Both the position numbers and the translations under genes were made by a program. Positions 1 to 64,000 of a stretch of 64,000 bases of DNA are shown here, one piece after another. Positions within the stretch are counted from its first letter, which is position 1, and every line of letters starts with the position of its first letter. The stretch is taken from UHGV virus genome UHGV-1351068; one strand, 5' to 3'. Below the pieces are notes generated by a model. That model did no database searches. It was not told the origin of the DNA and saw nothing but the letters and a program-made list of their open reading frames with translations. Origin of the DNA: a virus.

Positions 1-280
1 AGACCAGCAAATTCTCTAACCATTCGAGGTAGTCAATATCTTGACCTTTTAAACCAGAGCGGTTGAACTTATGCTTCATTTGGCCTTCTGCCGCATTACA
101 CAGGTTACAGAGCAAGCCTCTGACCTTTCCTGCATTGTCACCTTCTAACGCATGGTCATGGTCGAGGTGGTTCTTTTGAATGTCCTCATCTAAAGGACGT
201 TTGCAGCAAGGACATAATCCGTTCTGTGCCTGATATAGTTTTTCTTTTTCTTCTTTATATAACTTACCGGTTAATAACAT
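1..280 (-). CDS. 49: endonuclease VII (gene 49), N-terminal part; C-terminus runs off the left window edge
   Basis: Reverse-complement of 1..280 translates MLLTGKLYKEEKEKLYQAQNGLCPCCKRPL...HLDHDH...KVRGLLCNLCNAAEGQMKHKFNRSGLKGQDIDYLEWLENL, a near-exact match to T4 EndoVII including the zinc-binding cysteines; ATG at 278-280. Confidence 0.85.
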   Translation of the reverse strand, partial: MLLTGKLYKEEKEKLYQAQNGLCPCCKRPLDEDIQKNHLDHDHALEGDNAGKVRGLLCNLCNAAEGQMKHKFNRSGLKGQDIDYLEWLENLLV

Positions 281-316
281 ACTCTTACCTCAGCGATTAG
301 ATAAGAGTATTTATAG

Positions 317-637
317 CTAAATTAACGAGTAACTACTATAGATGTTATGATTAGACTCTTTTATGCAGAAAGAAGTACAGAAAGCATAGATGCCTTCATA
401 ATCATCCGCATTGAACTCAATATATGAATTAGTTTCTTTGTGAATAATACTCATTTTTGGCCAAGCCATTCCACCGATGTCATCGTCATAATATCCATTA
501 CTGAATTTAATAATGTCACCAATTTTATATCCATGACTACGTAAGATTTCCCTTGCAATACGATGAATATCACAAAAATCCAAAATTTTTACTGTAATAG
601 TTTTGGTTACGCATGATTTAGACATATTGAACTCCAA
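317..637 (-). CDS. hypothetical protein (106 aa)
   Basis: ORF in the track; co-oriented and tightly packed with neighbours. Confidence 0.5.
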   Translation of the reverse strand: MEFNMSKSCVTKTITVKILDFCDIHRIAREILRSHGYKIGDIIKFSNGYYDDDIGGMAWPKMSIIHKETNSYIEFNADDYEGIYAFCTSFCIKESNHNIYSSYSLI

Positions 638-1070
638 GACGAGTTTCCAAGGCGACGATATAATCAGCTGCTTTCTGCATTAAATCGTATTCTTCAGAAT
701 CACAATTTTCTTGACCTGCGAAAGCATAAAGAGCTTTGGTAATTGGAACAATTTTTCCATGAAAATGGTCGAGTTTAATTTCAGAAATATTTGGAACGTC
801 TTCACCTTGGCCGATTTCTTTAATTTGGTGCATGGTATCTTCACTATAGAAGCACCAGAACCAAGATTCACCGAATGGAGTTGGGTCATTAATTGTGATG
901 ATTTTATTTGTGAGCAAATCAATTACTGCTGTAATGCCACATGTTTCAAGGTCATCTTCATTAACTGCATTGATAACCTGAAATTTAAATCCAGGAACAA
1001 ACTGGGGAAATTGTTCAGTTAATTCATCATCATTTTCTATAACTTCAAACTGCTTACCAATAAGTTCCAT
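618..1070 (-). CDS. hypothetical acidic protein (150 aa)
   Basis: ORF in the track; the antisense plus-strand ORF 711..1022 is rejected. Confidence 0.55.
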   Translation of the reverse strand: MELIGKQFEVIENDDELTEQFPQFVPGFKFQVINAVNEDDLETCGITAVIDLLTNKIITINDPTPFGESWFWCFYSEDTMHQIKEIGQGEDVPNISEIKLDHFHGKIVPITKALYAFAGQENCDSEEYDLMQKAADYIVALETRLGVQYV

Positions 1071-1190
1071 TCACTTTGTCCTCATAATCAAGTAGTTCGT
1101 TAATGGTAGGTTCAGAAGTATTATAATCTTCTTCAGGAATAGCATCTTCCTCTGGCTCGACAGTTTCCCATCGAGCCGTGTACCAAGGTT

Positions 1191-1613
1191 TTATGCCTTT
1201 GCTGCTTTGCATGGTGCCGGAGCGGAATCATTAACAGAATCGTATTCAATACGCCATTCAACTTCAGTACGAGTAACTACTTTCTCGTGACGAGTGACGA
1301 TATCTACTTCAGGAGGATTATAATACCAATCGGTATGATATGAACCTGAACGAGACTCTGATACCATGAAATGGACGCCGCGAGCTGGGTAATACCAAAT
1401 CTGAAAACGGCTTTGATACTTATGGTCCTGTGTCCATTCATCATCTTCTACTAAAACAAAGATTTCTTCCTCTTCATCATCACCGTTCGGTGGATATTCG
1501 AAATCATAGTTGTCGTCCCATTCGCCAGTGACACCAGCGATATGCTTGATTTCTTTTACTAATTCAGCGTTAGTCATTTTAACCTCGTAGTTTTTGTAGG
1601 TCTTCATCATCAA
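1191..1613 (-). CDS. hypothetical protein (140 aa, acidic, Trp/Tyr-rich)
   Basis: ORF in the track. Confidence 0.5.
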   Translation of the reverse strand: MMMKTYKNYEVKMTNAELVKEIKHIAGVTGEWDDNYDFEYPPNGDDEEEEIFVLVEDDEWTQDHKYQSRFQIWYYPARGVHFMVSESRSGSYHTDWYYNPPEVDIVTRHEKVVTRTEVEWRIEYDSVNDSAPAPCKAAKA

Positions 1614-1745
1614 TCCAGCTTTCTAAACCAGACGGAAGCGCACATTCAATTTCCCACAACAGTTCTTCAATAGCTTGCAAGCGGATGAACTCTTCTGCTG
1701 AAATTGTTACCGTGCACGGAGCTTTTAAATCACCAATATCATAAC

Positions 1746-2054
1746 TCATAATTCTTCCTCATGCCAAGAACAGTCAACTTCAAAATCTGGTCCGAGCTCT
1801 TCATCTTCCCAACGCCAAGACCCTAATGGATTACCAGCATCGTAATCAACTTCAAGACCAATATAACTCCACTGAACACCATGAATGATATTTCCCTGCT
1901 TTACAAAGAATTCGCCCCATTGGTGTGTGAAAGCATAATGTGGATCAGAGATAGCTCTTTCAATCATTGCTTCACGAAGATTACGTTCTAAATCTACTTG
2001 GTCGCCTTCAGGAAAAACAAACTCAATTGGGTATTTCATAATTTCACCATACAC
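1746..2054 (-). CDS. hypothetical protein (102 aa)
   Basis: ORF in the track. Confidence 0.5.
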   Translation of the reverse strand: MYGEIMKYPIEFVFPEGDQVDLERNLREAMIERAISDPHYAFTHQWGEFFVKQGNIIHGVQWSYIGLEVDYDAGNPLGSWRWEDEELGPDFEVDCSWHEEEL

Positions 2055-2281
2055 TCACCGTATTTCCATTTAGACATAACCTTAACTCCATTAGAGTAAG
2101 TTACCTCTACCTTTGCTCGATGATTTTTGATTTGTTTAATCTCACCGGTTTCTAATCCACCATAGCCATAATAAAGGGCTACAATATCACCCTCCCGAAG
2201 GAGGGTTCCACGATAATCATGCATTGAATTTGAATTTACGGAGTTCATCAAAACCGCCGATATGTGTACCGTCAGGAGCAA
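2036..2281 (-). CDS. hypothetical small protein (at most 81 aa; may start at an internal Met)
   Basis: ORF in the track; overlaps neighbours by a few codons. Confidence 0.4.
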   Translation of the reverse strand: MLLTVHISAVLMNSVNSNSMHDYRGTLLREGDIVALYYGYGGLETGEIKQIKNHRAKVEVTYSNGVKVMSKWKYGECMVKL

Positions 2282-2486
2282 AAATCTGAGGCATAGTTAA
2301 TCCAACTTGCGATTCACGTCCTAAACGGCGAAGCAAATCACTGATAACCACTTCATCAAATACACCTTTTTCTGGCATTACATTGATGAATGCATACTCT
2401 TGTTTCTTAACATCGAGCAGACGCTTTGCATTATCGCAAAATACACACTTATGAATGCTGCTGTCGTAACCAAAAACCGTGAACAT
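2217..2486 (-). CDS. nrdC: glutaredoxin/thioredoxin NrdC
   Basis: MFTVFGYDSSIHKCVFCDNAKRLL...MPEKGVFDE...GLTMPQIFAPDGTHIGGFDEL has a CxxC active site and is collinear with T4 NrdC. Confidence 0.85.
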   Translation of the reverse strand: MFTVFGYDSSIHKCVFCDNAKRLLDVKKQEYAFINVMPEKGVFDEVVISDLLRRLGRESQVGLTMPQIFAPDGTHIGGFDELRKFKFNA

Positions 2487-2739
2487 CTTCTTCTATTTCC
2501 TTAAATACTTGAGCTTGAACTGTTTTCCAATCTGGGTGGCGTACTGCTTTAACGTAATTTGTCATACCAAGACGCTTCATTACTTCGCCATCAATAGCTG
2601 CTTGAGCAAAATTTCTTCCGCGGGTCATAGCTCCTTTGAGTTTAGAACTATCAACTATTTGACCAGTCTCATTATAATAAACCGAATACATGAGTAGCAT
2701 TACTCGTTCGGCTTCTTCCATATATCGTTTACGAGCCAT
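2449..2739 (-). CDS. hypothetical protein (96 aa)
   Basis: ORF in the track. Confidence 0.5.
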   Translation of the reverse strand: MARKRYMEEAERVMLLMYSVYYNETGQIVDSSKLKGAMTRGRNFAQAAIDGEVMKRLGMTNYVKAVRHPDWKTVQAQVFKEIEEDVHGFWLRQQHS

Positions 2740-2894
2740 TTTCAGCCTTAGTAGTTATAACTAATGTTTTACCATCTAACGCATCGAGAATATCTTTGAT
2801 GCAATTATCTGGCATTGGTTGAACGCTAGCTAATTGCTTGGCAATATCATCAGGAATTCCCATACGTGGTATATTTAATTTGCTAAAATCAATT

Positions 2895-3407
2895 TTATCC
2901 ATTAGCAGTTACCGGGAAGTGTTCTGCCAATTTAGCAGCAATGGCAGCGTTAATTTGATCAGCGAAATTTTTATTCATTGCATTAACAATGATTTCTTGA
3001 ATTCGGAGATTAGCTCTTTCAATAGACATCTTAATACGACCTTCAGCTTGCTTAACAGCGTCATCAATAGTTTGACGAACCATATCATCAATAGCATTTT
3101 TAGCGCATGATTGGGCAGCGTTACGCATCATCTGTGACATTTCTTCTTTAGCAGACATATCATTCCAACCGCGAGTATGGAACATCTGCTGAACTTGCTT
3201 CTTAACTTCTGCTCGGACATCTGGAATAGTCACAGCAGCAATATTAACTTCAGATTGTACTGCTTGCTTCAGCTTATTCTGTGAATCTTTTAACACCATT
3301 TCTTTAACGATGTTATTGATTACTGACTGTTGCAGTTGAGCACGGGCTGCTGTACCTTCTGGGAATAACTGGCGTACTGCATAAGTATCTAATTTAATGT
3401 CAATCAT
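2895..3407 (-). CDS. hypothetical protein (170 aa, Gln/Ala-rich, predicted helical)
   Basis: ORF in the track. Confidence 0.55.
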   Translation of the reverse strand: MIDIKLDTYAVRQLFPEGTAARAQLQQSVINNIVKEMVLKDSQNKLKQAVQSEVNIAAVTIPDVRAEVKKQVQQMFHTRGWNDMSAKEEMSQMMRNAAQSCAKNAIDDMVRQTIDDAVKQAEGRIKMSIERANLRIQEIIVNAMNKNFADQINAAIAAKLAEHFPVTANG

Positions 3408-3736
3408 TTTACCTTTTTCACTCCAGGAATATTAGAGATAGTTTCAAATACTTCGTCAAAGTTATCTTTATCAACAGTGACTACCATAGTGCGAGCGGTC
3501 TGTTTCTTTTTCCAACGTTTAAAGAAAGTTGCAAGACTCAAATCATGGGAAGTGAAGAAATCATCGGTTTTGTAAACATATCCGCTTTCAATTTTTACTA
3601 CAGCATCAGGTGAAGGGTCTTCATATTCTTCTACTTCAACATCATCAAAGAGAATTAAAGTGTCATCATGATAATAGCCTTCCCAGAAGGCTTCATCGTT
3701 ATAAAATTCTTTCCAAAGCGCGCCAGTTGTTTTCAT
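3404..3736 (-). CDS. hypothetical protein (110 aa)
   Basis: ORF in the track; stop/start overlaps with neighbours. Confidence 0.5.
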   Translation of the reverse strand: MKTTGALWKEFYNDEAFWEGYYHDDTLILFDDVEVEEYEDPSPDAVVKIESGYVYKTDDFFTSHDLSLATFFKRWKKKQTARTMVVTVDKDNFDEVFETISNIPGVKKVK

Positions 3737-4047
3737 TTAATCACCTTCTTCCAAGCTTCGTGAGCAGCGCATGCTAATACTTCATCATCAGTCAAATTGA
3801 ACTTGCCTTCATTACGACGAGCAATCATTTCATTGAATTCAGTATCAGTTCTAAGCATCATGTTAAGAACTGTAAAATCCATTGTCGCTCGAAGATATTC
3901 TTTAAGCTGCATAGGGTCGATGCCACTTTCGTATGCGTCAAGAATCATATCTGCAATGATGTTATCAAAGTTTTTGTCTTTTATGAGGTTATTAGCATAC
4001 TCGACAAAAAACTTAGTATTAGCACCAGTAATAGTTTTAGTAATCAT
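3733..4047 (-). CDS. hypothetical protein (104 aa)
   Basis: ORF in the track. Confidence 0.5.
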   Translation of the reverse strand: MITKTITGANTKFFVEYANNLIKDKNFDNIIADMILDAYESGIDPMQLKEYLRATMDFTVLNMMLRTDTEFNEMIARRNEGKFNLTDDEVLACAAHEAWKKVIK

Positions 4048-4304
4048 TTTAATTTTCTCTCAAATTTATGCTTACAAGTCCGACATTTCATTTTCAGAAT
4101 ATCGGTTGTCCAATCGACAAGCTGTACTTGAATACTACCACATTTTTCGCAAGGCACAACTTGTTTAGCTGCAGCTTCTCGACGGTCTACCATTTCAAGA
4201 CAGGCATCCCAGTCAATTTTAAATTCAGGTACAGGTGGATACTCAAACTCAATTTCAAGGTCGTTATCATCAACGACCATGTCTTCTTTTAATTGATTTT
4301 TCAC
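4044..4304 (-). CDS. small zinc-ribbon protein (86 aa)
   Basis: Acidic N-terminus followed by CEKCG...(18)...CRTCKH, a C4 zinc-ribbon arrangement. Confidence 0.5.
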   Translation of the reverse strand: MKNQLKEDMVVDDNDLEIEFEYPPVPEFKIDWDACLEMVDRREAAAKQVVPCEKCGSIQVQLVDWTTDILKMKCRTCKHKFERKLK

Positions 4305-5275
4305 AGTAAGCTCCGGGCATACTCGAGAGATTCATACCGCTCTTTGTACTCGTTAAGCGATTTGACTAAATCTGCCATCATCAATTCATGCTTAGCCAAT
4401 TCAGCTTCTTTTGTGTCAATAAATCGCTTAACCGATTCCATTTCGGCAGTAATACTATTCTTAGCGATTTCAATATGATTTACTGGTGTTAACGGAAGAG
4501 GCTTAACAACATTGAGATACATATGTGCTACATCTTCATCAATAACTGGGGTGGTGCTCAATGTTTTAGGAAAAATCTTAAATGGGTCCAAATGCACTTC
4601 AAGAACAGATGAGTTTTCACCCTGCTGTTTACAGCATGATTTTTTAACTACATCCATATGCTCTAAAGCAGTACGAACTTGCGCTAAAAGCGCCCGGGCC
4701 GGATACTTTCCGCTGGACAAATGGCTATTAATATGAATTCGTACAGTTACATTGTCAAGCTCTTCTGCACGAATAAATGAAACCCCTTTAGGATTTCTGG
4801 AAGTAGTAGAAGATACCTGGTATTTCACACGGTCATCGCCTTTAAGTAAGCAAATTGAACGATTAAGAATACGACGCAGGTTTGCATTAAATTCAGAGCA
4901 GAAGATTTGAGCAGCGCTGCGGTCATGTCTTTCTTCAGTTTTAAACGCTCCTGCCGCAAAATTATAACGCTGACCATAAATTTTAGCATTGCCGATAGCA
5001 AACTTTTTGAGCTGCTTCTCTGCTGACATTGCGCCTAACCAGCGAGAACGACGAATGTTTTCTACAACAAAACTGACATAGTTGGCTTCGTGTGCTGCCA
5101 TGCTATTTAGCACACGTCGAGCTACGTTACCAGCAATTGCTACATTATAAGCAGCTGGGTTTAAATCATGCAAAGCTGCCAAAACCTTTACGTGCTTCTC
5201 ACGCTTTGACAACCCCTTTCCATTATGCTTATCAAATTCACCGGCTACAAACATCTTTAATTCATTCTTATTCAT
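4301..5275 (-). CDS. hypothetical protein (324 aa) with a C-terminal coiled-coil
   Basis: Long ORF; C-terminal heptad-like segment ...KEAELAKHELMMADLVKSLNEYKERYESLEYARSLL. Confidence 0.6.
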   Translation of the reverse strand: MNKNELKMFVAGEFDKHNGKGLSKREKHVKVLAALHDLNPAAYNVAIAGNVARRVLNSMAAHEANYVSFVVENIRRSRWLGAMSAEKQLKKFAIGNAKIYGQRYNFAAGAFKTEERHDRSAAQIFCSEFNANLRRILNRSICLLKGDDRVKYQVSSTTSRNPKGVSFIRAEELDNVTVRIHINSHLSSGKYPARALLAQVRTALEHMDVVKKSCCKQQGENSSVLEVHLDPFKIFPKTLSTTPVIDEDVAHMYLNVVKPLPLTPVNHIEIAKNSITAEMESVKRFIDTKEAELAKHELMMADLVKSLNEYKERYESLEYARSLL

Positions 5276-5345
5276 TATCTTTTCCTCTATTTTGGACTGG
5301 GCTCAAAGAGTATCTCAAAATCTCCCTGAACCCATTATACAACAA

Positions 5346-6164
5346 TTATTCATCAAGCATAATAACTTTGCTTGGACGCTTATAGAAAGCATGAGTTTTA
5401 TCATCTTTCGCTAATTCAAATGTAGCAGTAAACTGTACTTTGCCTCTGTATTCAAACGGAATACTTTTTGGAAGGGAGCCGTAAACCGTAGCTCCATTCT
5501 CAAGTACAACCATCATCTTACATTGTACGCCGTAATAGTCTTCATAAACTTTTACTGACGTTACGGTACCAGAGACAGTCACTCGTCCTTCTGGTGCATC
5601 CCCTTTATTCTTATTCAGCTCATTGAATATATTATCAAAGACCTGTTTTGAATGTTCCTGGATAGCCTCTAAGATGCTCTTATGGGCTCTAACTTCTGCC
5701 ATAACAACATCCGTTCCGTCTTGCAATTTCCACTCTTTATATGGAATGCGTACTTCAAGAGGATAACCATACTCGCGAAGTTCTTTATACTCTTCTTGAG
5801 TTAAGCGGAGTTTCCACCAACCGTGGTCACCTGTATACTCAGACTTATCCAGTGAATCAAATTCTGTAACATACGGCAAGTAACTGCCCGCGTGATAAGC
5901 TTCAACTTCACCTAATTCATTTTCCCAAAGATAACCATCAAAGGGAGCATGAGGGCGATCATCTTTGCCCCAAGTAGGAGCTACAACTTTATCAAAGTAT
6001 TCACGACCGAAGCGGGTCTTCGCCCATCCAGCATTCAACTCCTCGGCGCGTTTTTCAACTTTCGCTCGGTGTGCTTGGCGGGCTACACGATTTTCTTCAA
6101 CAAGTGCAGAGATAATCTCGGTTAAAGTTTTCATTTTATTCTCCAGTTTGGTTGACGAGACCAT
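5346..6164 (-). CDS. hypothetical protein (272 aa)
   Basis: Long ORF preceded at about 6150-6192 by an early-promoter/inverted-repeat element. Confidence 0.6.
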   Translation of the reverse strand: MVSSTKLENKMKTLTEIISALVEENRVARQAHRAKVEKRAEELNAGWAKTRFGREYFDKVVAPTWGKDDRPHAPFDGYLWENELGEVEAYHAGSYLPYVTEFDSLDKSEYTGDHGWWKLRLTQEEYKELREYGYPLEVRIPYKEWKLQDGTDVVMAEVRAHKSILEAIQEHSKQVFDNIFNELNKNKGDAPEGRVTVSGTVTSVKVYEDYYGVQCKMMVVLENGATVYGSLPKSIPFEYRGKVQFTATFELAKDDKTHAFYKRPSKVIMLDE

Positions 6165-6191
6165 CTTATCAACAGCCTCGCCGAAAGTAAA

Positions 6192-6458
6192 CTACTTTGT
6201 GAAAAATTTTCTCCAAAGCAGAACTGCGTCTCTACGAGATACTTCTACTGCTCCTAGAGCAACTGCTTGCTTGCGACGAACATCGCGCAAATCATAGTGT
6301 GGAACTCGCTTATCCTGGAACCAAGAACGTTTCATTCCGATAGTTTCTGCCATAGCATGCAACTCATCAAGGTTGTCGCTAAACATATGGCAGTTCTTTA
6401 CTTGATGACCTCTCATTTTCCAACCATGATTCATCAAGACATCTACGTATACCGTCAT
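6192..6458 (-). CDS. small basic protein, DUF4031-like (88 aa)
   Basis: MTVYVDVLMNHGWKMRGHQVKNCHMFSD...HYDLRDVRRKQAVALGA resembles the DUF4031 family found in phages. Confidence 0.45.
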   Translation of the reverse strand: MTVYVDVLMNHGWKMRGHQVKNCHMFSDNLDELHAMAETIGMKRSWFQDKRVPHYDLRDVRRKQAVALGAVEVSRRDAVLLWRKFFTK

Positions 6459-6465
6459 TTCTGAT

Positions 6466-6620
6466 TCTCGATGTAAGTTTCAATAATGAACTGAGCTAAA
6501 CACAATAAATTATCTTCTGAAGGAGAATCTGCTAAATTCTCAACCATTTCTGAAATAGTTCCAAAAGCTTCTTCAGTATTGAACATTTCTTGAAGTTCGT
6601 TCCAAGTAGGTGCTTTCATT
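6466..6620 (-). CDS. small acidic ORF (51 aa), not in the supplied track
   Basis: MKAPTWNELQEMFNTEEAFGTISEMVENLADSPSEDNLLCLAQFIIETYIENQK; its stop overlaps the start of the downstream gene (ATGA). Confidence 0.35.
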
Positions 6621-6698
6621 TCAATCTCCTCATTAGTTAACGAAGCTATCTTATCATGGCTTTTCTAAGATGTAAACAACAAAAGGGCCCGAAGGCCC

Positions 6699-6989
6699 TT
6701 AAAAAGATCGGAAATCACTGTTAAACCATGGCGACTGGTGTTGTCGCCGCTTAAGCAATTTCAGTTGGTATTTCCTATTGTCTTCTATAATCATCTTAGA
6801 GGCTTTTAGCTCTTCAGCCAATGAGACCTGTTTACGGTCCATCAAGATGAGGTTCTGGGTCTTCTGGGCAAACGTCTGAATACCTTTGAGACATTCCACA
6901 GATTCCTCCATCCCTCGTTTATACTTGGTTCGGGCAGCATTTAACTGCCCTTCATAATACGCATGTATAGACACTATAGTACTAAACAC
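6699..6989 (-). CDS. hypothetical protein (96 aa)
   Basis: ORF in the track. Confidence 0.45.
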   Translation of the reverse strand: MFSTIVSIHAYYEGQLNAARTKYKRGMEESVECLKGIQTFAQKTQNLILMDRKQVSLAEELKASKMIIEDNRKYQLKLLKRRQHQSPWFNSDFRSF

Positions 6990-7179
6990 CTTTTACCTCA
7001 ATAACATCTAAGATAATATCTTCAACGTCTTGCTCAGGGAATGCCACGCCATTGGTCTGCCCATGCTGAAATACTGCTTGGTACGCTGACGGCGCAGAAA
7101 TTCGGGTTGAACGTTCTTTATTGTCATAGCATTTGCCATCAATAAAGCGTTTAAATTTAACTTCATAGGTTTTTAGCAT
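6982..7179 (-). CDS. hypothetical small protein (65 aa)
   Basis: ORF in the track. Confidence 0.4.
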   Translation of the reverse strand: MLKTYEVKFKRFIDGKCYDNKERSTRISAPSAYQAVFQHGQTNGVAFPEQDVEDIILDVIEVKGV

Positions 7180-7181
7180 TA

Positions 7182-7502
7182 TTACACCTTAGCATAATTG
7201 ACAATTTGTTCACGGTCAGCAGGCCAATTCAAATCAGAGCGCTTTTTGTTTGACCAAGCAATATTTTCTTCAGCCCAATGAAGTTTAGCCGATACGCTCT
7301 TTTGTACGTCTCTGATGGCTTCTTCAAGATAAATGCCTAAATCTCTCGGGTTAGTTCCTTGAGTTTTAAATGCATTGAGCAAAATATTTCTTACGACTTC
7401 TTTAAATTGATTTTCAACTTCCGGGTGAATAAATTCACGATAACCGTTGCACGGATATCCAAAAGCATCTACCATACGAGTAGTACTAAATTCTTTGTTC
7501 AT
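7182..7502 (-). CDS. hypothetical protein (106 aa)
   Basis: ORF in the track. Confidence 0.5.
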   Translation of the reverse strand: MNKEFSTTRMVDAFGYPCNGYREFIHPEVENQFKEVVRNILLNAFKTQGTNPRDLGIYLEEAIRDVQKSVSAKLHWAEENIAWSNKKRSDLNWPADREQIVNYAKV

Positions 7503-7837
7503 AATCCGAGCGCCTCGCGTTCATCAGGATTTAATTTAGCCAAAGCGGATTCTTTAATTTTTTCCAACCGTTTACGCTTAGCTTCAGGTGTTTCTTCCTG
7601 AACACTAATAGCAGCGCTTTTAGGAAAAGTCCACGATTCACCATTTTCATCGGTGAATGTAATTAGTTCCGTTGGCTTACGATTAACTGTACCATCTGAG
7701 CCCCACCAAGACTGCCCCTTAACTGCTTCTTCGGCAACGCAATATGAACCATAATAACCAAACAACTCACTACGACGATCGTCTGGTGAAACATACGCTG
7801 CATAGGCTTCACTTTCCGTCATTACCCAGTTTTTCAT
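7499..7837 (-). CDS. hypothetical protein (112 aa)
   Basis: ORF in the track. Confidence 0.5.
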   Translation of the reverse strand: MKNWVMTESEAYAAYVSPDDRRSELFGYYGSYCVAEEAVKGQSWWGSDGTVNRKPTELITFTDENGESWTFPKSAAISVQEETPEAKRKRLEKIKESALAKLNPDEREALGL

Positions 7838-8268
7838 TTTAGCACCTCATAACGAATAAGTTCAATACGATTTTTAAGCTCTTGGTATGATTTACGCCAA
7901 GGCTTATAATAGGCATTTAAATCTTGGTGTTGTTTATGCATTTCGTCTAAATGCTTTACTGCATCCTGCACATTTGCAAGGAAAGTATCAAATACTTTAT
8001 TAGCGTATTCTTTCCTGAGCTCAATGAATGGAGGAGCACGAAATACGTTTACCATTACACGTAATTCATGATAAGAAGAATGGACTTCAGCTAATACATT
8101 CTTCTTATCGCCAAAATTAAACTTATAAAGCTTTTCACAGATTGCTTCACAGGCTTTCTCTGCTTTACCCTTGGGTTTACCTGCAAAGATATGACCAGGC
8201 GGATATACTTTAATATCGTTTAACCAACATTCAATATCTTTAATAGCTGCTAAACTCATTGTACCCAC
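7834..8268 (-). CDS. hypothetical protein (144 aa)
   Basis: ORF in the track. Confidence 0.5.
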   Translation of the reverse strand: MGTMSLAAIKDIECWLNDIKVYPPGHIFAGKPKGKAEKACEAICEKLYKFNFGDKKNVLAEVHSSYHELRVMVNVFRAPPFIELRKEYANKVFDTFLANVQDAVKHLDEMHKQHQDLNAYYKPWRKSYQELKNRIELIRYEVLK

Positions 8269-8444
8269 GCTCCATTTTCATCAATGTAATTAATCCACTC
8301 GTTAATAGTCCAGGAAGAGGTATCACCTTTAGGAGTATCAACGATATACATTCCGCCTTTAAACAAAACACGTTTTACATCATTAGAAATTAAAGTAGCC
8401 ATTATATTTTCCTCAGTTAGGGAGGATTTCTCCTCCCGTTTAAA

Positions 8445-9434
8445 TTATTTCAGCATTGTTACTTCAGCGATTGTCCGCCAATTTTTACGGTCAGTCGCAA
8501 CGAAATCACCGATATAAAGAGCAGTACGGAGAGATACGTTACGCAGACGATTTACGTTATCTTTCATAAATTCCAAAACTTCAATAACTTCAGAATTTCT
8601 TAACCCACGGTTCTGTAACATAGAAGTAGTCATTATTACATCTTGAACACGAACCATAATCTCTTCATTAGTGTGAACACCAAGGTCAAGATAAACCGAA
8701 CGTGATACCAAGGCTTGAAGATGCGGAGCAAGTTTAGAACCGCGCTCTAATTCACGGTCAATATCAACGTTAGTGATAAAGACCACAGTACCTTCAAACT
8801 CAAACTCATTAGGAATTCCTTTATCTTCCAAGAAAGAAGATGCAGTGCTCCAGCATACTTTACGTTTCTCCCCTGAATCCAAAGCAGCTTTCAGAAGGTT
8901 AAGAATGTCCATATCAGAGAATACATCTACATCATCAATAAGCAGAACTGAATTTGCTTCACGTGATTCCCAAAGACGGCAGTATAAACCAATTCCTGAG
9001 ATTTTACCGTTAACTGATTTGTAATCAATAGCGTTAGTATCATGAGCATGTTGTAATGCTTTATCCAAAGAGTAAGTCTTACCGATACCTGCTGCTCCGG
9101 AGATAATCAGAGAACGAATATTCCCGTGGATTAAACCGTTAGTCATTAATCCCATGACGTTAAAGCGTTTCTTGATACGCTCTTTCATTTCATCAACGGA
9201 TTCAACAACTTCAATTTTAGCAGCTACTCCGTCAATTGTGATATCATCTTTGAATACCCAAACACCACGCTTTTTGCCATTCAGTTCAACAAAGACTTTA
9301 CCATCACCCTGACGAGAATCTTCAGCACTTAAGCTATCCGGGAACCACTCACCGAGTAACTCATAAGTACCTGAAATCTCTTTGCCGAAGTAAATCCCTT
9401 TCTTGATGGTGATAGTTGACATTTTATTCTCCAT
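8445..9434 (-). CDS. AAA-family ATPase (329 aa)
   Basis: Walker A GAAGIGKTYS and Walker B VLLIDDVD; preceded by an early-promoter/inverted-repeat cassette at 9453-9489. Confidence 0.7.
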   Translation of the reverse strand: MENKMSTITIKKGIYFGKEISGTYELLGEWFPDSLSAEDSRQGDGKVFVELNGKKRGVWVFKDDITIDGVAAKIEVVESVDEMKERIKKRFNVMGLMTNGLIHGNIRSLIISGAAGIGKTYSLDKALQHAHDTNAIDYKSVNGKISGIGLYCRLWESREANSVLLIDDVDVFSDMDILNLLKAALDSGEKRKVCWSTASSFLEDKGIPNEFEFEGTVVFITNVDIDRELERGSKLAPHLQALVSRSVYLDLGVHTNEEIMVRVQDVIMTTSMLQNRGLRNSEVIEVLEFMKDNVNRLRNVSLRTALYIGDFVATDRKNWRTIAEVTMLK

Positions 9435-9458
9435 TACTCTGTTTTGTTTTGATGGAGC

Positions 9459-9489
9459 TATAGTATCATTCTACAGCTCCAAAGTAAAC
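9459..9489 (-). promoter_or_regulatory. T4-type early promoter (GTTTAC -35, TGATACTATA extended -10) inside inverted repeat GGAGCT/AGCTCC, PeSL-like
   Basis: Plus strand reads tatagtatca at 9459-9468 and gtaaac at 9484-9489 (17-nt spacer on the coding strand); inverted repeat ggagct...agctcc at 9453-9480. Confidence 0.6.
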
Positions 9490-9499
9490 TACTTTTTAA

Positions 9500-9715
9500 T
9501 TATTTTTCTAAAATTTCATTGATGTAGTAAGGACGAACCTTTGAACCGAGATAGAAGTCATCAACAAAATCAATCAAGTTGTCAGTTTCACCACGGATGA
9601 TAGCAAGCTTAGAGAACGCTTCTCCTACCATCATCGGTTCAAATTCTACGCCATAGGTTTCAGCAGCTTTAAAGGCTTTATCAATGTTGTTTACGACGAT
9701 TTCTAAAGTTTTCAT
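9500..9715 (-). CDS. hypothetical small protein (71 aa)
   Basis: ORF in the track; early-promoter motif upstream at 9753-9783. Confidence 0.45.
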   Translation of the reverse strand: MKTLEIVVNNIDKAFKAAETYGVEFEPMMVGEAFSKLAIIRGETDNLIDFVDDFYLGSKVRPYYINEILEK

Positions 9716-9752
9716 TTTTATTCTCCGTTATCTGTTTGGGTGGTACAGGTCT

Positions 9753-9783
9753 ATAGTATCATCAGCTAACGAGTTTGTATACT
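9753..9783 (-). promoter_or_regulatory. T4-type early promoter variant
   Basis: tatagtatca at 9753-9762; -35-like gtatac 24-25 nt away. Confidence 0.45.
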
Positions 9784-9832
9784 ACTTTATGCATTCTTTT
9801 GAAACAAAAAGAGGAGCCCGAAGGCTCCTCAG

Positions 9833-10072
9833 TTATGCGTGCTTGTTGATAGCGTTTTCTGCGATACGCTTTGGAAGTTTACCTGCCCAGCGGAAGAACA
9901 TGATAATCGCTCCAACAATAAAAGCAGGGAACCAAAAGATGAGATAAAACCAATACTCTCCTGCTTTCTCGATGGTTCCATTTTTGATTAGATGCTTACA
10001 GACAGACCAACCCACGATAAAGTAAATTATTGCAATAACGATTGGCACTACTACGCTCCACAGTAAAATCAT
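9833..10072 (-). CDS. small membrane protein (79 aa, two predicted TM helices)
   Basis: Hydrophobic stretches LLWSVVVPIVIAIIYFIVGW and WFYLIFWFPAFIVGAIIMFF. Confidence 0.5.
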   Translation of the reverse strand: MILLWSVVVPIVIAIIYFIVGWSVCKHLIKNGTIEKAGEYWFYLIFWFPAFIVGAIIMFFRWAGKLPKRIAENAINKHA

Positions 10073-10290
10073 ATTTCAGCCCAGTAAAGTGAGAACCGGA
10101 GAGTTTCTCCGGCCCATGACATAAAACGATGTACTTGTTTTCGAGTAGGTCGAGCAGAGAACTTAGCATTCACTCTACGACCAGTCTCTCTACAAACTGC
10201 TTCCAAGTACCACCGTCTACCTTTATGAGGTCTTCCATAATTCAAGAAGACCTTCATTGTATCATTTGTAGTAAGAATTGTGGTTTTCAA
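10069..10290 (-). CDS. small basic protein (73 aa)
   Basis: ORF in the track; Arg/Lys-rich. Confidence 0.45.
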   Translation of the reverse strand: MKTTILTTNDTMKVFLNYGRPHKGRRWYLEAVCRETGRRVNAKFSARPTRKQVHRFMSWAGETLRFSLYWAEI

Positions 10291-11272
10291 GATAAACCTT
10301 CTCGACGAAATCGTCCCAGAACTTCATGTCTACTTTCTTAGGCATTCCGTTCTTTTCAGCAGTATGAGCTAGAATTTCTACTTCATCTACTACAGACTCG
10401 AGAAGCTCCTGTACTTCTTTGAACGGTAACTCACCTGCTTTGACCATCTTGACCATTTTAGCATGGGTCAGAGGGAATTGAAGGTCACCAGTCATATAGA
10501 TTTCCTGAAGCTGCAGACCTGCACGAAGAGCATGACTCAGTGCTTTCCAATCTACACCTTCATTAGCTTCTGCCTTACGAGCACGTTCGCCATATTCAGC
10601 ATCAAGCTTCTCAAGGGAGTACTTCATTTCTTTAACTGTGATAGTTGTCTGGAATTTACGACCCAGAACGTTATAAAACTTCTGCTCGCCTGATTTGTGG
10701 TCAACGAAGGTGGTCCATTCGAGGAATTCACCGAGAGGAAGTTTCTCTGCGATATCCTGTACTTTCCAACGCTCATTGATACCCTTCTGCTGAGGACGAT
10801 CGTCATATTTCCATTCAGGAACATCTCTGATAACATCCAGGACTTTATGCAGGTCAGCTAAACGAGAACCCTTAACACCATACTTACCTGCTTGCTTACG
10901 GACATATCCAAGATAAGCCTTCATGTCAGTAGTATAAAAACGAGCTCGGTTGTCTTGAATGAATTTCCATACTTCAGGAAGGTCAGATGCAACTACCAAT
11001 TCCGGTGGAGTATGCAGCATATCCAACGCGACAGTTTCACCGTCAGCAGCGAGCTTGAAGAAATACTTTAAGCTGAACAGCTCATGGTCGACGTCGTCTT
11101 TCGTATTTTTGGTTGCGCTGTTATTAGTATTACGATTAGTATGATTCATCGCTTGACACAACAGAACATCACGCGGATGAGGTACAAAGATTTCTTTAAA
11201 ATCCACATCTGACTCGGGAGTTGAAGTACCATACAGATGTGAACCAAAATAAGATTTTACGATTGTTTTCAT
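10262..11272 (-). CDS. Pol-beta superfamily nucleotidyltransferase (336 aa)
   Basis: N-terminal GSHLYGTSTPESDVDF (GS...DxD NTase motif); downstream acidic residues (e.g. VALDMLH); about 200 aa C-terminal helical region. Confidence 0.6.
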   Translation of the reverse strand: MKTIVKSYFGSHLYGTSTPESDVDFKEIFVPHPRDVLLCQAMNHTNRNTNNSATKNTKDDVDHELFSLKYFFKLAADGETVALDMLHTPPELVVASDLPEVWKFIQDNRARFYTTDMKAYLGYVRKQAGKYGVKGSRLADLHKVLDVIRDVPEWKYDDRPQQKGINERWKVQDIAEKLPLGEFLEWTTFVDHKSGEQKFYNVLGRKFQTTITVKEMKYSLEKLDAEYGERARKAEANEGVDWKALSHALRAGLQLQEIYMTGDLQFPLTHAKMVKMVKAGELPFKEVQELLESVVDEVEILAHTAEKNGMPKKVDMKFWDDFVEKVYLENHNSYYK

Positions 11273-11691
11273 AAGTAAATATGATTCCTTTTAGCGAATT
11301 TAATCAAATCATTTGAGGCTTTAGCACAGGCTTCAACATGTTCTTTATCAGTACTCTTCTTAGAATTGCGATTAACATTCCCGATTTTCTGCATAGTATG
11401 GTAGTATACTACGTCATGGAAATGATATTCTTGACCGTCTGGATGTGGTTCGCGGCGGGCGGTTTTAATAACATGTGTATCATACATAGGAACTAATGCC
11501 CAATCATTCCCGGTATTAATGATTGCTACTTGGATATCCATTTTGTTCCATTTAAAGGCATTAACATATCCAAGAACACGATGAACTCGGTCAAACATTG
11601 CGAATTTGATTTCAGAAGAGCTTGCCATTTTCATCTGCTTAAGCAAGCTCATAGAGAGTTTCTTTTTGGTTGTTACGATTTCAATTTCCAT
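11269..11691 (-). CDS. hypothetical protein (140 aa)
   Basis: ORF in the track. Confidence 0.5.
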   Translation of the reverse strand: MEIEIVTTKKKLSMSLLKQMKMASSSEIKFAMFDRVHRVLGYVNAFKWNKMDIQVAIINTGNDWALVPMYDTHVIKTARREPHPDGQEYHFHDVVYYHTMQKIGNVNRNSKKSTDKEHVEACAKASNDLIKFAKRNHIYL

Positions 11692-11894
11692 AACCCACCC
11701 TCATAATATATGTCTAAATCAATGTTATCTTTGCCGCTGTACTTGCCAGTCAAAGGAATAAATTTAACCGTAATCTTTTCGCCGTCATCAAAAGTAAATT
11801 CAGCAATAGGATATGTAGAAATTATACCACGTTCGGTTTTAGCACGAAAGACGGCCCGAAGGCCGTTCACGATATAAACTTGATCATTCTTCAC
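11673..11894 (-). CDS. hypothetical small protein (73 aa)
   Basis: ORF in the track. Confidence 0.45.
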   Translation of the reverse strand: MKNDQVYIVNGLRAVFRAKTERGIISTYPIAEFTFDDGEKITVKFIPLTGKYSGKDNIDLDIYYEGGLWKLKS

Positions 11895-12384
11895 TAGTTT
11901 TACCTTCTACATAATCAATCATTGGGCAGACTTTCCGCTTACGGGCTTTTAAATACTGGACAAATACCGATGGTTCGGCTTCTGCAGGAAGACCCGCTTT
12001 TACTCGAGCAAGTTTTTTGGTATACTGTTTCTTATTGCGATAGCGTTTAAATTTTTCTAAACCAAAAATAAATCCAAACGCTATAGCTGCAAATAAAAGC
12101 ACAAATGCTGCTATAACCACTGCGCCAACTGGTACTGCTACAACATTTAGCCAAAAGGCGGATAAACTAATACCCATCCAAGCGAGAATTCCTGTCTCTG
12201 CCACAATCGGCCAACCGAACATCCATGCAATAGAACCAATGAATATAGTAATTGCTGAAGAGAACAGAATATGAAGTACTGTTGTCCAGAAGTATCCGCA
12301 TAGAGTTTTTGGCATTTTCCATATATTGCCAGATTTAAACCACAGGTTCATTTTGAAATGCCAAGAGTTTTTATTAATATTCAT
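11884..12384 (-). CDS. polytopic membrane protein (166 aa)
   Basis: Several hydrophobic segments, then a basic C-terminus with a Cys pair. Confidence 0.55.
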   Translation of the reverse strand: MNINKNSWHFKMNLWFKSGNIWKMPKTLCGYFWTTVLHILFSSAITIFIGSIAWMFGWPIVAETGILAWMGISLSAFWLNVVAVPVGAVVIAAFVLLFAAIAFGFIFGLEKFKRYRNKKQYTKKLARVKAGLPAEAEPSVFVQYLKARKRKVCPMIDYVEGKTSEE

Positions 12385-12386
12385 TA

Positions 12387-12608
12387 TCAGTCCTTCATAG
12401 TTGGAATCATAGTTACAAGATATTTTACGAGCTGTTCAGCATCGGATTTATCAATCATCAAGATAGTACCGTTGCGCTCAATTTCAATAAGTGTAGAACC
12501 GTATAGCTCTACGGTAGTCAGATGCAAATCATTAATGTATGGACTTTCGTCCTCAATTACTGCATCGCCTTTACGGGATTTTCCGTCCCATACTAATTTA
12601 CTCGCCAT
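12387..12608 (-). CDS. small protein (73 aa), paralog of the next ORF
   Basis: LIEIERNGTILMIDKSDAEQLVKYL aligns with IVLKQGNDIIHLDTKQIDSLIQFL of the adjacent ORF. Confidence 0.5.
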   Translation of the reverse strand: MASKLVWDGKSRKGDAVIEDESPYINDLHLTTVELYGSTLIEIERNGTILMIDKSDAEQLVKYLVTMIPTMKD

Positions 12609-12789
12609 CTTTTGCCTCTATCAAGAATTGAATTAATGAATCAATTTGTTTAGTGTCAAGATGAATTATATCATTGCCTTGTTTTAGCACGATACGACTC
12701 AACTTTTTAGTGAAATACGAATTCACAACCTTTACATGCACATCGCTGTACGGATTATCTAAATTGGTACTATCAAGAATACTTTCCAT
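12598..12789 (-). CDS. small protein (63 aa), tandem paralog
   Basis: See the previous feature. Confidence 0.45.
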   Translation of the reverse strand: MESILDSTNLDNPYSDVHVKVVNSYFTKKLSRIVLKQGNDIIHLDTKQIDSLIQFLIEAKDGE

Positions 12790-12791
12790 AA

Positions 12792-13058
12792 TTACCTCAA
12801 TTGTGAATCTTTTGAACCACGACGATTATAAGCAGAAGTCATTACTGTATCCCACTTTCCTTGACATTCTACACACCGTTGACAGCCTTTAACCAACAGA
12901 CGACGAGTTACTGGGATTTCCTCATCACAATCAACACAGAACTCTTCGGATTCCCGCTGTTCTTGGAGTTGTTTCTGAAGACGGGCCCATTCAATCCCGT
13001 CTGCTATTGTAGCTTCACGAGTTGCAAATCCGTCATCTGATGGGCCCCATCCATTCAT
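12792..13058 (-). CDS. DksA/TraR-type C4 zinc-finger protein (88 aa)
   Basis: CVDCDEEIP...(16)...CQRCVECQ four-cysteine motif in DksA/TraR arrangement. Confidence 0.55.
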   Translation of the reverse strand: MNGWGPSDDGFATREATIADGIEWARLQKQLQEQRESEEFCVDCDEEIPVTRRLLVKGCQRCVECQGKWDTVMTSAYNRRGSKDSQLR

Positions 13059-13149
13059 TTCAAACTCTCCAGAATCATTTGCACCAAATTATATGTAAAC
13101 ATCGGATGCTGGTATTGTACCACAATGTAGATGATAAGTAAAACGTTTC

Positions 13150-13638
13150 TCATTCTTCGCCATCATCAAAGTCGTAGTAATCATAATCACAACTGTCAAG
13201 ATAAGAATCCATAAATTCTTGTTGACGGCGGAAATCTTCAGAAGGGGTCAGTCTGTCTGCATACGCTTGGTCATCTGGATCGCTGAACTTGTCTTCTTGC
13301 AGTTCTTTAATGAACTGTTCAGCTTCTTCACGCGTCCAAAACCCGCGATTAAGATTATGAACCGAACGTTTTTCACCTGGCTTGAATACGCCCATATCAT
13401 GGGCAGAACGCTCAGTTGAATAACTTTCAGTTTGGCCAGCATAGTTTTCATATTCGCAAATCACCTGGAAGAAAGGAGATTTTCGCGAATATACACCACG
13501 AAGACCAAGTTCAACATCATACGTGCCTGAAGCAACAATGTAACGCGTTATTTCGCCGGTTTTAGTTTCTGTGCGATTAACACCACACACGTGATAAAAG
13601 ATTTTTCCAGGCTGAAGTTCAGTGGTTAACTTAATCAT
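13150..13638 (-). CDS. hypothetical protein (162 aa) with an acidic Tyr/Asp tail
   Basis: ORF in the track; early promoter at 13670-13699 upstream. Confidence 0.55.
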   Translation of the reverse strand: MIKLTTELQPGKIFYHVCGVNRTETKTGEITRYIVASGTYDVELGLRGVYSRKSPFFQVICEYENYAGQTESYSTERSAHDMGVFKPGEKRSVHNLNRGFWTREEAEQFIKELQEDKFSDPDDQAYADRLTPSEDFRRQQEFMDSYLDSCDYDYYDFDDGEE

Positions 13639-13669
13639 AATGTTTTTCTCGTTTGGTTGTTGATATGTC

Positions 13670-13699
13670 TATAGTATCATGTAATGAAGGGAAGTAAAC
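13670..13699 (-). promoter_or_regulatory. T4-type early promoter
   Basis: tatagtatca at 13670-13679 and gtaaac at 13694-13699. Confidence 0.55.
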
Positions 13700-13741
13700 A
13701 ACTTTTTGAAAGAAAATGCCTCCCGAAGGAGGCGGAGGGTA

Positions 13742-14128
13742 TTACTGCAATGATAACAAATACTTAGTCTTGTAGCATAGACCTGTAATGTCATCCAGAA
13801 CACTTTGGAGGGCGGCAGGAACGGACTTGTAGATACCATCGGCCTTAGCCAGAATGAAGTCTAGCATTTCAATGGTGTCCTTTGGCAGCTCTTTCTGCGA
13901 TGGTAAAGCCGGTGTATAACTCTTACCTGAGAATCCTAACCACTGCTCACCAAAAGCATCTATCAAATCTGGAATCTCGTTAAAGAAAACTTCATACGCT
14001 TTATGTCTGGCATACGATTTGGTATCAAAATGCGCTGAATGAAAATACGCTTGAGACACCATAAGTAAACCGATGAATTCATCCTGTGGAGTAAGTTTAC
14101 CGTCCTTTACAAAATCATTGAACTTCAT
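13742..14128 (-). CDS. hypothetical protein (128 aa)
   Basis: ORF in the track; GC-rich hairpin upstream at about 13712-13735 (cctcccgaaggaggcggagg). Confidence 0.5.
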   Translation of the reverse strand: MKFNDFVKDGKLTPQDEFIGLLMVSQAYFHSAHFDTKSYARHKAYEVFFNEIPDLIDAFGEQWLGFSGKSYTPALPSQKELPKDTIEMLDFILAKADGIYKSVPAALQSVLDDITGLCYKTKYLLSLQ

Positions 14129-14402
14129 TATCGAGTTGTATCCTCATACGGTTAGCGTATTCTTCACCTGCTGAACGTCCTAAAGAATCGCAATCTTTAG
14201 AACAAGACTCGCTCTTCCATTTACTTTGTACGAAAGCATAGAACTGTTCAGACTCTTGCTTACTAGGCTCCTTAAATTTAGCATAAACTTGTAGAGCTCC
14301 CTCAACATACGAATTATAATCTGAAATGTCGTCGTGTGATGCAGCTGGGAATGAAATCCCGCAGCCCAACACCAGGGCTAAGCAAATGTGATTAAAGGCC
14401 AT
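14115..14402 (-). CDS. rI: lysis-inhibition regulator rI (signal-anchor antiholin)
   Basis: N-terminal hydrophobic signal anchor; SEQFYAFVQSKWKSESCSKDCDSLGRSAGEEYANRMRIQLD aligns with T4 RI (SEQFYSFMRTTYKNDPCSSDFECIERGAEMAQSYARIMNIKLE); sits just upstream of tk as in T4. Confidence 0.7.
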   Translation of the reverse strand: MAFNHICLALVLGCGISFPAASHDDISDYNSYVEGALQVYAKFKEPSKQESEQFYAFVQSKWKSESCSKDCDSLGRSAGEEYANRMRIQLDNEVQ

Positions 14403-14413
14403 ACGGCCTCCTA

Positions 14414-14632
14414 TTATTTTTGTCCAGTATTGCGTTTGTGCTGAAGTACAGCCTTAACTTCTTTGAGGTATTTTTCCAGCTTACGTTTACGGGTATAATC
14501 TGCTTTTGAACTATGTTGACGAATTTCTTCCTGAAGGTGCGAAATACCATGCCCAATCTCACGACGAAGTTCGTCCAGCTGCTCTACAGTAAGATTACGA
14601 AGTTGCTTTTCACTTAAATGCTGCATATACAC
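14414..14632 (-). CDS. hypothetical small basic protein (72 aa; position of T4 rI.-1)
   Basis: ORF in the track. Confidence 0.45.
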
Positions 14633-14672
14633 CTCATCAGTTAGTAATAGTATTTATATAAGTATGTGTTAC

Positions 14673-15056
14673 TTAATCCCAAAGCCATTCGCAGATGCCT
14701 TGCTCAATGGTTCTAGCACCAGCTTCGTCCCAGTTATATTCTTCATCATACTTCAATGCACGTTTAATTTCGGCTTTATGAAATAAACGCGGAACTGGCA
14801 TTGCATAGCGCGTCCAACGTAGAGTTTTCCAGAATCCATCGCGCTTTGATTTAGCGATCAGTTTCTTGGCCTCTAACGGTCTTTCCCTGTTTTCAGAAAT
14901 ACGCAATTCTACATATTTCTGCTGGTTTTCTTTATCTTTCTGAGTTTTAACGTATTCGTTATAGCTTTTAATATAAGCAAATTCGTTATTATTCTGATCG
15001 TTCCATTTGGAAGATTTTACTACATGCCAGCCTTTACGGCGAATTGTTCTAGACAT
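14673..15056 (-). CDS. hypothetical basic protein (127 aa)
   Basis: ORF in the track. Confidence 0.5.
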   Translation of the reverse strand: MSRTIRRKGWHVVKSSKWNDQNNNEFAYIKSYNEYVKTQKDKENQQKYVELRISENRERPLEAKKLIAKSKRDGFWKTLRWTRYAMPVPRLFHKAEIKRALKYDEEYNWDEAGARTIEQGICEWLWD

Positions 15057-15119
15057 TATTACCTCGTTAAGTTAAATTACCTCAACGATAGTAAAATCCT
15101 GATTTGAAAAATTTAATAT

Positions 15120-15254
15120 TCATGAATAGATGACCTTGCATTTACATTTTGGACATTCAGGTTCTTTGGTTTTAAGACGCTTGGTAGCAGTCTTTGGAGC
15201 AGTGTTGTAATCATATACATGAAGACAACGATAGCACATCACATATTTTTTCAT
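15120..15254 (-). CDS. small zinc-ribbon protein (44 aa), not in the track
   Basis: MKKYVMCYRCLHVYDYNTAPKTATKRLKTKEPECPKCKCKVIYS with two CxxC pairs. Confidence 0.35.
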   Translation of the reverse strand: MKKYVMCYRCLHVYDYNTAPKTATKRLKTKEPECPKCKCKVIYS

Positions 15255-15340
15255 ATTAAACCAATAACGAAAGCAATATTACGTATAGTAAGAATCCAAC
15301 TACGAATCCTAGTACTATACCACCGACTATAACAAATAAG

Positions 15341-15544
15341 CTACTCATGTTTAATATAACACCCATTCGTATTAGCAATAAAGTCTTTGCCCTGTGCCAA
15401 TACTTTACATTCGGAATTAAGACGATTTTGCATTTCTTCTCGTCTATCGCTTTGTATAGATGCTGCCACACCAATCCAAATGAATAGCATACCTACAATT
15501 AGCATCAGGATAGTGTTATACGTTCTTGGCTTCATTATAAACAC
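15341..15544 (-). CDS. small membrane protein (67 aa); ORF 15256..15474 is the alternative frame
   Basis: TM helix ILMLIVGMLFIWIGVAA; start overlaps the end of tk. Only one of the two overlapping ORFs is likely to be real. Confidence 0.4.
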   Translation of the reverse strand: MFIMKPRTYNTILMLIVGMLFIWIGVAASIQSDRREEMQNRLNSECKVLAQGKDFIANTNGCYIKHE

Positions 15545-16115
15545 CTACCAGTTCGCACCAGTGTTTACGACAAAGAGAAACGTATTTGTCTTCACCACCA
15601 AGTTCTACTACTTCACCATCGGTAATAGCATTTCCGTTTTCGTCAATACGAGCTACCATTGTAGCCTTACGTCCACAGTGGCAAACGCCCTTGAGCTCAA
15701 CAAGTTTATCGGCTACAGAAAGAAGAGCTTTAGAACCTTCGAATAACTCGCCGCGAAAATCAGTGCGAAGCCCATATGCCATTACTGGAACATCATACAA
15801 GTCAACGATTTTACATAGCTGAAGAACATGTTCAGCAGTCAAGAATTGTGCTTCATCTACAAATACACAATGAATATCACGTTGCGTTTGTGCCCACTTG
15901 AAAAATTCAAGTATGTCAATAGATTCGTCTACTGTATTAGCTTCATGACGAAGACCAATACGAGAAGTAACTTCCGTTGCCGAATCCCGAGTATCAATAG
16001 CAGGTTTCAGAATGAGAGTTCCCATGCCGCGTTCTTTATAGTTATGGGCTGCTGTAAGAAGATTAGCTGATTTGCCTGCATTCATGCTCGCGTAGTTGAA
16101 ATAAAGCTGTGCCAT
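15516..16115 (-). CDS. tk: thymidine kinase
   Basis: MAQLYFNYASMNAGKSANLLTAAHNYKERGM...VDEAQFLT...VMAYGLRTDFRGELFEGS...CHCGRKA...CRKHW is collinear with T4 Tk (P-loop plus zinc ribbon). Confidence 0.9.
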   Translation of the reverse strand: MAQLYFNYASMNAGKSANLLTAAHNYKERGMGTLILKPAIDTRDSATEVTSRIGLRHEANTVDESIDILEFFKWAQTQRDIHCVFVDEAQFLTAEHVLQLCKIVDLYDVPVMAYGLRTDFRGELFEGSKALLSVADKLVELKGVCHCGRKATMVARIDENGNAITDGEVVELGGEDKYVSLCRKHWCELVGVYNEAKNV

Positions 16116-16283
16116 TAAAGTGTCTCCATAAAATCAGAAATAGCATTCTTAGAACGAATGAGTTCATCGTATTCTTCGGGTAGACCATTTCCGTAAATGG
16201 CACTAATAGCTACTACTTGCTCGGCACCTGCATAATCGTCAATCAACTGCCATAGTTTAGTTTTTTGCTCTTCAGTAATCATC
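16115..16283 (-). CDS. small acidic ORF (55 aa), not in the track
   Basis: MITEEQKTKLWQLIDDYAGAEQVVAISAIYGNGLPEEYDELIRSKNAISDFMETL; its stop overlaps the tk start (TAATG). Confidence 0.4.
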
Positions 16284-16306
16284 TATTTACCTCTAACAAG
16301 ACAGAT

Positions 16307-16774
16307 TTAGCATTTAGCCTCTTCATATTCTACCACCGTAATGTCAATATCAGGGGTTGCTAAATTAATAAGTTTCTCAATTAGTTCCCAATCACCGCCA
16401 GCAATACCAGCTCCAATTTTTGGAATGTATAGAGGACGATTATAAACAACACGACCAGAATTTAGCTCATGGAATGCGTTAAAGATTGCGCCATAATCAA
16501 CATTTGGACCTGGCGCATACTGAGTGTATAGATTATAGCAATACGCAGTGCCATTCTTGTGGATAGCTCGTGTATGAGTTCCAAGCTTGGCTAAATTGTT
16601 GTCATAATAACGGTCTTCATCGATGTCAATATCGAGAATTGGAGGATATGCTTTAGCAAGTTGTCCAGCTACACCAGCACCCATTGTAGTAAAGCAATTA
16701 CATCCATGAGCAATATCGCATTCATGCTTCATGAATAGTTCTACAATATTACCCTTGATATATCCAGTAATCAT
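16307..16774 (-). CDS. macrodomain protein (ADP-ribose binding/hydrolase fold, 155 aa)
   Basis: ECDIAHGCNCFTTMGAGVAGQLAKAYP ... IPKIGAGIAGGDW: canonical macrodomain glycine-rich motifs. Confidence 0.7.
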   Translation of the reverse strand: MITGYIKGNIVELFMKHECDIAHGCNCFTTMGAGVAGQLAKAYPPILDIDIDEDRYYDNNLAKLGTHTRAIHKNGTAYCYNLYTQYAPGPNVDYGAIFNAFHELNSGRVVYNRPLYIPKIGAGIAGGDWELIEKLINLATPDIDITVVEYEEAKC

Positions 16775-16782
16775 TTATTCAC

Positions 16783-17175
16783 CTACGGAATTTTATAAGT
16801 TGCATATTCATTAAGATTATTGTATACTCTTAAAAATATAGCATTGTTACAGTTAAGGATAGGGTTTAACACGCCTTGTTCTTTAGGGTGCATTACTCCG
16901 TCAATAGAAACGCCGTCACTCTGCATTCCACATCCACGAGCGTTATATTCGACAAGTGGAACTATTACCTGGTCATCTTTATCTTGATAATTATAAAATG
17001 ACATTAGCAATTTTCTACTACTAGGCACAAATGCTATTTCAATATTGTTCTTGAATGGACCGTTGCTTTCTATTTTAGTCCCCTGTGCTGCAAGCACAGT
17101 TTCAGGATAGCCTGGGAGCTTTTCCCAGGCATTAACTGAAAATGCGCAGCATAATAAAATAGCCGCTTTTTTCAT
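16783..17175 (-). CDS. secreted/periplasmic protein with a signal peptide (130 aa)
   Basis: MKKAAILLCCAFSVNA-WEK: Sec signal peptide with AxA cleavage site. Confidence 0.5.
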   Translation of the reverse strand: MKKAAILLCCAFSVNAWEKLPGYPETVLAAQGTKIESNGPFKNNIEIAFVPSSRKLLMSFYNYQDKDDQVIVPLVEYNARGCGMQSDGVSIDGVMHPKEQGVLNPILNCNNAIFLRVYNNLNEYATYKIP

Positions 17176-17492
17176 TTTGACGATAGTCCTGACATATAAC
17201 GAGCCATTAATTGGTCACGATACATTAAACATATATTTTCGTTAGGAGCATTGACACATAAATCTTTCATGCTCTTAGCCTTACGATTTATTAGTGTTGT
17301 CCACTGAGCCGGGCTACGTGAATCTTTTACTCCATCGCTGAATGCTGAATCTAATTCAAGCGCTAATATATCAACACATTCAGAGTTCGTATTGCAAAAT
17401 GTTTTAGCGATACGAAGTGAATCTGTCATTGAATTTTCAGCATTAGCAGAGAATGCCAATACCAATCCAAGAAGCGCGGCGTACTTTACCAT
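17172..17492 (-). CDS. secreted/periplasmic Cys-containing protein with a signal peptide (106 aa)
   Basis: MVKYAALLGLVLAFSANA-ENS; four Cys residues. Confidence 0.5.
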   Translation of the reverse strand: MVKYAALLGLVLAFSANAENSMTDSLRIAKTFCNTNSECVDILALELDSAFSDGVKDSRSPAQWTTLINRKAKSMKDLCVNAPNENICLMYRDQLMARYMSGLSSK

Positions 17493-18037
17493 TATTCCAC
17501 CTTTGTATGTAGCATTTTATGTTTCTTTAAGAAATTAGCTTTCTCTAGGACATCTGATGCATAAGAGTTTCCTCTTTTGACATTCCATCCTGCGTTATAA
17601 CTAGCAAGAGCTTTTCGCATATTGCCGTTATGTATATTTAACCAATATGAAAGCTCAATATATGCCCATTCCGCGGAATTCTGTCTAGATTTAAGCATTT
17701 TTCTTATTTCAGAATCACTAAGGTTTTTGCCCTCTAATTTAGCTCTGGCTTTAACCGTAGGCAAGTAATTTTGAAATACCCCATAAGAATGATGCCCCTT
17801 TCCTGCTTTTAAATTGGCTCCTGCCGAAGATTCTTTCCATGATATAGCAGCCATTATATATCCTAAGCCGTTATTATCATATCGGTTATGCGGAGATTTT
17901 TCTTTTCCGGATTTTTGATATTGTTCACCAAAATTATATGCGTAATGCAAGTTGTCAAGTTGAACATTACTGAAAGTTGGCTCAGACCCAAAGGCCGTTG
18001 AACATAAGGCCATTAGACCGATAAGCGCTTTTTTCAT
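17492..18037 (-). CDS. secreted lytic transglycosylase-like (SLT) protein (181 aa)
   Basis: Signal peptide MKKALIGLMALCSTAFG; ...AAISWKESSAGANLKAGKGHHSYGVFQNY resembles the SLT catalytic motif E-S...GxxQ. Confidence 0.55.
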   Translation of the reverse strand: MKKALIGLMALCSTAFGSEPTFSNVQLDNLHYAYNFGEQYQKSGKEKSPHNRYDNNGLGYIMAAISWKESSAGANLKAGKGHHSYGVFQNYLPTVKARAKLEGKNLSDSEIRKMLKSRQNSAEWAYIELSYWLNIHNGNMRKALASYNAGWNVKRGNSYASDVLEKANFLKKHKMLHTKVE

Positions 18038-18044
18038 GTTTACC

Positions 18045-18503
18045 TCAATTAATGTGTATAACTTTTGTGCTGATTTTACCTTTCAAACGTTTATCATTAA
18101 CGAATGCCATACGACACTTTATACTAGGTCCTTTTCCTGGTCTTGGAATATCCATGGTAAACCCTAGCCACAGATTTCCATCCGTAATTTCTAACCGCAT
18201 TGGCTTATACTCAATGTTTTCATCAATGTCCTTTGGGTCAATTGGAAGCCAAGGCATTGCTAAGAATTCATTAATTTCTTTAAGATGATTAGGAATTTTG
18301 GAAAGAACAGAGAATACATACTCTTCATCAATTTCACGTTGGATAGCACGGTCCAACAAATGATCAGAGTACTTAGTGAAGAAAGGCTCTTTACCCTCGG
18401 CTTTCGCCCGGGCACGAACAGATAAATTCAAAGAGCGAAATGCTTCCTCAAACTTACGACGCAGTTTAGTTCTGCGAATGAATACTTCTGGGTTAGTTGA
18501 CAT
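18045..18503 (-). CDS. regB: RegB site-specific endoribonuclease
   Basis: EVFIRRTKLRRKFEEAF...HLLDRAIQREIDEEYVF...EINEFLAMP...RLEITDGNLWLGFT...KCRMA matches T4 RegB nearly residue for residue. Confidence 0.85.
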   Translation of the reverse strand: MSTNPEVFIRRTKLRRKFEEAFRSLNLSVRARAKAEGKEPFFTKYSDHLLDRAIQREIDEEYVFSVLSKIPNHLKEINEFLAMPWLPIDPKDIDENIEYKPMRLEITDGNLWLGFTMDIPRPGKGPSIKCRMAFVNDKRLKGKISTKVIHIN

Positions 18504-18525
18504 AGTTCATTCTCCTTTGTTTATA

Positions 18526-18560
18526 GGGCCATAGTATCATGGCCCGCAAGGAAAGTAAAC
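18526..18560 (-). promoter_or_regulatory. T4-type early promoter for regB inside inverted repeat GGGCCAT/ATGGCCC, PeSL-like
   Basis: atagtatca at 18531-18539 and gtaaac at 18555-18560; inverted repeat at 18526-18545. Confidence 0.55.
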
Positions 18561-18566
18561 TACTTT

Positions 18567-18848
18567 TTAATATTTTTCTTCTGGTTGAAACACTGAACGA
18601 CACGCCCACATTGAGGCTTCCTTCAGGTGCTGAATAGCATTGCGAATTTGAGTAATACGCTCATGTGCTAAATCAAATTCTTTGTCGCTCATTGTGCTAA
18701 CATCTAAATTCATGTATTTTTCAACATGCTCTTCTTCTAATGCTTTAAAAATTAATCCAAGACGAATTTCCGCGTCTTTGATAGCATTTACTTTACCAAT
18801 CTTTTCATCGGTATGTGGCTTATATCCTTTGATATCTTCAATTGCCAT
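18567..18848 (-). CDS. hypothetical protein (93 aa)
   Basis: ORF in the track. Confidence 0.45.
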   Translation of the reverse strand: MAIEDIKGYKPHTDEKIGKVNAIKDAEIRLGLIFKALEEEHVEKYMNLDVSTMSDKEFDLAHERITQIRNAIQHLKEASMWACRSVFQPEEKY

Positions 18849-19210
18849 TATAGTGCCTCTGTGAAAGTACGAGCGATAACGTCGCGCTGCTGTTCTGGTG
18901 TCAGGGAGTTAAAGCGTACCGCGTAGCCAGAGACACGAATCGTCAGCTGCGGGTATTTTTCCGGATGTTCAACCGCATCCAGCAGCGTTTCACGACGCAG
19001 CACGTTAACGTTCAGGTGCTGACCGCCTTCAATTTTTACCGTTGGCTGGTATTCAATTTCTACTTCACGAGCCTTGTAGCCATAAAAAGTTTCAGCATCC
19101 GTAATAGTATCTTCTTTAAGAACTTTTGAAACGATTATTCGTGCGTCATCACCATCTTCAATGTAAATAGTGCCTTTAAGTTCACCTTCAAGAATTTGAT
19201 ATGCTTTCAT
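18848..19210 (-). CDS. grcA: autonomous glycyl-radical cofactor GrcA/YfiD homolog
   Basis: C-terminal 60 aa [61 protein letters not shown] is almost identical to enterobacterial GrcA and includes the RVSGY glycyl-radical motif. Confidence 0.85.
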
Positions 19211-19218
19211 ATTTCCTC

Positions 19219-19563
19219 TTAATTAGATTCTTTATTCCAACCACGCATGTATGCGGTAATTACACTCATTTTATTCCATTCGTCTGAATGAAACTTTGCA
19301 GCTGCTTCTAGATAAGTTATTTTATCTTCATGATAAGTAACTTCTTCATCAGTTTCTTTATCGTATTCCACAATTTCAATAGGCTCGTTAACTCCATATC
19401 CGCGAGTGCCTATATACGTTGTAGCTTCTTCCCACTGTTTGGTTGTTTCATTCCAAGTTCCATTCTGATGGGCTTCATAGAAATACTGCTCGCCAGAATT
19501 ACTGAACCAAGCACAGAAGCTCTCGACTAGGTGTGGAGGACACCTTATAACAATTTCAGCCAT
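19219..19563 (-). CDS. hypothetical protein (114 aa)
   Basis: ORF in the track. Confidence 0.5.
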
Positions 19564-19856
19564 TGCATTGTTTTCTCTTGAATGCGTTGGTCATATGTGA
19601 TTAAACTTGAACTAATCACGCCTTTGAGCTTACCGGATATAAACTCAATTCTAAAATTAGGATAGCGATTCATCCACTTCGTGTTGGGAGCATTAGAAAT
19701 GAATTCTGCGCCTTTGAACGGGCCAGACAGAAACTTGTAGCGCTTGTACTCAAGCAGGTTGCCAGCAGTAACCATTGTTATTAATTGCTTCATATCGGCA
19801 AATCCTGTATTTTCCATTACTGTAATCATATCAACAATTTCTGTCTGTGTCATCAT
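19545..19856 (-). CDS. hypothetical protein (103 aa)
   Basis: ORF in the track. Confidence 0.5.
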   Translation of the reverse strand: MMTQTEIVDMITVMENTGFADMKQLITMVTAGNLLEYKRYKFLSGPFKGAEFISNAPNTKWMNRYPNFRIEFISGKLKGVISSSLITYDQRIQEKTMQWLKLL

Positions 19857-20386
19857 TGCATTCCTATCACGAAAAATAAAGGTAAGGTATCATTAGGCAT
19901 AGACCATCTGATAGCTTCCTGGTACATATCATAGAACTTCATCATATCGGGAACTTTCATTGGTTCTTCAATGATAATTAATGCTCTTCCAAACTTTCTT
20001 CCCCTAAACTTGTAAGAGGAATCATTGGATAGAAATTCCCTGATTGTCATCGGAACAATTGATTTAGCTATATCGTTAGCTGGTAATTTATTAATTATGT
20101 GTGATGAATTGTATTCTCGTAGAATACCTTCCATCAATTCAGATGATTGTGTGTATCGAGTAGATAAGATTATAACCGAACCATCTTCAAGCAACCAATC
20201 GGTAGCGAATTGACATAAGGCTGCAGTCTTTCCGGTTTGTCTTCCACCGTCTAGACGAAGGGTACCGTACTCTCGCATAAGGCAAGACGGTTCATAAAAG
20301 CTATAGTTGGGATTATTCAATCGTCTGTCTGCAGCGTCTCTGAAAGCATGCATCAGGGTCAAATAAATGGGAGTTAAGTATTTCAT
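19853..20386 (-). CDS. P-loop NTPase-like protein (177 aa)
   Basis: LRLDGGRQTGKTAAL (Walker A-like) and ALIIIEEP (Walker B-like). Confidence 0.5.
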   Translation of the reverse strand: MKYLTPIYLTLMHAFRDAADRRLNNPNYSFYEPSCLMREYGTLRLDGGRQTGKTAALCQFATDWLLEDGSVIILSTRYTQSSELMEGILREYNSSHIINKLPANDIAKSIVPMTIREFLSNDSSYKFRGRKFGRALIIIEEPMKVPDMMKFYDMYQEAIRWSMPNDTLPLFFVIGMQ

Positions 20387-20557
20387 TTTAAATTCCTAAA
20401 AGGGGCCATTCCTTGGCGCATGTTTAATCCATCGACACACTATGTAAACCCCTTACCGCACTTGGGCTCGACCTTATTACAGGTAGGGAAAGCTACTTCA
20501 CTCAGAGGACTCGACGTTCATGAGGAGAGGTCGTGTTCAGCTTTATTAGGAAATTAC

Positions 20558-21037
20558 TTACTTAATTGATTTAGCGTAACGAATAGCGCCGCGATCGTTT
20601 ACGAACGCAATCTTACCATTACGCATGTACATGGTAACAGTACGCTGATAACCATTAGAGGTTTTACCAGACTGATAACCTACTAATGCAAAGTTATCTT
20701 CACCAGGTTTATTCTGCTTAGACTTAATACGCTCATGACCATGCGCCATTAAGGTGCGTGCATCACCAGATGCTACTGCCTTGCGAGAAGATTCATCTTC
20801 AACCGAAGAGACAAAATCATCGAATGAATCAAACTTAGCATGGCTCTTATTATATAACTTGCCGTCTACTACGTAGTTATATCCAACAACGTCCATTTCA
20901 ATTTCTGTGCCATCTTCTAGCGTGGCGGTCATCTTCTGACCTTTTTTAAATTTCAGAAGATTACTTCCAACAGATTCAGTCATTACGCCAACTGTTGCTA
21001 AACGGGATTCATTTAAAAATTCTTGATAGGTTTTCAT
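20558..21037 (-). CDS. internal head protein with a capsid-targeting sequence (IP-like, 159 aa)
   Basis: N-terminus MKTYQEFLNES matches the T4 CTS consensus MKTYQEFIAE of IPI/IPII/IPIII/Alt; sits next to e, where T4 has ipII/ipIII. Confidence 0.7.
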   Translation of the reverse strand: MKTYQEFLNESRLATVGVMTESVGSNLLKFKKGQKMTATLEDGTEIEMDVVGYNYVVDGKLYNKSHAKFDSFDDFVSSVEDESSRKAVASGDARTLMAHGHERIKSKQNKPGEDNFALVGYQSGKTSNGYQRTVTMYMRNGKIAFVNDRGAIRYAKSIK

Positions 21038-21532
21038 TTATTTTCCTTGATAAGCAGACCAAGTTCCGGTCCGCATTGTTTCAATTACACGACGAGCACG
21101 ATTAGGTGTCTGACGATACCAACGTGAATTTGCAAGTTCCTTGGCAGCAGCTTCCCACTTTTTAGCGAGTAATAACCTCATTGAAGCTGGGAACCCGGCT
21201 ACACCAGATACACCCATTTGGAATACCATGTTAATCAGAGCAGCTCTACGAACATCATCTAATACATTATATACCGGGTTTAATGTAGCATTAGCAACAA
21301 TACCTTTAATTGCCTTCTCAACATCTTTGGCAAAAATTACTTCTGCCTCAGCCTGAGTAATTTGTCCACCGGTAGAACGACCTACTAGCTTGTCCAGGTT
21401 AGAAATAGCCAAAGATTTTGACGGGTCTTTAGTCAGTAAGTGGCCAATACCAATGGTCCAATACCCTTCGGTATCTTTATAAATTTTGCTGTCATATCCT
21501 TCATCGATACGCAACATGCCAAAAATATCCAT
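21038..21532 (-). CDS. e: lysozyme (endolysin) e
   Basis: [35 protein letters not shown]...[18 protein letters not shown]...[21 protein letters not shown] is collinear with T4 lysozyme; catalytic E11/D20/T26 positions conserved. Confidence 0.92.
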
Positions 21533-21561
21533 AAGGACCTCCTATTAAATTATAGGAGTAT

Positions 21562-21870
21562 TTATTTGGCCCTACACTTGGCTATAAACATGTCAATGCT
21601 GCAATTTTCATACGGCGTCCATTTATCTTTCCACCATACATAATCTCTTTTATCGTCCTCGGGCAATTCACTAAATCCCGGATATAGCTGTTCTGCCATA
21701 TAATATGCTGATTTTGTATACTCGCCGTCACCGAAGACGTATCGTGATTTCATTAGTATACGCGACATTTTATCCCTAGGATGAAATATGCTAACCCATT
21801 TTCCATCGTGAATAAATCGTAGCTCATGCTTATAAATGTGTGGAATGCATAATTCAACGGCTTCTTCCAT
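21562..21870 (-). CDS. hypothetical protein (102 aa)
   Basis: ORF in the track. Confidence 0.5.
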   Translation of the reverse strand: MEEAVELCIPHIYKHELRFIHDGKWVSIFHPRDKMSRILMKSRYVFGDGEYTKSAYYMAEQLYPGFSELPEDDKRDYVWWKDKWTPYENCSIDMFIAKCRAK

Positions 21871-21877
21871 AATAACC

Positions 21878-22330
21878 TCACTGAGCTGTGCTATACATTT
21901 GTGTCATGATTTTGTATAAACTCGGTCCCATCACATATTTCCATTGAGAAGGTTTAATTAAAGCAAATGCATCGATTTCCGGGAAAGAAATTCCATTTTC
22001 ATCTTTATGGTAAGCTGTGCAACGGCAATTCTTAAACACTTCTGGGCTCACAGGGAGCATATATCCAAACAAATGGATATCCTTATTGCTGGCATAATCA
22101 TGTCGTCCGAGGTCATATAAGAGATCCTGGTCAAACCCAATAAACCCTGTTTCTTCCTGGCACTCACGAATAGCAGCTTCTTTTGGTGTTTCACCAGGCT
22201 CAACATGTCCTTTCGGAATATCCCATCTAGAGCCTCTACCCTGGACATAGGTATTTGTCATACGACCCATGAAAAGCCGTTTGTCATCGGTAAAGAATAA
22301 GATTCCTGCGCTGAGCTCTTTCATTGGCAT
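21878..22330 (-). CDS. nudE: Nudix hydrolase NudE (T4 e.1 position)
   Basis: Nudix box GHVEPGETPKEAAIRECQEETG. Confidence 0.8.
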   Translation of the reverse strand: MPMKELSAGILFFTDDKRLFMGRMTNTYVQGRGSRWDIPKGHVEPGETPKEAAIRECQEETGFIGFDQDLLYDLGRHDYASNKDIHLFGYMLPVSPEVFKNCRCTAYHKDENGISFPEIDAFALIKPSQWKYVMGPSLYKIMTQMYSTAQ

Positions 22331-22557
22331 TCATTCCAACTTTCTTCAAGAATATCTTCCATGGCAGTATAGACCATAGACTCTAGTACACCATCACAAT
22401 TATATGAACCCTCTACCGAGAAATCACAGATAGGTCCATTAATACCAAGCAGTTCTTCTTTAAGTGAAATCTCGATACCGCTCAGCGATTCATTATCACT
22501 GTAACACAGAAGGCGAGTATCACCATTTTCAAATTTTACATGCACTGCAACAGCCAT
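22321..22557 (-). CDS. hypothetical small acidic protein (78 aa)
   Basis: ORF in the track. Confidence 0.45.
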   Translation of the reverse strand: MAVAVHVKFENGDTRLLCYSDNESLSGIEISLKEELLGINGPICDFSVEGSYNCDGVLESMVYTAMEDILEESWNECQ

Positions 22558-22883
22558 TATTTCATCTCCTTAATCCAGGATAAAGTTTCATTACGAGAAT
22601 CATCTTTAGATTTTTCTTTCTTTACTTTGGGCTTATCAAATACACCCCGCTGTCGTTGGGAAACGAATTGCAACCAACGAGCAAGCATTGCAAACCAAGT
22701 TCCAACACCTGACATCCAACCTAAATAGAACAAAGTATCTCCAAAGATTGGTGAAAAGAAGTAAAAACCCCAAAAAGTCCCAAATCCAACAAAAGCTGAA
22801 AATGAAAACCAGATAAGCAAAAATAGGAAAAAATACCCAGGCTCATCGTCTTTAATCATTCCACGGTAACAAGTTTTAATCAT
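22557..22883 (-). CDS. membrane protein (108 aa)
   Basis: Two or three hydrophobic helices; basic C-terminus. Confidence 0.5.
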   Translation of the reverse strand: MIKTCYRGMIKDDEPGYFFLFLLIWFSFSAFVGFGTFWGFYFFSPIFGDTLFYLGWMSGVGTWFAMLARWLQFVSQRQRGVFDKPKVKKEKSKDDSRNETLSWIKEMK

Positions 22884-23176
22884 TTTCTGCAGCTCCTAAT
22901 CCAGGTGTTGAAATCTTCTTTTTCTTTCCACTTCTTGTATTTCATGCGGTAAGCTAAAAATGTGCAGCAATTAATCAACGCGATAATTAGCATCCATGAA
23001 AAACTAAATATGAAAACACCTAAAAATAAAAGCATAATCATAAATTCTGAGACGTTCAATCCAAAGAATGTCCCTCCAACAATTACAAAAGCACAATATA
23101 AAATCCATGTCACGATTCCAAAAGCTGGCGCAAGTCCATCTTGGTTCCAAAACCCGTCAGGTTTACATTCATTCAT
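22880..23176 (-). CDS. membrane protein (98 aa)
   Basis: Hydrophobic helices; overlapping stop/start with neighbours. Confidence 0.5.
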   Translation of the reverse strand: MNECKPDGFWNQDGLAPAFGIVTWILYCAFVIVGGTFFGLNVSEFMIMLLFLGVFIFSFSWMLIIALINCCTFLAYRMKYKKWKEKEDFNTWIRSCRK

Positions 23177-23532
23177 TTTCTTCTCACCTCTTTAATAAAC
23201 TCAAACGACTTTTTGCGATTCCATTCAAGAGTTAAATTCTTGCACTGTTCTTTCCATTCAGCTTTACGCTTATAATTATTGCGAGACCATTTAACCCATC
23301 GGGAACATTCAATTAACCCCATGATGAGCAAACTAGTTCCCCACCATGCAAGCAGAATTCCGAATAACACTGCCGGTGTAATATCAGTTAAATGCATGAT
23401 ATCAATCGCGGCAAAGGTACACATTGCGCCGACAGTTGCACCAATACCAGGAACAAGGGCATAATCAATCTGATCAAATTTATAGACATAATTATAAACG
23501 GGAGGTTCACTTGGCAGATATAAGTTACTCAT
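23173..23532 (-). CDS. membrane protein (119 aa)
   Basis: Hydrophobic helices; basic C-terminus. Confidence 0.5.
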   Translation of the reverse strand: MSNLYLPSEPPVYNYVYKFDQIDYALVPGIGATVGAMCTFAAIDIMHLTDITPAVLFGILLAWWGTSLLIMGLIECSRWVKWSRNNYKRKAEWKEQCKNLTLEWNRKKSFEFIKEVRRK

Positions 23533-24131
23533 TTCTGCACCCTCTCACGGCAGTATTTGATAAATTCATCAATGATTAATTGTTTGCCTACCAAATTATT
23601 AGAGTCAAACATACCCATGACTTTTGGTGGTAATTCATTAACGCAGTAATTTAAATAATTGCTATAATCATCCTGAGATGTCACGTATTTAACCAGATTA
23701 ATACCGAGACGATAACTAGTTTTATTATAGATAATCTCGATAACTACTGTATATGTTGTGGAGCTAGAAGTAAAATATCCATCGGCATTAGTACGAGCTG
23801 ATGTTAGATTTGATGGAGAATCGTTGAAAGAATAAATTCCGTACCGAAGTGCAAAGATATCTACAAGCTTAACTCCGTCGGAAATAGACGAAATATTAGA
23901 AATTAAGTTTTTCAGCTTGGAATAGTCTTTAAGAACGATAGCCCGCGGTAAAACTGTGGTGTTATACCCGTTATAGCGAGTTTTCCAATTTTCAGGCCGA
24001 GTATCAGGATAAGCAAATTTTCCAAGAATATCAGTGATTTCTGTTGGGAATCCTGCTGCAATTAATTCTTTAATTTGAGGTGTTGCCATTGGAATATCTC
24101 CAGCGCATTCATATAACATTTTATTATCCAA
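23529..24131 (-). CDS. hypothetical protein (200 aa)
   Basis: ORF in the track. Confidence 0.55.
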   Translation of the reverse strand: MDNKMLYECAGDIPMATPQIKELIAAGFPTEITDILGKFAYPDTRPENWKTRYNGYNTTVLPRAIVLKDYSKLKNLISNISSISDGVKLVDIFALRYGIYSFNDSPSNLTSARTNADGYFTSSSTTYTVVIEIIYNKTSYRLGINLVKYVTSQDDYSNYLNYCVNELPPKVMGMFDSNNLVGKQLIIDEFIKYCRERVQK

Positions 24132-24159
24132 GTTAGGGGGCCCGAAGGCCCCGGTAAAA

Positions 24160-24768
24160 TTACTTCAGACTTTCCAGATATTCCTGGACATCAGCAGTGG
24201 TGGTTTCAATACCCGGCTGAGTACCGCTAAAGGTTTCAACTTTCATCATGATGTCTTGTACATCTACTTTAGCGAGTTCTGCGATTTCAATCACGTCGTC
24301 AGCAGAGGTAATACCCAGAGCAGAAGCATTACGGGTCTCACGGATGTATTCGAGTTTCACTGCCAAATCAAGACGTTGGTCATCAAGCTTAACTACGGTT
24401 TCTTCAATTTGGGCCCGCATTTCTTTATATTCGGCTGCTTTATCACGTAAAGCTTTAGCAGTACGACGATACAGAAGACCCAATTTAGCGTGGGTTTCTA
24501 CATTCATACCTTCTGCCATCAAGCGACGAATTTCACGCTCTTTAGAAGCACCCGCTTGGTCTTTTTCATCAGCAAGTTTCAACAGACGCTTTTCTTCATT
24601 TACCGATTTAACATGCGTGGTACGTAGTTTAGTGATTTCATCAATAATACGATTTGCCGCAGTGGTATACTGGTCTTCAACAGAAGTGTTCTGTGCAACA
24701 AAGGTACCGAATTTAGAACGGATGAATTCAACGAGCTTTTTTAGAATAGACATTTTATTTCCTTTCAA
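24160..24768 (-). CDS. PspA/IM30-like coiled-coil protein (about 197-202 aa)
   Basis: [28 protein letters not shown]... then long charged helices ([27 protein letters not shown]...[39 protein letters not shown]) resembling the PspA N-terminal amphipathic helix and coiled-coil architecture. A GC hairpin at 24137-24156 lies downstream of it. Confidence 0.5.
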
Positions 24769-24782
24769 TAGTTAATGGTGTT

Positions 24783-25010
24783 TTATTCGTACGGATTAAT
24801 CCAATCATACGTGTATGGTTTAATGATTAGACCTTGTTCGTTTTTACTGCGTTCAAATACCTCGATGTAATCAGTAACGTATGATTCTAGCCCGAGAATG
24901 AGTACAGTCTCTTTTCCTTCTTCTACTGTTGCCTTAATTAAGCGCTCGATAGCTATTTTAGCCTCAAGACGAATATCAGCAAGAGTTTTTGGAACTTCAT
25001 TTGTAAGCAT
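24783..25010 (-). CDS. hypothetical protein (track ORF 24783..25112 trimmed to the internal Met to avoid overlap)
   Basis: ORF in the track; start uncertain. Confidence 0.4.
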   Translation of the reverse strand: MLTNEVPKTLADIRLEAKIAIERLIKATVEEGKETVLILGLESYVTDYIEVFERSKNEQGLIIKPYTYDWINPYE

Positions 25011-25260
25011 TAATGAGTTCTTCCATTTTATCCAAAACTGCGATATCAACAATACGATTAACTGCCGGATCGTCAGCAAATTCAGTGTAGGTTGAAATAA
25101 CCAGGTTCTCAATAGTTTTCAGTGCAGCCATTCGTTCTTCTCCAGACGGAAAGTTTGGTGTTTCACCAAACAGTCTAGCAAAAGATTTAAAATAAGTTTG
25201 CGCTACTAATCTCAACTTATCTTGATACATACTAATTTCCTCAGTAGGTGGGGAGTTCAT
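24997..25260 (-). CDS. hypothetical protein (87 aa)
   Basis: ORF in the track. Confidence 0.4.
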   Translation of the reverse strand: MNSPPTEEISMYQDKLRLVAQTYFKSFARLFGETPNFPSGEERMAALKTIENLVISTYTEFADDPAVNRIVDIAVLDKMEELINAYK

Positions 25261-25278
25261 TATAACTCCCCAAAATTA

Positions 25279-25569
25279 TTAGCAGTTAATTACCGCTTCA
25301 ATTCGTTTGGTTAAAGCACTAGCAGTTTTTGCGAATTTAATTTGAACAGTTTCGGTAGGAGCTTCTTCATGGTAAACTCGAACGTAGTACTCTTCAACAG
25401 CAGGCCAATCTTTACGAACATGCTTAATCAAATCTTTAAGTTCACGAGTTTCTGCTACATTGAACACTGCGTGTTCATGTTCACCTTTAATCCAAATCGC
25501 GCGATAACGATCAGGAGTACCGTAATTGTTATAACCACGTTCAATTTGGATAAAGTTGAATTTAGACAT
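25279..25569 (-). CDS. hypothetical protein (96 aa from the internal Met MSKFNFIQ; track ORF extends to 25638)
   Basis: The Met at 25569 is preceded by cattttattctcc, the same leader found before the AAA ATPase gene at 9421-9433; early promoter at 25605-25634. Confidence 0.45.
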   Translation of the reverse strand: MSKFNFIQIERGYNNYGTPDRYRAIWIKGEHEHAVFNVAETRELKDLIKHVRKDWPAVEEYYVRVYHEEAPTETVQIKFAKTASALTKRIEAVINC

Positions 25570-25604
25570 TTTATTCTCCGTTACTCTGTTTTGTTTTGAT
25601 GGAG

Positions 25605-25634
25605 CTATAGTAACCGAGTTGATAGAGGAAGTAA
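25605..25634 (-). promoter_or_regulatory. T4-type early promoter; part of a 45-nt cassette duplicated at 9426-9470
   Basis: tatagtaacc at 25605-25614 and gtaaac at 25629-25634; 25568-25612 is nearly identical to 9426-9470 (ttattctcc(g/a)ttactctgttttgttttgatggagctatagta). Confidence 0.55.
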
Positions 25635-25755
25635 ACAACTTTGTGCAAAAAATTTTAGGGCATCTGGAGGAACTTTCTGGAAGCTAGAATGGATTTATAC
25701 AGCCGAGGATACAAAATGCCCTAGATGAATTCTAGGGCTGTAGGATTACATTTTA

Positions 25756-26340
25756 TTATACATTGTACGATAATTCTGTCTGACGACTGAGTTCAACAAG
25801 GTGATGATTCAGTTTAGCTAAAAGCGTTTTCACTTCACCGATATGCTGAGTTTCACGTGCAGAAGGTTTAGCACCTTGGGATTCACGATACTTCCACAGA
25901 TTATCGAAATAGAATTGAACTGCTTTATAAAGAGGACCATTATCTCTTACTAGTGGAAGAGCTTTATCAATAGCTTTAAACAGTTCACCTGAACCAATGA
26001 TGTCTCCATGGTCTCCACTAATTTTAAGGCCAGGAATATTTTTAGGTTTCGCTTTAACCGGAGCCGGTTTTGCGGCCGGTGCTTGTGCCGGAGAAGCTCC
26101 ACGTGCAGGTGTAGTAACCTTTCCGCCTAAACTTTCAAAGGCAGCTGCCACCTTAGCATAGTCTTTAGGATCGCTAATCCCAATACCATAAATCTTTTCC
26201 ACAGAAGCCGCAAATTTGCTAAAATCATGGCGTTCACCACGTGGAACCAATACCAGAGCGTCACGCCATTTCGATTTAGTCATGCGGCCAGGAGCTGCTT
26301 CAAAAAGCTCTTCTTCGGTTAAAAAATCTTTAAATTTCAT
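25756..26340 (-). CDS. hypothetical protein (194 aa) with a central Ala/Pro/Lys-rich linker
   Basis: ORF in the track; AQAPAAKPAPVKAKPK low-complexity segment. Confidence 0.55.
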   Translation of the reverse strand: MKFKDFLTEEELFEAAPGRMTKSKWRDALVLVPRGERHDFSKFAASVEKIYGIGISDPKDYAKVAAAFESLGGKVTTPARGASPAQAPAAKPAPVKAKPKNIPGLKISGDHGDIIGSGELFKAIDKALPLVRDNGPLYKAVQFYFDNLWKYRESQGAKPSARETQHIGEVKTLLAKLNHHLVELSRQTELSYNV

Positions 26341-26380
26341 TGCAAAAAATCCTTAGTGTCGATTAAATTACTATTTATAC

Positions 26381-26412
26381 TAAAAAGCCCCGTCCGAAGA
26401 CAGGGCTCTAAT
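26381..26412 (-). terminator. rho-independent terminator (possibly bidirectional)
   Basis: taaaaa-gccccgtc-cgaa-gacagggc-tctaataa: GC hairpin with an A-run on the plus strand to its left, giving a U-run in the minus-strand RNA. Confidence 0.55.
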
Positions 26413-26606
26413 AATCGACAGCATCACCCACTGGCAGATGACCTGCGAAATTCATTCCTTTGAACTCGGAGGCATCAGTCTCATCCAAAGGAGTATAGCG
26501 TCAGGAGGTTATGCTTGCGACAGTGAACAACCGACTTGCGGCAATGGACGAACCATTCTCTTCTATCTGACGACTCAACGAGGGCATACGCAAGTTTCCC
26601 TTCGAA

Positions 26607-26780
26607 TTACATTACATCGTATTCTTCAACTAGATACTGATAATAGGAATCGTTTGCTTCAAGTTCTTCCGCATATGATGTTGCTTCGGATTTAGTGTGA
26701 AAAATCTTAAGAGGCAAAGAATATTCTTCATAGCCATATTCACAGTTCCAGTTATTTTTTACTACAGCATATACTTTCAT
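26607..26780 (-). CDS. small acidic ORF (57 aa), not in the track
   Basis: MKVYAVVKNNWNCEYGYEEYSLPLKIFHTKSEATSYAEELEANDSYYQYLVEEYDVM. Confidence 0.35.
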   Translation of the reverse strand: MKVYAVVKNNWNCEYGYEEYSLPLKIFHTKSEATSYAEELEANDSYYQYLVEEYDVM

Positions 26781-26798
26781 ATTTTCCTCATTAATTTT

Positions 26799-26877
26799 TG
26801 GTATGGGTAGGAATCGAACCTACAAGCCATTCAGCACCAGGGCCTCACGCTCTACCTATTTGAGCTATCACATACCA
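26799..26877 (-). tRNA. tRNA-like element (degenerate/pseudo-tRNA?)
   Basis: Perfect D-arm (GCTCAAATAGGTAGAGC) and T-arm (GTAGGTTCGATTCCTAC) and a 7-bp terminal pairing, but no 5-bp/7-nt anticodon arm can be drawn in between. Confidence 0.4.
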
Positions 26878-26882
26878 GAATT

Positions 26883-26958
26883 TGGTGCCGGTTGACGGAA
26901 TCGAACCGCCGACCTTCTCATTACAAGTGAGTTGCTCTACCTACTGAGCTAAACCGGC
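26883..26958 (-). tRNA. tRNA-Thr (anticodon UGU), CCA encoded
   Basis: Reverse-complement GCCGGTTTAGCTCAGTAGGTAGAGCAACTCACTTGTAATGAGAAGGTCGGCGGTTCGATTCCGTCAACCGGCACCA folds as a cloverleaf; anticodon loop CTTGTAA. Confidence 0.85.
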
Positions 26959-27079
26959 ATATTTGGTGAAGAATTACCTACGTCACTAGGTTGGCTGTTC
27001 TGTCCACTTAAGGCTTGCAGCAGGAACACCATGGCTTTTCACCATTGATCCTCTCACGACTGAGACATTCTTCATAATT

Positions 27080-27164
27080 TGGTGCACCGAGAGGGATTCG
27101 AACCCTCAATCCCTGCGGCGTAGCATTTTAAGTGCTATGTGTATACCAGTTCCACCATCGATGC
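27080..27164 (-). tRNA. tRNA-Leu (anticodon UAA), type II
   Basis: GCATCGA...TAGCA-CTTAAAA-TGCTA; 13-nt variable arm; GAGGGTTCGAATCCCTC; TCGGTGC-A-CCA. Confidence 0.85.
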
Positions 27165-27168
27165 GAAA

Positions 27169-27245
27169 TGGTCGAGGCAGAAGGATTCGAACCTTCGACC
27201 TGCGGATTAGAAGTCCGCTGCTCTATCCAGCTGAGCTATGCCCCG
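27169..27245 (-). tRNA. tRNA-Arg (anticodon UCU)
   Basis: CGGGGCATAGCTCAGCTGGATAGAGCA-GCGGA-CTTCTAA-TCCGC-AGGTC-GAAGGTTCGAATCCTTC-TGCCTCG-A-CCA. Confidence 0.85.
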
Positions 27246-27249
27246 AGAG

Positions 27250-27376
27250 TGTTCAGGCAGGACTCGAACCTGCACGACTGATTCCGTCGGCGATTTACCA
27301 CCGTCGCCAGCATATGATGCAATATGCGAGCTCAAAAGGTGTCCGTCACCATGTCTACCGATTTCAACACTGAACA
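27250..27376 (-). ncRNA. about 126-nt tRNA-like/stable RNA candidate (T-arm plus 7-bp terminal pairing, no canonical cloverleaf)
   Basis: Ends tgttcag (27250-56) and ctgaaca (27370-76) are perfectly complementary; it contains GCAGGTTCGAGTCCTGC (a T-arm) and internal stem-loops (GGCGA/TCGCC, CGAC/GTCG). Confidence 0.35.
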
Positions 27377-27387
27377 AGATAATTATA

Positions 27388-27837
27388 TTACTGATTATTT
27401 ATAGCATTTCTTAAACGATAAAGTTGATTACAGAATTCGCGTTCAGTCAAAATCGTTTCAGAAATTTTATTTTTACCCATACTGTGAGTGAGTGTAGAAT
27501 TCCTGGTAGCAGCCAAAGCTCTTCTGAATCCTTCATTTTTACTAAGTGCATCGTATGCTCCTGTCAGTAAATTCTGATACGCTTCTGAAGCACGATGGAT
27601 TGGCACGCCTTTCCAATAAAGTGTTTGTGTTGGCCACCACCGTTTCTTTTTACCTTTGAACTTAGCCGATTTACCAACTAGTGTACATACATGTGCTTGC
27701 ATTTCAGGCGAAGAAAATTTGAGGGACTGCAAGAATCCCTCCATTGAGGCACATTCTACGCCATCATAGATAAATTTATGAGGAGCAAAGTTGCTCAAAG
27801 CACATGATGGATATGAACTACCTGAACCAATATCCAT
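27388..27837 (-). CDS. NADAR/YbiA-like (DUF1768) family protein (149 aa from the internal Met MDIGSGS)
   Basis: MDIGSGSSYPSCALSNFAPHKFIYDGVECASMEGFLQSLKF...WKGVPI: GSG...LSNF...F..DG..SxEHxxQ-type N-terminal signature of NADAR domains. Confidence 0.6.
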   Translation of the reverse strand: MDIGSGSSYPSCALSNFAPHKFIYDGVECASMEGFLQSLKFSSPEMQAHVCTLVGKSAKFKGKKKRWWPTQTLYWKGVPIHRASEAYQNLLTGAYDALSKNEGFRRALAATRNSTLTHSMGKNKISETILTEREFCNQLYRLRNAINNQ

Positions 27838-28394
27838 TACTTTTCCTTCACGTATTTCAACCAATCAACTTTTAACGGGCTTTCTTTTTGTTTATACGTA
27901 ATTCCAACATGGAATGCAACCGGGGCGTCAGGAATACGGATTTCTTCTTTAATGTCAAAGATTTCTACTTTCTCAAATACTCGCATGAAATCATAGTCAT
28001 ATTCAATTGGATTACCCAACCAAGCCTGAATAGCATACATAACTTCATTTGAACAAGAATAATGATCATCTAAATAAGCATCAAACTCTTCGTCTGAACA
28101 ATCATATGCAGGAACATCAACGCCAAAGAATTTCTTGGAAAATTCAGGAGTTACATACTTCTGTTCAGTATGAAGCTTTTCAAGAATTGCTTCATGGTTG
28201 TAATCATTATTTCCAAGGCATTCACAACGCCGACCACGAGAAGAGAACCATTCAAGAACGTGAATTACTTGATTAATCTCTTCTTTTTCTAAGCCATAAA
28301 CCATTTGGGTAGAATATCGGTCGGCATCATTTTCCCAAGTGGTAATTGCCATTGCTAAGCCTTTAGGAATAACTTGTCCAAATTTAACTTTCAT
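27837..28394 (-). CDS. hypothetical acidic protein (185 aa)
   Basis: ORF in the track. Confidence 0.55.
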   Translation of the reverse strand: MKVKFGQVIPKGLAMAITTWENDADRYSTQMVYGLEKEEINQVIHVLEWFSSRGRRCECLGNNDYNHEAILEKLHTEQKYVTPEFSKKFFGVDVPAYDCSDEEFDAYLDDHYSCSNEVMYAIQAWLGNPIEYDYDFMRVFEKVEIFDIKEEIRIPDAPVAFHVGITYKQKESPLKVDWLKYVKEK

Positions 28395-28590
28395 TATACA
28401 TTCCTCATATCTATTCGTTCTAAGGTATATTCTTTAAGAACAATCTGTTGACCACTTTTCAACAAGAATAATTGAATAGGATTTAATCCAAACCCGTGTT
28501 CTAAATCATGGTCAGTTAAATTTCTGTCGCAATAATTGAAATACATGTCAATTCTAACGAGAATGGTTTTCATAACTCCTCACACGAATT

Positions 28591-28667
28591 TGGTGACCCT
28601 GGCAAAGACTCGAACATGCAACCAATCCCTTATGAGGGGAACGCTCTACCAATTGAGCTACAGGGCC
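28591..28667 (-). tRNA. tRNA with anticodon CAU (Met or Ile2-like), solitary, with an imperfect T-stem
   Basis: GGCCCTG-TA-GCTCAATTGGTAGAGC-G-TTCCC-CTCATAA-GGGAT...GCATGTTCGAGTCTTTGC-CAGGGTC-A-CCA. Acceptor, D and anticodon arms are good; the T-stem has mismatches. Confidence 0.55.
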
Positions 28668-28744
28668 TTTATAGAAATCTTATGACTTTTATAAAAGCCC
28701 TCCGAAGAGGGCGCCTTGTCGGGCTATCCACCTGCTAGGCAGAA

Positions 28745-28969
28745 TTACTCACACATAAAATCAGCTACTTCCCAGAAGTCATTTTCAACTGCTACTTTAA
28801 CTACCGGAGAAATTTCAGATGTTTTAATAGAAACAATTACATCACCTGCGACAGTTTCTACCAGACCAACGATTTTCTCGCGGCGAGCAACAAATTTACT
28901 CACCGGATGGAATTTGCCGGTAGCAGCGAACATAGCTTCTTGGTCAACAATCAGTGCGATACGTTTCAT
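28745..28969 (-). CDS. hypothetical small protein (74 aa)
   Basis: ORF in the track. Confidence 0.45.
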   Translation of the reverse strand: MKRIALIVDQEAMFAATGKFHPVSKFVARREKIVGLVETVAGDVIVSIKTSEISPVVKVAVENDFWEVADFMCE

Positions 28970-29023
28970 TCTTTTTCCTTGTTTGTTTTGATGTAGTAAT
29001 AATAACAGGTTATTCTTGTAGCA

Positions 29024-29257
29024 TTAAATCTCGAAAATCGTTCCGTTTTCCCACATTGTTGCGAACATAGGAGAAACCTTAACGAATGATTTGCTTCGCA
29101 TTGCAACGTAGTCGTTATCTACTTTAGCCAATCCTGAAGCAATATCAGTAATACGGCCACACCTCATAGAACCACGACCACCTTTATTATATGTACGTTC
29201 TCCGTAGAAAACGATATCGCCAACTTGCACTTCTCGACCTTTAGAATCTTTCATCAT
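29024..29257 (-). CDS. hypothetical protein (track ORF trimmed to the internal Met)
   Basis: ORF in the track; start uncertain. Confidence 0.4.
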   Translation of the reverse strand: MMKDSKGREVQVGDIVFYGERTYNKGGRGSMRCGRITDIASGLAKVDNDYVAMRSKSFVKVSPMFATMWENGTIFEI

Positions 29258-29606
29258 ATTTTGCCTGCTGAATTCGTTTAAAATCGTTAACAAGTTCTTT
29301 TGGGTCTGACGCATTGTTAAATGGAAGAACTTGACGTAGTTTACTTATTTTACATCCGGTATGATAAGCAATAACTTCTTGAATATCACGTTCACTGAAG
29401 TACTCATATTTAATTAATGCTTCATATCTGCATTTAATCCAAACCCACATACCTTTGCGTTCATCAAAAGTGTATGCAAAATCAGCATGAAGCATTAAAT
29501 CACGTTCAGATTTACATAATCCTAAAGCAAAATTAGTTGGACGATTCCATTGTAATTTCACCGTAATAGCATTTACGCTATTTGCTACACCGATAAAGAT
29601 ATTCAT
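29241..29606 (-). CDS. hypothetical protein (121 aa)
   Basis: ORF in the track. Confidence 0.5.
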   Translation of the reverse strand: MNIFIGVANSVNAITVKLQWNRPTNFALGLCKSERDLMLHADFAYTFDERKGMWVWIKCRYEALIKYEYFSERDIQEVIAYHTGCKISKLRQVLPFNNASDPKELVNDFKRIQQAKYDERF

Positions 29607-29812
29607 TCTATTTCCTTCGCTTGATTTTGGTCTTCTTGTCGTGCACGAGAACGTCCTGCTTTATGCAGTGATTCGTAATATGCTCGACGTCTATCAATGT
29701 TTTCTGTACGATATGCTTTCCCGAAATGGGATGTTTTGAAGCCGTAGTATTTCATAATATAATTCTCAATGGCAAGTGATTGGACGGTATGCCCGGCCTC
29801 GAACCGAGTCAC
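29603..29812 (-). CDS. hypothetical small basic protein (69 aa)
   Basis: ORF in the track; its 5' end overlaps a tRNA-3'-half-like sequence (see findings). Confidence 0.4.
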   Translation of the reverse strand: MTRFEAGHTVQSLAIENYIMKYYGFKTSHFGKAYRTENIDRRRAYYESLHKAGRSRARQEDQNQAKEIE

Positions 29813-29930
29813 ACTGACTTTGCAGAATCCGTGTGTTTAATATATCACCCATACTCGATAGCATATCTGAACGAGACTGCAATCCCGCTACTCAGCTTAC
29901 ACCATCTTGTATTGTGTCATACCGATAATT

Positions 29931-30007
29931 TGGTCTCCATAGAATGACTCGAACATTCGACCTTTCCATCCCAAATGGAACGCTCTACCAGGCTGAGCTA
30001 TACGGAG
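29931..30007 (-). tRNA. tRNA-Pro (anticodon UGG)
   Basis: CTCCGTA-TA-GCTCAGCCTGGTAGAGC-G-TTCCA-TTTGGGA-TGGAA-AGGTC-GAATGTTCGAGTCATTC-TATGGAG-A-CCA. Confidence 0.85.
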
Positions 30008-30012
30008 TAATT

Positions 30013-30087
30013 TGGAGCATCCAGGGAGAATCGAACTCCCATCTTCTGGGTGGAAGCCAGACATAATATCCGCTATACGATGGATGC
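30013..30087 (-). tRNA. tRNA-Gly (anticodon UCC)
   Basis: GCATCCA...TCTGG-CTTCCAC-CCAGA...GGGAGTTCGATTCTCCC-TGGATGC-T-CCA. Confidence 0.85.
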
Positions 30088-30092
30088 AAATT

Positions 30093-30167
30093 TGGCAGGC
30101 CCTGAAGGAATCGAACCCTCATCACTGGGTTTGGAGCCCAGCATAATAGCCGTTATACTAAGAACCT
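30093..30167 (-). tRNA. tRNA-Trp (anticodon CCA)
   Basis: AGGTTCT...CTGGG-CTCCAAA-CCCAG...GAGGGTTCGATTCCTTC-AGGGCCT-G-CCA. The acceptor stem includes two G-U pairs. Confidence 0.7.
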
Positions 30168-30174
30168 GTTGTTT

Positions 30175-30250
30175 TGGTGCGAATACCTGGGCTCGAACCA
30201 GGGACCTACCGCTTATCGGGCGGTTGCTCTACCAACTGAGCTATATTCGC
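30175..30250 (-). tRNA. tRNA-Ile (anticodon GAU)
   Basis: GCGAATA-TA-GCTCAGTTGGTAGAGC-A-ACCGC-CCGATAA-GCGGT-AGGTC-CCTGGTTCGAGCCCAGG-TATTCGC-A-CCA. Confidence 0.85.
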
Positions 30251-30254
30251 GAAT

Positions 30255-30339
30255 TGGCGGAGAGTAAAGGAGTTGAACCCTCACCGTTTCCGATGGCCCG
30301 GATTTCAAGTCCGGTTTGCTACCACTAGCGCTACTCTCC
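30255..30339 (-). tRNA. tRNA-Ser (anticodon UGA), type II
   Basis: GGAGAGT...CCGGA-CTTGAAA-TCCGG, long variable arm, ...ACTCTCC-G-CCA. Confidence 0.85.
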
Positions 30340-30344
30340 AATGT

Positions 30345-30420
30345 TGGGGTGGCCGGCGGAATTCGAATCCGCGACATCGAGGATCACAACCTCGGGTTCT
30401 ACCAACTGAACTACGACCAC
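30345..30420 (-). tRNA. tRNA-His (anticodon GUG)
   Basis: GTGGTCG-TA-GTTCAGTTGGTAGAAC-C-CGAGG-TTGTGAT-CCTCG-ATGTC-GCGGATTCGAATTCCGC-CGGCCAC-C-CCA. Confidence 0.85.
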
Positions 30421-30515
30421 ATCAATATTCACTCCATCCATCATGAGGACTTCATACGGTAGCTAAAGCAGGTTCATGACTTCTGCCTACACATCGTGTT
30501 GAATGAATATTAATT

Positions 30516-30590
30516 TGGCTGAACCACCTGGACTCGAACCAGGGATCGTAGGATCAAAACCTACTGCCTTACCAACTTGGCTATGATTCA
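30516..30590 (-). tRNA. tRNA-Gln (anticodon UUG)
   Basis: TGAATCA-TA-GCC-AAGTTGGTAA-GGC-A-GTAGG-TTTTGAT-CCTAC-GATC-CCTGGTTCGAGTCCAGG-TGGTTCA-G-CCA. Confidence 0.8.
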
Positions 30591-30596
30591 ATTGTT

Positions 30597-30672
30597 TGGA
30601 GGCGGAGGCAGGATTCGAACCTGCGCGTGTCGGGATATGAGCCCAACATTCTACCAACTGAAGTTACCCCGC
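30597..30672 (-). tRNA. tRNA-Met-like (anticodon CAU); acceptor stem does not pair as read, so a possible pseudo- or chimeric tRNA
   Basis: D-arm, anticodon arm (TTGGG-CTCATAT-CCCGA) and T-arm (GCAGGTTCGAATCCTGC) are good, but 5' GCGGGGT cannot pair with 3' CTCCGCC. Confidence 0.45.
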
Positions 30673-30834
30673 ATTTATCCGGGTTCTTGAAGTACTAACA
30701 AGTAGCTTGATGTAGAACACGCTAAAGATATAATCTTACGAATATAGAGCTTATTCCGTGGGAACAAACAGCTTCGTCCTCGGCATTATCTTATAGGACT
30801 CAAACTCATCTTCAAGAACTGCCACGTTCTTATT

Positions 30835-30910
30835 TGGCGGACCTAACGGAATTCGAATCCGTGACTCTCGCGTGACAGGCGAGTATTTTAACCGCTGAAA
30901 CTATAGGTCC
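30835..30910 (-). tRNA. tRNA-Asp (anticodon GUC)
   Basis: GGACCTA-TA-GTTTCAGCGGTTAAAAT-A-CTCGC-CTGTCAC-GCGAG-AGTC-ACGGATTCGAATTCCGT-TAGGTCC-G-CCA. Confidence 0.85.
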
Positions 30911-31140
30911 ATAATTCGCTTTCAGAGATACTCTGGCACGATGCCGAAGCAAAGGGGAACAGGACTCTCATCACCTTGGTACCAGATGAATCTTGTTTAG
31001 CACTCTGTTCTAAGATGTATCCCTGAAAGCGAACTTTCAACGCCGTAAGAAATTATAAGCACGTAGTTATCGTTGAGGGAACTCGTACACAGGGAATTCT
31101 ATGCCGACGATTTATCAGAACGTCTTCTGACTTCTTCATT

Positions 31141-31225
31141 TGGCGGGCCGTGCAGGTATCGAACCTGCCTAGTCATTTCTGACACGGATTAACAGTCCGT
31201 CGCTTACCCTCTCAGCCAACGACCC
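31141..31225 (-). tRNA. type-II (long variable arm) tRNA with anticodon GUU (Asn?); unusual
   Basis: GGGTCGT-TG-GCT-GAGAGGGTA-AGC-G-ACGGA-CTGTTAA-TCCGT-GTCAGAAATGACTAG-GCAGGTTCGATACCTGC-ACGGCCC-G-CCA. The 15-nt variable arm forms a stem GTCA/TGAC; this is Tyr/Ser-like architecture but the anticodon is GUU. Confidence 0.6.
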
Positions 31226-31230
31226 GAATT

Positions 31231-31307
31231 TGGTGGGACACCGAAGACTCGAACTTCGGACACCCGGATTAAAAGTCCGGTGCTCTAACCAACTGAGCTA
31301 GTATCCC
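31231..31307 (-). tRNA. tRNA-Lys (anticodon UUU)
   Basis: GGGATAC-TA-GCTCAGTTGGTTAGAGC-A-CCGGA-CTTTTAA-TCCGG-GTGTC-CGAAGTTCGAGTCTTCG-GTGTCCC-A-CCA. Confidence 0.85.
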
Positions 31308-31313
31308 TAAATT

Positions 31314-31400
31314 TGGTGGGGAGTAATGGAGTCGAACCACTCGAGCCTTTTGAGCAACAGATTTACAGTCTGTCCCGCTACCCCTACGGTCTAACTCCCC
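31314..31400 (-). tRNA. tRNA-Tyr (anticodon GUA), type II
   Basis: GGGGAGT...ACAGA-CTGTAAA-TCTGT, long variable arm, GTGGTTCGACTCCAT-TACTCCCC-A-CCA. Confidence 0.85.
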
Positions 31401-31412
31401 AATGGGTAATTT

Positions 31413-31420
31413 TATTTATA
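31413..31420 (-). promoter_or_regulatory. T4 late-promoter -10 box (TATAAATA on the minus strand) 13 nt upstream of the tRNA array
   Basis: Plus strand tatttata at 31413-31420. Confidence 0.45.
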
Positions 31421-31482
31421 CTGCCCTGAAATTAATAAGAGCAGTTGATAGATTAATAATAACAAAGAAAACCTAAAGCATA

Positions 31483-31833
31483 TTACACAATCGGTGAGCT
31501 CTTTGATTTAACCAGGAATACCCGATGTGGTGAATCCATATGAGAGAGCAATACCCGGTGCTCAGGAATTGGACTTGTATGGAAAGGAACCACACGATAG
31601 CCTTTAGGTGTAAATCCTAACAAAATACCAACACTTGCTGCCGAAAGCGACCCGCCACAGTAGTATGATACTAAATCACCAGGCTGGATTTCATTGTCAA
31701 GAGAATCGGTTTTTGTATGTTTAGGCGTAACTAAATCATTAGGAATTGGAACGCCTTGTGCATCATAGTATTCATGGGCAAGAAGCTTATAATTCTCTTG
31801 ATAGAAAGTATTAAATGCAGCTCTGATATTCAT
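31483..31833 (-). CDS. hypothetical protein (about 116 aa from the internal Met; track ORF extends to 31893)
   Basis: ORF in the track. Confidence 0.45.
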   Translation of the reverse strand: MNIRAAFNTFYQENYKLLAHEYYDAQGVPIPNDLVTPKHTKTDSLDNEIQPGDLVSYYCGGSLSAASVGILLGFTPKGYRVVPFHTSPIPEHRVLLSHMDSPHRVFLVKSKSSPIV

Positions 31834-31849
31834 CACAATTTCCTCACAA

Positions 31850-32035
31850 TTAATCTTTGTATGCTTCAGTTGAACCTTTAGCAACGGTTTCAAATCGGGA
31901 ATTCAGTATCTCAAAATAGTCTTGATACGTTCCCTGGAGGGCTTCATAGCATTCTTCTACTGTAGAGTAGACACCTCTGATTTGGTCAGAGCCAGGAGCA
32001 GGATAATAATTAGACCAAGTTAAAAGTGCATACAT
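31850..32035 (-). CDS. hypothetical small protein (61 aa)
   Basis: ORF in the track. Confidence 0.4.
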   Translation of the reverse strand: MYALLTWSNYYPAPGSDQIRGVYSTVEECYEALQGTYQDYFEILNSRFETVAKGSTEAYKD

Positions 32036-32036
32036 T

Positions 32037-32216
32037 ACTTACGTTTCCAGCTATAATGAGCCAACATTAGAAGCACTGCAATTGCTAATAAAGATGATTG
32101 CAATGCTGCCAGTAGTGCACCTAGTCCTACACCCAAAGTAACATAATCATACTTAGTTACTTCTTCACGGTTTAAATCATAGTTTTTGATGAACCATTGC
32201 TTAATCTTTTTCATGC
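32037..32216 (-). CDS. small membrane protein (59 aa), not in the track
   Basis: MKKIKQWFIKNYDLNREEVTKYDYVTLGVGLGALLAALQSSLLAIAVLLMLAHYSWKRK. Confidence 0.35.
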
Positions 32217-32380
32217 GCTATTTTATCCATTATGAAAGAAATGATACCCATTAGAAATGCAACACTTAACACTGATACTGTTTCAGGAAGAGACATAAAG
32301 GCTGCACCGATAATGCCAAAACCCAATGCTCCCATGCAGATAGTTGATGCAACATTTCTAATTAATTCACAACGTTTCAT
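32216..32380 (-). CDS. small membrane protein (54 aa), not in the track
   Basis: MKRCELIRNVASTICMGALGFGIIGAAFMSLPETVSVLSVAFLMGIISFIMDKI; preceded by an early promoter at 32407-32436. Confidence 0.35.
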
Positions 32381-32401
32381 TTTATTCTCCTCAAGTTGAT
32401 A

Positions 32402-32436
32402 GGGTTATAGTATCACTACTACAACCCGTTGTAAAC
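32402..32436 (-). promoter_or_regulatory. T4-type early promoter in inverted repeat GGGTT/AACCC, PeSL-like
   Basis: tatagtatca at 32407-32416 and gtaaac at 32431-32436; inverted repeat at 32402-32427. Confidence 0.55.
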
Positions 32437-32455
32437 AACTTTGTGAAATAAATTT

Positions 32456-33143
<688 letters not shown>

Positions 33144-33147
<4 letters not shown>

Positions 33148-33881
33148 TTTTGAATTCCTAATATAGTGTTGATTTTTGAATAAAGCTCTTCTAGAGAACC
33201 GTCGTTAGTTATTACGATATCGCCTTCGCGAATCGGAAGTCCACGCTCTGTGACGTGAGTATCTTTTTTAGAACCTTCTTGCTCAGGACGAACTACATGA
33301 ATAACTGTAGCACCCATCGCCCTGGCTACATCAAGTTCATGGTCTTGACGAGTATCTGGTACAATGAAATAATCATAATCACCAAAAGTATCAGCCATAA
33401 CCAAAGTAAATCGTTTTACCCAATACATGCGATCGAGCTTATCACAGACAATGTCAGTCCCAAGGGTCTGCATGAGACGACGAATTGACCATGGCTCAAC
33501 AGGTTTATTTATTACAACTTTACGGATGACTTCCATCGTATCACCGTCAAGTATTTTACGTTTGTTATCATAAACCACGCCAGGTAAAGGCAAATCATGA
33601 TGGACGTATTCAATGGCATTCGCCATAATACGAATCACGTCTTTAGTAGACAGATTTAAATCCTGCTCACGATCGTAATCAATACCTTCAATCATTGACC
33701 GAGTAATGCGAGGAAACTGACGTGATGTATCGCGATACCACTCAGTAAGCATTGCATCAGCCAACGCATCTTTAATTGGACCTGCTAACTGATGCTTTGT
33801 TGCGTTATAGTTATCCATAATGTAGTCAGCAGTTGTATCTTTGCCACTACGTTTTTTACCAATCAAAAATAAAAGCTTCAA
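33144..33881 (-). CDS. 1: deoxynucleoside monophosphate kinase (gene 1)
   Basis: MKLLFLIGKKRSGKDTTADYIM...QLAGPIKDALA...WSIRRLMQTLGTD...RMYWVK...YFIVPDTRQDHE...ARAMGATVIHVVRP matches T4 gp1. Confidence 0.9.
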
Positions 33882-33885
33882 ATTA

Positions 33886-34488
33886 TTACCTCATAGAAGG
33901 ATGCATTCCCATAACTTTCTGTTGATACTGGGATTCGCGAGTATCATTGACAGAAGGTCTACCAGTAATTATTATACCATCTTTTTCAACTTCAATGTAT
34001 TTGTACTGCAAAGTTGCTACACATACCATTGCTGGGTCGGATTCTTCGGTTAAAGAATACTCAATTTCAGATAAATCACTCACCCAACCCCCGATGTAGC
34101 GGACAGTTAATACTATATCATGTTTATCGTTATCAAGAACATGCATTAAAACTGCACCAGGAAATCCTTCACCGCCGTTATTCCATCCAGACTTGTCTCG
34201 GTCAATGTAGTTTTGACAGCTTAACATCCATTTGTACATTTGTACCCATGAATCAAGGTTTTCGTCTACTAAAAATCTAACAGGAACAGCGTCAAATTCA
34301 AAGGTAGACCCAGGCAATTTAGCACGGTGCATGCCTTGCGGCGAACCCACAGTATCAGTAGCAGGAATATGAATTCCAGGAACTACAGCTGTTTGAAGAT
34401 TAGCTTTAAATGCTTGGGTGAGGCCCCCGTCAGGGACCTCTAATATAAAGTTAGTTGTGTTAGTTTGATTAAACAGTCCAGTAGACAT
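33886..34488 (-). CDS. 3: tail completion/sheath stabilizer gp3 (start taken at MSTGLFNQ)
   Basis: Position between 1 and 2; the upstream in-frame extension in the track ORF would overlap gene 2. Confidence 0.7.
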   Translation of the reverse strand: MSTGLFNQTNTTNFILEVPDGGLTQAFKANLQTAVVPGIHIPATDTVGSPQGMHRAKLPGSTFEFDAVPVRFLVDENLDSWVQMYKWMLSCQNYIDRDKSGWNNGGEGFPGAVLMHVLDNDKHDIVLTVRYIGGWVSDLSEIEYSLTEESDPAMVCVATLQYKYIEVEKDGIIITGRPSVNDTRESQYQQKVMGMHPSMR

Positions 34489-35327
34489 TATGATTTCCAT
34501 ACAGAAGTAGCAGAGTAGCGTTTGCCTTTCGACATGAACTGCTGCAGTGGTAACATGACTACATTCGCCCAATCAGCCGGTTTTATCTCAATTAAAGCAC
34601 CCTTTATATTACCAGGAATATATGCTTTAATCATTTTGTCAGCGCCAGCAAATCCTTTAACCTGGCTCCAGTTTATCTTTAATCTGGTCTTATTAGATAT
34701 CACTGGCGTATTAGCATACTGTTTCAGAAGTTCTTCTAAAAACTGCTGACGAGCCTTTGGCGGAATGTAGTGAAGGTTTAACCCATACATCAATGTGGTT
34801 GTACCTTGCTTTCCAAGACCAAGATAAACTATCAAAGGAAATTTATCCCAGAATGGAAGAGTGTCTTTGTGCTTAGCGTCATACATGTAAGCATATAGCT
34901 TTCCAGGTTGAGGCTTGGTTACAGAATGACCACGTATATTTTTCTTTATAGTTTCTGCAAACCATTTAGCAGATTTATTGTTTACTGCTGCGCCTTCATT
35001 ACGAATTTTATCTTTGATAGAGCTTCGAAATGAATTTACCATCACAAGAGCACGCTCTTGCTTGGTCATTTTATTAGCAGGTTTTTTCTGAATTTCTGCC
35101 ACTTTAACTGCAGCTTTAATTCTTGACGCATGACGAGCCATTGCTTTACTGAACGTAGCAGGATTTATTCCCTTGCTTTCAGCGAACGCTTTAGACGTCA
35201 TTCCTTTTTTACGAGCAGCAGAGTATTCAACTCCTAACGCTACCCATTGATTTTCATTACGGGATTTAGCTTTAGGTGATTCTGCGGCTTCAGTGATAAA
35301 TTCGAATATAGCCATCAGCCTTTCCAT
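34488..35327 (-). CDS. 2: DNA end-protector gp2
   Basis: 279 aa (T4 gp2 is 274 aa); basic; position. Confidence 0.8.
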
Positions 35328-35764
35328 CCTAATTTTTTAAGTGAATCTTCAGTAATTAACCTAAATTCTATACCCATTTTGTTGGCAGTTGCTTGAGCTG
35401 CTTTCCACTTATCCACATTTACAGACCATGTATAAATTTCATCAATGTACCGTTTCTTCGCTGATGTCGTCAACTTTGTGGGTTTGACCGGAGGTCTAGT
35501 TTCTTTCTTCGGCTTAACTTCAAAAAAGAACTGTTGACCATTAGAAAACTTAGCCCAGAAATCCATGAAATACCGGCGTTTCTTTCCATCTGCATTACTA
35601 AAGTATGGAATGACTACCTCTTCGCTGTTCCATTGAACTACATCTGGATGATTGTCAAGCCATCTCATCATGTACTGTTCCCACGTAGAACGATAAGTAA
35701 TCTTTCTGAAGTCGCCTTTATATTTGTGGAGATTCTGCGGCATGAATTTGCCGGAATATGCCAT
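35315..35764 (-). CDS. 4: head completion protein gp4
   Basis: 149 aa (T4 gp4 is 150 aa); divergent late promoters between 4 and 53. Confidence 0.8.
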
Positions 35765-35775
35765 AGTGGCCTCCT

Positions 35776-35801
35776 TATAAATACTGTTATTAATATTTAT
35801 A
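35776..35801. promoter_or_regulatory. divergent pair of T4 late promoters (TATAAATA): plus strand at 35776-35783 for gene 53, minus strand at 35794-35801 for gene 4
   Basis: cttataaata...taatatttataag. Confidence 0.6.
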
Positions 35802-35813
35802 AGAGGATAAACT

Positions 35814-36452
35814 ATGCTCTTCTCATTTTTTAGTCCGATAGATTATTCTGCAAAGACCGTAAAAGGTGCTAAGGCAAAAGCTATCCCAACCGCTGACATA
35901 TTTCGTAATTATCGCAAATATTTTGACACTGTGGCAGAAAACTATCTTTTACAAACATATTACATAAGTGGAGCTCCTAGACCAGAAGAATTAGCATATA
36001 TTCTTTATGGAAATAGTCAGCTGTACTGGATTCTTTTAATGTGTAATAATGTATATGACCCGTTTAGAGATTGGATTAAAACCCAGGATGCATGCTATCA
36101 ATTTGCGCAGCAAAAATATGCAGATGTAGGTGGAGACCAAATACTCTATCACGTGGATGCGTATGGCAATCGCTATTACAATCTCGAGCAATATCCTGAA
36201 AATTCAGGTGTTTGGTATGATAAAGGGGACTTTAATCATCAGTATCCTCAATATACTGGTGCTTTGGCTGGTGTTGACATTTACGAAGATTCTATTATAG
36301 AAAATGAAAAACTGCGCCAAATAAACATTATCAATCCTAGTGATATTGAGGCATTTCTTTCTGATATTATACGAGAAATGGAAAAAGCACCTGACAGCGA
36401 ATACGAATCAGGCCGATACAAATCCCAGACTACCATCGGAGAAGTTTTATGA
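35814..36452 (+). CDS. 53: baseplate wedge protein gp53
   Basis: Position and size (212 aa). Confidence 0.8.
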   Translation: MLFSFFSPIDYSAKTVKGAKAKAIPTADIFRNYRKYFDTVAENYLLQTYYISGAPRPEELAYILYGNSQLYWILLMCNNVYDPFRDWIKTQDACYQFAQQKYADVGGDQILYHVDAYGNRYYNLEQYPENSGVWYDKGDFNHQYPQYTGALAGVDIYEDSIIENEKLRQINIINPSDIEAFLSDIIREMEKAPDSEYESGRYKSQTTIGEVL

Positions 36453-38179
36453 TTGAAATGAACGATTCATTAAAATGGTTTACTGGTGTTGTTGAAGACA
36501 GACAAGACCCGTTAAAGCAAGGAAGAGTGCGAGTACGTGTTTACGGGCTTCATCCGTTTGAAAAGGTACAAGGAGCTATAACTGGTCTTCCTACCGAAGA
36601 CCTTCCTTGGATGTCAGTGATTCAGCCTACAAACTCAGCTGGAATTTCTGGAGTTGGCTCATCCATAACCGGAATGGTTGAAGGAACATCTGTATTTGGC
36701 TTATGGCTTGATGAATTCAAAACAGCAGGATTAGTAATAGGAACATATTCTGCGCATAGAAAAACGAAGCCAAACTATACAGAAGGATTTTCTGACCCTA
36801 CAGGTCAATATCCTAGACAGGTCGGGTCAGATACCAACCCACTAGTTCAAGGCGATGAAACCGGGTATAGTGCTGTACCAAATATCATCCAAGATAGAAA
36901 CTTGGATATTGGCATTAATCCTGACGATGCTGACCTAAGCGATATTCCTGAAGACCCAAATCCTGCAATTACAATAACAGATATGCTTAATAGGGATGAA
37001 GGTCTTAGATTGAAAGTCTATTGGGATACAGAAGGATATCCTACTGTAGGTATTGGACACCTTATCATGGCACAAAAAGTACGTGATATGTCTGTCATTA
37101 ATAAAACTTTATCTAATCAGGTTGGTCGTACTGTTACAGGAAATCCCGGTATCATTACAATGGATGAAGCAGTTGCACTATTTAAGAAAGATCGTGATAA
37201 AATGCTTTCTGACATTAAAACAAATTCACGGGTAGGACCGGTATATGCTAAAGTCAACAAATCAAGGCAAATGGCTTTAGAAAATATGAGTTTTCAAATG
37301 GGTGTAGGTGGATTAGCAAAATTTGGTAAAATGCTTGATGCCATGCTCATTGGTGATTGGAAAACAGCCTATACTGAAGCAAGAAACTCCGTGTGGTTTA
37401 ACCAGACAAAAGGCCGTGCTTCTCGTGTTTCCATGATTATTCTAACAGGTAATATGGAATCATATGGAGTTCCTGCGCCAAAGCCAGAAGGAAAAAACCT
37501 GTCTGCGGCTTACGCAGAACCGAAGTCTGGTGGTAATCCTGAAGACCCGTGGACCCCAGAGGATTCAAGAATTCTTTTCAAAGAGCCCGAATCTTCATAT
37601 AATGGTCAATATCCATATGTGCATACGATGGAAACAGAATCAGGCCATATCCAAGAATTTGATGATACACCTGGCTATGAACGCTATCGTATTGTTCATC
37701 CAACCGGTTCATATGAAGAAGTTGCTCCTGATGGACGCCGTACCAGAAAAACTGTAGCCGATTTATATGACATGACTCAGGGTGATGGAAATATTTTAAT
37801 CTCTGGGGATAAGAAGGTTAACGTTGGAGGGAACGAGACCTATTATAACATGTATAATCGTCGACAGCAAATTGATGGCGATAACATGCTTTATGTACGT
37901 GGAAATGAAACTAAAACGATTGAAGGAAATGGTACTATTTTTGTCAAGGGTAACATTAAGATAGTCGTTGAAGGAAATGCTGATATACGAGTCAATGGTG
38001 ATGCCACTACTAAAGTAGATGGCAACCACGACGTGACCGTCGGTGGTAATTTAACTTGGCAAGTAGCAGGTACTGTGAATTGGAATGTTGGCGGGGCTTG
38101 GACTGAGACAATGGCTTCTATGAGCTCAATCGCCCAAGGTCAATACACTGTTGATGGTTCACGAATTGATGTAGGTTAA
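36449..38179 (+). CDS. 5: baseplate hub / tail lysozyme / cell-puncturing device gp5
   Basis: 576 aa; N-terminal OB domain; lysozyme domain LRLKVYWDTEGYPTVGIGHLI...; C-terminal VxGxxxxx beta-helix repeats. Confidence 0.92.
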   Translation: MIEMNDSLKWFTGVVEDRQDPLKQGRVRVRVYGLHPFEKVQGAITGLPTEDLPWMSVIQPTNSAGISGVGSSITGMVEGTSVFGLWLDEFKTAGLVIGTYSAHRKTKPNYTEGFSDPTGQYPRQVGSDTNPLVQGDETGYSAVPNIIQDRNLDIGINPDDADLSDIPEDPNPAITITDMLNRDEGLRLKVYWDTEGYPTVGIGHLIMAQKVRDMSVINKTLSNQVGRTVTGNPGIITMDEAVALFKKDRDKMLSDIKTNSRVGPVYAKVNKSRQMALENMSFQMGVGGLAKFGKMLDAMLIGDWKTAYTEARNSVWFNQTKGRASRVSMIILTGNMESYGVPAPKPEGKNLSAAYAEPKSGGNPEDPWTPEDSRILFKEPESSYNGQYPYVHTMETESGHIQEFDDTPGYERYRIVHPTGSYEEVAPDGRRTRKTVADLYDMTQGDGNILISGDKKVNVGGNETYYNMYNRRQQIDGDNMLYVRGNETKTIEGNGTIFVKGNIKIVVEGNADIRVNGDATTKVDGNHDVTVGGNLTWQVAGTVNWNVGGAWTETMASMSSIAQGQYTVDGSRIDVG

Positions 38180-38181
38180 TC

Positions 38182-38685
38182 ATGGCTGATATACTTCCTA
38201 TTAATACAACGTTACGCGAAGTAATAGAAGGTGAATATGTTGAGCAGTACTTTACTGCTCAATTATCTACCAACGAAACATTAAAATCAATAAATATTAT
38301 CGACTATCAACCAGTATCTGATATCTCTGTGTCTGAAACCTATTATAAAGGTAATTATAACTCAGTTTTTACTTTTGGAAACGATGTGCTTAAATACCGT
38401 GAAGGCGATGAGCTAAAGTCCGCTTCAGCGTGGGAGGATTTACCTAATCCCAAAACTGCTGATTTATATTTGTGGAAAGCCCCCAGAACACTAGAGAAGA
38501 CATTTACCTATACAGTTGAGATAATATATACAGTGACAGAAGAATCGTCTGGAGGTTCATCCGGAGGTTCTAGCGCTCCAATCATAACAGAACATAAAAA
38601 GCAAAAGATTTACTCTCAAACCGTTAAAGGTAACTGGAGCAGATGGGGCGACCAACTTCGTGCTTACGTATATGCGGGGAATTAA
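38182..38685 (+). CDS. 5.1: gp5.1-position protein with an SSGGSSGGSS linker
   Basis: 167 aa; position after gene 5. Confidence 0.55.
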   Translation: MADILPINTTLREVIEGEYVEQYFTAQLSTNETLKSINIIDYQPVSDISVSETYYKGNYNSVFTFGNDVLKYREGDELKSASAWEDLPNPKTADLYLWKAPRTLEKTFTYTVEIIYTVTEESSGGSSGGSSAPIITEHKKQKIYSQTVKGNWSRWGDQLRAYVYAGN

Positions 38686-38979
38686 ATGGCTGGTCTTTCA
38701 TATGATAAATGCGTAACTGCCGGGCATAGTGCGTATCCTCCGACAGAAGTAAATGCTACACAAAGCAAAGTATTCACTGGTGGAATAGCGGTATTAGTTG
38801 ATGGCGACTCAATTACCCCACACACCAAGACGGTTGACCCTCATGATACGCATGGAGGAGTTGTTCAACCTCGCACATCCAAGGTATTTGTAACAGGCAA
38901 AAAAGCTGTTCAAATGGCCGATCCAATTTCTTGTGGCGACACTGTCGCGCAATCAAGCTCAAAGGTATTCATACACTAA
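38686..38979 (+). CDS. 5.4: PAAR-repeat spike-tip protein gp5.4
   Basis: 97 aa; PAAR-like A-G/P-rich repeats ([18 protein letters not shown]...[19 protein letters not shown]). Confidence 0.7.
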
Positions 38980-40946
38980 TGGCTATTAAAGAACCTTTAA
39001 ATTATCAGTTAACGCGTACTGCAAACGCTATCCCAGACGCATTTACTGGAGCAACATTTGATGAAATCAAAAACCAACTTATTAACTGGCTTAGCGGTCA
39101 AAAAGAGTTTCAGGACTTTGATTTTGCTGGTTCGCGTTTAAACGTGCTATTAGACTTATTAGCATATAACACGCTTTACATACAGCAATTTAGTAATACT
39201 GCTTTATACGAAAGCTTTATTGGAACAGCTAACTTGAGAAGTTCCGTTGTTCAAGCAGCTCAGCAAAACGGGTATTTGCCAAGTTCCAAATCAGCGGCTA
39301 CTGCGTCTATTATGCTTGAGGTAACTCATCCAAATCCAGAGCCAGCAATAAAAATACCTCGTGGAACCAAGTTTTTAGCATATGCGCGGGATTCATCAGT
39401 AGACCCATACAACTTTGTTGTTACTGAAAATGTTATTGCGCTAAGAGATACTTCAGCACCAGAAGGAGTTAATAGGTATCTTCCTATTGTCAATTTGGCG
39501 CAGGGACGTATTATTCGTACTCAGTTGTCATATGACCCGAAGAAACCTATTGTTATTCGCGACCAATCAATTGACCGCAAGCAGGTTAAGCTGTGGGTGG
39601 ATGGCGCTGAATGGACTAACTGGACAGACCGATCAATGGTTCATGCTTCGTCTATTTCAACAATTTATTATATGCGTGAAACTGTCGATGGAAATACAGA
39701 ATTCTTCTTTGGTGAGGGTGTGGCAGAAGCATCTGTGGCAGGAGGAGTTCTTGAAAGCAACTTCATTGGTGGATTAAAACCCACTAAAGGCGCGCAAGTC
39801 GTTATTGAATATATTCGTACTGATGGTGAAGCTGCTAATGGTGCGACTGATTTCAGCTATGCTGATACCCTGCAATATATCGTAGTAAACAAAATCATCG
39901 AAAACTGGTCGGATTCTCCTGACTACGTTGGAGCTGATGGCGGTGGGGAACCTGAAGACATTGAACGTATTCGCGAATTAGCACAAATTAAGCGTGAATC
40001 TCAAATGCGTTGCGTGTCTAAAACTGACTATGAGTCATTCGTTAGCTCGCGATTTGGTTCTATTGTGCAAGCAGTACAATGCTTTACCGACCAAGATAAG
40101 CCAGGGTATGCGTTTATTGCAATTAAGCCAAAATCTGGACTGCAGTTAACCGCTGTTCAAAGAGAAGACATCCAAGATTATCTTCGTCCATTCTGTCTTG
40201 CTCCGATTACTCCTTCGGTAATGAGCCCAGATTACTTATTCATTCGTCATAATATTAAAGCTTCTTATGCATTGAATAAGTTGCAAGAATCAGAGCAGTG
40301 GTTACAGTCAAAAATTATAGACTCGATTAATAGATATTATGTTGATGAAGTTGAAATGTTTAACAAAAATTTCAGTAAATCTAAGTTGTTGACTTACATT
40401 GATGACACTGACCACTCAATCATCGGTTCTTCTGTGGATATTCAGATGGTTCGTGAAATTGTCAACTATTTCACTCTTCCTAGCGCAGGTATTAAATACT
40501 ATAATACTATTACTCCGCGGACGTTACGTTCTGGTGATTTGGTCTTTACTGTTACCCCAACTGCTGAACCGTATTCAGTTAATATCGTTGGAACTGACCC
40601 AGATAAAAATGGCAAAGGAAATATGGTTATTGGACCATTTAAACCAGGCGATATTAAAGAGAATACTCATATCCAGCCATATACTGAAAACGATTTTGAT
40701 AGAACTACCGTCGGCGAAAGAACTCGCTGGTATAAAATCGGTGAAGTAGATTATTATGGTGATAACATTTACTGGAGTCTTGGAGCCATTGGAGCCGATC
40801 CTCTTCAGTTTGAAGACCAAAGTATTGAGCTTTATTCTACTCCTACCCAGGATATCGTCTTCGCCCGCGATGGAACACTTATCGTATTTGAGAATGACCT
40901 TCGTCCTCAATACACAACTATTAAATTGGAGCCTATTACTCAATGA
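38979..40946 (+). CDS. 6: baseplate wedge gp6
   Basis: 655 aa from [10 protein letters not shown] (the ATG overlaps the 5.4 stop as TAATG); T4 gp6 is 660 aa. Confidence 0.88.
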   Translation: MAIKEPLNYQLTRTANAIPDAFTGATFDEIKNQLINWLSGQKEFQDFDFAGSRLNVLLDLLAYNTLYIQQFSNTALYESFIGTANLRSSVVQAAQQNGYLPSSKSAATASIMLEVTHPNPEPAIKIPRGTKFLAYARDSSVDPYNFVVTENVIALRDTSAPEGVNRYLPIVNLAQGRIIRTQLSYDPKKPIVIRDQSIDRKQVKLWVDGAEWTNWTDRSMVHASSISTIYYMRETVDGNTEFFFGEGVAEASVAGGVLESNFIGGLKPTKGAQVVIEYIRTDGEAANGATDFSYADTLQYIVVNKIIENWSDSPDYVGADGGGEPEDIERIRELAQIKRESQMRCVSKTDYESFVSSRFGSIVQAVQCFTDQDKPGYAFIAIKPKSGLQLTAVQREDIQDYLRPFCLAPITPSVMSPDYLFIRHNIKASYALNKLQESEQWLQSKIIDSINRYYVDEVEMFNKNFSKSKLLTYIDDTDHSIIGSSVDIQMVREIVNYFTLPSAGIKYYNTITPRTLRSGDLVFTVTPTAEPYSVNIVGTDPDKNGKGNMVIGPFKPGDIKENTHIQPYTENDFDRTTVGERTRWYKIGEVDYYGDNIYWSLGAIGADPLQFEDQSIELYSTPTQDIVFARDGTLIVFENDLRPQYTTIKLEPITQ

Positions 40947-43900
40947 CAATTGCACCGTTCGTCACCAGCTTACGAATTCATAAGCTATCTGCGAATCAGG
41001 TCAATATTCGTTGGGATGACGTTGGTGCAAACTTCTACTATTTTGTAGAACTGGCCGAAACTCGAAACAGAGCGGGGGAAGTTATCCCCGCTGATAACTT
41101 GAGTTGGTCTTCACTGGGTTATACCGCGGATAATGATTGGTTCGAACAAAATCGTATTGAACCGCTTACTTATTATAAAATGCGTGTTCAAACTACGTCA
41201 GCAGGATTTGAACCGTCTGAATGGGTTGAAACAGAAGAGTTCCAAACTTTTGAAGAAAACGCATACACATTTGAGCACATGCAAGAATTCAGTTTAGTGA
41301 AAGAATTCATTAAGCAGAAGTTTTCTTTAAATAACATGTCGTATGTTAACTTCAACACATCTGCCATGATGGCATCTTTGATGACTGAGTCTTTTCAATT
41401 TAGTCCTGAATATTCTCATTTGTCAGCTATTGAAAATTTCGTAGTAGGCGAATCTGGATATCATGAAATTCAGGGACCTATTGAAGCAGTCTGTGTTGAT
41501 AAAAATAGAACCATGCTAGGAGAAATAGACGGAATTTTGTATCTGTTTGAAAGATTCCAACATATGGTTAAAGTATCAAACGATAAAGGACAGAACTGGC
41601 AATACGTTCAGTTATTTAATGACCGTGTAGGAAATCCTGTTTCACGAGTAGTCATTTATCAATCAAGTACCACATCATATGTTTTAGGCTATGATAAAAT
41701 CTTTTACGGAAGAAAATCATCTGACGTACGCTGGTCATCAAATGAGGTTAAATTTAGCGATAACGAAGTCACGTTCGCTAAATTGGGAGACCAGTTAAAA
41801 CTGGGATTTGAAGTAGAGTTATTTGGTACATATGCATCACTACCTGCTGATGTTACCAAATATGCAGAAGCCTTTACATGCAATGATGACCACTTATATG
41901 TAGTTGCAAAGGATACAGTACGCAGAGTTAAATTAAAAGATGCTCCAATAGACACTGACCCTTTAAGCCCTACATTTGGTGAAAAAGTGTTCGAAAAAGA
42001 AGCATCTCATATAACAGGCAATCCTAAATCTGTATGCTTTAAAATGGATTCTGTCGGAGGCAAAATCTTCGCTCTTATTACCGGAGAAGTTAAAACCTTA
42101 GGATTAGACCCAACAGACCCACGGAATGTTGTGGATTCTGCAACTAAAGGCGTCTATGTTTACCAGGAAGGCACAAATACTTGGAAGCGTGTATTTGGTA
42201 ATACCGATGAAGAAAAACGTCGTATAGAGCATTTATGGACGTCTATGTCAACTGACGGAAAGGAAATATTCTTTTCATCAGCTAATTTTAAGACAACAGA
42301 GTACGCTCAGGATATTGAGCTTGAGACGAAATATCCAGAACTAATTTCTACTGCAGTTAAAAATGTTAATCCAATTCAGTATCACTCTGATAAGCATTAT
42401 CACATGATGAGTTTCAGAGCAGATGAATTTTCAAGATGGGAAACATTTGTTCCTGGACCTATGAGGTTTTATGCTGAACCTTGGTTTGTCTGGATGGCTC
42501 GTGAAGGTAACAGATGCTGGATAAGTACAGCTGACCATGCAGTTGTCATTTATAATGATATTCTTTATCAAAAAAGAGTAGATGCAGCGGCACAGGGAAC
42601 TACCGAGCGTGTTCTTTCGGAAGTGTGGGATAAAGGTGACGCAACGTTTTATTGCCCTCCAGTTTCATTTAATGGATTTTTGCAGTATGCTTCTGGTATC
42701 ATGTTTCACGAGACAGACGGAAAACTGATAGGCTATTACGCATTTGATTACCGTGTTCGTGACCAGGTAACGCTTAACTGGAAACCAACTGATGTAATGT
42801 TTAAGGCGTTTCTGCAGAACCAAACCCGTGAAGAAGATTGGACACCTGAACATACTCCAGGCTTACGTGACCCAGATTTGCGTCCGTATCTTACTAAAAT
42901 GATGCCGGATAGTTACTTGCTACAAGATAGTAATTTTGAGCACTTTTGTAAGTACTATCTCCAATTCCTTTCAGACGGAAATGGAACGCATTACAACAGT
43001 CTCGTTAATCTTGTTAAGAACAAATATCCTCGTGAAGAAAATGCATGGGAATACCTGTGGTCAGAAGTTTATAAGCGCAATATTTATCTGAGTAAAGACG
43101 CTCGCGATGCTGTCGTCCGTTTCTTTGAAGCGCGCAAGAATGATTTCTATGCTACCAAAGGAATTGAAGACTCATACAAATTCTTGTTTAAACTTCTTTA
43201 TAATGAAGATGTTGAAATCGATATTGAGTCAAAGAACACTACCGAATATGACATTATTGTTGAAAGTACAAATATTTCTGACGATTTAGTTGGTCGTACG
43301 ATTTATACTGCTTCCGGTCGTAGTAATGTGACTTATATCGAGAGAGAATACCGGGATGGTCGTCTGTTATGGCGTATTACTATTCATAACTTATCAGGAC
43401 GGTTCATTGAAGGCCAGGAAATTAAATCAGAGCGTACGGACTTTGAGGGTATTATAGTTCAAGGTGTTCGTGGAAAGGATATGCTGAGTAATAACATTGA
43501 TTATATAAACCGCAGCCGTTCTTACTATGTTATGAAAATTAAGTCTCAGCTTCCTACTTCTCGTTTCCGCGACGATGTATTAAGGTTTGTTCATCCGGTA
43601 GGTTTCGGTTTCATTGGTATAACATTGCTGACAATGTTTATCAATAGTGGCTTAAATATGAAGCATGTTGAGACTATCATAAATAAACTCAAGAACTATA
43701 AATGGGATGCAGGACTGCCATCAGTTTATCCTGATAGAGTTGCTATTATCGCTTCAGATGATACAATAGAAAGAGACCCAATAACCAATGAGCCTAGGTA
43801 TTCTTCACGTGCTCAAGCTGGTGAACCTTTCCCGTTACCTGCTAACTATAATCAAGAAAATAACAATAGTGTTATCGCTGGACAAAACCCTGGACAACGA

Positions 43901-44041
43901 CGTAAACCGTTAAGTCCTACGTTTGACCAATCAGCAGTAACGTTTGCTAATTATCGCGATTTAGTTAACCAACGTCTTAAAGACGATGCAGGTAATCCTC
44001 GCGATCCTGAAAATCCGACACAGGTAAAAATTGATGAGTAA
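40943..44041 (+). CDS. 7: baseplate wedge initiator gp7
   Basis: 1032 aa, identical in length to T4 gp7. Confidence 0.9.
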   Translation: MTIAPFVTSLRIHKLSANQVNIRWDDVGANFYYFVELAETRNRAGEVIPADNLSWSSLGYTADNDWFEQNRIEPLTYYKMRVQTTSAGFEPSEWVETEEFQTFEENAYTFEHMQEFSLVKEFIKQKFSLNNMSYVNFNTSAMMASLMTESFQFSPEYSHLSAIENFVVGESGYHEIQGPIEAVCVDKNRTMLGEIDGILYLFERFQHMVKVSNDKGQNWQYVQLFNDRVGNPVSRVVIYQSSTTSYVLGYDKIFYGRKSSDVRWSSNEVKFSDNEVTFAKLGDQLKLGFEVELFGTYASLPADVTKYAEAFTCNDDHLYVVAKDTVRRVKLKDAPIDTDPLSPTFGEKVFEKEASHITGNPKSVCFKMDSVGGKIFALITGEVKTLGLDPTDPRNVVDSATKGVYVYQEGTNTWKRVFGNTDEEKRRIEHLWTSMSTDGKEIFFSSANFKTTEYAQDIELETKYPELISTAVKNVNPIQYHSDKHYHMMSFRADEFSRWETFVPGPMRFYAEPWFVWMAREGNRCWISTADHAVVIYNDILYQKRVDAAAQGTTERVLSEVWDKGDATFYCPPVSFNGFLQYASGIMFHETDGKLIGYYAFDYRVRDQVTLNWKPTDVMFKAFLQNQTREEDWTPEHTPGLRDPDLRPYLTKMMPDSYLLQDSNFEHFCKYYLQFLSDGNGTHYNSLVNLVKNKYPREENAWEYLWSEVYKRNIYLSKDARDAVVRFFEARKNDFYATKGIEDSYKFLFKLLYNEDVEIDIESKNTTEYDIIVESTNISDDLVGRTIYTASGRSNVTYIEREYRDGRLLWRITIHNLSGRFIEGQEIKSERTDFEGIIVQGVRGKDMLSNNIDYINRSRSYYVMKIKSQLPTSRFRDDVLRFVHPVGFGFIGITLLTMFINSGLNMKHVETIINKLKNYKWDAGLPSVYPDRVAIIASDDTIERDPITNEPRYSSRAQAGEPFPLPANYNQENNNSVIAGQNPGQRRKPLSPTFDQSAVTFANYRDLVNQRLKDDAGNPRDPENPTQVKIDE

Positions 44042-45059
44042 TTCAACAAGAGCAAGTTCAACGCGTAGCACGATTTATCGTGCTATCATTACATCTAAGT
44101 TTAGAACTGAAAAGATGTACACATTTTATAAATCGATTGGTCCGGGAACGGACCAAAACACACTGTATGTTTCATTTGGCAAAAGCACTCCGTGGTCAGA
44201 TAACGAATCTGAACCCGGATTTGCACCTCCATATCCCGCTGATAATGGAGATGGGGTAGTTGATGTTTGGACAAATATGATGGGCGCGGTCAAAATTGAA
44301 TCATCAATGCTTGACTGTGTTGTTCCAAGAAGAGACTGGGGAGATACAAGATATCCTAACCCACGCACATTTCTAATTGGCGATATCGTTGTTGCTAACT
44401 CTGCGCCATATAACAGAACTGATGCTGGATTTGGATGGATGGTATATAGATGTATTGATGTTCCAAAGGATGGAATGTGTTCAATTGGCAATCTTACAAG
44501 CAAAGAAGAATGTATTAAGCTTGGGGGTAAATGGACACCATCCACTATTTCTGGTTCAGCTCCTCGAGGTCGTGGTGATGCAAATGGTACCGTCGATTTG
44601 GGCGATGGATATCTTTGGGAATATCTATATGAAATTCCAGCCGACGTATCAATTAACAGATGTACAAATGAATATATCGTAGTTCCTTGGCCAGAAGAGA
44701 TTGAAGAATCTCCAGCCCGTTGGGGATTTCAAAACAACTTAACTTGGCAACAAAACGACTTTAATTTGATTTATCGCATGAAATGCAATACTATCAGGTT
44801 TAAAGCGTATCTTGATGCGGTTTATTTTCCGGAGTTCAGTCTTCCGGGAAATACTGGATTTAGACAGCTGTCAATTATAACTAATCCGCTTGAAGTTAAG
44901 CCAATGCCAAATTCACCTAATGTTAAGGCTGAAAAAGGCTGGTATAGTGCTTCTGGTCTTGAAAGACAGTCAGGTGAAATGATTTACATGGAAAATCGGC
45001 AACCTATTATTCGTTCAATGGACCAAACGGAAGAATTAAACTTAATTTTCGAGTTTTAA
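44031..45059 (+). CDS. 8: baseplate wedge gp8
   Basis: IYRAIITSKFRTEKMYTFYKSIGPGTDQNTLYVSFGKSTPW...RDWGDTRYPNPRTF... is highly similar to T4 gp8. Confidence 0.92.
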   Translation: MMSNSTRASSTRSTIYRAIITSKFRTEKMYTFYKSIGPGTDQNTLYVSFGKSTPWSDNESEPGFAPPYPADNGDGVVDVWTNMMGAVKIESSMLDCVVPRRDWGDTRYPNPRTFLIGDIVVANSAPYNRTDAGFGWMVYRCIDVPKDGMCSIGNLTSKEECIKLGGKWTPSTISGSAPRGRGDANGTVDLGDGYLWEYLYEIPADVSINRCTNEYIVVPWPEEIEESPARWGFQNNLTWQQNDFNLIYRMKCNTIRFKAYLDAVYFPEFSLPGNTGFRQLSIITNPLEVKPMPNSPNVKAEKGWYSASGLERQSGEMIYMENRQPIIRSMDQTEELNLIFEF

Positions 45060-45063
45060 TTAT

Positions 45064-45090
45064 GGGGAGCCTTCGGCTCCCCATTTTTAT
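45064..45090 (+). terminator. rho-independent terminator after gene 8 (UUCG-loop hairpin followed by a T-run)
   Basis: ggggagccttcggctcccc-attttt. Confidence 0.7.
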
Positions 45091-45097
45091 ATAAATA
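45090..45097 (+). promoter_or_regulatory. T4 late promoter TATAAATA for gene 9
   Basis: tataaata about 29 nt upstream of the ATG. Confidence 0.6.
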
Positions 45098-45125
45098 AGA
45101 CTATACTTTGATATGAGGTTAACCT

Positions 45126-46037
45126 ATGTATACAGATAAGGGTAAAAAAATAATTGACGTCGGTGAGATTGGTAATGCTTCTACCGGCGACATTCTGTAT
45201 GATGGCGGTGTGAAAATTAATGATAACTTCGACGCCATTTACAACGCCTTCGCTGATCAACGATTATTTGCAGCTGGTGGCGGAGCATTGAACCAAAAAA
45301 TTCATGCAACAAGCTATTACCAAAAGATAAAATTTGGAGATGCTAACTCTGCAGGGACAGTTCCAATGGGGTCATGCATAGATGCTGATTGTTCAGAAGG
45401 TGCAGTTCAAATACGTCTTTCAAAAGGTAAAGCGGGAGAAGCTGTATTCGTTGTAAATAGTAATGGCTCAGCATCAAAAGCTAGATCCATAAAAATAACA
45501 ACAAACGGCGAAGGTGTAGCAGATGCATTTAAAGATGGATCGCGAGAGTTGATTATCAACACGCCAAGATGTAGAATTGAATTGTGGTGTGTTGAAGTCA
45601 AAGCTAACGGTGCTGCAGTTTGGGATTATTCAATTTCAAGTATGTTTGGCAGCACATATTCGCCGTTAGAAGCTACATATAATTTAACGAGTTCTCCTAT
45701 TAATATTCGGCTTGGATATAACGATGATTACTCTACTGTTAAATTGTTATTAAGCTTCAGCGCAAATCCAGGTGGTCAAACCATCAAAAGGCAATCATCT
45801 GAAGTCATGCTTATGATTGACCCGACTATTACTTCATCAGCGCCAAACGGAAGAGTATTTGACACTGAATATGCAGTGTTAAGAAGCGGTGAATCATCTG
45901 AAAATGAAAAGATGTATTCTATTTCATACTCTATTAACGCGCAGAAAGATTTAATATGCACAGCTTCAACATCTTATGGAAACGCCCGTTTGGCAGTTAA
46001 AGTTATTGCTACACAGACCGTAGGGGTATCTCAATAA
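45126..46037 (+). CDS. 9: baseplate wedge / long-tail-fiber socket gp9
   Basis: IDVGEIGNASTGDILYDGGVKINDNFDAIYNAF matches the T4 gp9 N-terminus. Confidence 0.88.
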   Translation: MYTDKGKKIIDVGEIGNASTGDILYDGGVKINDNFDAIYNAFADQRLFAAGGGALNQKIHATSYYQKIKFGDANSAGTVPMGSCIDADCSEGAVQIRLSKGKAGEAVFVVNSNGSASKARSIKITTNGEGVADAFKDGSRELIINTPRCRIELWCVEVKANGAAVWDYSISSMFGSTYSPLEATYNLTSSPINIRLGYNDDYSTVKLLLSFSANPGGQTIKRQSSEVMLMIDPTITSSAPNGRVFDTEYAVLRSGESSENEKMYSISYSINAQKDLICTASTSYGNARLAVKVIATQTVGVSQ

Positions 46038-47860
46038 TGAAACAAAATTTGATAGTAGGCCAATCAGTAGATGATGGGTCTGGTGATTACCTCCGTAAAG
46101 GTGGTCTTAAAATTAATAACAACTTTGATGATTTATATTCAGAGTTAGGTGATGGTTCAGTTCCATTCGCAGCAGGTGCATGGAAAACTTTTAAAGCTAG
46201 CCCTACTGGAACTACTTTAAATGCTAAGTTTGGTCAGGCCTTTGCTATTAATACCCAGGCAGCAAGAGTTAACGTTCAGCTTCCAAAGGGTACAGCCAAC
46301 GACTATAACAAAGTTATTAAACTTCGTGATGTTTGGTCAACCTGGCGATTAAGCCCAATCACAGTTATTCCTGCTCAAGGCGATACATTAAAGGGTTCAG
46401 CTTCTCCTAAAATTTTCAATACTAACTTCCAAGATTTGGAATTGGTTTATTGCGCCCCTGGCCGCTGGGAATATATTGAAAATAAAACTGTAGATAAGCT
46501 AACTAATGGTAACTTAAGTACTGTAGCGAAAAAATCAATTATTGCTACTGCGGGTCAGACTGACTTTCTTAACATTTTTGATGGCGTAGAATATAACGAA
46601 GACTCGCTTAATGTATATCGTCGTGGTAATATTTTATATTACGGTGAAACCAGCGTTATGGATAAAGCCAATGCTGATTACGGTTCTCCTGGAACAGTAG
46701 CAGGTCAATTGGTAGAATTAAACGGTAAAGACATTCGTTTAAAAGTTCCATGTGTTGAAGGGGAAGTAATAACATTTGAAACCTTCCTAGATGGAATTGG
46801 TGTTTATCGGTCTTCATACAACAAGTTGGCTATCCAGATACGAGATTCAGCCCAGACTACATCCCAGACGATTCCTGGGTCAATGATAGTAGATAACCTT
46901 GCTACTCTCCGCAGAATCACTCTGGATGACATGGGTGTACTTCCGGGCGTAGGGGTAAATCCTAACTCGCTTGAAATTTCGTTGAACGGAAAGGAATTAC
47001 TCGAAGCTGGAACTGCAGGTCTTCCTTTATTTTATTGTGAAGGTGCGGAAGGTGGATACGCAGAAGACTGTATAAACAATGGTGGTCAATGGGTAAATTC
47101 TAACCAAGACTATAGACTGGAATTTGACTCAACTGGTACTAACGTCGAAGCTATTATTTTTGGTGAGGCGTTTGAAGATAAAGACCTTCTTACCGTCCGT
47201 TGGTTCAATAATAACATCGGTACTACTATGGATATTGACGATATCATGGCAGAAACCGACCAAGTGTATATGAATGCTGAGCAATTAGTAACTCTAAAAA
47301 ATCGCATTGAATACACAAATTATGATGAACCTAATCAGAAAAATATGCGTCCGGTTGCTGACGATATTATGATTAAAGTCAATAATATTGCAGCATTTTT
47401 TGACGTAATTTATCCGATTGGCACGATTTATGAAAACGCTCACAACCACGCAAACCCTGCTGACTATATGGGATTTGGGGTGTGGAAGCTTTATTCACAA
47501 GGCCGTGTTACTGCTGGTTGGAATAATGATTCATCTGATCCTTATTTTTCGCGTAACAACAATAACTTAAACGAAAATGGTCAGCCATCATTAACAGCAG
47601 GTGGAACGGTTGGAGATTTGACATTTACGTTAGGAAAAGAACACATTCCTGAACTAATGTCAAGAGATAAAGTTCTAATTTCAGACCCTGAACATGGAAG
47701 CGTAGTTATCGGTGGATGTCAATTAGACCCAGACGCGCAGGGACCAGGTTATTCTAAATACCGTGAAGACACTGTTGCGGTAAACAACGGTGTAGTTCCA
47801 AATGACATCACTAAAATTCAGCCAACAATCACCGTTTATCGTTGGATTAGGGTAGGTTAA
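46037..47860 (+). CDS. 10: baseplate wedge / short-tail-fiber attachment gp10
   Basis: 607 aa; N-terminus VGQSVDDGSGDYLRKGGLKINNNFDDLY (gp9/gp10-type domain). Confidence 0.88.
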   Translation: MKQNLIVGQSVDDGSGDYLRKGGLKINNNFDDLYSELGDGSVPFAAGAWKTFKASPTGTTLNAKFGQAFAINTQAARVNVQLPKGTANDYNKVIKLRDVWSTWRLSPITVIPAQGDTLKGSASPKIFNTNFQDLELVYCAPGRWEYIENKTVDKLTNGNLSTVAKKSIIATAGQTDFLNIFDGVEYNEDSLNVYRRGNILYYGETSVMDKANADYGSPGTVAGQLVELNGKDIRLKVPCVEGEVITFETFLDGIGVYRSSYNKLAIQIRDSAQTTSQTIPGSMIVDNLATLRRITLDDMGVLPGVGVNPNSLEISLNGKELLEAGTAGLPLFYCEGAEGGYAEDCINNGGQWVNSNQDYRLEFDSTGTNVEAIIFGEAFEDKDLLTVRWFNNNIGTTMDIDDIMAETDQVYMNAEQLVTLKNRIEYTNYDEPNQKNMRPVADDIMIKVNNIAAFFDVIYPIGTIYENAHNHANPADYMGFGVWKLYSQGRVTAGWNNDSSDPYFSRNNNNLNENGQPSLTAGGTVGDLTFTLGKEHIPELMSRDKVLISDPEHGSVVIGGCQLDPDAQGPGYSKYREDTVAVNNGVVPNDITKIQPTITVYRWIRVG

Positions 47861-47861
47861 A

Positions 47862-48533
47862 ATGACGATTGAAACTAAAACTCGTGAAGGAGCTAAAGTT
47901 AATTCAAGATTAGCTGCTTTTTCAGAATATCGCGTTGACCCGCAAAATATTGCGGTAGGAAATACGGCTCCTATAGGGAGCCTAACCTTTGAACAAATGG
48001 ATTTAGGGGTTTGGTATCCAAATACTGAAGCTGCTATTAATGATTTGATGTCATTGCAGTCAGCAGAAATTGGAACTATTATTTGCAATGACACTGGAAT
48101 ATCTCCACAGCCCGCACAGCAAATTACGCGTGCTACTTTTTCAGGTGTCGTTGCGTTAGAGCCAAAAGAAGACGGCTCTGTCGGTGACCCAGTAATAATT
48201 CATATTCTTGGCTTACCAATTAGAATTGCAAACGGTGATGACTTTGCAGCAGTAGCAACACGTTGGTATGATAAAGTAAAAGAATTAGAAGCTGTTGGAA
48301 AGGTTGTTCAACAGGTTACTCAATCGCCGGCAACACCACAGTATGTTGATATTATTCATTTAGATTATCAGAACCATAATTTTGAAACATATAAAAAGTA
48401 TGGTTTAACTGTTGAATTTACTATTACTTCACCAGCTAAAGCAGGTTATGGGCAATGGGATGCTATCGGCAACGAATCTAAAACCTTCGGCGCGAACACA
48501 TTTACTTTCCACTATTTTAGAAGGATGGGATAA
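47862..48533 (+). CDS. 11: baseplate wedge gp11
   Basis: 223 aa; position. Confidence 0.85.
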   Translation: MTIETKTREGAKVNSRLAAFSEYRVDPQNIAVGNTAPIGSLTFEQMDLGVWYPNTEAAINDLMSLQSAEIGTIICNDTGISPQPAQQITRATFSGVVALEPKEDGSVGDPVIIHILGLPIRIANGDDFAAVATRWYDKVKELEAVGKVVQQVTQSPATPQYVDIIHLDYQNHNFETYKKYGLTVEFTITSPAKAGYGQWDAIGNESKTFGANTFTFHYFRRMG

Positions 48534-49879
48534 TGGCCCAGAATAACTATAATCACTACAGTGATTTGGCCAAATATACGATATTTGACCCAACAAATAC
48601 ACAATGGCCTGTTGCTATAAAAGACGTCCAATCAGCGTTAGAGCTGATTGGTAGCTGGGCAAGAACTGATACCGGATTACCTGTAGCATCTCCTACAGTA
48701 GCCGGTGTAATTCGCACAGCAACACAGGCTGAAGTTGATGCTGGAACTATTGGTAATGCTGCGGTAACTCCTGCTACATTAAAATCCACAGTTACCCGTC
48801 CTGAAGCAACTACAACAGTTCTTGGCTTAACACGGTATGCTACTAATACTGAAGCCGCAGCATTAACCGCAGGAAATAGAACTATTACCGCGGCGGCTCT
48901 CGGTCATGTGTTTAAAACTGTGAAAGCCCAAGAAAACGTAGATGGAACTGTTAGGTTAACTACTGCGGCTCAAGCGCAAGCAGGAACTGACGAAACTACC
49001 GCAGTAACTCCTAAGCGTGTTGTAGAAATGATTGGAAAGTTCAGTGTCAGTCCTCCTAGTTATACCTCTGCGACAGAAAGCAACTTGGGATTAGTTCGTG
49101 TCGCAACCCAAGCCCAGGTAGCAGCAGGTGCTGTTCACGATGGATACGCAGTAACTCCAAAAACCTTCATGGCATCAAAAGCGTCTGACAGCGTATTTGG
49201 TATAGTAAAATTTGCTAAAGACTCAGATGTGGCTTCAGCTACTTCTAACAATTTGGCTGTTACTCCAAAAAGTCTTCAAGCGCTAAAATCCACCAAGGAT
49301 AAATATGGATTAACCAGATTATCAGGTTCTCCAACTACTGATGCTTCATTGGCAGCGGCTGCAACAGATGCAGTCTTTAAAACCCGTAGAATAAACGGAA
49401 AAACTCTTGACAATGACATAACGATTACTAACAATGATATTAATTGTTATACAAGACAAGAATCTGACGGGCGTTACATGCCAGCTGGAACCAGAGTAGG
49501 TAATGTTACTTGGGTTGAAGGTCAATCTTGGATTAGTCGAGGTGCAACGTTTACATGTAATGCACCATGGGAAGCTTCTAGTAGATTAGCTCTAAATGTT
49601 AATGTAAAATTTGAGCGTAACAACGACGGATATGACAATCGTATTTTCAGATTTGTTGTAATAGTTAACGGTTCCCAATGGGGCGGTGAACTTACTCTTA
49701 ACATCGAAAATACTAAAGGCGGACGAAATGGTCATTCATGGAGATTTGAAGCTTACGCATCTAGCAACTTTTTCTTCAATAACATTCCTCCAAATGCCAC
49801 TGTTCAAATAAGACCAACAGAAGACAGTCGTATTATATTTTATGACTGCATGCTTACATTCTGTACAAATAGACCGTAA
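48533..49879 (+). CDS. 12: short tail fiber gp12
   Basis: 448 aa with six N-terminal repeats of type TQAEVDAGTIGNAAVTPATL; C-terminal receptor-binding region. Confidence 0.85.
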   Translation: MAQNNYNHYSDLAKYTIFDPTNTQWPVAIKDVQSALELIGSWARTDTGLPVASPTVAGVIRTATQAEVDAGTIGNAAVTPATLKSTVTRPEATTTVLGLTRYATNTEAAALTAGNRTITAAALGHVFKTVKAQENVDGTVRLTTAAQAQAGTDETTAVTPKRVVEMIGKFSVSPPSYTSATESNLGLVRVATQAQVAAGAVHDGYAVTPKTFMASKASDSVFGIVKFAKDSDVASATSNNLAVTPKSLQALKSTKDKYGLTRLSGSPTTDASLAAAATDAVFKTRRINGKTLDNDITITNNDINCYTRQESDGRYMPAGTRVGNVTWVEGQSWISRGATFTCNAPWEASSRLALNVNVKFERNNDGYDNRIFRFVVIVNGSQWGGELTLNIENTKGGRNGHSWRFEAYASSNFFFNNIPPNATVQIRPTEDSRIIFYDCMLTFCTNRP

Positions 49880-49887
49880 GGAACAAT

Positions 49888-51654
49888 ATGACCAAACTAG
49901 TAGATTCGCTTCCGTTCGTAGACGGAATTCCAGACGATTTTCAACAGAGAATTAACTGGATAAAAAATACAGAGCCTCTTAATGGGGCTTCAACCCGCTA
50001 TGGAAATGATGGAGAACTGAATAGAGCTTCTGTTCAAATCCAGAAAAACGTTGTTCAGGTACATAACGATTTGAACAACGTTGGAACTGCTGTAGAAAAT
50101 ATTCAAGTAGATGTAGACCAAATCAAAAAATCGTTAGAAATTACAGGTTCTTCTGACGCCATTGAGCAGGTTTATATCAATAAAAAGAATATTGAAAAGC
50201 ATGATGGACAAATTCTTAAATTAGAAGAAGACACCGAAAAACTTCGAACTGACCTTGATTTTCTCGAAGAGGATGTAGGTGTTTATGATTCTAGTAAAGA
50301 TGACTATTACAGAACAGTTCGTGATAATATAGTTTGGGTTAAACGTGAAATTGGTGCGTATCCTGGGCAAGATATTAACGGACAGCCGAAGCAAGACTCT
50401 CCGGGTTCTGGTATGAAATACCGAATCATCAATAATGCGTCAGCTATAGTAAAACATGACGAGCGTATTCAGGCGCTAGAGGATGCATACAATGATTCAG
50501 ACGTAGGTTCTCTGACTATTGAAGTAAACGACCTGCGTAAAGAAGTTGGTCCTAAATCCGGAGCTACGTCAGCTTCAATTTATGCAAGGCTTGTGAATAA
50601 CGCTGATGCTATTTCCGCAGCTAATAATGAAATCTTTGCTATTAACCAAGCCATTGATTTTACCAATCCAGTAAAAATTGGAGCTCGTACTACTAGATTA
50701 GAAAACGATTATCGTATAGTTGACGTAACACTTAACTCTGCACAAACCGGGTTAGTTCCTCGTGTCAATAATATTGATGCTCGTTTAGGGTCTTCTGATA
50801 AGCCTGATACTATTGAAGGAAAAATTAGTTCTCTTTCAACTGACCAAGGGTACATTTCTGATGTTGTAGGACGTGATACTTCATCAGGGCTTCAGGGTCA
50901 AGTAGCATGGATAAACCAACAGGTTGGTATTGTTCCTAGCGAGCAGCCGATTCCTCCTGGGTCAATTTTAGCGAGAATGACCAATGTTGAAGGTATGCAA
51001 AACTCTCAACAGTCTGCTATTCAGGACATTCAAGTAGAACTTGGCAATAACAATGAAGTGTTAAAGGGTTCTGTATTTACATTACAGACTCAAATGAATG
51101 GTGACTTTTCGTCAGAAAACCCAGTTCAACGTGATGGTGTATACGCTACTGTAGTAGAATTGCAAGATAAATTCGTGACTGCAGTTACTGACGTAGAACA
51201 AGCTGGAGCATACCTCCGTAAACAGGGCGAATGGTTTAAAAAACCTTCATCAATAGGTGAATTCAGTAAAGAAGATTTCACTGTTGATTTAAGTTCTGAT
51301 GCATTGGTAAATCCTAACTCATTGGTCGCTGCTCCATTCAATGCTGGCATTCGTATTGTCGATGACATTGTTGTTGATGACGATGGCGTATTTTGCGTAG
51401 AAACTGATACGGTTATCGAAGCTTCTGATTCAGATAAAGGCGTGAAAATTGTTATTCTCGTTAATAACATCGAGGTGTTTTCCTACGGGCTCGGTGTTAA
51501 GGCTGTAACGGGCGAACAGTTGATTAAAACCAAGAAACTCATTGAGTTTTCATCTGGTGATGCAATCAAAATCGTGTATAGAGCTGCTTCAGAAGAATCG
51601 CAGGTTCTTGTTAAAATTAAATCTTTGGATATTACTATTCATCCAGCTGTATAA
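49888..51654 (+). CDS. wac: fibritin (whisker antigen control) wac
   Basis: 588 aa, predominantly coiled-coil; position between 12 and 13. Confidence 0.8.
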   Translation: MTKLVDSLPFVDGIPDDFQQRINWIKNTEPLNGASTRYGNDGELNRASVQIQKNVVQVHNDLNNVGTAVENIQVDVDQIKKSLEITGSSDAIEQVYINKKNIEKHDGQILKLEEDTEKLRTDLDFLEEDVGVYDSSKDDYYRTVRDNIVWVKREIGAYPGQDINGQPKQDSPGSGMKYRIINNASAIVKHDERIQALEDAYNDSDVGSLTIEVNDLRKEVGPKSGATSASIYARLVNNADAISAANNEIFAINQAIDFTNPVKIGARTTRLENDYRIVDVTLNSAQTGLVPRVNNIDARLGSSDKPDTIEGKISSLSTDQGYISDVVGRDTSSGLQGQVAWINQQVGIVPSEQPIPPGSILARMTNVEGMQNSQQSAIQDIQVELGNNNEVLKGSVFTLQTQMNGDFSSENPVQRDGVYATVVELQDKFVTAVTDVEQAGAYLRKQGEWFKKPSSIGEFSKEDFTVDLSSDALVNPNSLVAAPFNAGIRIVDDIVVDDDGVFCVETDTVIEASDSDKGVKIVILVNNIEVFSYGLGVKAVTGEQLIKTKKLIEFSSGDAIKIVYRAASEESQVLVKIKSLDITIHPAV

Positions 51655-51656
51655 CA

Positions 51657-51681
51657 AAAGGGACCTTCGGGTCCCTTTTTC
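51657..51681 (+). terminator. rho-independent terminator after wac
   Basis: aaaagggaccttcgggtcccttttt. Confidence 0.7.
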
Positions 51682-51682
51682 G

Positions 51683-51690
51683 TATAAATA
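51683..51690 (+). promoter_or_regulatory. T4 late promoter TATAAATA for gene 13
   Basis: cgtataaata. Confidence 0.6.
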
Positions 51691-51711
51691 GGAATATAAA
51701 GAGGAGTTCAT

Positions 51712-52653
51712 ATGTCATACAACACGTACAACCCAAAAACGCTTAAAGACGCTATACTTCGACGTCTAGGAGCGCCGGTAATTAATGTAGAAGTAACTGA
51801 AGACCAAATTTATGATTGTATTCAACGAGCATTAGAGTTGTATGGTGAATACCACTTTAACGGATTGAATAAAGGTTATCAAGTTTTTTATATTGGAAAA
51901 GACGAAGCTGACAACGCAAGATTTTTGAACGGCGTATTTGATTTGCGCGGCCGTAATGTATTTGCTGTCACCCAAATTGTTAGAACAAATGTAGGTTCAT
52001 TAACTTCAATGGATGGTAATGCGACATACCCATGGTTTACCGACTTTCTAATGGGAATGGCAGGAATTAATGGCGGAATGGGGTCAAGCTGTAATAAAAG
52101 CTATGGGCCAAATGCGTTTGGTGCTGACCTTGGCTATTTTACTCAATTGATGACTTACTGGTCAATGATGCAAGATTTACTTGCTCCTCTCCCGGATTAT
52201 TGGTATAACTCTGATAATGAAATGCTTAAAGTAATGGGCAACTTCATGAAGGGTGACATCATTGTCTGTGAATGCTGGACCAAATCATTTATGAATACAG
52301 ATGCGATGGTAGGCAATACAGCAGGATACGGATTTGCTGGGCCGCAAACTGCTGATCATTGGGGATTAGGAGATAGATATCAGAATCCTGACCTTCGTAA
52401 TAATGGTCAATATGCTGGTGAAGGTAATACAAATAGAGAAGGCGCATATAATAATCGTTGGGTAAAAGATTATGCTACAGCATTAACTAAAAAGCTGTGG
52501 GGTGAAATTCTTTTTAAACATCAGGGTCTGCAATTGGCAGGTGGAGTTACAGTTGATGGTCAAACACTTAAGGTAGAGGCCCAAGAAGAAATCGAGAGGC
52601 TCCGAGAGGAACTTGATTTACTTGACCCGGGTTGTCCTATTCTGTTGGGGTAA
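51712..52653 (+). CDS. 13: neck protein gp13
   Basis: 313 aa (T4 gp13 is 309 aa); position. Confidence 0.88.
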
Positions 52654-52656
52654 AAG

Positions 52657-53433
52657 ATGTCTACATTTGATTCTAGGCTCTTCGCTAAACTCGAAGATTA
52701 TCAAGGATATAATAAAACTAATGAGACTGAAATTCTCAATCCTTATGTGAATTTTTATAATCACAGAAATAGCCAAACGTTAGCAGATGCTTTATCGGCT
52801 GAGGCTATTCAAATGAGAGGAATTGAGTTTTATTTCCTTCCTCGTGAATATAACAATCCTGATTTGCTTTTTGGAGAAGACCCATCAAGTAAATTCACCA
52901 AAGCTTGGAAATTTGCTGCTTATTTAGATTCATTTGAAGGATATTCTGGCGATAACACATTCTTTAGTAAATTTGGTATGATGGTTAATGATGAAGTCAA
53001 TTTGACTATTAATCCCAACCTATTCAAGCATCAAACTAATAATTCTGAACCAAAAGCCGGTGACCTAATTTATTTTCCTATGGATAACTCATTATTCGAA
53101 ATTAACTGGGTTCAGCCATACGATCCATTTTATCAGTTAGGTCAAAATGTTCAACGCAAGATTACTGCACAAAAATACATTTATTCTGGTGAGCAGCTTC
53201 AGCCAGAATTGCAACGTAATGAAGGCATTAATATTCCTGAATTTTCTGAGCTTGATTTAGAACCAATCAAAAATATAGATGCTCTTGCTGATATTTCTGA
53301 TATACAATACGCAGAAAGTGATGAAATCAATAAAGAAGCCTCTGAATATGTTCATCCGTATTATGTTAATAACGGAAGAGGACTTGAGTCCCCTCCTAAA
53401 GCAGATTCGTTTGATGACGGGTTCTTCGAATAA
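52657..53433 (+). CDS. 14: neck protein gp14
   Basis: 258 aa (T4 gp14 is 256 aa); position. Confidence 0.88.
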
Positions 53434-53474
53434 ATAAAATAAAGATGGGACCTTTGGGTCCCTTAGGAGAAATC

Positions 53475-54295
53475 ATGTTTGGACATTGGTATAATTCGTC
53501 CTTACGCCGATACATTGTATTGCTTGGAGATTTATTTTCTCATGTACAAATTGCTCGTTGGCGTGAAGACACTGGACTAAAATATATTAAAGTACCTATC
53601 ACTTATGCTTCAAAGGAAAAGTTCCTTTCTCAACTCGGAAAATGGACTGCTATTCAGTCTACCGAGAATAAAGCAAAGATAGAAACTGTTTTGCCAAGAA
53701 TGAATTTGCACTTGGTTGATATGCAATACAATGCGATGTATAAAACATCACAGTTGAATAGAACCAAATCATATAAAACCCCTTCAAAAATTACATCTCA
53801 GTATAATCCTACTCCGATTAAGATGATTTTTGAATTGGGAATTTATACACGCAATCAAGATGATATGTATCAAATCATCGAGCAAATCGTTCCTTATTTT
53901 CAGCCGCATTTTAACACGACTATAACTGAGCTTTACGACAAAGACACAAGCTTTAATCGTGATGTTAGAATTGTATTACAGTCATTTTCTCAGGATGAAG
54001 CTGTTGATGGAGATAATATCACTCGCCGTAGATTAGAATGGTCGCTGATGTTTGAAGTCAATGGCTGGTTGTATCCGCCTGTAGCTGAAATTGATGGCGA
54101 AATTAGAACCATTTATTTAGATTTCTTCGCTAACAGCAAGGAGTTAACTCCAGAAGGAAACTTTGAATCAGTAGATAGCGAAGTCACTCCACGAGATGTT
54201 CAACACGAAAATTGGGATGGTTCTAGTAAACAAACTTATTCTCACGATATTCCTATTCCGGTAAATCCGGAGGCTCCTGGACCGAGAGGTGAAAA

Positions 54296-54299
<4 letters not shown>
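53475..54299 (+). CDS. 15: tail sheath stabilizer/terminator gp15 (start taken at MFGHWYNSS)
   Basis: [29 protein letters not shown]...[13 protein letters not shown] matches the T4 gp15 N-terminus; RBS aggag upstream. Confidence 0.88.
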
Positions 54300-56625
<2,326 letters not shown>

Positions 56626-56654
56626 TAAAAAGCAAACAACATTGAGGATATATC

Positions 56655-58628
56655 ATGCCTTTAGTCTCTCCTGGAATTGAGCTCAAAGAAACGAGCGTAC
56701 AGAGCACGGTAGTACTTAACGCTACAGGTCGTGCCGCAATTGTCGGGAAGTTCCAATGGGGTCCTGCATATCAAGTTACTCAAATCACTAATGAAGTTGA
56801 ACTGGTTGATATGTTTGGCGGCCCTAATAACCAAACTGCTGATTACTTTATGTCAGCAATGAACTTTCTGCAATATGGTAATGATCTACGCACCGTCCGT
56901 GTAGTTAACCGTGAAGCTGCTAAAAACGCATCTCCATTGGTTGATAATATTGAATGGACTATCACTACTGCTGGTAGTAACTATGAAGTTGGTGATAAAA
57001 TTACGGTTAAATATGCAGACCAAACCGTAGATGACACCGGTTCAGTTACTGAAGTAGATAGTGACGGAAAAATTAAGTCGGTGTTCATTCCGACATCGAA
57101 GATTATTGCATATGCAAAAAGCATTAATCAATATCCTGATTTAGGGTCTTCGTGGACAACTACCATTACTTCACAGAGTTCTGGTGTTTCTGCTGTCATT
57201 ACTTTAGGTAAAATTATTTCTGAGTCTACAGTTCTACTGACTGAACATGAAACTGCCCATGAAGAAATGACAAAAACTGAATTCCAGACTGCGCTTGCGC
57301 AATATAAAATGCCTGGAATTGTAGCTGCGTATCCGGGCGAGCTCGGAAACCAACTGGAAATTGAAATTGTATCAAAAGCCGCTTTTGATAAAGGCGAACA
57401 ACTGACGATTTATCCGAGTGGTGGACAGCGTGCATCAACCGCAAAAGCCGTATTTGGATATGGTCCTCAGACCGATACTCAGTACGCTATCATTGTTCGT
57501 AGAGATGGTGCTGTAGTTGAATCAGCGGTGTTATCAACAAGCCGCCAAGATAAAGATATCTACGGAAACAACATCTTTATGGACGATTATTTCTCCAAGG
57601 GTTCTTCACGCTATGTATTTGCTACTGCGCAAGGATGGCCTGAAGGATTTTCCGGCGTTATTCGTCTGGGTGGTGGGGTTTCAGCTAATGAATCAGTTAC
57701 GGCTGGCGATTTAATTCAAGGCTGGGATTTATTTGGTGACCGTGAAGCATTGCGTGTAAACCTTCTGATTGCTGGTGCTTGTGCCGGTGAAACCGATGAA
57801 ATCGCAAGTACAGTACAAAAACACGTTTCGTCTATTGCAGATGAGCGTCAAGACTGCTTAGCACTCATTTCGCCTCCAAGGTCAACGATTGTAAATATTC
57901 CTCTGACTCGTGCTGTTGATAATTTAATCGACTGGCGCCAAGGCGATGGAACTTATGATTCTGCTAACATGAACATCAATACTACGTACGCAGCAATTGA
58001 TGGTAACTATAAATATCAGTATGATAAATATAACGACGTAAACCGTTGGGTTCCGTTAGCTGCTGATATTGCAGGCCTGTGTGCTCGTACTGATGATATT
58101 GCTCAGCCTTGGATGTCACCAGCTGGATATCGTCGTGGTCAGATTTTAAATTGCATCAAATTGGCAATTGAACCGCGTCAGGCACATCGTGACCGCATGT
58201 ACCAAGCAGGTATTAACCCAGTGACTGGTCAAGGTACAGGTGAAGGTTTCATTCTGTTCGGTGATAAGACTGCAACCACTGTTCCAACACCGTTTGACCG
58301 AATTAACGTTCGTCGCTTGTTTAACATGCTGAAGAACAACATCGGTGATTCTTCTAAGTGGCAGCTGTTTGAATTAAACGATAACTTTACCCGTAGTTCT
58401 TTCCGTATGGAAACCAGCCAATACCTCGCAGGTATTAAAGCTCTGGGTGGTGTATATGACTTCCGAGTTGTATGTGATACCACGAATAACACTCCAGCAG
58501 TTATCGACCGCAACGAGTTTGTAGCGAGCTTCTACATCAAGCCGGCACGTTCAATTAACTATATCACTCTGAACTTCGTTGCTACGGCAACTGGTGCAGA
58601 TTTCGATGAGTTAATCGGACCACAGTAA
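56655..58628 (+). CDS. 18: tail sheath protein gp18
   Basis: 657 aa (T4 gp18 is 659 aa); MPLVSPGIELKETS... sheath N-terminus. Confidence 0.93.
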   Translation: MPLVSPGIELKETSVQSTVVLNATGRAAIVGKFQWGPAYQVTQITNEVELVDMFGGPNNQTADYFMSAMNFLQYGNDLRTVRVVNREAAKNASPLVDNIEWTITTAGSNYEVGDKITVKYADQTVDDTGSVTEVDSDGKIKSVFIPTSKIIAYAKSINQYPDLGSSWTTTITSQSSGVSAVITLGKIISESTVLLTEHETAHEEMTKTEFQTALAQYKMPGIVAAYPGELGNQLEIEIVSKAAFDKGEQLTIYPSGGQRASTAKAVFGYGPQTDTQYAIIVRRDGAVVESAVLSTSRQDKDIYGNNIFMDDYFSKGSSRYVFATAQGWPEGFSGVIRLGGGVSANESVTAGDLIQGWDLFGDREALRVNLLIAGACAGETDEIASTVQKHVSSIADERQDCLALISPPRSTIVNIPLTRAVDNLIDWRQGDGTYDSANMNINTTYAAIDGNYKYQYDKYNDVNRWVPLAADIAGLCARTDDIAQPWMSPAGYRRGQILNCIKLAIEPRQAHRDRMYQAGINPVTGQGTGEGFILFGDKTATTVPTPFDRINVRRLFNMLKNNIGDSSKWQLFELNDNFTRSSFRMETSQYLAGIKALGGVYDFRVVCDTTNNTPAVIDRNEFVASFYIKPARSINYITLNFVATATGADFDELIGPQ

Positions 58629-58730
58629 TATGAACCCCAGGACATTCTGGGGTCATCTAATCTTTAGATGATAAATTATATTACCGCACACTTTAATAGC
58701 CTCTACGATGATGTAGTCAATCGAGAGGCT

Positions 58731-58738
58731 ATATAAAT
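58731..58738 (+). promoter_or_regulatory. T4 late promoter TATAAATA for gene 19, preceded by a hairpin at 58696-58730
   Basis: tagcctct...agaggcta-tataaata. Confidence 0.55.
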
Positions 58739-58755
58739 ATCTATAGGAAACAACG

Positions 58756-59247
58756 ATGGAATTAACAGACATCACTCGTGCGTTTGAATCTGGTGACTTT
58801 GCGCGTCCTAACCTGTTTGAGGTAGAAATTCCTTATCTGGGTCGTAACTTCAGTTTCAAATGTAAAGCAGCACCGATGCCGGCAGGTATCGTAGAAAAAG
58901 TTCCAGTCGGGTACATGAACCGTAAGATTAACGTCGCTGGTGACCGTACTTATGACGACTGGACTGTTACCATCTATAACGATGATAAACACGAAGTACG
59001 TAAGGCAATTATTGCTTGGCAGGCTCAGGCCCACGCTCAAGGCAATGATATCTCTGGTATGACTCCAGCCGATTACAAAAAGGTTGCTACGGTACGCCAG
59101 TTTAGTCGTGATGGCAAAACTATCACAAATGAACACACCATTACTGGTCTGTGGCCAACTAACGTTGGTGAAGTACAGATGGACTGGGACAGTAATAATG
59201 AGGTAGAAACGTTCGAAACTACCTTTGCCATCGACTGGTGGGAATAA
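58756..59247 (+). CDS. 19: tail tube protein gp19
   Basis: 163 aa, identical in length to T4 gp19. Confidence 0.92.
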   Translation: MELTDITRAFESGDFARPNLFEVEIPYLGRNFSFKCKAAPMPAGIVEKVPVGYMNRKINVAGDRTYDDWTVTIYNDDKHEVRKAIIAWQAQAHAQGNDISGMTPADYKKVATVRQFSRDGKTITNEHTITGLWPTNVGEVQMDWDSNNEVETFETTFAIDWWE

Positions 59248-59253
59248 TGCTAT

Positions 59254-59267
59254 GGGGCTTCGGCCCC
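59254..59267 (+). terminator. UUCG-tetraloop hairpin after gene 19 (RNA 3' stability element / weak terminator)
   Basis: ggggcttcggcccc, with no strong T-run. Confidence 0.45.
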
Positions 59268-59315
59268 GTATCGAAGTTCTGTGAGTTATTTGCTTAAATA
59301 TCTGACAAAACTTCG

Positions 59316-59323
59316 ATATAAAT
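59316..59323 (+). promoter_or_regulatory. T4 late promoter TATAAATA for gene 20
   Basis: cgatataaata. Confidence 0.6.
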
Positions 59324-59351
59324 ATACTTATAGATAATTTCGGAGACTCCA

Positions 59352-60920
59352 ATGGCCTTTCATATTTTGGACTTATTCGCTCCGTGGGAAAAACGCGACG
59401 AAGCTGAATATAAGCAACAAATCAACAATGACCTAGAGTCAATCACTGCTCCAAAATTTGATGATGGAGCTCGTGAAGTTGAATCAAACGAAAACGAAAT
59501 CCAGTACAATTCATTCAACCAAATGATGTTTGGTTCCAATGAACCTGGAATGAAAACAACTGCTGATTTAATCAACACTTATCGTAGTTTAATGAATAAC
59601 TACGAAGTTGACAATGCTGTTGAAGAAATAGTTTCTGACGCAGTTGTATACGAAGACGGTCATCCAGTAGTTTCTCTTGATTTAGATTCTACCGACTTCA
59701 GCCAAGCAATTAAAGACCGCATTCTTGAAGAATTTAATACAGTTTTAACATGCCTTAATTTCGAGAGAAAGGGCGCTGACCATTTCCGCCGTTGGTATGT
59801 TGACTCAAGAATATTCTTCCATAAAATCGTCAACACCAAGAAAATGAAAGACGGAATTCAGGAACTGAGACGTCTTGACCCGCGCAACTTACAATTCATC
59901 CGTGAAATCGTTACCGCTGATGACGCTGGTACTAAAATCGTTAAGGGGTACAAAGAGTATTTCATTTACGATACCGGCAAAGAAAGTTATTATGCAGATG
60001 GCAGATTATATTCCGCCGGAACGAAAATTAAAATTCCACGCGATGCTATCGTATATGCACATTCTGGGCTAGTTGATTGTTCAGGTCAAAACATCATCGG
60101 TTATTTACACCGAGCCGTTAAACCCGCCAACCAGTTAAAGCTATTAGAAGATGCGTTGGTAATTTATCGTATTACTCGTGCTCCTGACCGTCGTGTGTTT
60201 TACATTGACACTGGTAATATGCCTTCTCGTAAAGCGGCAGCTCATATGCAACATATTATGAACACGATGAAAAATCGCGTTGTATATGATGCATCAACCG
60301 GTAAGATTAAAAATCAGCAACATAATATGTCAATGACAGAAGACTATTGGTTGCAGCGTAGAGATGGTAAAGCAGTTACTGAAGTAGATACTCTTCCTGG
60401 TATGTCAGGTATGAGTGATATGGATGACGTCCGTTACTTTAGAACAGCGTTATACATGGCATTGCGAGTTCCTCTTTCGCGCATGCCAGATGCAAATAAT
60501 CAAGGTGGTGTGCAGTTTGATGCTGGCACAGCAATTACTCGCGATGAGCTTGATTTTGCTAAATTTATTCGTAGATTACAGCATAAATTCGAAGAGATTA
60601 TGCTTGATCCACTTCGCACTAATCTAATTCTTAAAAAAGTTTTGTCTAAAGATGAGTGGGAAGACGAAATAAATAATATTAAGATTGTGTTCCATAAAGA
60701 TTCATATTTCACCGAGTTGAAAGATGCTGAAGTTATGGAGCGTAGAATCAATATGCTCACAATGGCTGAACCGTTTATCGGCAAGTATATTTCTCATAAG
60801 ACAGCAATGAAAGATTTCCTTCAGATGTCAGATGAAGAAATTGAACAAGAAGCCAAGCAAATTGAATTAGAGTCTAAAGAGGCTCGCTTCCAAGACCAAG
60901 AAAATGAAGAGGATTTCTAA
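59352..60920 (+). CDS. 20: portal vertex protein gp20
   Basis: 522 aa (T4 gp20 is 524 aa). Confidence 0.93.
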
Positions 60921-61138
60921 TGGAAAATTATATTTCCGCAATTGAATCCAGAGACCTCGTAGCAGCCAAAAAAGCTTTTGGTGCAATTATGGCTGAACGG
61001 ACATCTGGTTTAATTGAAGAGCGCAAAAAATTTATCGCAGCGTCTGTCATGATTGAGGGTGAAGAGCCCGATGAAGACGAAGATGAAGACGACGAAGATA
61101 AGTCTGATAAAGACGAAGACGACGAAGAGGACGAGTAA
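60920..61138 (+). CDS. 67: prohead core protein gp67
   Basis: 72 aa with a poly-acidic C-terminus. Confidence 0.8.
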
Positions 61139-61563
61139 TGCTTATACTGCCTGAAAATCATGAATTAGTTATCGACAATGTCGAAGCTCTTCTTCCTGAA
61201 GCCCAGGCACGTTTTGATAAGTTGTCCGCAGCGCTCTCTAAAGATGATATAAATAAAATTGTAGAGAATCTTGTTGTTTCTGAGCCTGATTTAGCAGTTG
61301 CTTTAGGTTCAATCAATGAAGCTCTCCAATTGAATGAATTCATCGTTAAACATGTTGATTCTAAAGGTACTATTACACGTACTAAGGATCGTAAAACACG
61401 TGAGCGTAACGCGTTCCAAACAACTGGACTTTCTAAAGCTAAACGCCGTCAAATCGCGCGTAAAGCAGTAAAATCAAAACGTGCTAATCCATCGGCTCAA
61501 ACTCGTGGATTACGTAAACGTAAGAAAGCACTTAAACGCCGTCAGGCTCTGGGGCTAAGTTAA
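61138..61563 (+). CDS. 68: prohead core protein gp68
   Basis: 141 aa, identical in length to T4 gp68; basic C-terminus. Confidence 0.8.
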
Positions 61564-62213
61564 TGGAAAACCTCAATGAACAACTTTTAATTGAGCATTG
61601 GGGTCAACCGGGCGATGTAATTGATGGTAAACCCATGCTAGAATCTATTATCGTTGAAGGCGAAAATGAATCTGGCTTAAAACCTGGTCTGTATATTGAA
61701 GGTGTTTTTATGCAGGCAGAAGTAGTAAACCGTAATAAACGTCTTTATCCAAAACGCATTCTTGAGACTGCGGTAAGCCGTTATATTAAAGAACAGGTTG
61801 CTACTCGTCAGGCTCTAGGAGAATTAAACCATCCACCTCGCGCAAATGTTGACCCGATGCAAGCCGCAATCATTATCGAAGATATGTGGTGGAAAGGCAA
61901 CGATGTTTATGGGCGTGCAAGAATCATCGAAGGAGACCACGGTCCAGGTGATAAATTAGCCGCTAACATCCGTGCTGGTTGGATTCCTGGTGTATCAAGC
62001 CGCGGGCTCGGTTCTTTAAAAGACTCAGGAAAAGGATATAACATCGTACAAGAAGGCTTTCGCCTGACTGTTGGTGTAGACGCAGTTTGGGGTCCTAGTG
62101 CTCCGGATGCATGGGTACAACCGAAACAAATTTCGGAAAATACCTCGGCACAAGTTGCCAATAGTGCTGATGATGCTTTTATGGCTCTCGCAGAGAAGTT
62201 AAAAGCGTTATAA
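61563..62213 (+). CDS. 21: prohead core protease gp21
   Basis: 216 aa; position. Confidence 0.9.
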   Translation: MENLNEQLLIEHWGQPGDVIDGKPMLESIIVEGENESGLKPGLYIEGVFMQAEVVNRNKRLYPKRILETAVSRYIKEQVATRQALGELNHPPRANVDPMQAAIIIEDMWWKGNDVYGRARIIEGDHGPGDKLAANIRAGWIPGVSSRGLGSLKDSGKGYNIVQEGFRLTVGVDAVWGPSAPDAWVQPKQISENTSAQVANSADDAFMALAEKLKAL

Positions 62214-62216
62214 ATA
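62209..62216 (+). promoter_or_regulatory. T4 late promoter TATAAATA for gene 22
   Basis: gttataaata. Confidence 0.6.
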
Positions 62217-62245
62217 ATTATGTAACTTAACACAGGACATCAAAA

Positions 62246-63058
62246 ATGCTTAAAGAACTTTTAATGACCGAAGCTAAAACTATCGATGCTTCCGTCGCTC
62301 TTGACAGTATTTTCGAATCAGTTCAGCTTTCTCCGGAAGCTAAAGCTAACTTCAGCACTGTATTCGAAGCAACAGTCAAAAAACACGCCGTAGCTCTGGC
62401 AGAATCTCACATTGAAAAGATTGCTGAGAAAGCAGAAGAAAAAGTTGAAGAAGAAAAAGAAAAAGCTAAAGAAGAAGCTCGCGAAGAGCTGAAAGAAGCT
62501 GCTTCTAAATACTTTGACCATATCGCTGCAGAATGGATGGCAGAAAACCAGCTGGCGGTTGACCGCGGTATTAAAGCTGACCTGTTTGAATCCATGTTTG
62601 TCGGTATGAAAGAGCTGTTTGTTGAGCACAACGTTGTAATTCCTGAAGAATCAGTAGACGTAGTAGCTGAGATGGAAGAAGAACTTGCTGAGCAAAAAGC
62701 AGAAACTGCTCGTTTATTTGAAGAAGTTTCTAAGCGCGATGAGTATATCAATTATGCCCAACGTGAGTATGCTATCCAAGAAGCAACCCGTGAACTGACT
62801 GATACTCAAAAAGAGAAAGTAGTTTCTCTGACAGAGGGTATGGATTATTCTGACTCGTTTTCAACTAAGCTTAAAGCTATTGTTGAAATGGTGCAGGGTT
62901 CTGTAGAGCAGTCTGTAACGGAATCTGCCGATATAAATACTATCGACAAAGAAGCAGACGGTTTAAACTTCACAACTGAAGCAGTCGAAGAAACTCCTGC
63001 GACTAAAACCCCATCCGTTATGGATGCTTATGTAGCCCAAGCGGCTCGTCTTTCTTAA
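62246..63058 (+). CDS. 22: prohead scaffold protein gp22
   Basis: 270 aa; Glu/Lys-rich helical. Confidence 0.88.
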   Translation: MLKELLMTEAKTIDASVALDSIFESVQLSPEAKANFSTVFEATVKKHAVALAESHIEKIAEKAEEKVEEEKEKAKEEAREELKEAASKYFDHIAAEWMAENQLAVDRGIKADLFESMFVGMKELFVEHNVVIPEESVDVVAEMEEELAEQKAETARLFEEVSKRDEYINYAQREYAIQEATRELTDTQKEKVVSLTEGMDYSDSFSTKLKAIVEMVQGSVEQSVTESADINTIDKEADGLNFTTEAVEETPATKTPSVMDAYVAQAARLS

Positions 63059-63078
63059 TTTAAAAGGTTATACAACAC

Positions 63079-64000
63079 ATGAAAAAGAATAAACTTATCG
63101 AAAAATGGCAGCCGCTGCTTGAGAACGAAGCTCTGCCGGAAATTGTTGGCGCTAGCAAAAAAGCTCTGATCGCTAAGATTTTTGAAAACCAGGAAGCTGA
63201 TATTAATCAGGCTCCGGAATATCGCGATGAAAAAATCGCTGAAGCATTTGGTTCTTTCCTGTCTGAAGCAGAAATTGGCGGTGACCACGGTTATGATGCA
63301 CAGAACATCGCAGCTGGTCAAACCTCTGGTGCTGTAACCCAGATTGGCCCGGCAGTTATGGGTATGGTTCGTCGTGCTATCCCTAACCTGATTGCTTTCG
63401 ATATCTGTGGTGTACAGCCGATGTCTAACCCAACCGGTCAGGTATTCGCTCTCCGCGCTGTTTACGGCAAAGACCCTCTGGCTGCTGGTGCTAAAGAAGC
63501 TTTCCATCCGATGTACGCTCCGGATGCAATGTTCTCTGGTCAGGGTGCAACCGAGAAGTTTGAAGCAGTTAAAGCTGGTGCTTCTCTGGATGTTGGTGAT
63601 ATCGTAGTTCATGATTTCGCACAGACTGGTCGTGCTCACCTGCAGGTTGTAACAGCCTTTACAGTTGATGCTGCTGCTACTGATGCTGCTAAACTGGATG
63701 CTGAAGTCACTAAGCGTCTGGAAGCTGGCGAAGTAGTTGAAATCGCCGAAGGTATGGCTACTTCCGTTGCTGAACTGCAAGAAGCATTTAACGGTTCTAA
63801 AGATAACCCGTGGAATGAAATGGGCTTCCGTATCGATAAACAAACTATCGAAGCGAAATCTCGTCAGCTGAAAGCACAGTATTCCATCGAGCTGGCTCAG
63901 GACCTCCGTGCTGTTCACGGTATGGACGCTGATGCTGAACTGAGTTCAATCCTGGCTACCGAAATTATGCTGGAAATCAACCGTGAAGTTGTTGATTGGA
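63079..64000 (+). CDS. 23: major capsid protein gp23 (N-terminal about 307 aa; truncated by the window end)
   Basis: MKKNKLIEKWQPLLENEALPEIVGASKKALIAKIFENQ... matches the T4 gp23 N-terminus. Confidence 0.93.
   Translation, partial: MKKNKLIEKWQPLLENEALPEIVGASKKALIAKIFENQEADINQAPEYRDEKIAEAFGSFLSEAEIGGDHGYDAQNIAAGQTSGAVTQIGPAVMGMVRRAIPNLIAFDICGVQPMSNPTGQVFALRAVYGKDPLAAGAKEAFHPMYAPDAMFSGQGATEKFEAVKAGASLDVGDIVVHDFAQTGRAHLQVVTAFTVDAAATDAAKLDAEVTKRLEAGEVVEIAEGMATSVAELQEAFNGSKDNPWNEMGFRIDKQTIEAKSRQLKAQYSIELAQDLRAVHGMDADAELSSILATEIMLEINREVVDW

Follow-up and report, generated by a model that had tools for sequence, protein, structure and literature searches.

Genomic context of the locus

The DNA analysed here, hereafter called the window, is a stretch of 64,000 nucleotides from the virus genome UHGV-1351068. 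Its source is a T4-like Klebsiella/Raoultella phage near the genus Jiaodavirus: its nucleotide identity to Klebsiella phage vB_Kte_K65PH164 is 98.5%, more than 100 further Klebsiella and Raoultella phages of ~166 kb each also match it at the nucleotide level, and Mineola, a near relative, belongs to the genus Jiaodavirus of the subfamily Tevenvirinae. On the minus strand at 16307–16774 lies an open reading frame (ORF) for a protein of 155 amino acids (aa) with an ATG start, which contains the strings NCFTTMGAGVAGQ and GAGIAGG. A second ORF, at 27388–27837 on the minus strand, has 149 aa if read from its ATG; a TTG farther upstream would extend it to 158 aa. These two had been described in an initial annotation as a macrodomain gene and a NADAR/YbiA-like gene about 11 kb apart; both ORFs are real, the motifs that it quoted are present, and the separation is 10.6 kb.

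The macrodomain ORF sits in an array of same-strand genes and is flanked by T4 landmark genes, namely thymidine kinase, vs and regB. The gene order in the window is tk, a small ORF, the macrodomain gene, a 130-aa ORF, vs, a vs.1-like gene and regB, while the T4 record gives tk, tk.1–3, tk.4 and vs. Synteny with the tk.4 position is anchored downstream by tk (15516–16115, minus strand; PF00265, E=2e-55) and upstream by the gene for the valyl-tRNA synthetase modifier, vs (17172–17492, minus strand; phrog_1256, 4e-37); regB is found at 18045–18503. The macrodomain gene is thus placed between tk and vs as is T4 tk.4, with one added ORF between it and vs. Its Shine–Dalgarno sequence is read as AGGTGA (16784–16779, minus strand), 4 nt 5' of the ATG, where it overlaps the TAG stop codon (16785–16783) of the upstream 130-aa ORF. 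A sigma-70 promoter scan around the gene returned 7 sites against 12.5 in shuffled sequence and is uninformative on expression.

The small ORF between tk and the macrodomain gene (16115–16282, minus strand) encodes 55 aa and belongs to DUF7438 (PF24219, E=2e-15); T4 has tk.1, tk.2 and tk.3 in this interval, whereas the window has this one small gene only. The 130-aa ORF that separates the macrodomain gene from vs (16783–17175, minus strand; phrog_4957) has a signal-peptide-like N-terminal segment, and a search for a Pfam match to it found none. T4 is without any gene between tk.4 and vs, whereas the window has this predicted secreted protein there. In the laboratory-evolved phage K65_evo10 (L003 19851–20242), two small ORFs are annotated over the same stretch, where the alignment is short of one base, suggesting a frameshift arisen in host-range evolution. 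The 181-aa protein at the vs.1 position (17492–18037, minus strand) also has a signal-peptide-like N-terminus. Its match to a lytic transglycosylase (SLT) is sub-threshold (E=0.0039, 17.2 bits against a cut-off of 21.3), and its gene is named 'lytic transglycosylase domain-containing protein' or 'lytic tail protein' in some GenBank records. Farther away, at 10262–11272 on the minus strand, a 336-aa RlaP-family protein is encoded, a nucleotidyltransferase of the 'RNA repair pathway DNA polymerase beta family' (PF10127, E=1.6e-14), for which a PADLOC search gave no match. The window also carries 16 tRNA genes, which are all that an Rfam search of it returned.

Fold of the 155-aa protein

The 155-aa protein had been credited with textbook macrodomain motifs. 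The fold has been borne out, while the adjective has not: as a single sequence the protein scores E=2.8e-4 and 21.2 bits with Pfam Macro (PF01661), below the gathering score of 22. Many homologues at 40–60% identity to it carry a precomputed PF01661 assignment. A family profile built from 40 sequences and run against the PDB matches BT1257 (8e-20), SCO6735 (3e-16), TARG1 (9e-16), Poa1p (5e-14), Mycobacterium tuberculosis DarG (1e-11) and Thermus aquaticus DarG (9e-10). The AlphaFold model has a pLDDT of 92.1 and a pTM of 0.88, and Foldseek aligns it with Poa1p, TARG1, DarG, BT1257 and SCO6735 at TM 0.71–0.79 with a probability of 1.0. The protein is predicted from these models to have the three-layer α/β/α macrodomain fold. 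In the family alignment, N26, G34, G121 and G123 are invariant, in keeping with an ADP-ribose cleft consisting of the loop-1 Asn and the GxG phosphate loop. As a stand-alone macrodomain, the protein falls into the TARG1/DarG/SCO6735 class. The protein matches phrog_335 at 4e-57, and its homologues occur in 2,781 phage records with very diverse hosts. In deposited records the gene is labelled 'phosphatase', 'macro domain protein' or 'hypothetical', a mixture that arises because the Pfam Macro score falls just under the gathering score.

T4 and PHROGs owe their 'phosphatase' label to a Poa1p-like reading, according to which the macrodomain would be an ADP-ribose-1''-phosphate phosphatase with a housekeeping role in nucleotide or tRNA metabolism. 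Poa1p is the top structural match of the model (6LFR, E=2.4e-10, TM 0.78) and also the top single-sequence match in the PDB. Its H23 and S30, which with F152 are the sites of PDB mutant entries, align with H23 and T30 of the window protein, and the T4 record notes that tk.4 'contains A1pp phosphatase motif'. Nevertheless, BT1257, SCO6735 and TARG1 score above Poa1p with the family profile, the label is older than any functional test, and we know of no source of Appr-1''-p in a T4-type infection. Moreover, DarTG2 sensitivity is the sole conditional phenotype found in T4 (bioRxiv 10.1101/2025.11.20.689424). A housekeeping phosphatase is highly improbable at this locus.

Orthology with T4 tk.4 and resistance to DarTG2

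The window macrodomain aligns with T4 Tk.4 at 46% identity over 155/155 residues (E=7e-47), and from this alignment and the shared gene position the ORF at 16307–16774 is assigned as the orthologue of T4 tk.4, now called adfM. The initial annotation was not aware of either of its two proteins being a characterised T4 product. This is wrong, since they correspond to T4 tk.4 (bioRxiv 10.1101/2025.11.20.689424) and to T4 30.3 (PMC11825919, PMC11125620). In earlier work, T4 without both adfA and adfN was still resistant to DarTG2, by which a further anti-DarTG2 factor was predicted. When a T4 transposon library was grown on a DarTG2 host (HIDEN-SEQ), tk.4 was the single significant hit, and a clean tk.4 knockout makes T4 sensitive to DarTG2; the gene has accordingly been named adfM (anti-DarT factor macrodomain) in a 2025 preprint (bioRxiv 10.1101/2025.11.20.689424). 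In the same preprint Tk.4 is reported to be structurally similar to M. tuberculosis DarG, and removal of ADP-ribose by Tk.4 is proposed on genetic evidence (bioRxiv 10.1101/2025.11.20.689424). Counter-defence against DarTG, one of two roles suggested in the initial annotation, is thus the experimentally supported function of the T4 orthologues AdfM and AdfN.

The other suggested role concerned the protein ADP-ribosylation that the phage itself carries out with Alt, ModA or ModB, which would be reversed or tuned. T4-like phages do encode these transferases, with alt annotated in T4. The residue modified by all three is arginine. The macrodomains of the TARG1/DarG/SCO6735 class that have been assayed, however, have as substrates ADP-ribose linked to thymine, uracil or acidic residues, and TARG1/DarG-class macrodomains are not known to cleave the arginine linkage; neither has an Alt, ModA or ModB gene been identified near adfM or adfN in the window. 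ADP-ribose on acidic residues of proteins can be removed by SCO6735 and TARG1 (PMC9411070), but no phenotype of this kind appeared in the T4 screen (bioRxiv 10.1101/2025.11.20.689424). Tuning of the phage's own programme is unsupported and extremely improbable, and counter-defence is the reading followed below.

A glutamine-type active site

The DarG-like chemistry that the initial annotation implied fails in detail. In the profile alignment, the invariant Gln85 of the Tk.4 clade aligns with Lys84 of TARG1 ('NlYtq' versus 'YLITK') and Ala125 of the window protein aligns with Asp125 of TARG1, so that the Lys84/Asp125 dyad of TARG1 is absent from the window macrodomain (K84 to Q85, D125 to A125). 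The catalytic lysine of DarG is likewise absent, and Gln85 stands at the position of K80 in T. aquaticus DarG. Gln is found at position 85 in 116 of the 120 homologues retrieved, the other four being truncated sequences or pattern misses. An identical N-x-x-x-Q ('NMIGQ') is present in BT1257 and SCO6735, ALC1-like macrodomains that are the nearest relatives with solved structures. H23, N26, Q85 and G123 of the window protein, the last of which closes the G121-A-G123 segment, correspond to H24, N27, Q85 and G128 of SCO6735, the numbering of which was checked via the 20-residue tag offset of chain 5e3b.

Gln85 of SCO6735 is the structural equivalent of Lys80 of DarG and Lys84 of TARG1 (PMC9411070). 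With Q85A or Q85E, SCO6735 no longer hydrolyses thymidine-linked ADP-ribosyl DNA, with N27S hardly any activity is left and with G128E it is reduced; in vivo, SCO6735 shields Streptomyces coelicolor from DarT (PMC9411070). To judge from these alignments, the Tk.4-clade macrodomain probably does not use the lysine mechanism of DarG and has an SCO6735-type site instead. The inspection of catalytic residues proposed in the initial annotation hence gives a divided answer: the Lys of DarG and TARG1 is absent, but the site is of the active SCO6735 type with an essential Gln. A degenerate binding module, as might be supposed from the missing catalytic Lys, was rejected because the same Gln is essential in SCO6735 and invariant in the clade. 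The two DNA-contacting lysines of SCO6735, K34 and K89, are not conserved in the window macrodomain, where K34 aligns with A33, and the loop after Q85 is 5–6 residues shorter than the mobile loop of SCO6735 and is devoid of Lys. DNA binding by the window macrodomain must therefore be arranged differently.

Membership of the DarG family was also considered for the window macrodomain. It scores 18.5 bits with the NCBIfam DarG model, the cut-off of which is 250, and with the PADLOC DarG model it covers positions 17–144 of 329, the macro half (E=4.9e-5). The family assignment was rejected in that the catalytic Lys, the C-terminal domain and a neighbouring darT are all missing, the neighbours being tk and vs.

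The macrodomain might owe its protective effect chiefly to binding and not to catalysis, either as an inhibitor bound to DarT2 or as an occupant of ADP-ribosylated DNA. Inhibition of DarT in vitro persists with the catalytically dead Q85A mutant of SCO6735 and is stronger there than with inactive DarG or TARG1 (PMC9411070), and AdfA and AdfB, which are other anti-DarT factors, act through toxin binding. On the other hand, the 155-aa protein has no counterpart of the C-terminal DarT-binding domain of DarG, its full active-site set is invariant across the clade, pointing to selection for catalysis, and a macrodomain parked on modified DNA would leave the replication block uncleared. PhiKZ AdfM and SCO6735 both erase the modification enzymatically (PMC13309987, PMC9411070). 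Protection mainly by binding is considered very unlikely, and removal of ADP-ribose by the macrodomain is preferred.

It is also conceivable that DarT2 is just one target and that other nucleic-acid ADP-ribosylating defences or toxins, for example those producing uracil-linked ADP-ribose on RNA, are the main or added ones. According to the literature, the Gln-type SCO6735 outperforms DarG in clearing single-stranded RNA of uracil-linked ADP-ribose, and the 2,781 phage records with their very different hosts may represent a wider spread than known DarTG2 systems would explain. However, no bacterial defence that ADP-ribosylates RNA uracil is known from the literature examined, SCO6735 is reported to be inactive in the main assays on RNA ADP-ribosylated through a 2'-OH or a 5'-phosphate, and the T4 phenotype is explicable by DarTG2 alone (bioRxiv 10.1101/2025.11.20.689424). 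As a rival, this reading is considered very unlikely; a wider range is more fittingly taken as a possible extension of the DarTG2 reading than as a contradiction of it.

The second ORF, a phage-type NADAR

The second ORF (27388–27837, minus strand) had been described as NADAR/YbiA-like, with PF08719 proposed as its Pfam family. The fold is upheld by the model, although the Pfam match is not: PF08719 (DUF1768/NADAR) gave no match even at E<=10, and TIGR02464 matched weakly (E=0.025). The ORF belongs instead to PF08010, Phage_30_3 (2e-55, 186.8 bits against a cut-off of 36). Searches of PDB sequences with the single sequence and with a 20-sequence profile, a shallow one in which the listed homologues are all at least 67% identical, gave nothing meaningful. 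In the absence of a PF08719 match, the NADAR assignment had to rest on structure and on the literature about PF08010. With the AlphaFold model (pLDDT 84.7), the only Foldseek matches at a probability of at least 0.8 are NADAR structures, namely YbiA (2B3W, 2.7e-4), a Geobacter lovleyi protein (8BAT) and a Phytophthora nicotianae protein (8BAU). A NADAR fold is thereby predicted for the second ORF.

The protein is 41% identical to T4 gp30.3 (E=1e-34), with the alignment extending to T4 residue 152 of 152, and on this alignment the ORF is assigned as the orthologue of T4 30.3 (adfN). E36 and K43 of T4 correspond to E33 and K40, the signature His of phage NADARs is H118, and the C-terminal helix is intact. 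E33, K40 and H118 are invariant in the family alignment, and the E..K motif is found in 119 of 120 homologues.

T4 gp30.3 has been renamed AdfN (anti-DarT factor NADAR) in work of 2024–2025; for T-even phages to resist DarTG1 it is both necessary and sufficient (PMC11825919). It removes ADP-ribose from DarT1-modified DNA in vitro, an activity that is weakened by E36A and K43A, and a protein that has lost the C-terminal helix, such as that of RB69, is inactive; the structural matches of T4 AdfN are the same three NADAR structures (PMC11825919). Cihlova et al. found guanine-specific activity of gp30.3 in vitro and defined phage NADARs by the His of the last strand (PMC11125620). They also found that gp30.3, active in vitro, does not rescue uninfected cells from DarT1 toxicity (PMC11125620), indicating that its activity is context-dependent.

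The ATG of adfN overlaps the stop codon of the upstream gene by one base. The gene lies in the 16-tRNA cluster (26883–31400), where its nearest tRNA genes are three on the downstream side and one on the upstream side. The upstream neighbour (27837–28394, phrog_2290) is unrelated to T4 30.2. A T4-like synteny of adfN was rejected on account of this upstream ORF and the tRNA-cluster position, from which it follows that the gene was moved or separately acquired within T4-like genomes.

Proposed mechanism of counter-defence

On infection, host DarT2 would ADP-ribosylate thymidines, and DarT1 guanines, in single-stranded phage DNA, by which replication would be blocked. The macrodomain, as an ADP-ribosylglycohydrolase, would strip the thymidine-linked ADP-ribose and allow replication to continue, while the NADAR would strip the guanine-linked ADP-ribose placed by DarT1. 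In the macrodomain, Gln85, held by Asn26, would probably place the distal ribose so that an activated water molecule can attack it. The division of labour assumed in the initial annotation, in which the macrodomain serves thymidine and the NADAR serves guanine, holds. On this analysis, the two erasers are regarded as complementary rather than redundant: they would not be interchangeable, because NADARs are inactive on thymidine-linked ADP-ribose (PMC11125620) and AdfN gives no protection against DarTG2.

It is likely, and held with good confidence, that the window phage possesses the two-enzyme anti-DarTG kit of T4, in which the adfM macrodomain with its Gln85-type site erases DarT2 marks on thymidine and the adfN NADAR erases DarT1 marks on guanine in a complementary manner. 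The functions of both genes would already be known from the T4 orthologues AdfM and AdfN, and DarTG counter-defence is well supported by this comparison. We infer that the proteins of this phage act as their T4 counterparts do and that catalysis on DNA extends to the Tk.4-type enzyme; Klebsiella hosts would present DarTG.

Between adfM and adfN, a NUDIX hydrolase is encoded at 21878–22330 on the minus strand (PF00293, E=1.6e-16). Free ADP-ribose is reportedly hydrolysed by T4 NudE, and the NUDIX hydrolase could break down the product that these two erasers set free.

Two lineages under the name AdfM

The name AdfM was given independently to gp104 of phage PhiKZ in a 2026 Cell Reports paper (PMC13309987). 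This protein removes DarT2-installed ADP-ribose from DNA in vitro, and N23A weakens its activity (PMC13309987). In a translation of the published sequence, gp104 is of the Lys type ('FPTK') as is DarG, and its similarity to the window macrodomain amounts to one local BLAST match of 23 residues (E=0.002). T4 Tk.4 and PhiKZ gp104 are, as judged from these sequences, distant members of one macrodomain class that differ in the predicted active-site chemistry, and gp104 is probably an independent acquisition carrying the same name. As two groups have given this name to different proteins, annotation transfer by name only would merge two lineages.

A broader account of origin is put forward tentatively, at a confidence slightly short of even. 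The Tk.4-type AdfM of T-even phages and Jiaodavirus may have come from stand-alone bacterial macrodomains of the SCO6735/BT1257 type and not from a borrowed DarG2, and it may operate independently of lysine with an activated water positioned by Gln; T4 Tk.4 and PhiKZ gp104 would then be two independent inventions against DarTG2, and the former may also erase uracil-linked ADP-ribose from RNA. If true, this RNA activity would extend the reach of the Gln-type enzyme beyond DarTG2.

In hundreds of T4-like phage records these genes are still listed as 'phosphatase' or 'hypothetical protein', and the labels adfM and adfN can now replace these entries. Where such a phage is used in therapy against Klebsiella, resistance to both DarTG1 and DarTG2 is predicted from the adfM and adfN pair. 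Beyond published work, the Gln-for-Lys site ties T4-type AdfM to SCO6735 and not to DarG, and it predicts that Q85A and N26A mutants lose protection. With the functions given by the T4 orthologues, the residual value of the present analysis is the assignment of the Gln-type site, the recognition of two lineages under the name AdfM and the differing genomic placement of adfN.

Comparison with known systems

T4 Tk.4 (AdfM) resembles the window protein in its length of 155 aa, in its location in the early-gene array from tk to vs and in the invariant H, N, Q and GxG; it differs in the host genus and in being accompanied by three tk.x genes, where one small gene is found here. SCO6735 (PDB 5E3B) and BT1257 (2FG1/2AFC) are, as is the window protein, stand-alone macrodomains with the same N...Q signature and are its best profile matches. 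However, they are cellular, non-phage proteins with 22–25% identity to it, and SCO6735 has K34, K89 and a longer loop. The DarG2 macrodomains of T. aquaticus (5M3E) and M. tuberculosis (5M3I) share the fold (TM 0.76–0.77) and the active-site Asn with the window protein, and the same substrate is expected, whereas the catalytic Lys80, the C-terminal DarT-binding domain and the adjacent darT of DarG2 are all lacking here. PhiKZ gp104 is, like the T4-type AdfM, a stand-alone phage macrodomain that counters DarTG2; unlike the window protein, it is of the Lys type and is imported into the phage nucleus. T4 gp30.3 (AdfN) shares with the window NADAR the PF08010 family, the E, K and signature His residues, the intact C-terminal helix and the NADAR fold, while T4 30.3 has 30.2 and 30.4 as its neighbours, close to the DNA ligase gene, and adfN of the window is located inside the 16-tRNA cluster.

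Follow-up and report, generated by a model that had tools for sequence, protein, structure and literature searches.

The tRNA operon of a Jiaodavirus phage and the predicted structured RNAs between its tRNA genes

The tRNA region of the virus genome UHGV-1351068, analysed in a window of 64,000 nucleotides (the whole stretch of DNA under study), is likely to be the tRNA operon of a Jiaodavirus phage, which would serve both codon supply and tolerance of host defence, and in which the spacers and tRNA-like elements would make up at least five families of structured RNA. The array itself is ordinary, because it is already in GenBank and the number of tRNAs has been published for the genus. Between the tRNAs, however, lie pieces which sequence comparison indicates are conserved structured small RNAs common to other phage families. 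All features described below are on the minus strand.

The phage and its tRNA array

The window showed 98.6% identity to Klebsiella phage RCIP0102, and its sequence identifies the phage as a Jiaodavirus, a JD18-like Klebsiella phage of the T4 type. At least 80% of the tRNA region was covered in 129 phage records, and relatives carry the same 16 tRNAs as GenBank annotation. The genus has been described with "15-16 tRNA genes" (PMC11636391), and large phage tRNA arrays of this kind are present in the literature (PMC11636391; PMC5449768) and annotated in many GenBank records; the novelty relative to T4 proposed in the first-pass annotation was therefore overstated. In T4, the tRNA cluster occupies the same place, downstream of genes 1, 57A and 57B, homologues of which are found here, and this synteny was also seen in JD18 and CC31.

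Sixteen tRNAs were identified by ARAGORN and 16 by Rfam RF00005 at the gathering threshold, so that two independent predictors agree, rather than fewer than about 10 or only the eight of T4 being recovered. They span 26883-31400, all on the minus strand, with no others elsewhere in the 64 kb. This confirmed the array of at least 15 tRNAs that had been read by eye; the 15 identities assigned then were right, but one of the two CAU tRNAs had been overlooked. The order of transcription is Tyr-GUA, Lys-UUU, Asn-GUU, Asp-GUC, CAU, Gln-UUG, His-GUG and Ser-UGA, followed by Ile-GAU, Trp-CCA, Gly-UCC, Pro-UGG, CAU, Arg-UCU, Leu-UAA and Thr-UGU. As had been suggested, this differs from T4 (Gln, Leu, Gly, Pro, Ser, Thr, Ile, segB, Arg, rnaD, rnaC) and is an expansion of it, with all eight T4 anticodons, carried by genes 76-91% identical to those of T4, and eight more: Tyr, Lys, Asn, Asp, His, Trp, Ile-GAU and an initiator-like CAU tRNA. 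The CCA end is encoded in 16 of 16 tRNA genes and is followed by AA or UU (AAU/AAA in 15 of the 16), and the acceptor stems of the Asn, His, Lys and initiator-like tRNAs covary across relatives.

The array is arranged as three blocks of short modules. The first runs from tRNA-Tyr to tRNA-Pro; except where another source is given, each gene was called by both ARAGORN and Rfam. tRNA-Tyr (GUA; 31314..31400) has a long variable arm and was also supported by its fold (Rfam, 33.6 bits). It is followed by tRNA-Lys (UUU; 31231..31307) and by tRNA-Asn (GUU; 31141..31225), which is 85 nt long with G73 and a long variable arm, GUCA-GAAA-UGAC. Covariation was found in the variable arm and acceptor stem of tRNA-Asn, which had matches in 621 phage records, and on alignment the tRNA-Asn of the T5-like phage SP15 belongs to the same family, sharing both of these elements. 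Next are tRNA-Asp (GUC; 30835..30910) and the initiator-like tRNA (CAU; 30597..30673), which has orthologues in relatives. The latter shows a U1xC72 mismatch, three G-C pairs in the anticodon stem, U38 and U73, and, when aligned with metZ and metT, the GCGGGG acceptor of E. coli metZ; its odd D arm and U73 suggest that charging might be poor. tRNA-Gln (UUG; 30516..30590) precedes tRNA-His (GUG; 30345..30420), in which position -1 is U, not G, and is T in all seven related loci compared. The G-1 normally needed by E. coli HisRS is absent, and this tRNA might also be charged poorly. The block ends with Ser (UGA), Ile (GAU), Trp (CCA), Gly (UCC) and Pro (UGG) at 29931..30339, packed with 4-7 nt between tRNAs.

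The second block is a solo Ile2-type tRNA (CAU; 28591..28667), a reader of AUA that is orthologous and 81% identical to T4 tRNA-Ile and is annotated as tRNA-Ile in K65PH164. The third consists of TL128, tRNA-Arg (UCU; 27169..27245), tRNA-Leu (UAA; 27080..27164), the spacer S7, tRNA-Thr (UGU; 26883..26958; 91% identical to T4 tRNA-Thr) and TL80. An ongoing gain and loss of tRNA genes had been proposed and was borne out, with 7 to 19 tRNAs in relatives at the same genome position and three alleles of the Leu-Thr junction among them.

Predicted structured RNAs between the tRNA genes

The array had been described as partly decayed, which was not borne out, as the tRNA-like elements and most of the gaps are conserved across genera with compensatory base-pair changes. 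It could be argued that the tRNA-like elements represent tRNA pseudogenes on the way to loss, between gaps of leftover, non-functional DNA. The acceptor, D and T arms of TL80 (26799..26876) are normal, but its 7-nt anticodon loop is replaced by one of 12 nt; it lacks an encoded CCA and scores 20.5 bits against the Rfam tRNA model, under the cut-off of 29. TL128 (27249..27376) combines a 7-bp acceptor stem with a T arm and a D arm like that of tRNA-Leu; it also lacks an encoded CCA, its anticodon arm being replaced by a multi-hairpin central domain. GenBank pipelines label both as pseudo, undetermined or inconsistent tRNAs, and close relatives differ in which modules they carry.

However, 85 records hold TL80, among them those of N4-like, jumbo and Yersinia T4-like phages, and across N4-like, jumbo and two T4-like lineages its core is invariant while the acceptor and T stems are fully compensated. 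TL128 adjoins tRNA-Arg on its upstream side in Jiaodavirus, Marfavirus and Karamvirus Pet-CM3-4, with a tRNA-Cys lying between the two in myPSH1140; its central domain occurs in three versions, in which the central hairpin is compensated at 4 of 5 pairs (as read from the sequences), and its T stem also carries compensatory changes. Pseudogene status is unlikely because pseudogenes would lose their pairing under changes on both sides, and compensated conservation across genera, and for S7 and TL80 across phage families, is the opposite of decay. The decay explanation is largely refuted and can be regarded as very improbable.

The spacers apart from the tRNA-like elements include lengths of 121, 95, 161 and 230 nt, and the 5' and 3' ends pair in the fold of every one. 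Compensatory pairs were counted at 15 of 58 in S1, 12 of 28 in S2 and 15 of 34 in S7 (changed on both sides in the latter two), counts that rest on alignments of only 5-12 sequences from a few clades and that exceed slid and shuffled controls. S1 is the Asn-Asp spacer, with a fold z of -3.6 as a whole. Its first domain, S1a (31039..31131), includes compensatory pairs and is kept in Karamvirus at about 78%, and S1b (30913..31035) is closed by a helix of 18-19 bp with changes on both sides of its pairs in Karamvirus. S2 (30674..30825) is predicted to have a terminal helix of 12 pairs and four more helices; 98.4% of cells were paired, compared with 30-51% in slid controls. Its covariance model, R1, scored 99-141 bits in 11 loci, with no match when T4 was searched, and S2 matches were present in 207 phage records. 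S7 (26962..27076) folds into five helices round a junction, with a terminal helix of 8 bp that closes the structure; 94.1% of cells were paired versus 36-50% in slid controls. It matched 117 phage records, some of them from Schitoviridae, Ackermannviridae and Aeromonas T4-like phages, and sits between tRNAs in all four of the fetched loci that have tRNA annotation; it is not at the Leu-Thr junction in JD18, AM_K2 or Karamvirus. Two further spacers are S3 (30421..30515; fold z = -2.35), in which a 14-bp terminal helix is kept in five loci with a few compensatory changes while the interior varies, and S4 (29813..29930; fold z = -2.4), which lies after tRNA-Pro and runs into the ORF block, and which was found only in Jiaodavirus at 98-99% identity. 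A search of Rfam 15 gave no match for S1, S2, S7, TL80 or TL128 as an RNA family.

Some GenBank records annotate a "hypothetical protein" over S2 and S7, and ORFs of 30-33 aa overlap both, so the spacers could be taken to encode small proteins. These ORFs start with TTG or GTG, and those on S7 run into tRNA-Leu too; the S2 homologues (115-169 nt) differ in length by non-multiples of three, and the changes are paired across helices rather than placed at third codon positions. Protein coding is extremely improbable.

Another possibility is that the modules other than tRNAs act solely as helices for processing or insulation, with no role as free RNAs, providing cutting sites for RNase P, RNase III or RNase E or keeping neighbouring tRNAs from misfolding, in the manner of the tRNA-like "t-elements" of plant mitochondria. 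The paired ends of every spacer, the conservation of S3 in its terminal helix alone and the long S1b helix would fit this, as would the position of TL80 between tRNA-Thr and the ribosome-binding site of the next ORF. The Leu-Thr junction of AM_K2 and Karamvirus works without any spacer, which can also be counted in its favour. However, the long invariant internal loops and junctions of S2 and S7 exceed the needs of a cutting site, S7 and TL80 keep 85-90% identity across phage families, and TL80 is the sole annotated tRNA-type gene in the sequence fetched for the N4-like phages ECBP1 and PBM-2, with no annotated tRNA neighbours to insulate. A purely insulating role is therefore rather unlikely. 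The patterns of compensation instead indicate that S1, S2, S7, TL80 and TL128 represent at least five structured small-RNA families under selection for structure. They are like the species 1 and 2 RNAs of T4 in kind, not in sequence, and, as with those RNAs, they would be released from the same transcripts as the tRNAs.

Transcription, processing and neighbouring ORFs

A MotA-box-like TGCTTTA was read at 31474..31480, with TATTAT at 31461-31456 after a 12-nt spacing, which together we take to be the form of a T4 middle promoter; it is putative here. A comparable sequence precedes the first T4 tRNA (77% over 52 nt). The putative late promoter reported before tRNA-Tyr was found, as TATAAATA, the T4 late-promoter consensus, at 31413..31420 on the minus strand, 12 nt upstream of the gene. 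It is kept at this site in four Jiaodavirus loci and was not found there in T4 or Karamvirus. A second TATAAATA (27396..27403) lies 20 nt upstream of TL128 and heads the TL128-Arg-Leu-Thr block. Copies of this motif exceed expectation in the window (16 observed vs 5.4 +/- 2.2 expected), and a generic sigma-70 scan gave no excess (14 vs 15.0 expected). Judging from these motifs, transcription of the blocks probably starts at a MotA-type middle promoter and two late promoters. The transcript would then be cut into single RNAs by host RNase P, RNase E and 3' trimming enzymes. Upstream of the solo CAU tRNA, at 28697..28712, GCCCTCTTCGGAGGGC folds into a terminator-like hairpin that precedes a T run.

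Four small ORFs (69, 121, 76 and 74 aa; 28745..29812) correspond to hypothetical proteins in relatives and matched no Pfam family. Three others (59, 185 and 149 aa; 27388..28573) lie between the solo CAU tRNA and TL128, and the last, of 149 aa, belongs to the T4 gp30.3 family (Pfam PF08010, E = 2e-55). A 57-aa ORF (26607..26780) forms one insertion/deletion unit with TL80, with AATTC flanks.

Codon supply and host defence

Codon usage was compared between the phage and 35 E. coli K-12 genes, a proxy host rather than Klebsiella, and against this proxy the median phage/host ratio was 1.65 for covered and 0.76 for uncovered codons (Mann-Whitney p = 7e-4). The eight T4-type A-ending codons were 1.7-9.3x enriched relative to E. 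coli, including AGA (9.3x), UCA (5.0x) and AUA (4.1x), and by the same comparison the top four enriched amino acids were Asn (1.62x), Tyr (1.51x), Trp (1.45x) and Lys (1.36x). Over the E. coli proxy there was no enrichment of His (0.87x), Asp (1.10x), Met (1.07x) or Ile-AUU/AUC (1.04x). The codon adaptation put forward in the first-pass annotation is thus partly supported, for the T4-type eight and for Asn, Tyr, Trp and Lys, and its reasoning fails for His, Asp, Met and Ile-GAU because these are not enriched. With E. coli as proxy host, there is support for codon compensation by about 12 of the 16 tRNAs, which would boost the decoding of codons and amino acids overused by this phage of 40% G+C relative to its host.

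The tRNAs could instead mainly offset cutting by PARIS, PrrC, retron-Eco7 or VapC-type nucleases, with the codon match being secondary. Lys-UUU, Thr-UGU and Asn-GUU are substrates of AriB, the nuclease of PARIS, and PARIS is neutralised by the T5 versions of these tRNAs (PMC12409363); the window holds this whole target set. Retron-Eco7 and PrrC have Tyr and Lys tRNAs as published targets, and infection is rescued by the phage versions of these (PMC11555353); a general model of phage tRNAs as counter-defence has been proposed (PMC10264068). At the AriB cleavage site, the 3' strand of the tRNA-Lys anticodon stem, UCCGG, gives C41 (A41 in E. coli according to PMC12409363), and tRNA-Thr carries G40, against C40 in E. 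coli thrU. Counter-defence could also account for the His, Asp, initiator-like and Ile-GAU tRNAs that codon use leaves unexplained. However, it does not predict the close match of the eight T4-type tRNAs to the most phage-enriched codons, and the cleavage-site bases of tRNA-Asn are the same as the E. coli sequence in PMC12409363, so resistance to PARIS is not readable from the sequence. Counter-defence as the main role is possible but doubtful.

A combined role in codon supply and defence tolerance is preferred, in which the tRNAs would also sustain translation after defence nucleases cut those of the host. Related Serratia phages can lose all of the tRNA region by deletion and still yield viable progeny (PMC5449768), and the benefit of the tRNAs to the phage would therefore be conditional.

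Composition of the tRNA array

From the sequence comparisons, the array reads as a mixed operon, in which tRNA genes are combined with at least five conserved structured RNA families that are probably undescribed so far. ARAGORN identified 16 tRNA genes in the 64-kb window, all on the minus strand between 26883 and 31400, and the Rfam tRNA model RF00005 recovered the same 16 genes one-to-one and none besides, with scores of 32.3-72.5 bits (curated cut-off, 29 bits). In all 16 tRNAs the anticodon can be read and lies in a seven-nucleotide loop with U33, and CCA is encoded in every gene, followed by AAU or AAA except in tRNA-Arg (UUU). The first-pass annotation had the number and identities of the tRNAs right, except that one CAU tRNA was listed where two exist, and with 16 genes from ARAGORN the predictors did not reduce the array to fewer than about 10.

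In transcription order on the minus strand, the first block contains Tyr-GUA, Lys-UUU, Asn-GUU, a gap of 230 nt, Asp-GUC, a gap of 161 nt, a CAU tRNA, Gln-UUG, a gap of 95 nt, and then His-GUG, Ser-UGA, Ile-GAU, Trp-CCA, Gly-UCC and Pro-UGG. The second block is a solo CAU tRNA, preceded by four small ORFs and a terminator-like hairpin upstream of the tRNA, and followed by three ORFs. The third consists of a 128-nt tRNA-like element, Arg-UCU, Leu-UAA, a gap of 121 nt, Thr-UGU and an 80-nt tRNA-like element. One of the ORFs within the array, at 27388-27837 (-), is a member of the T4 gp30.3 family (Pfam PF08010, E = 2e-55); with 10 ORFs tested altogether, no Pfam family was found above threshold for six others in the array and three flanking it.

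The 5-kb region is 98.6% identical to that of Klebsiella phage RCIP0102 and at least 80% covered in 129 phage records, and the relatives are classified as Straboviridae, Tevenvirinae, Jiaodavirus. The same 16 tRNAs were already annotated in RCIP0102, K65PH164 and AM_K2, and JD18 and AM_K2 carry them in the same order as the window. Jiaodavirus genomes have been announced with 15-16 tRNA genes (PMC11636391), and in 2017 the Serratia T4-like phages CHI14, X20 and CBH8 were described with 16-17 tRNAs, "almost twice the number of T4 and CC31", in a region that can be deleted (PMC5449768). The tRNA array is therefore the one usual in Jiaodavirus, annotated before and with its genes counted in published work, and its headline is known. 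Our comparison covered Tevenvirinae of Enterobacteriaceae other than E. coli, namely Jiaodavirus, CC31, Karamvirus, CF1 (Moonvirus), PhiKpNIH-6 (Marfavirus) and the Serratia phages.

Compared with T4, the array is expanded and reordered, as had been proposed from the sequence, with 16 tRNAs against 8 and a different gene order (in T4: Gln, Leu, Gly, Pro, Ser, Thr, Ile, segB, Arg, rnaD, rnaC). Its genome position is that of the T4 cluster, downstream of genes 1, 57A and 57B, as judged from how the near-identical loci of JD18 and K65PH164, and that of CC31, are annotated, and from the T4 map. All eight T4 isoacceptors (UCU, CAU-Ile, UGU, UGA, UGG, UCC, UAA and UUG) are present in the window and are 76-91% identical to the T4 genes; T4 tRNA-Ile, which reads AUA, has its orthologue in the CAU tRNA at 28667-28591. 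Eight tRNAs go beyond the T4 set, for Tyr, Lys, Asn, Asp, His, Trp and Ile (GAU), with a second CAU tRNA as the eighth. CCA is encoded by all 16 window genes, whereas four of the eight T4 genes are without it. In both phages ORFs interrupt the cluster and RNAs other than tRNAs are co-located with it, in T4 the stable rnaC and rnaD, of which rnaC is tRNA-like. The homing endonuclease gene segB of T4 is absent from the array, which carries five or more other RNA families instead of rnaC and rnaD.

The late-promoter motif reported upstream of the array was recovered, as a motif match: TATAAATA is found at 31420-31413 (-), and a second such match lies at 27403-27396 (-), before the last block. There are 16 copies of TATAAATA in the window against 5.4 +/- 2.2 expected, a threefold over-representation. 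The plus-strand copies are concentrated between 35.8 kb and 62.9 kb, consistent with T4-type late promoters before the late genes there. Further upstream of the array, TGCTTTA-N12-TATTAT (31480-31456) matches the form of a T4 MotA-dependent middle promoter, again as a motif, and the stretch is similar to the sequence before the first tRNA of T4. A generic scan for sigma-70 promoters found no more sites than in shuffled sequences.

Structured RNAs between the tRNA genes

The array had been described as partly decayed, with degenerate tRNA-like elements and non-coding gaps. Decay is not supported, as these elements and most of the gaps are conserved with compensatory pairs, in the spacer RNAs S1, S2 and S7 and in the two tRNA-like elements, TL80 and TL128. 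The spacer S2 (30825-30674 (-)) occurs in Jiaodavirus, Karamvirus, Moonvirus and Marfavirus loci and in 207 phage records by BLAST. Twelve of its 28 predicted pairs have changes on both sides, and paired cells reach 98.4%, compared with 30-51% for slid partners, and no shuffle out of 500 equalled the observed paired cells, two-sided changes or covariation score. S7 (27076-26962 (-)) was found in 117 records, including the N4-like podoviruses P184 and Kc283, the Ackermannviridae phage KpS110 and Aeromonas T4-like phages, and it sits between tRNA genes in all four fetched loci that have tRNA annotation. Fifteen of its 34 pairs are compensatory, with paired cells at 94.1% against 36-50% in slid controls. 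S1 (31140-30911 (-)) consists of two closed domains, and a comparison of Jiaodavirus with Karamvirus shows compensatory changes at 15 of its 58 pairs, while the conserved part of S3 (30515-30421 (-)) is only a 14-bp terminal helix.

Coding by the spacers is unlikely, because the S2 homologues differ in length by non-multiples of three and substitutions on one side of a helix are matched on the other. The second domain of S1, S1b (30913-31035 (-)), and S2 (30674-30825 (-)) contain GAUGAG, GUCC and GUUCCC in the same order. The two may be distant paralogues; S1b was not detected by the covariance model of S2 at E up to 1.

TL80 (26876-26799 (-)) scored 20.5 bits with RF00005, under the cut-off of 29, and has a 12-nt loop in place of the seven-nucleotide anticodon loop. 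The core shows no variation, and changes in the acceptor stem and T stem are compensated throughout. It was found in 85 records, including the N4-like phages ECBP1 and PBM-2, the jumbo phage RaK2 and Yersinia phage TG1, and annotation pipelines have labelled it Gln, Cys, Thr, pseudo or undetermined.

TL128 (27376-27249 (-)) was not detected by RF00005. In Jiaodavirus, Marfavirus and one Karamvirus phage, Pet-CM3-4, the next gene downstream is tRNA-Arg, while in another Karamvirus phage, myPSH1140, a tRNA-Cys intervenes. Its acceptor, D and T parts are tRNA-Leu-like, and its centre exists in three versions, compared by eye, whose hairpins have compensatory changes and whose anticodon-like loops (UUGCAUC, UUGAAUC, UUGGUAC and UUUAAGC) differ by version; version A has a 6-nt loop rather than a seven-nucleotide one. 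A single consensus structure was tried with RNAalifold, where the acceptor and T arms alone were recovered, as the three central versions do not align. In two IMG/VR contigs apparently unrelated to T4-like phages (L011, 74 kb, and L022, 162 kb), a short tRNA-like element beside a normal tRNA has the same D arm (tRNA-Leu-type) and T arm as TL128 and no anticodon arm.

A search of Rfam 15 at gathering scores gave no match for S1, S2, S3, S7, TL80 or TL128, and at E up to 10 there were only chance-level matches (MIR173 and YrlA) and a sub-threshold tRNA match on TL80. Like TL80 and TL128, the bacterial YrlA (Y RNA-like) and the plant mitochondrial t-elements combine tRNA acceptor, D and T parts without a decoding anticodon loop. 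However, the YrlA matches reached 19.6-23.3 bits against a cut-off of 69 and were located on tRNA T-arm regions, and TL80 and TL128 differ from YrlA in lacking a Ro-binding helix and in having an acceptor stem formed by the 5' and 3' ends themselves. No description of the spacer RNAs was found in the literature, in a search that was incomplete and hence is not proof of novelty.

Homology of the spacers and tRNA-like elements with T4 rnaC and rnaD was considered and rejected, as BLAST gave T-arm-sized matches only; the covariance models of S2 (R1) and S7 (R2) had no matches in the T4 region. In the Karamvirus Pet-CM3-4 (L009), a 96-nt "tRNA-Phe" of ARAGORN at 6602-6697 shows clear homology to T4 species 1 RNA (rnaC), over the 3' two-thirds of the latter, so that rnaC-type RNAs persist in Karamvirus, though not in the window.

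Codon use, unusual tRNAs and host defence

Codon adaptation, suggested earlier as the reason for the large tRNA set, accounts for part of it. Codon use was compared between 91 window ORFs (18,333 codons) and 35 E. coli K-12 genes (12,129 codons), with E. coli serving as a proxy for the host. The phage/host ratio of the codons cognate to the eight T4-type tRNAs ranged from 1.7 to 9.3 (AGA 9.3, UCA 5.0, AUA 4.1). The four most enriched amino acids were Asn, Tyr, Trp and Lys (1.62, 1.51, 1.45 and 1.36, respectively), and a phage tRNA exists for each. With the E. coli proxy, the median ratio was 1.65 for covered codons against 0.76 for uncovered codons (Mann-Whitney p = 7e-4), therefore codon or amino-acid compensation accounts for about 12 of the 16 tRNAs. 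The explanation does not extend to His, Asp, Met and Ile-GAU, with ratios of 0.87, 1.10, 1.07 and 1.04 (AUU/AUC for Ile), respectively.

The second CAU tRNA (30673-30597 (-)) was aligned directly with E. coli metZ and metT. It has a U1xC72 mismatch, acceptor bases 2-7 (GCGGGG) identical to metZ, and an anticodon stem with three G-C pairs in a row (GGG/CCC); the 1:72 mismatch and the three G-C pairs are initiator hallmarks and are kept in the Karamvirus and Moonvirus orthologues. E. coli tRNA-fMet also has A11:U24 in the D stem and A73. These are not present in the second CAU tRNA, which has an irregular D arm (C11xA24 or an extra base), U38 and the discriminator U73, and we therefore call it initiator-like only. 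BLAST of this tRNA against E. coli genomes gave two weak matches only. The tRNA-His (30345-30420 (-)) has U at -1 and C73 in all seven loci compared (the window, L002, L007, L008, L009, L010 and L016). Bacterial HisRS normally relies on G-1, which is thus not encoded. Judging from these bases, the charging of both tRNA-His and the initiator-like tRNA is doubtful.

The tRNA-Asn is 85 nt long, and its variable arm forms a stem-loop of its own, GUCA-GAAA-UGAC, a feature of class II tRNAs. The arm is kept in Marfavirus, Moonvirus, locus L016 and the T5-like phage SP15, with a compensatory A-U to G-C change and 3-4 bp of length variation, and both the arm and the acceptor stem covary among the T4-like relatives. 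The family is present in 621 phage records, T5-like phages among them; the T5-like and window forms share about 79-80% identity and the same acceptor stem. Mischarging by SerRS was considered for the long variable arm and G73 and was downgraded, as its anticodon arm is the ordinary one for tRNA-Asn, the family is widespread, and the related T5 tRNA-Asn helps to restore growth and infection under PARIS (PMC12409363).

Over-long forms of normally short tRNAs seem to be common in T4-like phages. An 85-nt tRNA-Cys (GCA), far above the normal length for Cys, was seen in Karamvirus (L008 9550-9634, L009 10076-10160 and L025 960-1044), and Arg, Phe and Asn tRNAs of 83-86 nt are annotated in Aeromonas phage records. 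The end tRNA of an Arg-Cys-Leu-X block (L009 10253-10328, also in L019 and L027) is Tyr (GUA) by ARAGORN and Thr in GenBank, a disagreement that may come from a one-base shift in reading the anticodon loop.

AriB, the nuclease of PARIS, cleaves tRNA-Lys(UUU) and tRNA-Thr(UGU) of E. coli and, less strongly, tRNA-Asn(GUU), and the T5 versions of the three tRNAs jointly neutralise PARIS (PMC12409363). All three isoacceptors are encoded in the window and, as in the tRNA-rich region of T5-like phages, they are accompanied by Tyr-GUA. The T5-like phages, whose tRNAs neutralise PARIS, retron-Eco7 and PrrC, differ from the window in belonging to an unrelated phage family and in the organisation of the array. 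At the AriB cleavage site (positions 39-41), the window tRNA-Lys has C41 (Mut2), one of the two protective changes in the PARIS study, and retains U39; tRNA-Thr has G40, compared with C40 in E. coli thrU, and the cleavage-site bases of tRNA-Asn are identical to the E. coli sequence (PMC12409363). Under retron-Eco7 and PrrC, infection is rescued by phage tRNA-Tyr and tRNA-Lys (PMC11555353), and nuclease-resistant phage tRNAs have been put forward as a general model (PMC10264068). We infer that the window tRNAs could have a counter-defence role, and the PARIS target trio, together with the Tyr and Lys tRNAs, is relevant to host-range prediction for phage-therapy candidates.

Exchange of modules and its possible meaning

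The ongoing gain and loss proposed earlier is borne out, for the RNA elements as well as for the tRNAs. Related loci have 7 to 19 tRNAs at the array position, and the Leu-Thr junction exists in three alleles: 1 nt (AM_K2 and Karamvirus); S7 (the window, K65PH164 and Marfavirus, 97.5% identity); and an element of about 100 nt with a T arm and paired ends, in JD18 (L007 9083-9182) and two viral contigs (L012 and L015), which on these features would be a third kind of tRNA-like element. TL80 and a 57-aa ORF are present or absent as one unit with AATTC flanks. JD18 and AM_K2 lack both S7 and TL80, unlike the window. S1, S2 and TL128 are common to the window and Karamvirus, whereas Karamvirus has extra Glu, Phe and Cys tRNAs and the rnaC homologue; Marfavirus (PhiKpNIH-6) carries S2 and TL128, as the window does. 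Some Jiaodavirus arrays have a homing endonuclease; in the near-identical Klebsiella phages of the 15882 series, where the array is about 700 nt longer, it is annotated and is comparable to segB in T4.

In the Serratia relatives, the tRNA region was lost through deletions between short direct repeats, by which the phages evade abortive infection through ToxIN, though with a loss of fitness (PMC5449768). One reading is that TL80, TL128, S2, S7 and S1 belong to a mobile pool of RNA cassettes, exchanged within tRNA arrays by several phage families, which might act on host immunity, either as decoys or inhibitors of tRNA-targeting nucleases or as RNA signals sensed by abortive-infection systems. 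We regard this as a long shot. TL80 and S7 are 85-90% identical across phage families and vary in presence among close relatives, and these patterns, with the ToxIN escape upon deletion of the tRNA region, fit such a pool without showing it. If true, there would be an RNA-based layer of the arms race between phages and bacteria, and an answer to the purpose of the T4 species 1 and 2 RNAs.

To our knowledge, no role is known for these two T4 RNAs. About 0.8 kb of the array, so far unannotated or mislabelled as pseudo-tRNAs or hypothetical proteins, would consist of at least five structured RNA families with good covariation support and no Rfam entry, present in 85-207 phage records for the three searched. 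These may matter as new and concrete examples of the kind of RNA represented by T4 species 1 and 2, which can easily be tested in therapeutic Klebsiella phages.

Follow-up and report, generated by a model that had tools for sequence, protein, structure and literature searches.

The gene at positions 31141-31225 of the window (the whole 64,000-nucleotide stretch of virus genome UHGV-1351068 that was analyzed) is probably best explained as a functional phage tRNA-Asn that has a class-II-like body with a long variable arm and is predicted to be charged by asparaginyl-tRNA synthetase (AsnRS). In textbooks, the bacterial class II tRNAs, which are those with a long variable arm, are only the tRNAs for Leu, Ser, Tyr, and Sec. 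The phage from which the window derives is T4-like, has a genome of ~167 kb, and infects a Klebsiella/Raoultella host; positions 30800-31450 of the window match Raoultella phage Ra_O-2, Klebsiella phage pzk-kv4, and others at 99.8% identity. The gene and the parts of its surroundings that are discussed below are as follows.

26883-31400, minus strand: cluster of 16 tRNA genes with a single Asn gene (ARAGORN)
31314-31400, minus strand: tRNA-Tyr(GUA), upstream neighbor (ARAGORN)
31231-31307, minus strand: tRNA-Lys(UUU), upstream neighbor located between the Tyr and Asn genes (ARAGORN)
31141-31225, minus strand: class-II-like tRNA-Asn(GUU) gene (ARAGORN, Rfam RF00005, minimum free energy fold, family covariation)
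31184-31200, minus strand: anticodon stem-loop ACGGA-CUGUUAA-UCCGU (sequence)
31169-31183, minus strand: 15-nt variable region, consisting of the hairpin GUCA-GAAA-UGAC (31172-31183) and unpaired UAG (31169-31171) (fold)
31141-31144, minus strand: discriminator G73 (31144) and encoded CCA (31141-31143) (sequence)

An earlier note on this DNA had described an 85-nt type II tRNA with an extra arm, and every structural detail of that description was confirmed by ARAGORN, Rfam, and the minimum free energy fold. ARAGORN called the gene, which is 85 nt long including the encoded CCA, as tRNA-Asn(gtt) on the minus strand, and Rfam assigned it to the tRNA family (RF00005) through a match that spans the full model (1-71), scoring 49.2 bits (gathering threshold, 29; E = 1.4e-8). 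The minimum free energy fold is a cloverleaf (-32.7 kcal/mol, z = -2.49) with a 7-bp acceptor stem (GGGUCGU/ACGGCCC), a 3-bp D stem (GCU/AGC) followed by a 13:22 mismatch of G13 opposite A22, and a 5-bp T stem (GCAGG/CCUGC). Both hallmarks of class II are present, namely, a variable region of >10 nt with its own stem-loop (here 15 nt with a 4-bp stem and a GAAA loop) and a 3-bp D stem combined with the 13:22 mismatch. A cloverleaf with a normal variable loop of 4-5 nt, for which refolding had been proposed as a check, is impossible given the 15 nt between the anticodon stem and the T stem. The anticodon is GUU, and not GUA, at window positions 31193-31191, and the discriminator G73 named in the earlier note was likewise read in the sequence.

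Homologs of the gene are widespread among phages. When the 85-nt gene was compared by blastn, at sensitive settings, with 50,697 phage records, 621 of them matched, including 546 in which the match covers at least 80% of the gene. Thirteen representatives were fetched, and a tRNA-Asn(gtt) of 82-86 nt was called by ARAGORN in 12 of them, representing the following groups.

Straboviridae: Karamvirus CC31, Moonvirus CF1, Winklervirus, Bragavirus, and Aeromonas Angelvirus PX29
Marfavirus
T5-like Demerecviridae: Tequintavirus, Epseptimavirus, and Novosibvirus
Phapecoctavirus (phAPEC8-like)

In an alignment of these 12 called representatives with the window gene (13 sequences), GUU and G73 are invariant (13/13), and the core of the anticodon arm, CGGACTGTTAATCCG, is the same in 10 sequences, with the other three each differing by one substitution or one compensated pair. 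The cloverleaf cells of the alignment are paired in 99.3% of cases, versus 30-51% in controls slid by 1-3 columns, and compensatory changes on both sides were observed for 15 of the 24 base pairs. The extra arm is fully paired (100% of cells) and compensated at all four of its pairs, with the variants GUCA/UGAC, GUCG/CGAC, AUCC/GGAU, GUUC/GAAC, and GAG/CUC; in the D stem, covariation is seen at pair 12-23, and pairs 10-25 and 11-24 do not vary. Covariation over all helices indicates that the whole molecule, extra arm included, is maintained by selection, and a decaying duplicate is thereby ruled out, with the caveat that upkeep of a helix does not prove a special function. The gene itself is not new, as GenBank records already label it tRNA-Asn.

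The alignment also showed covariation at the Levitt pair 15:48 (alignment columns 15 and 58), which is G15-C48 in five sequences and A15-U48 in three. Purine-purine combinations occupy this position in the window's subgroup (G15/G48, four sequences) and in Salmonella phage 1-23 (A15/A48). Purines on both sides of the 15:48 pair are unusual, a known example elsewhere being E. coli tRNA-Cys. In Citrobacter phage Ursula (PQ589834; locus L010, 574-660), the region corresponding to window 31141-31307 contains the 5′ half of tRNA-Lys(UUU) fused to the 3′ half of the long-arm tRNA-Asn, the fusion point lying within the near-identical anticodon arms of the two genes. This fusion is a deletion between the adjacent Lys and Asn genes, and the resulting chimera, whose acceptor stem cannot pair, is not called by ARAGORN and is labeled tRNA-Lys in GenBank.

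The evidence for Asn identity comes from the identity elements, the anticodon arm, and the place of the gene in phage tRNA sets. E. coli AsnRS recognizes its tRNA by G34, U35, U36, and G73, an identity set that confers Asn identity on tRNA-Lys when transplanted into it (Giege and Eriani, PMC9976931); in addition, G73 is an antideterminant for TyrRS and LeuRS (PMC9976931). The complete set is present in the window gene and invariant in 13 of 13 homologs. Host tRNA-Asn(GUU) (E. coli asnT/U/V/W) has GUU, G73, and the AsnRS identity set in common with the long-arm family. It is, however, a class I tRNA of 76 nt with a 5-nt variable loop, a 4-bp D stem, and U1-A72, whereas the long-arm family has a variable region of 13-15 nt with a hairpin, a 3-bp D stem (G13/A22), and G1-C72. 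E. coli tRNA-Asn, which occurs at 100% identity in 5425 of 5426 complete E. coli genomes, is identical to the consensus of the long-arm family over the 18 nt of positions 26-43 (GGCGGACUGUUAAUCCGU); the window gene has A27 for G27. According to ARAGORN, the long-arm gene is the sole Asn tRNA among the 16 tRNAs of the window, and in the T5-like phage SP15 the long-arm type is the sole Asn tRNA among 23 tRNAs covering 19 amino acids.

The window has a G+C content of 39.7%, and Asn codons occur in its open reading frames at 56 per 1000 (AAU at 34.6 and AAC at 21.4 per 1000). This usage is well above that of enterobacteria, so added capacity for decoding Asn makes sense. Together, the identity set, the host-type anticodon arm, the sole Asn slot, and the Asn codon use suggest that the long-arm gene is most likely a working Asn tRNA that would be charged by AsnRS. 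The earlier note had listed a genuinely unusual Asn isoacceptor among its options, and it is this one that has held up, given also the purifying and compensatory selection seen across phage families. The recoding or mis-sense and nuclease-decoy options that it listed as well are not supported, nothing having been found here in favor of either.

A route from gene to codon can be proposed as follows. The Tyr, Lys, and Asn genes are separated by spacers of 6 nt and 5 nt, and the three may share one precursor transcript, with this spacing as the sole basis; the Asn gene would then be transcribed together with its Tyr and Lys neighbors in the minus-strand cluster. The precursor would be trimmed to the 85-nt tRNA, in which CCA is already encoded. 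From the identity rules, host AsnRS would be expected to charge this tRNA through G34, U35, U36, and G73, a prediction made because its anticodon arm is that of host tRNA-Asn. Host enzymes should place queuosine at position 34 and t6A at position 37, and the charged tRNA would read AAC and AAU, both frequent in the phage.

The main rival to charging by AsnRS is mis-sense charging by SerRS, an enzyme that recognizes the extra arm, G73, and the first pairs of the acceptor stem irrespective of the anticodon, such that the tRNA would carry Ser and AAY codons would be read partly as Ser. The window tRNA shares with tRNA-Ser the extra arm, G73, G1-C72, and G2-C71, all of which are part of the E. coli serine identity (PMC9976931), and the window's own tRNA-Ser(UGA) (parsed by hand) likewise has an arm of only 4 bp capped by a GAAA loop. 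However, G2-C71 is found in 11 of the 13 homologs and is replaced by A2-U71 in the phAPEC8 group. Moreover, the identity of tRNA-Ser is independent of the anticodon, whereas the anticodon arm is the most conserved part of long-arm Asn; a strictly conserved Asn identity set and a host anticodon arm would be superfluous for a tRNA charged with Ser. Mis-sense charging also fits poorly with a gene that supplies the sole Asn tRNA in near-complete phage tRNA sets, and no toxicity was reported when the SP15 copy was over-expressed in E. coli (PMC11555353).

The geometry of the extra arm bears on the same question. The comparison of variable regions covered distinct tRNAs of four kinds (long-arm Asn, 42; Tyr, 34; Ser, 67; Leu, 42) collected from phages, viral contigs, and tRNA arrays, and the counts given refer to hairpin-forming regions only.

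Long-arm Asn: arm mostly of 3-4 bp; 0-1 nt unpaired on the 5′ side; 3 nt unpaired on the 3′ side (25 of 40)
Tyr: arm mostly of 3 bp; mostly 1 nt unpaired on the 5′ side; 3 nt unpaired on the 3′ side (22 of 27)
Ser: arm mostly of 4-7 bp; mostly 1 nt unpaired on the 5′ side; 0-2 nt unpaired on the 3′ side (65 of 67)
Leu: arm mostly of 3-4 bp; 0-1 nt unpaired on the 5′ side; mostly 2 nt unpaired on the 3′ side

E. coli SerRS reads both the length and the orientation of the arm. With 4 bp and the 3′-unpaired UAG, the window arm has the Tyr-type geometry, and the long-arm Asn tRNAs do not display the Ser-type orientation (4-7 bp with 0-2 nt on the 3′ side): their junction, with 3 nt unpaired on the 3′ side, is that of Tyr, and most family members have 3 bp in the arm rather than the 4-7 of Ser. 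The Tyr-type geometry makes serine charging less likely, and mis-sense charging by SerRS is considered improbable. The extra hairpin is capped by a GNRA tetraloop in 24 of the 42 long-arm Asn tRNAs.

The same geometry bears on ancestry. Like long-arm Asn, the class II tRNA-Tyr(GUA) has a short arm (0-1 nt unpaired 5′ and 3 nt 3′), a 3-bp D stem, G34, and U35; it differs in having the TyrRS determinants A36 and A73, the combination characteristic of bacterial tRNA-Tyr, where long-arm Asn has U36 and G73. The earlier note had pointed to a tRNA-Tyr(GUA) close to the Asn gene, which is indeed located 89 nt off, at 31314-31400, and had raised the option of a Tyr-derived tRNA with a mutated anticodon. 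Recent local descent from the neighboring tRNA-Tyr or a further class-II gene of this phage, with the product retained as a decaying or neutral duplicate, would account for the class-II architecture and for the proximity of the Tyr gene, and only positions 36 and 73 divide Tyr from Asn identity. However, the body of the long-arm tRNA (without the anticodon arm) is 64% identical to the window's tRNA-Tyr, a value within the spread of the 25 best matches overall (61-67%), and the GUU gene, with its anticodon invariant in 13 of 13 homologs, occurs in four unrelated phage lineages with compensatory substitutions. In addition, isotype HMMs (nhmmer; 1112 distinct phage and mobile-element tRNAs) gave scores of 3-15 bits with no winner and no Tyr signal. 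A recent derivation of this kind is thus highly improbable.

Older ancestry is a separate matter. When the body was compared globally with 96 co-resident tRNAs, identities were 0.67 for Ser, 0.65 for Tyr, and 0.64 for Lys, with per-isotype means spanning 0.55-0.67 overall, and since neither body identities nor isotype HMMs single out one isotype, the parent tRNA could not be named by sequence. The best single case is phAPEC8, with 71% identity between the long-arm Asn tRNA and its neighbor tRNA-Tyr. Tyr derivation is not supported as a recent event, but the Tyr-type arm geometry leaves room for an older one, and an ancient class-II (Tyr-like) origin by A36U and A73G is plausible. The long-arm Asn tRNAs also resemble the allo-tRNAs, non-canonical tRNAs from metagenomes that combine a long variable arm with an unexpected anticodon (Mukai et al. 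2017, PMC5389517). In allo-tRNAs, however, the acceptor/T helices are of the 8/4 or 9/3 type and the identity is that of Ser or Ala (PMC5389517), and the window tRNA, with its 7-bp acceptor and 5-bp T stem (canonical 7/5) and Asn identity elements, is not a member of that group.

A possible role for the extra arm is suggested by the defense systems that target host tRNAs. The PARIS nuclease AriB cuts host E. coli tRNA-Asn(GUU), one of its secondary targets, between positions 40 and 41, and the T5 tRNAs for Lys, Thr, and Asn jointly neutralize PARIS (Belukhina et al. 2025, PMC12409363). Another nuclease, P2-OLD, cuts tRNAs with paired CNG motifs in the anticodon stem, including tRNA-Asn (PMC12445682). 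The window tRNA has the same anticodon as the host tRNA cut by AriB and P2-OLD, as expected of an anti-defense tRNA. The altered anticodon arm or cut site that would also be expected of one is absent: the arm is of the host type, and its stem still contains C40 and C41, which form the context of the AriB site, as well as the CNG motif of OLD (C28-G29-G30/C40-C41-G42). Because the host-type cut sites are retained, any protection would have to be steric. The extra helix is placed three nucleotides downstream of the AriB and OLD cut sites.

By analogy with such systems, escape from host tRNA-cutting defense nucleases is a plausible role for the arm. The preferred reading, which is speculative, is that the arm gives the tRNA a shape unlike that of host tRNA-Asn while leaving the anticodon arm untouched for AsnRS and the modification enzymes; the arm would not be needed for Asn identity, and nucleases that cut the 3′ strand of the anticodon stem, beside the arm, might bind a long-arm tRNA poorly. 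In its strong form, the proposal is that the arm is an anti-defense device, that phages and mobile arrays have repeatedly given class-I isoacceptors a GNRA-capped hairpin, and that AriB and P2-OLD cannot dock on the product, which is possible but doubtful. Asn would then be the commonest case here, with Cys, Trp, Thr, His, Gly, and others also occurring. A precedent for remodeling of the arm is the tRNA-Tyr of SP15/T5, which with an altered variable arm resists retron-Eco7 PtuAB (PMC11555353, PMC12673091); in fact, changes in the variable arm of SP15 tRNA-Tyr decide whether retron-Eco7 is defeated (PMC12673091). That tRNA, however, is of another isotype and already class II, and its effect is demonstrated, whereas the effect of the long-arm Asn is only proposed. 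The sole experiment found with a long-arm copy is one in which SP15 long-arm tRNA-Asn served as a negative control for PrrC (PMC11555353).

An alternative as simple as the steric idea is that A36U and A73G converted a class-II (Tyr-like) ancestor into this tRNA and that the arm is a harmless relic of it, in which case AsnRS would tolerate the arm and selection would merely keep the fold. A further rival dispenses with translation and holds that the gene is mainly a decoy, namely, a tRNA-shaped RNA that soaks up a host anticodon or variable-arm nuclease, for example one targeting tRNA-Asn or tRNA-Tyr. Such a function would suit the joining of a host-identical anticodon arm with a Tyr-like extra arm, given that PtuAB and Septu cut the variable arm of tRNA-Tyr, and competition by viral tRNAs was raised as a possibility by Belukhina et al. 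(PMC12409363). However, the targeted arm alone would suffice for a decoy, whereas the perfect acceptor stem, G73, the encoded CCA, and the canonical D and T loops are all present under compensatory selection, and the gene fills the sole Asn slot in tRNA sets. Little credence is therefore given to a function mainly as a decoy.

Other observations concern the tRNA cluster of the window. All three isoacceptors reported as targets of PARIS AriB are encoded there: Thr(UGU) at 26883-26958, Lys(UUU) at 31231-31307, and Asn(GUU) at 31141-31225. The window's tRNA-Lys has C41 where that of E. coli has A41; this is the 'Mut2' change of tRNA-Lys, which is reported to inhibit AriB cleavage (PMC12409363). 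In the 230-nt spacer between tRNA-Asn and tRNA-Asp, the segment 30913-31035 (minus strand) folds unusually well (-70.4 kcal/mol, z = -3.39), with a long closing helix (UUCGCUUUCAG/CUGAAAGCGAA) of which compensated variants are found in CC31 (UUAUCUUUCG/CGAAAGAUAA) and Ursula (UUUACUUUCG/CGAAAGUAAA). Rfam gave no significant match for this spacer element, which is probably a small stable RNA within the tRNA cluster, comparable to the species 1/2 RNAs of T4 and the stable RNAs of T5.

Published results on phage tRNA-Asn have to be assigned to the correct gene type. In T5 proper (NC_005859, 33952-34029; locus L160, 13953-14030), tRNA-Asn(GUU) is a class-I molecule of 78 nt whose anticodon stem contains mismatches, and the Cys-Asn-Asp slot of T5-like genomes holds one of two alternative genes, the class-I Asn in T5 versus the long-arm type in SP15, N7, beppo, 1-23, and Bas32. 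Both are phage-encoded and occupy the same slot, but the T5 tRNA is class I with stem mismatches, whereas the long-arm type combines the host stem with an added arm. The PARIS rescue data, for which the T5 tRNA-Asn was used, and the T5 GenBank note on amber-suppressor conversion were both set aside as evidence on the long-arm type, since the T5 gene is class I. The annotated tRNA-Asn of Bas34 (Escherichia phage SelmaRatti, MZ501103; locus L163, 15517-15600) is a broken chimera, in which the 5′ two-thirds of a long-arm tRNA-Asn passes, within the T loop, into a foreign 3′ end (TTCCTGCACCCGCTGCCA); its acceptor stem is broken, it is not called by ARAGORN, and as a broken chimera it is uninformative on the long-arm type. 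Bas34's own tRNA-Asn was reported to be insufficient against PARIS (Belukhina et al., PMC12409363), which the broken chimera may explain.

The long-arm design was also sought beyond phage records. A scan of IMG/VR viral contigs for the 15-mer CGGACTGTTAATCCG returned at least 110 Asn(gtt) tRNAs, and among the matches listed, long-arm Asn accounts for 13-15 of about 110 (about 12%). The 15 long-arm IMG/VR Asn tRNAs among the matches listed are 79-86 nt long and have the extra hairpin with quite different acceptor and T sequences; three of the long-arm contigs among these matches also carry a normal Asn tRNA. Cellular genomes were scanned (185,579 bacterial and archaeal species, one genome each) for the same anticodon arm followed by a long spacer, and only 26 loci were found. 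Where ARAGORN called a long Asn(gtt) in these genomes, it was mostly within dense tRNA arrays, such as those of Micromonospora and Verrucosispora (23-36 tRNAs within 8 kb) and of Flavobacteriales, Methyloprofundus, Agromyces, Saprospiraceae, Bacilli, and Bacteriovoracales assemblies (7-26 tRNAs within 8 kb). A search with the 85-nt gene against 5,426 complete E. coli genomes, prophages included, gave no match even at E = 10. The long-arm design belongs to accessory, mobile tRNA sets and is very rare in bacterial chromosomes.

Long variable regions were also observed for other class-I isotypes in viral contigs and tRNA arrays, with at least two cases each for Cys, Trp, Thr, His, Pro, and Phe (IMG/VR loci L014-L133; L135, L142) and at least one each for Gly, Glu, Gln, and Met. 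Several of these non-Asn tRNAs show GNRA-capped 3-bp hairpins. The arrays contain Lys(UUU) tRNAs of 88-90 nt and a Glu tRNA of 89 nt, and tRNA-Ile(UAU) of 91-99 nt makes up 9 of 38 among the matches listed, most with a common CCAGAUUAG motif.

No description of a long-arm tRNA-Asn or of its class-II architecture was found in the literature searched, with older subscription-journal papers on T5 and T-even tRNAs lying outside the search. The word 'variable' is absent from both the PARIS tRNA paper and the eLife paper on phage tRNA evasion, and a long-arm tRNA-Asn goes unmentioned in the reviews on tRNA identity and on non-canonical tRNAs.

The tRNA-Asn described here has a class-II shape, and hundreds of well-studied phage genomes, as well as mobile arrays, have conserved it through compensatory evolution. 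If AsnRS charges it, then a class IIb synthetase tolerates a long extra arm, which would be relevant to the rules of tRNA identity and to how orthogonal tRNAs are designed. Should the arm protect against tRNA-cutting immunity, phage anti-defense tRNAs as currently understood would gain a structural means of escape: namely, escape based on shape, distinct from the substitutions in the anticodon loop and stem described so far. Such protection would also help to explain why these phages carry an Asn tRNA of their own.
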